A stretch of DNA of 13,588 nucleotides, from contig JBGCDR010000090.1 in NCBI GenBank assembly GCA_045105515.1, forward strand, positions 1-13,588. Reading direction: 5' to 3'. This document shows, piece after piece, positions 1 to 13,588 of the stretch (positions are counted from its first letter, which is position 1; each line of letters begins with the position of its first letter). This stretch comes from Oligoflexales bacterium (GTDB lineage: Bacteria > Bdellovibrionota_B > Oligoflexia > Oligoflexales > Bog-1112). Position numbers and translations under genes: made by a program. The notes beneath the pieces were generated by a model. That model was not told where the DNA came from. It saw only the letters and a program-made list of their open reading frames with translations, and ran no database searches.

Positions 1-158
1 AAAAATCTCTCACCGGTTGATTTTATTTTGCTCAATTCTATTTCCAATGGATTGTCGCGGGAAAGTAAAATATTAGGTAGCTTTAATTCGGCGATATCGC
101 GCTGCATGATTTGAGAGTTTTTTTTGTCCAAACTAGAGTAAGATGCTTGTGGTTCCAA
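1..158 (-). CDS. Probable further frameshifted C-terminal continuation of the PRS-Ppx fusion (or 5' end of a next gene), running off the window
   Basis: The -1 frame relative to the 83..607 ORF is open from 158 to the window edge: LEPQASYSSLDKKNSQIMQRDIAELKLPNILLSRDNPLEIELSKIKSTGERF. No family recognised. Confidence 0.35.
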   Translation of the reverse strand, partial: MEPQASYSSLDKKNSQIMQRDIAELKLPNILLSRDNPLEIELSKIKSTGERF

Positions 159-754
159 TTACCCAGCAAACCTAAAATACCTTGCCATAATTTCCCGGAT
201 TCAAGCATTGAATTTCCCTGTATTCGACTCGCTATCCCAGGAACACTGCTCAGGCCTCCAATTGCTATGATGCGATTGCTTTTCTGTAGGCATTCCATAA
301 ACTCGCTACTTGCCACAGGAAGCTGTTTTCTAAGAGCTATTTGGTAAAGTCTAAGAGCCTTCTTGCTAATGGGGGCAGGATGTTTTCGTGTTGCACTAGC
401 TTCCGCAAACTGTTTGAATAGTTGAGTAGCTGGTATGGATCCCACAGATCCTTGGTAAGTGAACAGTGATTCTGGACTTTTCTCACAGGTGATTTGAAAA
501 CTACCTCCCCCATGGTCCCAAGAAGTGAGCCGAGTTTCCTTCTTGCTTAGATATTTTGCAGTGTGGTGTCCAAGCAGAGCCTCTTGTTCTTGGCTAATTA
601 TACGCACGGGAATGGGAAGTTTTTTAAGCTTTTTATTGATGCTTTCCTCTTGGCAAACTTTACGTAAGGCTTCTGTGCCAATTGCAGTATATTGAATCCC
701 AGGATAACGAACATCTAGGTCTTTTTTGACCTTGGCAAGGACTTTATTAGATCC
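83..754 (-). CDS. Ppx/GppA-family (ASKHA fold) phosphatase domain; frameshifted continuation of the prs-like ORF
   Basis: The frame of the 83..607 ORF is open from 754 and reads KVLAKVKKDLDVRYPGIQYTAIGTEALRK...IPVRIISQEQEALLG...WDHGGGSFQI...SVGS...IIAIGG. These match Ppx/GppA motifs ATxAxR, IISGxEEA and DIGGGSxE. The first motif (DIGS) lies in the upstream ORF. Confidence 0.8.
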   Translation of the reverse strand, partial: GSNKVLAKVKKDLDVRYPGIQYTAIGTEALRKVCQEESINKKLKKLPIPVRIISQEQEALLGHHTAKYLSKKETRLTSWDHGGGSFQITCEKSPESLFTYQGSVGSIPATQLFKQFAEASATRKHPAPISKKALRLYQIALRKQLPVASSEFMECLQKSNRIIAIGGLSSVPGIASRIQGNSMLESGKLWQGILGLLGNWNHKHLTLVWTKKTLKSCSAISPN

Positions 755-2307
755 TCAATGGTCTGTCCAATGCTCTTAGAATTTGCATCTGTAAAAATGC
801 TTCTAGCAATAGGAACCTTGAAACTTTGGTTCTCATGTATATTGAATCCCTGTTCGCTGTTTTGGGAGGCTACTAGAACTTTAGTTTTTGAAGAGCCAAT
901 ATCGATAATACCCTGAAAAGCGCCTGTTTCCAGATGTTCTAAGCGTCTGATGTGCTTGGCTAAAGTGGGAGCTAAGGAGACTTTGGTGAAATTGGCTGCT
1001 GGTACAGATTTCATATTAAAGCTATCGGTTAGAAGCATCTCTTCAATAATCGTTCCACCCAGCGCAAGTAGTTTTTTTGCATCGCCTGCAAGGTGAGTGA
1101 CAGCGAGGATAATTTTTTGAGCCCCATGTTGATGTAGAATCTGACTTGCCTGAGCAAGGGTAGAACCCCTGCTAACTTCATCATCGATCAGAACCAAGGT
1201 TTTGCCTTCTACGCTCTTTAAGCCTTCGCCATCAAATACAGTGGCCTCGCCTCCGATTTCTCTTTGTTTGTTTAGGACAAGGACAGGAGTGTTTAAAGCT
1301 TGAGCGAAATGGGTAGCTTCCTTTTGAAAACCTGCATCTGGAGAAACTACCAAATCAATAGGGTAAGGCCTAAGCTTGAGTGCTTCCACAATACTTGCCC
1401 TGCTACTCAGATTAAATGCAGGACATTTGAAAAACCCGAGGCTTTGTCTCGCATGAGCCTGTACCACAGTAATTGCAGACATCCCCGCAACTTCTAACAA
1501 ATTTGCAATAAGAGCGCCCTGGGGAGCTACTCCCCATTCACTCTCTGCTTTATCTAAACGTGCGTAAGGAAGGTAAGGGGTTATCACATGGACCATAGAA
1601 CCACGCTCACTAACTAACTTGTAAATTTGTTCCATAGTTTCAAGGATTTTCGTGTTGCCCGGAAAGCTGTTTTCGGCAACAAGATAAACTGTACTATTCT
1701 CTAGGTTTTTAGTCTGTAGCGCTTCCCAGCTAAGTCCTTCCACACCAAGCAGCTGAGCAATGTTGTCCCGCAATTGAGGGTGCTGGTCGCCAGCCAGGTG
1801 AAAAGAATTTTTCTTTTTTGCAGTCCGTGGAGTGATAAGAGTTTTATTCAACTGGTGTACTTTTTTGCCGATCAGTAGCTCGTTTGCGCCAGCTGCTGCT
1901 AGCATGGATTTGACAGGCAATCGAAAAGGAAGAAGCGATTCAATATCTGAACCTGCTTCTAAAACCACAGTGATTTTACTTGCCATTGCTTTTTGGGCAG
2001 CGGAAATTTTGAATAGCAGTTCAATAAAGCCGTTTGCACTCAGTTTGCTTGAACTTAAGGTGGCTACAGATTTTTTCGCTAACAAGTAAGGGTCTTGTCC
2101 TTTTTCTTTGCTGGGGTTGAGACGGACAAAGGTATTACCATTTGAGAACTCTTTGGTTTCATCTTCGATTCGTTGACTGCCTAAGATTAGCTCTTCTAAT
2201 TTCGGATTTTGAACTTCCCGAAGCTTCAAGGAATAGTCAAAACTTTTGGCAAAACCTGGGCTTAAGATGAGAAGGTTAATCCAGATGAGGGGGAAGAAGC
2301 ATTTCAT
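715..2307 (-). CDS. prs: Ribose-phosphate pyrophosphokinase (PRPP synthetase)-like protein with signal-peptide-like N-terminus, duplicated N-terminal domain and the start of a fused Ppx/GppA domain; continues in the -1 frame past ~745
   Basis: PRS motifs: VITPYLPYARLDK (cf. PYFGYARQD), LIANLLEVAG, VQAH (cf. DLH), VVSPDAG, NKQR (catalytic K/R), LIDDEVSRGSTL (PRT loop), VTH, LTDS. It ends with the Ppx/GppA motif IIDIGSSKTKVLV. Start moved to ATG 2307 (MKCFF) because SD AAGGAG (2314-2319) lies 6 nt upstream. Confidence 0.85.
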   Translation of the reverse strand: MKCFFPLIWINLLILSPGFAKSFDYSLKLREVQNPKLEELILGSQRIEDETKEFSNGNTFVRLNPSKEKGQDPYLLAKKSVATLSSSKLSANGFIELLFKISAAQKAMASKITVVLEAGSDIESLLPFRLPVKSMLAAAGANELLIGKKVHQLNKTLITPRTAKKKNSFHLAGDQHPQLRDNIAQLLGVEGLSWEALQTKNLENSTVYLVAENSFPGNTKILETMEQIYKLVSERGSMVHVITPYLPYARLDKAESEWGVAPQGALIANLLEVAGMSAITVVQAHARQSLGFFKCPAFNLSSRASIVEALKLRPYPIDLVVSPDAGFQKEATHFAQALNTPVLVLNKQREIGGEATVFDGEGLKSVEGKTLVLIDDEVSRGSTLAQASQILHQHGAQKIILAVTHLAGDAKKLLALGGTIIEEMLLTDSFNMKSVPAANFTKVSLAPTLAKHIRRLEHLETGAFQGIIDIGSSKTKVLVASQNSEQGFNIHENQSFKVPIARSIFTDANSKSIGQTIEDLIKSLPRSKKT

Positions 2308-2338
2308 AATTATCTCCTTAAAAGTAGTCATTAAAAAC

Positions 2339-2937
2339 TTATTTACGAAATAAAATGGTGCTGGGAATTGGTAAGTTGGTAGCGCCTCCTTCCGAGGCTA
2401 TTTCTGTAAAAGCAAAAAATTCTATAGCTTTAGCTCCTGCCTGATCAATCAGGTCGATTGCAGCTTGCGCTGATCCGCCTGTGGCAACTAAGTCGTCCAC
2501 TATAAGTACTTTCTGACCTACTTCAAGTGTGGATTGTGCGAGTTCAAAGGCGTCATACCCGTACTCCTTTTTATAACTACTTTGGAAACAAGGGCCTGGT
2601 ATTTTCCCAGCTTTTCGGATGGGGACAAAAGGTAGCTGCATTTTTTCACCAAGAATGCTCCCTAACAGGAATCCTCGAGCCTCGAGACCAACAAGATCCG
2701 TCCTTTGTATTGATTACTAAGGTAAGAAGTAATTTCTCTTAGTAATCCAGGGTCTTGGAAAATCCCTAACACATCCTGAAAAAGGATACCTGGCTTCGGA
2801 AAATTAGCTATAACCCGGGTTTTCTCAGAGGCTTTGCGTACCCAATCCAGCCTCATGTCCCCATACTTAACTGTTGATGCCAAACAAGAAACTTGTAAAT
2901 TGAAAAGTATCGCTAATGCAAGGTTCAATGCTTTCAT
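2339..2937 (-). CDS. apt: Adenine phosphoribosyltransferase with signal-peptide-like N-terminal extension; one -1 frame break near 2702
   Basis: 5' part: RVIANFPKPGILFQDV...DP. The -1 frame reads TDLVGLEARGFLLGSILGEKMQLPFVPIRKAGKIPG...YKKEYG...VLIVDDLVATGGSA, all diagnostic APRT motifs. Start ATG 2937 (MKALN) has SD GAGGAG (2945-2950) 7 nt upstream. Confidence 0.9.
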
Positions 2938-2952
2938 TATCGCTCTCCTCAT

Positions 2953-2973
2953 ATAGTGTTAAAATGACACTTA
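2953..2973. promoter_or_regulatory. Predicted NrtR operator
   Basis: atAGTGT-taaaatg-ACACTta: inverted repeat with the GT-N7-AC core typical of NrtR boxes. It lies between the divergent apt and nrtR, immediately upstream of the apt SD. Confidence 0.75.
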
Positions 2974-3048
2974 CTGAATAAATTTAATCTTTGCTGCAGT
3001 CAAGGCTTTATTAGTGTAAATTTCAAAATATTTGTAATTGGAGGTAGT

Positions 3049-3750
3049 ATGGCTAAAAACAATCAACTGGAATCCCGGGAAAAAGCTGCGCTCACCGTTG
3101 ATTGTGTTGTGTTTAGCCCCAGTTTAGATGGCAATCGAGTTCTTCTTATTAAACGCAAAAAAGCACCTTTTCAGGGAAAGTGGGCACTACCTGGCGGTTT
3201 TCTTGAGTCAGGAGAGTCTTTAGAGGATTGTGGTCGCAGGGAGCTTATTGAAGAAACGGGAGTAGGTGGAATCTACCTTAAGCAATTTCACACCTTTTCT
3301 CAGCCTTTCCGAGATCCACGTGGTCGCGTCATTACTGCTGCTTACTTTGCAATTATTCGCGCTCAGGACCATGGCCTAAGGGCGTCTGAGGATGCTGATG
3401 AGGCTAAATGGTTTTTTTTAAACCATGTTCCTTCACTTGCTTTTGATCATCAGCAAATTTTAGGGGAAGGAGTCGATGCAATGCGCTCAGATTTGATTCG
3501 CAGTAGGACCCTGTTTGATATTCTTCCTAAACGTTTTACCTTGAGCCATGCTCAAGAGCTTTTCGAATGTTTATTGAATCTAAAACTTGATAAACGAAAT
3601 TTCCGTAAAAAATTTTCTGGTTTTTCATTTGTTGTGGAGACGAAAGAAACTCTAAGAGGCAAAAAACAGCGTCCAGCTAGGTTATTCGAGTTTGATGCAC
3701 TGAAATTCAAGCATGAAACTAGTATGGATCTACGCTTGGTATTGATTTAA
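3049..3750 (+). CDS. nrtR: NrtR-family Nudix-related transcriptional regulator (Nudix domain + C-terminal winged HTH)
   Basis: TVDCVVF, VLLIKR..PFQGKWALPGGF, Nudix box, RDPRGRVIT.AY, LAFDH..I, then wHTH motifs LPKRFTL, LDKRNFRKK, RPARLF. SD GGAGG at 3040-3044. Confidence 0.9.
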   Translation: MAKNNQLESREKAALTVDCVVFSPSLDGNRVLLIKRKKAPFQGKWALPGGFLESGESLEDCGRRELIEETGVGGIYLKQFHTFSQPFRDPRGRVITAAYFAIIRAQDHGLRASEDADEAKWFFLNHVPSLAFDHQQILGEGVDAMRSDLIRSRTLFDILPKRFTLSHAQELFECLLNLKLDKRNFRKKFSGFSFVVETKETLRGKKQRPARLFEFDALKFKHETSMDLRLVLI

Positions 3751-3781
3751 CCAAGAAAGCAGAGTCCGAAAATTAATCTCT

Positions 3782-5395
3782 CTATAGTTGTGGTGCCTGC
3801 ACCGATTCCTGTGCTTCAACATTAGAAGAACCGGGGAAATAAGGATTCATACCTGGAATTATTTGTCCGTTTCTTTCGAATTGGTAAGCAAGGGCAAGGC
3901 CAAAATAAACGGTCGATGCAGTGTGGGGAGTAAAATAGTAGGACCAAGTAATTCCCGTATTACAACATGAACCGTCGGGAGTATCACTATGAGCAGGGAT
4001 CCCTGAATTGCCATATTGATCGAACATAGCTTTAACACCAGAACGTAATTTATCGATATCTTCGCTCGCATTGTTCTGATGAAAATCATTCAAGGCAAGA
4101 AGTGCTGCCCCAGTGTTTTCTCCTTGAATACCAGTGCCTATATTAGTGAACTTAACTCCCCAAATAGGCTGACCTAGCTTGGAAGTAAAATCAGGGTCCT
4201 GGATCATGAAAGTTGGCGTTACTAAGGAAGTCATAGACTCTTCTGACCTGTCTGCATGAAGCATGGAGTCAGCCTCAGCTTTTGCGAGGTGACGCCAAGT
4301 AATCGCATCAACTGGAACAAAAGCATTGTTCTGTGCAGTATTAGCATTGCAAGCTGGTTCCGTGCCTGTTCGGTAGCGCTTATTGGCGCTGTCATACATT
4401 TGGCTAACAAAGGTCCCTGCTACCTTCTGGACATCCTCAGAAATGGTATTAACTCCGGGTTCGGCTATTTTTGCAGCTTCTTGAACACAAGTTCCGAGGG
4501 CATACATATCAAGGTTGTGCTCAATTGATTGCCAGTATGCAGTTTTGGTGCTTGTTGGTCGGCCCATATACCCTCGATAGGGACCCGTTGTACACTGGAA
4601 ATTATTATGAATTTCGGACATCATAGCTTTAGAAGCATTATAATATTCCTTGTGAAGATCTGTATTCGGAGCATCATCAGCAAACTGGAGGTAGTACCTG
4701 CAAAATGCTAAGGCCATCATAGAATTATTGCCAACATCTAGGAAATCACCACCATTGTCTATCCATGATGCGGGACCGAGGTCAATATGATTTACTTTAG
4801 GCCAAAAAAGTCCTTTACGATAATTATCATTAGCTAGGGTCCACTTATGCATACGTAACCAGCTATCAAGAATTTTTGCAGATTTTTGAGGTTTGCCTAT
4901 AACAGTGAAAAATATTGAAACTAAGGCGTTGTCATAGGTATCAGAAGCCGCATAGAATAGTTCACCTTCCTCAACATCATAAGTCCTTACTGTGTAAGCA
5001 TTAGAGTCGTCACTAGCTGTTGCTTGTCTGGTTTGACTTTCTATATACTTCTCAACGTAGCCTAAATACTGATTCTGGCTTGTGTCATTTAGTTTATATT
5101 TACCTCCAGGAGGAGGTGGTGGTGGAGTATTTTCATTACTGGAAGTACCTTCATCATCGGACGAATTATCATCATTAGAGCTTGTTCCTTCAGAATCACT
5201 GTTAGAAGAACCTGCGCCACTGGAGCCTATTTCGGTAGAGTCTGTACTATTCGATCCTTCATCTTTAATATCTTTTTCTGCGTCAAGGCCGGCATCAAAC
5301 CTTTCTGTCCGTTTCTGTTCTTTGATTTCTCCTACTGTACAGGCAGAAATAAAATACAAAATGAAAACGCTTGAAATCGTTTTAATTAAATTCAT
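3782..5395 (-). CDS. Lipoprotein with Ser/Asp/Pro-rich linker and putative six-hairpin glycosidase-like catalytic domain
   Basis: Lipobox FISAC after a hydrophobic stretch; start ATG 5395 with SD GAGGA. Low-complexity S/D/N linker and PPPPPP. The C-terminal ~430 aa are paralogous to the C-terminal domain of 5610..8441. The fold call is inference. Confidence 0.65.
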   Translation of the reverse strand: MNLIKTISSVFILYFISACTVGEIKEQKRTERFDAGLDAEKDIKDEGSNSTDSTEIGSSGAGSSNSDSEGTSSNDDNSSDDEGTSSNENTPPPPPPGGKYKLNDTSQNQYLGYVEKYIESQTRQATASDDSNAYTVRTYDVEEGELFYAASDTYDNALVSIFFTVIGKPQKSAKILDSWLRMHKWTLANDNYRKGLFWPKVNHIDLGPASWIDNGGDFLDVGNNSMMALAFCRYYLQFADDAPNTDLHKEYYNASKAMMSEIHNNFQCTTGPYRGYMGRPTSTKTAYWQSIEHNLDMYALGTCVQEAAKIAEPGVNTISEDVQKVAGTFVSQMYDSANKRYRTGTEPACNANTAQNNAFVPVDAITWRHLAKAEADSMLHADRSEESMTSLVTPTFMIQDPDFTSKLGQPIWGVKFTNIGTGIQGENTGAALLALNDFHQNNASEDIDKLRSGVKAMFDQYGNSGIPAHSDTPDGSCCNTGITWSYYFTPHTASTVYFGLALAYQFERNGQIIPGMNPYFPGSSNVEAQESVQAPQL

Positions 5396-5546
5396 TTGGT
5401 TCCTCAATTCTACTTATTTTGCGTACGCTTGTGGCTTATCGGTGTTTTAAGGAAGAATGATTATTGAAAATTAATAATTCAAATATAATAGCCTGATACA
5501 GAGTTAAATATTTAAAAGAACCAGCTAAGGTAATGGTGGCTAGCAT

Positions 5547-5572
5547 AAAAAAAGGAGGGTATAAAACCCTCC
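5547..5572 (-). terminator. Rho-independent terminator of the 5610..8441 gene
   Basis: Minus strand GGAGGGT-tttat-ACCCTCC (7-bp stem) followed by T7, ~40 nt past the stop codon. Confidence 0.8.
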
Positions 5573-5609
5573 GTTAGGAAATCTTATGAAGAGTAATTGA
5601 ATAATTTAC

Positions 5610-8441
5610 TTATTCAAATACTGGAATGACTACAGATTCGATTCTATCGTACCCTGAAGGTTCCGTCTGATAAGGGTTCTCTCCAAGCAGACCTAGGATA
5701 GAATAGGCAGTTGACGCAGTGTGAGGCGTATTAAAATAGCTCCAAGTTAAGCCCGTATTGCACGAAGGGTCAGTGAAGTGTGGGCAGCTAGAGCCTACTG
5801 CATCGTCGTGGGCAGGTAAACCGCCATTTCCTTCCTGAGTAAACAGTGCGGTAAGGCTATTTTCTATCAGTGTTGCTTTTGCAGAGAATCCACCATGCAT
5901 TTTTAGTGCTAGGAGCGCAGCACCAGTATTTTCTGTTTGAGTGCCATAAGCATCTGCTTTATTGGTAAACCTAACACCGTAATAGGGATTAATTCCATTA
6001 AAGTTTTCTTGTACCCAAACACCACCTTCACCATTTGCACTTTCAGGGGTCGTCAACCAGGTTAGAGATCTAGTATCATCTCCAGTGCTTCTGAATCCTG
6101 CTCCTGACATATAGCGCCAAGAAGCCATGTCAGCTGGAAACCTATCAGGTGTGTTGATAGCGGAAGAGTTGATGTCGTCAATGGTACCAATACGGTATGA
6201 ACCTACGTTGTTATCCCACATAGCTCTGACAAAATCGTCGGCAACGGTTGTGAAGTCGGTGATTCGACTAGTGCTATATCCTTGTCCTGCAGGAATATAC
6301 TGTTGCATACACTTACCTAAAGCATATAAATTAACATGGTGTTCAGCCGATGCATAACCTGCAGTATCACGACCTATAAATCTTCGAATCCCATTATTTT
6401 GTAAGCGAGTTCGATAGATATAATCTAAGATTTGATAAGCCCTATCGTAATAAGGGAGGAGATTTGCTTCGGAAGCACCGTTACCTCTGTATTGGTTAAA
6501 GTACCGGCAAAATGCGATTGCCATATAGCTGTTGTTTCCAAGGTCTTCGGCGGCAGGTTCAAGGAAGTTGGGAAATAAGGTTTTAGAAAAGACTCTTTGT
6601 GTTAAGAGCTTAATTTCCTTATTAACCGAGTTGCCATATTCCTCGGCAGACTTGTACATTCTAAGATAAGTACTTAGTATCTCACCTGCTTTGCTTGCTC
6701 GGCCTGTTACGGTGTAATAAATTGCCGTCAGACCGTTGTCGTAAACATCACTAACCCGGTGAAAGACATTGCCTGATGGGACATTATATGTATTAAGTGT
6801 ATAGTTTGTGAACGGCAAACCTGAGTCAAGAGGAATGTCTACTCCATTGGAATGGTAATGAGTCTGTACTTTCTTTTGAGATTCAAAGAAAGCATCGGCC
6901 TTTTGAACATAAGAATAGTAAGGTGAACTAGTAATAGATCCAGACCCTCCTTGTCCACCACCACTACTTCCATCAACCGCGATTACTTCGATTTGATCGA
7001 GGTTCGGGCCACCGCTAAGGTTTGAAGAATTAATCTTTATTGAGCTAATAGGTTCAGAAACAGTAAATTCATCTGTGGTTTCAGTGACCCAATTAGCCCA
7101 AGTTCTAGGTGCCTGCGAAGTATCATATCTGAACTGGATTACGATTCCAGTATCGTTACCGTTGACAATTAATTTGGAACGTCGATGTGCATTGTTTCCG
7201 TAGCGAACTTTAATTTTATAAGTTCCTGCTTCATAATTAAGACCATTCCATGTGACGCTAGCATTATAGCCGCGATAATCGACAAAACCACCATTAGAAT
7301 TCCCATAAGGATTCTGAGCAGCAGCCTTTACCAGGGTAGTATTATCTTCTGCCTGTAAAACACTAGGGCTTTGTGAGGGTGGAGGTTCTTGACCACCAAT
7401 CCTAACGAATTCAATCTTGTCTAAATTTGGGCCTCCACTGTAGCCATTCGCATCGATGCTAATCGTATTGATACTGTTATTAAAAGTAATGGTCTGGGTC
7501 TCAGAAACCCAGACTGCCCAATTAGCCTGACCTTGAACTGCAAGAGGAAATTGTGTCACCTCATTTCCATTAAGTTTCAAAGCCACGCGCCGAGGGGATC
7601 CGTTCCCATAATGAACTGTTGCCTGATACTCACCTGCAGGAAGGTTAACATTCCAAGTGACGCTGCCAGTAGAGTTATGAAAATCTACAAAACCAGAACC
7701 AGTACCACCATGATTAGTTGCAATACTAGCAGCATTTAGAGTTCCTTCTTCTGCTTGATATTCATCATCACCACTTGGAGGAGGTGGTGGTGGAGGATTC
7801 GCACCACTTAAGCTTAAGTCTTGCAGTGAACCGTCAGTATAAAGGTCTGCAATAGTGGAACCTTTACCCCCGCCGCACATATATTCAAGCGATACGCTAT
7901 TCGAACCAGAGTATGGCAAACTTGCGAATGGGCTCCAACTGCCGTTTACTTTTGATGATACAGTGGCGGTATTCGAGTTTAAATCTACCTTGACCTCCAT
8001 CGTATCTGCAGGGAAGTCTCTGTGTGCTAAAAGTCCATTTACTCCAGCCTTCAACTGGCGGAGAGAGCCGTATTCGAAAGTATACATTTCAAGTGTATGC
8101 GTCCCACTTTTGACTTTAAAAACCTGTGCATTTCCTGATGCACTTCTATCAATTGTAATTTTAAATTCAAGAGATTTATTATTGAGGTCATAGCTGTTAA
8201 TGCTTCTAATGCCATCATTGCTGTTGTTAGCACATTCCAGGCTACTAACAGAAGATGTTAAGGTGCTGCCATTACCGATTGACTCAAAGTGAGTTCCTGC
8301 TAAATCGAAACCAGATTCCTGTGAATCGACGATTGCGTTTTTCTCATCAATCTTGTGAACTTCCTGTGGGTCTACGGTAACACCGCAGGCAGTGGTAAAT
8401 AAAGTTGCACCGATACTTAGAATTATTTTCGAAATTTTCAT
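5610..8441 (-). CDS. Multidomain lipoprotein: beta-rich N-domain, two CBM6/CBM35-like modules, putative six-hairpin glycosidase-like domain
   Basis: Start ATG 8441 (MKISK...LFTTAC lipobox). Poly-Pro linkers. Two repeats YQAEEG...GSGFVDF...YGNG...W..W...GGPNLDKIE and LQAED...GGFVDY...YGNN...W..W...GGPNLDQIE are typical of CBM6/35. A Gly/Ser linker precedes the C-terminal domain, which is paralogous to the neighbouring gene. Confidence 0.75.
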   Translation of the reverse strand: MKISKIILSIGATLFTTACGVTVDPQEVHKIDEKNAIVDSQESGFDLAGTHFESIGNGSTLTSSVSSLECANNSNDGIRSINSYDLNNKSLEFKITIDRSASGNAQVFKVKSGTHTLEMYTFEYGSLRQLKAGVNGLLAHRDFPADTMEVKVDLNSNTATVSSKVNGSWSPFASLPYSGSNSVSLEYMCGGGKGSTIADLYTDGSLQDLSLSGANPPPPPPPSGDDEYQAEEGTLNAASIATNHGGTGSGFVDFHNSTGSVTWNVNLPAGEYQATVHYGNGSPRRVALKLNGNEVTQFPLAVQGQANWAVWVSETQTITFNNSINTISIDANGYSGGPNLDKIEFVRIGGQEPPPSQSPSVLQAEDNTTLVKAAAQNPYGNSNGGFVDYRGYNASVTWNGLNYEAGTYKIKVRYGNNAHRRSKLIVNGNDTGIVIQFRYDTSQAPRTWANWVTETTDEFTVSEPISSIKINSSNLSGGPNLDQIEVIAVDGSSGGGQGGSGSITSSPYYSYVQKADAFFESQKKVQTHYHSNGVDIPLDSGLPFTNYTLNTYNVPSGNVFHRVSDVYDNGLTAIYYTVTGRASKAGEILSTYLRMYKSAEEYGNSVNKEIKLLTQRVFSKTLFPNFLEPAAEDLGNNSYMAIAFCRYFNQYRGNGASEANLLPYYDRAYQILDYIYRTRLQNNGIRRFIGRDTAGYASAEHHVNLYALGKCMQQYIPAGQGYSTSRITDFTTVADDFVRAMWDNNVGSYRIGTIDDINSSAINTPDRFPADMASWRYMSGAGFRSTGDDTRSLTWLTTPESANGEGGVWVQENFNGINPYYGVRFTNKADAYGTQTENTGAALLALKMHGGFSAKATLIENSLTALFTQEGNGGLPAHDDAVGSSCPHFTDPSCNTGLTWSYFNTPHTASTAYSILGLLGENPYQTEPSGYDRIESVVIPVFE

Positions 8442-8543
8442 CCCGTCCCCGCTGAGTTTAAATTTTCTTAAGTGATTTTCCCGTAGCTTCCTATGCAAAA
8501 ACTTGCCTGAAGGTCAAGATTTGAAGATTACTTCGGGTTTCTT

Positions 8544-8564
8544 ACTATGATCGGCGATCATAGT
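8544..8564. repeat. Perfect 9-bp inverted repeat (operator or hairpin)
   Basis: ACTATGATC-ggc-GATCATAGT, followed by further Ts on the + strand; ~100 nt upstream of the 8441 start. Confidence 0.6.
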
Positions 8565-8854
8565 TTTTGAACATTAGCTGTTAGAACCAGATTCGGTAGA
8601 ATTGTTGGTATATTTAATTTTATTTAAAATCGAATAAATAACAGTAGGATAGATGAACCATTTAAACCTTCGAAAAACGACAATAGGTACAAAAATCCAT
8701 TGAGTCTGAGAGTTGATGTTTCACTCTCCATCCTCACAGAAACTTGCCTTCCTGGAACATAAGTGGTGTAGAAATAAGGACTGTAAAAACTGAACTAATT
8801 TCTAAACTCACCCTTGCTAATTGTATATCGAAAACTTCTTTTCAAGTATTAGTA

Positions 8855-8882
8855 CCATCGGCAGAAAAAAGTAAGATATTTA
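8855..8882 (-). promoter_or_regulatory. Candidate sigma28 (FliA)-type promoter
   Basis: Minus strand TAAA-N16-GCCGATGG, close to the consensus TAAA-N15-GCCGATAA and pointing toward the CBM lipoprotein gene. Confidence 0.4.
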
Positions 8883-9105
8883 AGACAATAAAAATTTACT
8901 ATTTAAGATAGATAAAACAGAACCTTAAAAGAGAATCTAAAAAACTTTTAGCTGGTTTTTTATGCTGGCTTCTTGAATAAGAGTTTGATGATCAATAGGA
9001 GATTTTTTGTGGTGACTCACCGTGGTTCAACTTGTTTTCAGACCTAAAACAGCCATGTTATGCTATACTCAGACTTAATTATCTGAAAATAGGAATTAAA
9101 ATTCC

Positions 9106-10206
9106 ATGCTGAGACGTTTATATCTTATTGGTCTGCTGCTGGGGTATGCCTATAACGCCATGGGTGTTGAACAAGAGTGGCTATTGGATTCTCCGCGTGT
9201 GTGGGGAAGAGGCAGGACTTTTGTTGCAGCACCAGATTCTGATGAAGCCAGTCGCTTTAATCCTGCTACCCTTGCCGAACCTGATATAAGTTTTCAGCTA
9301 AGGCTTTTGCAGCTCGATGGGATGATAGGTGAGAATACCATCGATACTATCAGTGACCTGGTTTCTGCAGCTGGTTCTAGTGATGCCATTGGTCTTTTGA
9401 GTAAGTTTGATAAGAAGTTTGGTGAACGCCAGTCTTTTAAGCTTCAAGGTTCTCTGTTTAGCATGCGCTTTGGCGCATTTGAGATCTCTCCGTTTGGCCT
9501 GAATAACTCTTGGTTGGAACTATCAAATCCTTCCATACCAAATATGGAATGGAAAGCTGATTCTCTTGCGGGATTAAGCATTTCCTATGGTCTAGAATTA
9601 TTTACTAGCTTCTTTATTGGCCTCACAGTACGACCCATGTACCGCTGGCATATAGCTGGCAATATCGCTTTTGTTGACATTATTGATTTTGTTGGCGCTA
9701 GTGATATCAATTTTGAAACTTTTACCCCTTTAACCAGTGGTGCCTATGTTGCCGGTGACCTAGGTATGGTGTGGAATCTATCACCTGATTTTCGTTGGGG
9801 ATTAACTTTTAGGAATATTGGAGATGCAAGCGTTACTAATGAGTTTGCCACTTCTCCTCCTGCATTAAGACAGATCGTAAGCACAGGAATCTTTTCTCGT
9901 TGGCCGGGGGATACATTTAACCTCGATTATTATCTTGATATTCACTCTCTCACTAATCGTGATGGTCTCAACCTTTTGCGTCTCGTTAATACGGGGGCCG
10001 AGCTGGGTACCTCCTATTTATCTAGAGATCATGATTTCGGCATACAAGCGGGGCTGAACGAAGGCTATTTTTGTACTGGAATGTTCGCAGACTTGCTTTT
10101 TATGCGCTTTGACCTTGTTAACTATGGGGTCGAGCTTGGGCATACTCCAGGGCAAATTCCAGAACGGCGCTGGGGTCTAAGTGCAAGATCGACTATGACA
10201 TTTTAA
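9106..10206 (+). CDS. Outer-membrane beta-barrel protein (FadL/TraF/PorV-like N-terminal motif)
   Basis: Signal peptide (..GYAYNAMG). WGRGRTFVAAPDSDEASRFNPATLA resembles the GMGGAxxAxxDDxxAxxxNPAGL plug motif. Alternating amphipathic strands (DLGMVW, WGLTFRNIG) and a C-terminal Phe. Confidence 0.7.
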   Translation: MLRRLYLIGLLLGYAYNAMGVEQEWLLDSPRVWGRGRTFVAAPDSDEASRFNPATLAEPDISFQLRLLQLDGMIGENTIDTISDLVSAAGSSDAIGLLSKFDKKFGERQSFKLQGSLFSMRFGAFEISPFGLNNSWLELSNPSIPNMEWKADSLAGLSISYGLELFTSFFIGLTVRPMYRWHIAGNIAFVDIIDFVGASDINFETFTPLTSGAYVAGDLGMVWNLSPDFRWGLTFRNIGDASVTNEFATSPPALRQIVSTGIFSRWPGDTFNLDYYLDIHSLTNRDGLNLLRLVNTGAELGTSYLSRDHDFGIQAGLNEGYFCTGMFADLLFMRFDLVNYGVELGHTPGQIPERRWGLSARSTMTF

Positions 10207-10217
10207 GGGCTTCTACT

Positions 10218-11138
10218 ATGTTAAAGATCTTTGCAGTTTTTCTGGTCGCAGGGTTTGCAATGGCATCTTTGAACTCTTGCGGGATGAATTTCTTTGAACC
10301 TATTGCATCTTCAGATTCGGATCATTATCACATGGAGCAGGCGCGCATCTATGTAGATCAAAAAAAGTATGCTGATGCTGAGGCTTCGCTTGCAAAAGTA
10401 GAAGGTAACTCCAATGAAAAGACCCTCCTGCTTGTTGGCAGTAAGCTTGGCAATGTTGGCTTGAGCCTTTGGGAGATATTACTAGATGTTGTTGATTCCC
10501 TGACGAATAGCTCTAGTAGCAGTAGCTCAGGAATGGAACAGGTTTTTAATGTTTTTTCTGATACTTTGTTTGGCACTGGTGATGAGCGTGATGACAAACT
10601 TGAAGCGATTAATGAAAGCATCGCTCTAATTCGCAGTGCCCCGGAGCAAGACTCCAAGATGGAAGCTTTTCGCTGTTTTTTATCAGGGATCTATGTATTA
10701 CCTATCGTTAATGATGGAACTTCGGCAATGGTAAACGTGACCACTGCCCTAAATAGCCTAGAGTCTTCTGTAAGTGGTGATGGAAGCAACGGAGATCAGT
10801 GTCCCGGCTTGGATGCTTTTCAGGCAGCTATGAGTGGGCTCGAGACAGTGAGAAATGGCTTAGATTTTATCATCCAACAAACGGCTGACTGTGAGCTTTT
10901 ATCCTTTTTATCTGAGTCGGGAGACTTAAATGCAATCTCAGAGCGCCTGAGAAAATTTGTAGAAGCCGCCGATCAAGGTTGCCCAACCATTACTTGTAAT
11001 AATGATGCTCTTTGTGAAGCTCTTCAATTAGGTTGCGTAGCAGACCTTTTGGATACCAGTTCTGCAGTTGCAGGTGATGGCATAGTAGATCAGTGCGAAC
11101 TTGTTTATAACTGTACGACCGCAGGTACCTGCTTCTAA
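10218..11138 (+). CDS. Cys-rich, mostly helical lipoprotein with a TPR-like motif; probably co-transcribed with the barrel gene
   Basis: Lipobox LNSC; HMEQARIYVDQKKYADAEASL is TPR-like; 10 further Cys; starts 11 nt after the barrel stop. Confidence 0.7.
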   Translation: MLKIFAVFLVAGFAMASLNSCGMNFFEPIASSDSDHYHMEQARIYVDQKKYADAEASLAKVEGNSNEKTLLLVGSKLGNVGLSLWEILLDVVDSLTNSSSSSSSGMEQVFNVFSDTLFGTGDERDDKLEAINESIALIRSAPEQDSKMEAFRCFLSGIYVLPIVNDGTSAMVNVTTALNSLESSVSGDGSNGDQCPGLDAFQAAMSGLETVRNGLDFIIQQTADCELLSFLSESGDLNAISERLRKFVEAADQGCPTITCNNDALCEALQLGCVADLLDTSSAVAGDGIVDQCELVYNCTTAGTCF

Positions 11139-11284
11139 AACTTCTTTATCCTTCCTCGGTTTTCCTGAATCGGTCAAATACCATCATAACATAATGAAAT
11201 TATTAAATATTAATAGCATTTGGTTGCCTTTGAGTTAAAAGTGGGTAGCTTAGGTTCCATCGATATTCCCTAATGGAGGAGCTA

Positions 11285-12616
11285 ATGCTCGGGCTTGAAA
11301 TTGCTGTGGTTTTGTCTGCAATCTTCCTAGGTGCACGTCTTGGAGGAATTGGTCTAGGGGTGATGGGGGGACTGGGCCTAGCTGTTTTGACTATATTTTT
11401 TCACTTGAAGCCTACCCAGCCACCTATCGATGTACTGTTAATGATTACTGCGGTAGTGACTGCAACCTCAGCTCTACAGACTGCTGGAGGACTTGACTAT
11501 CTTGTAAAACTGGCTGAACGATTTTTAAGAAACAAGCCGGAGAGAATCACTTTTTATGGACCTTTTGTGTCCTACTTTTTTACCTTTGTTGCAGGTACAG
11601 GGCATGTAGCATATTCCATTCTTCCTATTATCGCCGAGGTAGCGAGGGAAACTGGAGTACGACCTGAGCGCCCTTTATCTGTTTCAGTCATAGCCTCACA
11701 GCATGCGATTACTGCTAGCCCAATATCAGCAGCAACTGTTGCTCTCCTTGGCTTAACTGCCGACAAGGGTATTGAATTGATTCATATTCTTGGCGTATGC
11801 GTCCCTTCTACTCTGAGCGGAGTTTTTTGTGCTGCTTTTCTTATGCGAAAATATGGCAAAGAACTTCATGAAGTAAGTGCGGACAGCACTAATTCCACTG
11901 AAATTCTCAAGACTCAAGGAAGGGTGCCGGTATATCGTAGCGCAAAGGATGATGTTATGGCGAAAAAAAGGGCAAAGCTTGCCGTATTTATATTTATAGC
12001 TGCAGTGGTAATGATCGTTGCCTGTGGGAGTTCTCCATCTTTGCGGCCAGCTTGGCAAGAAAATGGTGTGATGCATGCTTTGAATATGCCTATTCTAATT
12101 GAGATTATCATGCTTTCTGCAGCGGCACTGATTCTACTATTTGGCAAGGTTAACGTCGCTAAGGTTCCCGAAGGAACTGTATTTAAAGCTGGAATGCAGG
12201 CTGTTATTGCAATATTTGGGATTGCATGGATGGGTGATACTTTTTTTGTTAGCCATGGTGAAAGTATAAGTGGGGCTATAAAAGATATGGTGCTTATGGC
12301 TCCGTGGAGTTTTGCATTAGCTCTTTTTGTCTTTTCTATTTTCCTTTTCAGCCAGGCGGCAACTGTTCGCTCTTTAGTACCTTTGGGAGTGCAGTTAGGA
12401 ATTCCAGCCCCTTTCCTGATTGCAATGTTCCCTGCTGTAAATGGTTATTTCTTTATACCTAATTACCCAACGGTCGTCGCAGCGATTGGTTTTGACCAAA
12501 CGGGGACTACTCGTATAGGAAGGTATGTTTTGAACCACAGCTTTATGTTGCCTGGTCTTGTGACCGCTGTGGTGTCTGTTGGAATGGGCTTTCTAATAAG
12601 CTATCTTTTTCTGTGA
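11285..12616 (+). CDS. Anaerobic C4-dicarboxylate transporter, DcuA/DcuB family
   Basis: IFLGARLGGIGLG, AGGLDYLV, AGTGHVAYSILPIIAEVA, RPERPLS, ITASPISAA, AIFGIAWMGDTF, SQAAT, FPAVNGYFFIPNYPT, DQTGTTRIGRYVLNHSFMLPG. Start ATG 11285 favoured by SD GGAGG (11275-11279); 11273 is the alternative. DcuA versus DcuB is not resolved. Confidence 0.93.
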   Translation: MLGLEIAVVLSAIFLGARLGGIGLGVMGGLGLAVLTIFFHLKPTQPPIDVLLMITAVVTATSALQTAGGLDYLVKLAERFLRNKPERITFYGPFVSYFFTFVAGTGHVAYSILPIIAEVARETGVRPERPLSVSVIASQHAITASPISAATVALLGLTADKGIELIHILGVCVPSTLSGVFCAAFLMRKYGKELHEVSADSTNSTEILKTQGRVPVYRSAKDDVMAKKRAKLAVFIFIAAVVMIVACGSSPSLRPAWQENGVMHALNMPILIEIIMLSAAALILLFGKVNVAKVPEGTVFKAGMQAVIAIFGIAWMGDTFFVSHGESISGAIKDMVLMAPWSFALALFVFSIFLFSQAATVRSLVPLGVQLGIPAPFLIAMFPAVNGYFFIPNYPTVVAAIGFDQTGTTRIGRYVLNHSFMLPGLVTAVVSVGMGFLISYLFL

Positions 12617-13088
12617 TTTTTATACCTTCATGTTGTAGAAGCCAACGTTTAATCCCTAGACCCCCTCCATAACCAACTAGCTGACCATTACTGCCAACTA
12701 CCCTATGGCAAGGTATGATTATAGGCAATGGGTTGCGGTTGTTTGCCATTCCTACTGCTCTGCTAGCTTTTGGGTTTTTGCAAGACTTTGCAATGTCGCC
12801 ATACGAGCAACTCTGACCCCACGGGATTCTGCGAAGATGTTGCCATACTTTTTGCTGAAAATCTGTTCCTTCAGGAGCTAAAGGGAGATTGAAGTGTCTA
12901 GTTTTCCCCTGAAAATATGCTTCAAGCTGAGCGAGGGTAAGGTCTATACAACTATTACTTTGCTTAGGCATTTTAGGAGGCTTGCGATTTCCACAAAAAT
13001 CAAGCCCTCTTAAACCGTCACGATCCGCATGTACTAGAATCCAGCCTATTGGAGTGATGATAGAACCTGCCGATATACTTCCTCTCAT
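12543..13088 (-). CDS. ogt: Methylated-DNA--protein-cysteine methyltransferase
   Basis: TPIG, QLEAYFQG..HF.LPL, GTDFQQKVW..L..IPWG...SYG.IA, RAVG.AN..NP, active site IIPCHRVV, GYGGGL..KRWLL.HE. Confidence 0.95.
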   Translation of the reverse strand: MRGSISAGSIITPIGWILVHADRDGLRGLDFCGNRKPPKMPKQSNSCIDLTLAQLEAYFQGKTRHFNLPLAPEGTDFQQKVWQHLRRIPWGQSCSYGDIAKSCKNPKASRAVGMANNRNPLPIIIPCHRVVGSNGQLVGYGGGLGIKRWLLQHEGIKITEKDSLLESPFQQTPQRSQDQAT

Positions 13089-13441
13089 ATATTTTCTTCC
13101 ATTTGTATTTTTCGATCGTTTTAATCAATTCAGCGATGTTAACACCGCCGATAAACCTTTTGCAAATTATAATTTCTTGCAAAAAAAACTCTAGGGTCAG
13201 GCCTCTTTTCCAGTCACTGTCCAGCTTTTGAGCGTATTTGACATGCCCCCTTGAACTACTAGCGGAAATTAACTCTGAGTTTCGATAGCTTACCGCCGTA
13301 AAAATTGGTTTTTTTTGTTTGACAGCCAGGCATGTATCACATAAAAACCCTTTCATCCCAACGATGAGTTGGAAACAAGAAGCTCTTTGAAAACTGAATA
13401 GCATTGAAAAGAATTAAGAAAAACCCTGTCAAAAACGGAGA

Positions 13442-13578
13442 GTTGGCTAAGGTTGTGAAGCCTTAGCAACATAAAGTCTTTGACTTTCTTATAGTAAATT
13501 AAGTCGCTTCGAGAGCGGTCATTGCGATCGCAATTGTCACCCGAATGTTACGTAGACGTCATCTCGACTAAGCGTAGC
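13442..13578 (+). other. Hairpin-rich non-coding segment, possible structured 5' leader or ncRNA
   Basis: Stem-loop 13442-13470 with GUGA (GNRA) loop. Further stems at 13473-13487, 13505-13517 and 13547-13578, and a perfect palindrome at 13521-13534. No family recognised. Confidence 0.35.
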
Positions 13579-13588
13579 AAGTGGAGAG

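Follow-up and report, generated by a model that had tools for sequence, protein, structure and literature searches.

Known exported bacterial enzymes that process external nucleotides before uptake, such as UshA, CpdB, the Haemophilus NadN and the Legionella ecto-NTPDase, are hydrolases and need no activated co-substrate. PRPP synthetase (PRS) requires ATP, and adenine phosphoribosyltransferase (APRT) requires PRPP. To our knowledge neither ATP nor PRPP is available in the periplasm, barring that of a cell in or on its host or prey.

Two described systems are close to the locus presented here. NrtR-regulated prs-nadV operons occur in Shewanella oneidensis, Acinetobacter and others, with GT-N7-AC as the core of the NrtR consensus (Rodionov et al. 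2008, PMC2330246, from the available portion of the paper). The phage protein Adps of the NARP1 pathway is a PRPS-like ADP-ribose pyrophosphokinase (PMC13586617, likewise from a portion of the text).

The window, that is the whole 13,588-nucleotide stretch of DNA that was analysed, belongs to the metagenome-assembled genome (MAG) of an Oligoflexales bacterium, which is 90.9% complete. On balance we lean towards reading two of its genes as an exported nucleotide-converting operon, divergent from the local repressor gene nrtR and inactivated in the host strain. No published description of an exported PRS-like/APRT module was found in a literature search.

Organization and lesions of the operon

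The apt gene and a PRS-like::Ppx/GppA fusion gene form a two-gene operon on the minus strand, with apt first, and nrtR is located on the opposite strand in divergent orientation (Table 1). The PRS-like ORF comprises a leader, an extra N-terminal domain and the complete PRS fold, and runs into the Ppx domain for ~55 residues.

Table 1. Features of the operon region, in window coordinates.
Feature	Position	Strand	Basis
End of an IS-like multi-copy repeat (not a gene), inserted in the 3' part of PRS-like::Ppx	1..140	.	
Ppx/GppA-like (ASKHA) domain, in a frame different from the PRS-like ORF	140..748	-	tblastn with P0006 and P0007
Frameshift lesion between PRS-like ORF and Ppx continuation	715..754	-	two open frames overlap
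PRS-like ORF, 530 aa	718..2307	-	translation, Pfam, TIGR01251
Complete two-domain PRPP-synthetase fold	898..1809	-	AlphaFold2 model, structural alignment
Extra N-terminal domain, homologue of the PRS N-domain, motif F-x-N-x-N-T-x-V	1819..2238	-	hhalign
Predicted Sec-type signal peptide of PRS-like, 20 residues, GFA before KS	2248..2307	-	
Shine-Dalgarno AAGGAG of the PRS-like gene	2314..2319	-	sequence reading
apt, C-terminal part, 124-codon open frame including the PRPP-binding loop	2339..2713	-	TIGR01090, P0062
apt, N-terminal part in the other frame: leader and first ~60 APRT residues	2662..2937	-	
Predicted Sec-type signal peptide of APRT, 20 residues, CLA before ST	2878..2937	-	
Shine-Dalgarno GAGGAG of apt	2945..2950	-	sequence reading
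Candidate NrtR operator AGTGT-N7-ACACT	2955..2971	.	palindrome between apt and nrtR
nrtR, 233 aa, intact: Nudix and NrtR winged-helix domains	3049..3750	+	

The C-terminal part of apt matches TIGR01090 with 120-122 bits over model positions 48-157, and its last 118 residues are 88% identical to residues 84-201 of P0062, an intact APRT orthologue from another metagenome. P0062 passes the APRT equivalog model NF002636 (171.9 bits, cut-off 125, alignment from residue 35). It has a leader of ~20 residues and a linker of ~14 residues before the APRT domain, and its FPKxG(I/V) motif starts at residue 46, as opposed to a median start at residue 14 among the APRTs that contain it (75 of the 120 listed).

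Intact orthologues of the fusion gene, P0006 (779 aa) and P0007 (772 aa; 66% and 65% identity), also come from other metagenomes and carry leader, PRS-like and Ppx-GppA parts in one ORF. In tblastn, the Ppx part of the window (748..140, frame -1) aligns with residues 532-733 of P0006 at 69% and with residues 527-726 of P0007 at 62%. The Pfam Ppx-GppA model gives 33.5 bits in the window and 53 bits in the orthologues (cut-off 27), where the match spans about 240 of 285 model positions, and the window's Ppx frame shows glycine-rich motifs of the ASKHA type. The domain is divergent, scoring 62 bits with TIGR03706 against a cut-off of 307. A separate ordinary ppx is present in the host genome.

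The first-pass annotation spoke of frame-repaired proteins, and the term is accurate, apt and the PRS-like/Ppx gene each being split between frames. The frame of apt changes near 2695-2700, a site with no homopolymer. The PRS-like/Ppx frame breaks near 748-754, with the PRS-like stop at 715-717; the tblastn alignments of P0006 and P0007 follow frame -2 to about nucleotide 750 and frame -1 from 748. Positions 114-3100 were recovered, with 0 differences and 0 gaps, in contigs made by another assembler from three runs, which belong to one study and probably to the source sample of the MAG; both breaks are thus in the DNA and are not MAG assembly errors. Since contigs lose rare variants, an intact minority allele may exist. 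Of the 21 sites in 1986-2245 at which a minor strain differs, 17 are third codon positions of the PRS-like frame by manual count, a bias that counts in favor of selection on this frame.

At 99-100% identity, positions 1..140 recur as the terminal 136-140 nt of 11 further MAG contigs, at contig ends in every case, and they are far deeper in read contigs than the remaining window. Similarity to the orthologues ends at nucleotide 140 in tblastn, and the last ~47 codons of the fusion gene are found on contig C381, beside the other end of the repeat. A 15-nt terminal inverted repeat and a 6-bp direct repeat are present on both sides. A third frameshift, at an A9 run (about 113-125), was considered and rejected because the run lies in this repeat end. 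Inactivation would be recent and consist of two frameshifts, one in apt and one at the junction of the PRS and Ppx parts, together with the IS-like insertion near the 3' end; with three such lesions, the operon of the host strain is probably non-functional or dying.

Predicted export leaders

The APRT leader, MKALNLALAILFNLQVSCLA/ST, begins at the ATG at 2937..2935, with GAGGAG 7 nt upstream, and the PRS-like leader, MKCFFPLIWINLLILSPGFA/KS, at the ATG at 2307..2305, with AAGGAG 6 nt upstream. Both segments are present exactly as the first-pass annotation had quoted them, behind strong Shine-Dalgarno sites. Leaders were called by a crude hydropathy script and by eye. The script finds one in 82 of 96 representatives of the PRS-like family, a set obtained by exhaustive profile search; in another comparison it flags 21/26 close family members and 1/35 other PRS matches, the single one being a fragment of the PRS-like family. 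By eye, a hydrophobic start is present in each of the 18 related loci whose 5' end is complete, and one more locus is cut at its 5' end.

The leaders of P0006 and P0007 are homologous to that of the window's PRS-like protein, and the leader of P0062 matches that of the window's APRT in length and likewise ends in CLA. Among the four top-scoring non-self APRT relatives, three (P0062, P0065 and P0066) have leaders and the fourth, P0064, is a truncated gene call; the other 115 listed APRT matches are leaderless, save two false positives of the script. The leaders, as judged from sequence, are conserved and not due to chance. The claim that both enzymes bear genuine export signals holds at the level of predicted leaders.

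The hydrophobic N-termini might instead reflect wrong start codons or uncleaved anchors on ordinary salvage paralogues that stay in the cytoplasm or at the inner face of its membrane. An in-frame Met 27 codons downstream in the window's apt would give an APRT of canonical length, and the substrates are cytoplasmic. We consider this improbable: P0062 has no Met between leader and domain, homologues do not begin downstream of the hydrophobic segment, and the upstream starts are the ones preceded by strong Shine-Dalgarno sites. Moreover, leader length, the n-h-c layout and small residues before the predicted cut are kept while the sequence drifts, and leaders are frequent in the family against effectively none among canonical PRS. 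Even an uncleaved anchor, its positive N-terminal end inside, would place the enzyme outside.

The PRS-like family, its regulator and its neighbours

The PRS-like ORF matches Pribosyltran_N, Pribosyltran and Pribosyl_synth of Pfam and scores 177 bits with TIGR01251 (cut-off 113), and it stays below the cut-off of every Prs equivalog model. In the AlphaFold2 model (pLDDT 88.6, pTM 0.89), residues 147-450 superpose on whole PRS chains (8dbc_A, Z 31.0, rmsd 2.2 Å over 285 residues), and Foldseek matches PRS with an E-value of 2.7e-20. The extra N-terminal domain, a half-PRS with a changed flag motif, falls outside this region; its profile (A4) aligns with residues 45-149 of the host's canonical Prs (hhalign probability 96.3%, E 1.5e-9), and the F and both N of F-x-N-x-N-T-x-V are invariant in 18/18 sequences.

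Counterparts of the catalytic His, the catalytic-loop Lys and Arg, the SPDxG Asp and the DD pair are conserved in the core. The flag hairpin is deleted, Ser or Leu takes the place of Gln in RQD and Ala or Ser that of Asp in the DTGGT loop, and the non-canonical loops PDAGFQK(D/E)A and DDE(T/V)(A/S)xG(G/S)T are invariant in the family. By sequence this is a distinct, rare family of PRS paralogues. The protein had been taken for an ordinary Prs with a leader, which does not hold given the extra domain and altered substrate-site motifs; for these reasons PRPP synthesis is not established, and with several canonical substrate-site features missing, the protein may not make PRPP. Ordinary cytoplasmic copies were also in question: a leaderless prs lies on another contig, and no second apt was found in the 90.9% complete genome.

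The nrtR product contains NUDIX (75 bits) and NrtR_WHD (64 bits) domains and a full Nudix box, and it is the only NrtR_WHD gene of the host genome. The GT-N7-AC box announced opposite nrtR proved to be a perfect palindrome. The perfect box occurs 3 times genome-wide and its 8-base core 15 times, against ~76 expected from composition, so the whole-genome count shows no enrichment. What gives the box weight is where it lies, together with a near-identical box ahead of the one other locus linked to nrtR, where the fusion gene is preceded by two boxes of the form AGTGTC-N6-AACAAT. The pairing of apt with PRS-like::Ppx recurs, P0062 and P0007 being probably on one contig, as are P0064 and P0006 (the longest contig is equally long within each pair), and nrtR, present in 2/41 related genomes, is beside the module both times; of the 19 loci retrieved from species genomes plus the window, just 2 have it.

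The link to NrtR and the altered motifs would also fit a diphosphokinase for another ribose-bearing acceptor, ADP-ribose as in Adps or a nucleotide, within an ADP-ribose-processing route under NrtR control. In the available portions of the sources, ADP-ribose is a signal to which NrtR members respond, a second prs paralogue is often under their control (PMC2330246), and an enzyme of PRPS-like fold, its loop after the DD pair remodelled, pyrophosphorylates ADP-ribose (PMC13586617); the invariant loops, the changed flag motif and the failure with every Prs equivalog model point the same way. This reading is unlikely, as the partner is an equivalog-grade APRT, a PRPP user, with no NadV- or Namat-type partner, and the genome, at 90.9% completeness, yielded no gene of the NAPRTase family. 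Moreover, Adps retains an Asp after the DD pair (same portion of PMC13586617), where the PRS-like family has Ala or Ser, and few of the loci have nrtR.

The neighbours of PRS-like genes in other MAGs have export leaders as well, and include NTPase-APRT fusions (L043, L059) and LOG-like proteins, 10/12 of which retain PGGxGTxxE. One relative encodes leader, PRS-like, NTPase_I-T and APRT parts in a single ORF of 769 aa, with nrtR directly downstream. A LOG-like gene, its product likewise predicted to be exported, adjoins the PRS-like gene in 8/19 loci (L046, L047, L051, L052, L055, L057, L058 and L061), and in L048 one gene separates them. The loci are arrays of proteins predicted to be exported, with unassigned families, some with weak kinase-like or NIF-phosphatase matches.

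Such arrays raise the doubtful, if somewhat less remote, idea of weapons delivered into prey or host, which would drain the victim's adenylate pool catalytically. The PRS-like enzyme would burn ATP (ATP + ribose-5-P -> AMP + PRPP) and a partner would strip AMP to adenine, either a LOG-like protein regenerating ribose-5-P or APRT running backwards with PPi. On established enzymology each enzyme would make the other's substrate, and the frequent LOG-like neighbour with its retained motif suits such a loop. The producer could do without an immunity protein, its own periplasm being expected to lack ATP. Against the idea, the loci have no linked delivery system, likeness to known toxins or defence effectors does not go beyond a generic PRTase loop (~20 bits), and the window has APRT and Ppx in place of LOG, which leaves the loop open there.

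The presence of export signals on nucleotide-recycling enzymes, in this strain and in relatives from predatory lineages, points to nucleotide chemistry outside the cytoplasm. In the exported-operon reading that we prefer, both products would carry cleavable Sec-type leaders, placing the catalytic domains in the periplasm or beyond, and the operon would belong to a rare exported nucleotide-converting set of Bdellovibrionota/Oligoflexia-type bacteria comprising PRS-like proteins, APRT, YjjX-type NTPase and LOG-like N-glycosidases. Its most likely job would be to convert nucleotides, ribose phosphate and adenine leaked or taken from host or prey into products that the cell could import, e.g., via NTT-type carriers, with NrtR tying expression to the cellular ADP-ribose/NAD state. 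The genome of this strain has six full-length TLC/NTT nucleotide importer genes, as would suit a bacterium able to reach the nucleotides of a host or prey; at least one is present in 15/15 family relatives, as opposed to 0/25 other-family genomes of the order and 0/14 control genomes.

The demand for ATP and PRPP counts against extracytoplasmic salvage, as does the patchiness of the module, with strong matches in 5/131 genomes of the phylum sample and none found in the same-genus genome, and so does one genome (G018) that carries the PRS-like gene and has no NTT gene. The regulatory logic is hard to read, NrtR being cytoplasmic and its presumed targets outside.

Comparison with known systems

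Adps resembles the PRS-like protein in its PRPS-like fold and remodelled loop after the DD pair; in the available portion of the source (PMC13586617) it is a cytoplasmic, hexameric protein of about 280 aa with Namat as its partner, and the Asp that follows the DD pair is retained. The PRS-like protein differs by its leader, extra domain, Ala/Ser at that position and lack of Namat, and is linked to ADP-ribose only via NrtR. As in the prs-nadV operons, so far as the same part of PMC2330246 describes them, a second prs paralogue lies by nrtR with a GT-N7-AC-core palindrome and a separate housekeeping prs; the window differs in having apt in place of nadV, export leaders on both products and an orientation divergent from nrtR.

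The two-domain fold is common to PRS-like and class I PRPP synthetases (Prs/PRPS; 8DBC, 6ASV, 1DKU; Z 31), as are the His, Lys/Arg, SPDxG Asp and DD counterparts and the TIGR01251 pass. Unlike class I enzymes, PRS-like has a Sec-type leader and an extra half-PRS domain, its catalytic N-domain is without the flag hairpin, RQD becomes R(S/L)D and DTGGT becomes (A/S)xG(G/S)T, the PDAGFQK loop is invariant, and its fusion partner is Ppx/GppA or, in one relative, NTPase and APRT.

Unlike typical Apt (NF002636, TIGR01090), the equivalog-grade P0062 has a leader and linker, and the window copy is frameshifted. The orthologue Ppx/GppA domain belongs to PF02541 by Pfam score; it is divergent, stands behind an exported PRS-like enzyme and, in the window, is broken by frameshift and insertion. 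Compared with UshA, CpdB, NadN and the ecto-NTPDase, the enzymes described here, exported as predicted from their leaders, are transferases dependent on ATP or PRPP.

Gene layout, candidate NrtR box and leaders of the apt operon

The window takes up the whole of contig C90 of the MAG G000, which comprises 6.29 Mb in 461 contigs with a completeness of 90.9% and a contamination of 4.8%; related records carry the labels Oligoflexia, Bdellovibrionales or Pseudobdellovibrionaceae. The operon contains apt and a gene that joins a PRPP-synthetase-like (PRS-like) part to a Ppx/GppA-type domain, and is divergent from nrtR. The nrtR product is made of an N-terminal Nudix domain and a C-terminal NrtR winged-helix domain, which is the arrangement that defines NrtR, and scores 130.9 bits with the NrtR equivalog model NF050029, below its cut-off of 400. 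The intergenic region holds a perfect AGTGT-N7-ACACT palindrome near the presumed target genes, a predicted operator with the GT-N7-AC core described for NrtR sites by Rodionov et al. 2008 (PMC2330246).

Among 41 related genomes nrtR is present in just two, and in both it adjoins genes for exported PRS-like and APRT proteins. The nrtR-linked gene of the relative is preceded by two boxes, which share AGTAAGTGTC-N6-AACA with the box in the window. The GT-N7-AC box opposite nrtR claimed in the first-pass annotation is present in the window. Two other perfect AGTGT-N7-ACACT sites occur, one within an ORF (C379) and one beside OmpA-like and unknown genes (C214); neither has NAD genes nearby, and a wider NrtR regulon was rejected. 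A consensus promoter scan, the totals of which were not above those of shuffled sequences, reported no sigma-70-like site in 2938-3048. No Rfam family was found in the window, and a run search found the stretch in no RNA run.

The window apt matches TIGR01090 in two frames, with 120.3 and 25.9 bits, and the PRPP loop VDDLVATGGS can be read in it. Its best relative, the intact 201-residue protein P0062, lies above the APRT equivalog NF002636 (171.9 bits vs 125), the match extending from residue 35 onward. The Ppx/GppA domain (PF02541, Pfam cut-off 27) scores 33.5 bits in the window frame and 53.5 and 52.5 bits in the intact PRS-like::Ppx orthologues P0006 and P0007. The first-pass annotation had raised the question of ordinary cytoplasmic copies: G000 holds a prs of the ordinary kind without a leader on C65 and an ordinary ppx on C108, while a genome search of this 90.9% complete MAG found no second apt. 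A second, weaker PRS-family match of 68.8 bits is located on C134.

The 20-residue hydrophobic leaders proposed in that annotation are present at the start of both minus-strand genes, behind their Shine-Dalgarno sites. By a hydropathy script and by eye, both are predicted signal peptides of Sec type I, with a short positive n-region, a hydrophobic h-region of 10-15 residues, small residues at positions -3 and -1, and neither a lipobox nor a twin-arginine motif. The Cys in the apt leader takes position -3 of the predicted cut and does not fit the general lipobox pattern.

The leader is a conserved property of the PRS-like family. Ordinary prs is found in 41/41 genomes (40 relatives and G000), and long PRS paralogues in four of the 40, each with a hydrophobic N-terminal segment. 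A pattern search with one genome per species yielded 19 loci, three of them relatives found earlier; a hydrophobic start is seen by eye in all 18 with a complete 5' end, and the remaining one is cut there. P0006 (779 residues, 66% identity to the window protein) and P0007 (772 residues, 65%), both from a large protein collection, carry leader, PRS-like and Ppx/GppA parts as a single ORF, and their leader is clearly homologous to that in the window. A crude hydropathy script flagged a leader in 21 of 26 close family members, the five misses being leader-like by eye or called from an upstream start, and in 1/35 other PRS matches, that one being a partial family member. An exhaustive search of 1.84 billion representatives with an HMM of the extra N-terminal domain gave 96 proteins at E <= 1e-10, 82 of them with a hydrophobic leader; the other 14 either are fragmentary, have a start called upstream, or are leaderless PRS no longer than the canonical enzyme (213-315 residues). 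At 50% identity the family thus amounts to about 80-96 clusters, and is rare but conserved.

Among APRTs, the leader of P0062 is equal in length to the leader in the window and also ends in C-L-A, with no Met separating it from the APRT domain. P0065 and P0066 bear leaders as well, and these three have the only true leaders among the 120 listed APRT matches; the APRTs of related genomes are leaderless. The homologues therefore keep the leaders, the point that the first-pass annotation had left to such a search, in P0006, P0007 and P0062 as in most of the PRS-like family.

A low-abundance strain differs from the window at 21 sites in 1986-2245, 17 of which, by the author's count, are third codon positions, and this indicates that the PRS-like frame was under purifying selection. 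Over 1986-2387 this second strain (depth 2-3) is ~8% divergent, mostly at third codon positions, and has one additional base in the spacer between apt and the PRS-like gene, inserted after 2332.

The remainder of the contig encodes two lipoprotein-like paralogues, which by eye have a ~400-residue C-terminal domain in common with no Pfam match, the larger also containing two CBM35-type modules and a Pro/Gly/Ser-rich linker. Two neighbouring exported proteins without Pfam or NCBIfam match, a DcuA/DcuB transporter and an Ogt methyltransferase follow.

Positions of the operon, its flanking repeats and related features (window unless another contig or locus is named)
Feature	Position	Strand	Remark
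IS-like element, one end	1-140		shared by 12 contig ends
IS-like element, other end	C381 2466-2605 (L082)		shared by at least 15 contig ends
ORF reading outward from the window end into the IS-like element	3..158	-	no Pfam match
Last ~47 codons of the PRS-like::Ppx gene	C381 2467 to 2327		74% identity, E 2.5e-18
PRS-like gene	start ATG 2307, 31 nt past apt stop	-	AAGGAG 6 nt upstream; runs into Ppx/GppA-type domain
apt	start ATG 2937	-	GAGGAG 7 nt upstream
Perfect palindrome AGTGT-N7-ACACT	2955-2971		4 nt upstream of apt Shine-Dalgarno site; candidate NrtR operator
nrtR	3049-3750	+	intact; NUDIX 75 bits, NrtR_WHD 64.1 bits
Lipoprotein-like paralogues	3782-5407; 5610-8498	-	541 and 962 aa
Two exported proteins	9106-11138		366 and 306 aa
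DcuA/DcuB C4-dicarboxylate transporter	11273-12616
Ogt methyltransferase	12543-13088	-
Contig right end	13400-13588		common to ends of C82 and C312 (exact 40-nt probes)
Eukaryote-like-domain loci	L043 1758-2918; L060 1-1335; L053 1585-3048, 8979-10466; L054 9544-10602
NTT/TLC genes	C74, C181, C166, C40, C393, C190 (L066-L071)

Fold and motifs of the PRS-like protein

An AlphaFold2 model of residues 21-470 of the PRS-like protein (pLDDT 88.6, pTM 0.89) is predicted to contain the PRS fold of two PRT-type domains, its residues 147-450 superposing on whole PRPP synthetases (8dbc_A: Z 31.0, rmsd 2.2 A over 285 residues). The protein passes the TIGR01251 subfamily model with 177 bits vs 113 and stays below the cut-off of all Prs equivalog models, e.g. 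NF002844 with 143 vs 438.

The first ~146 residues of the model form an extra domain. Its profile aligns to residues 45-149 of the organism's own Prs with a probability of 96.3%, which identifies it as a duplicate of part of the PRS N-domain. The flag hairpin (canonical FSDGE) is deleted in the complete PRS core and kept in the extra domain as an altered, invariant F-x-N-x-N-T-x-V, without PYxxYxRQD. The extra domain might supply in cis what the neighbouring subunit gives ordinary PRS. Four PRS without a leader and no longer than canonical Prs (P0255, P0262, P0267 and P0030; 213-315 residues) have a flag motif F-x-N-D-N-T-F-V like that of the extra domain, and may mark the source of the duplication.

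Of the catalytic and acceptor residues of PRS, listed in part after PMC13586617, the core retains the Arg of YxRQD, the catalytic His, the SPDxG Asp, both Lys and Arg in the catalytic loop, and the DD pair, and R250, H285, D324, K347, R349, D375 and D376 are invariant in the family alignments A1 and A2. Three other changes are invariant throughout the family: R(S/L)D for RQD, with loss of the canonical Gln, PDAGFQK(D/E)A for PDxGGxxRA, and Ala or Ser for the Asp after the DD pair in the DTGGT loop. A changed substrate, perhaps an acceptor other than ribose-5-P, is possible for this enzyme.

Lesions of the operon in this strain

Neither gene of the operon is intact in G000. The reading frame of apt changes near 2695-2700, so that it is not one uninterrupted frame, and that of the PRS-like::Ppx gene changes near 750. 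A sequencing or assembly error could lie behind these two internal breaks, and was rejected because contigs of another assembler (Logan) from three public sequencing runs cover 114-3100 with 0 differences and 0 gaps; two of the runs (X2 and X3) give one 13,296-nt contig each at a depth of 33-35, and the third (X1) gives three pieces. As the runs come from one study, probably the source of the MAG, their agreement excludes an assembly slip only, and does not extend to a fixed library error or a rare intact allele.

Two codons ahead of the PRS-like stop there is a dnaX-like A-AAA-AAG heptamer, at which a programmed -1 shift might join the two frames. P0006 and P0007 follow the second frame already from ~30 nt upstream of the heptamer, in a region where NKVLAKVKK aligns to DKVLKEVKQ, so the programmed shift was rejected and the break is an ordinary frameshift mutation further upstream.

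An apparent third frameshift at an A9 run is really the junction with a multi-copy repeat. Similarity to the orthologues ends at nt 140, and the stretch up to this point recurs with 99-100% identity in 11 further contigs of the MAG, always as the last 136-140 nt at a contig end. The missing tail of the gene is found on C381, where it adjoins the other end of the repeat. The two repeat ends have a 15-nt inverted terminal repeat in common and identical 6 bases flank both sides; by these sequence features the repeat is an IS-like insertion in the gene. Many contigs of the MAG break at this element, which suggests its expansion. The right end of the window also recurs at other contig ends, probably through overlap in the assembly graph or as another repeat. 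Past the gene tail, C381 carries a convergent gene for a 618-residue exported transglutaminase-like protein, and so the operon ends with the fusion gene.

The operon thus has three independent lesions within ~3 kb. The rest of the contig, nrtR included, has intact genes; in this strain, whose genome is rich in IS elements, the operon has become a cluster of young pseudogenes. P0064, an apt orthologue probably on the same contig as P0006, is called at only 150 residues with a start inside the domain, and may represent a further broken apt or an artefact of gene calling.

Partners, nucleotide supply and comparison with known systems

In other genomes the PRS-like gene has two kinds of partners, nearly all of which bear leaders. 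The first is a YjjX-type NTPase fused to APRT, located upstream of the PRS-like gene in L043 and L059; the NTPase stands alone in L045, and in L049 NTPase and APRT are fused onto the PRS-like protein itself. The second is a large LOG/SLOG-domain protein, encoded directly next to the PRS-like gene in L046, L047, L051, L052, L055, L057, L058 and L061 and one gene away in L048. The motif PGGxGTxxE of LOG enzymes is kept in 10 of 12 of these LOG-like proteins. The LOG-type loci also repeatedly encode exported proteins, which fall into at least two unknown families.

In eight loci (L046-L048, L051, L052, L055, L057 and L058) conserved arrays of leader-bearing proteins surround the PRS-like gene, with six in a row in L057. 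The LOG/SLOG proteins of these arrays have 540-810 residues and a C-terminal LOG/SLOG domain; the family U1 has a common ~300-residue domain, and U2 has ~500 residues with faint kinase-like hints. ESM Atlas gave no lead for U1 and U2 (best scores 0.78), and among the anti-phage defence models of PADLOC-DB the LOG-like, U1 and U2 proteins had no match; weak matches of 18-27 bits to ShosT and PRTase_III-A cover just the PRTase loop, a generic feature.

In a maximum-likelihood tree the window protein, P0006 and P0007 form one clade (100/100), nested in a supported group (95/97) that contains all APRT-linked forms, and the LOG-linked forms lie elsewhere. The module is rare, with strong matches in 5/131 genomes of a phylum sample, and was not found in a same-genus genome. 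Eukaryote-like domains, namely a RING finger, leucine-rich repeats, NIF/CTD-type phosphatases and a Ser/Thr kinase, are encoded near the module in other MAGs, a hint from sequence at interaction with eukaryotic hosts.

The textbook location of PRPP synthetase and APRT is the cytoplasm, and to our knowledge their co-substrates ATP and PRPP are not expected outside the cell. G000 encodes six full-length NTT/TLC nucleotide-transporter paralogues, and such genes are present in 15/15 genomes of the same family (1-6 copies each), in 0/25 of the order's other families and in 0/14 control genomes. By its gene content the lineage evidently lives within reach of another cell's nucleotides, which would answer the objection that the periplasm lacks ATP. 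Nucleotide uptake by Bdellovibrio was reportedly described by Ruby et al. in 1985 and by Hespell and Odelson in 1978, and B. bacteriovorus is reported to take up nucleoside monophosphates intact and to have a system for ATP transport.

The presence of a leader-bearing PRS-like family beside leader-bearing APRT, NTPase and LOG-like enzymes points to phosphoribosyl reactions in a compartment that receives its metabolites from another cell. Beyond the gene order, conserved leaders, folds, nrtR linkage and lesions observed, a working of the intact operon may be proposed. NrtR would repress it until ADP-ribose increases, and its products, APRT and the PRS-like::Ppx enzyme, would be exported. The pair would interconvert adenine, ribose-5-P/PRPP, AMP and ATP, and polyP or nucleoside polyphosphates would be hydrolysed too, in a compartment supplied by host or prey. 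If the purpose is harvest, the products would be taken in via NTT or other carriers; if it is attack, ATP would be drained to adenine, which would be most plausible for the LOG-linked forms.

More broadly, the exported, re-engineered PRPP synthetase with its LOG-like, APRT and NTPase partners might represent a lineage-specific extracellular nucleotide conversion with a flag in cis, serving to kill or to harvest; we put this forward tentatively and consider it unlikely as a whole. The carriers would be predatory or host-associated Bdellovibrionota/Oligoflexia, and the duplicated N-domain would provide within one chain the flag element that otherwise comes from the neighbouring subunit. The LOG-like partners would act as exported N-glycosidases, and the victim's ATP would be turned to adenine and PRPP, or back, beyond the producer's cytoplasm, the aim being either killing or an adenylate pool gathered for import.

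The implication is that certain bacteria from predatory or host-dependent lineages carry out phosphoribosyl reactions on another cell's metabolites. If true, this would add a new layer to the harvest or destruction of nucleotide pools, next to the NTT importers, would provide a natural case in which a PRS scaffold may have been turned into a single-chain pseudo-dimer, and would extend the reach of NrtR past cytoplasmic NAD salvage. Since P0006, P0007 and P0062 are intact, the idea can be tested by ordinary expression and assays; the interest is high for the family and modest for the broken copy in the window.

A full-text literature search found no description of an exported PRS or APRT, in agreement with the first-pass annotation, which knew of none, and family members are annotated at source merely as "ribose-phosphate pyrophosphokinase". 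NrtR-controlled second prs copies are described for prs-nadV operons by Rodionov et al. 2008 (PMC2330246); unlike these, G000, at 90.9% completeness, yielded no nadV-type gene in a genome search. A PRPS-like phage enzyme with a remodelled loop pyrophosphorylates ADP-ribose, according to its structure paper (PMC13586617). A reading of the operon after this NARP1 system (Adps and Namat) was rejected, as its NadV/Namat-type partner has no counterpart in G000: the NAPRTase family (PF04095) has no match in this 90.9% complete genome, among the window ORFs or among the Pfam-scanned neighbours in the 19 loci. The component families of the module are known, and its novel features are the leader, the duplication of the domain, the fusions and a neighbourhood of genes for exported proteins.
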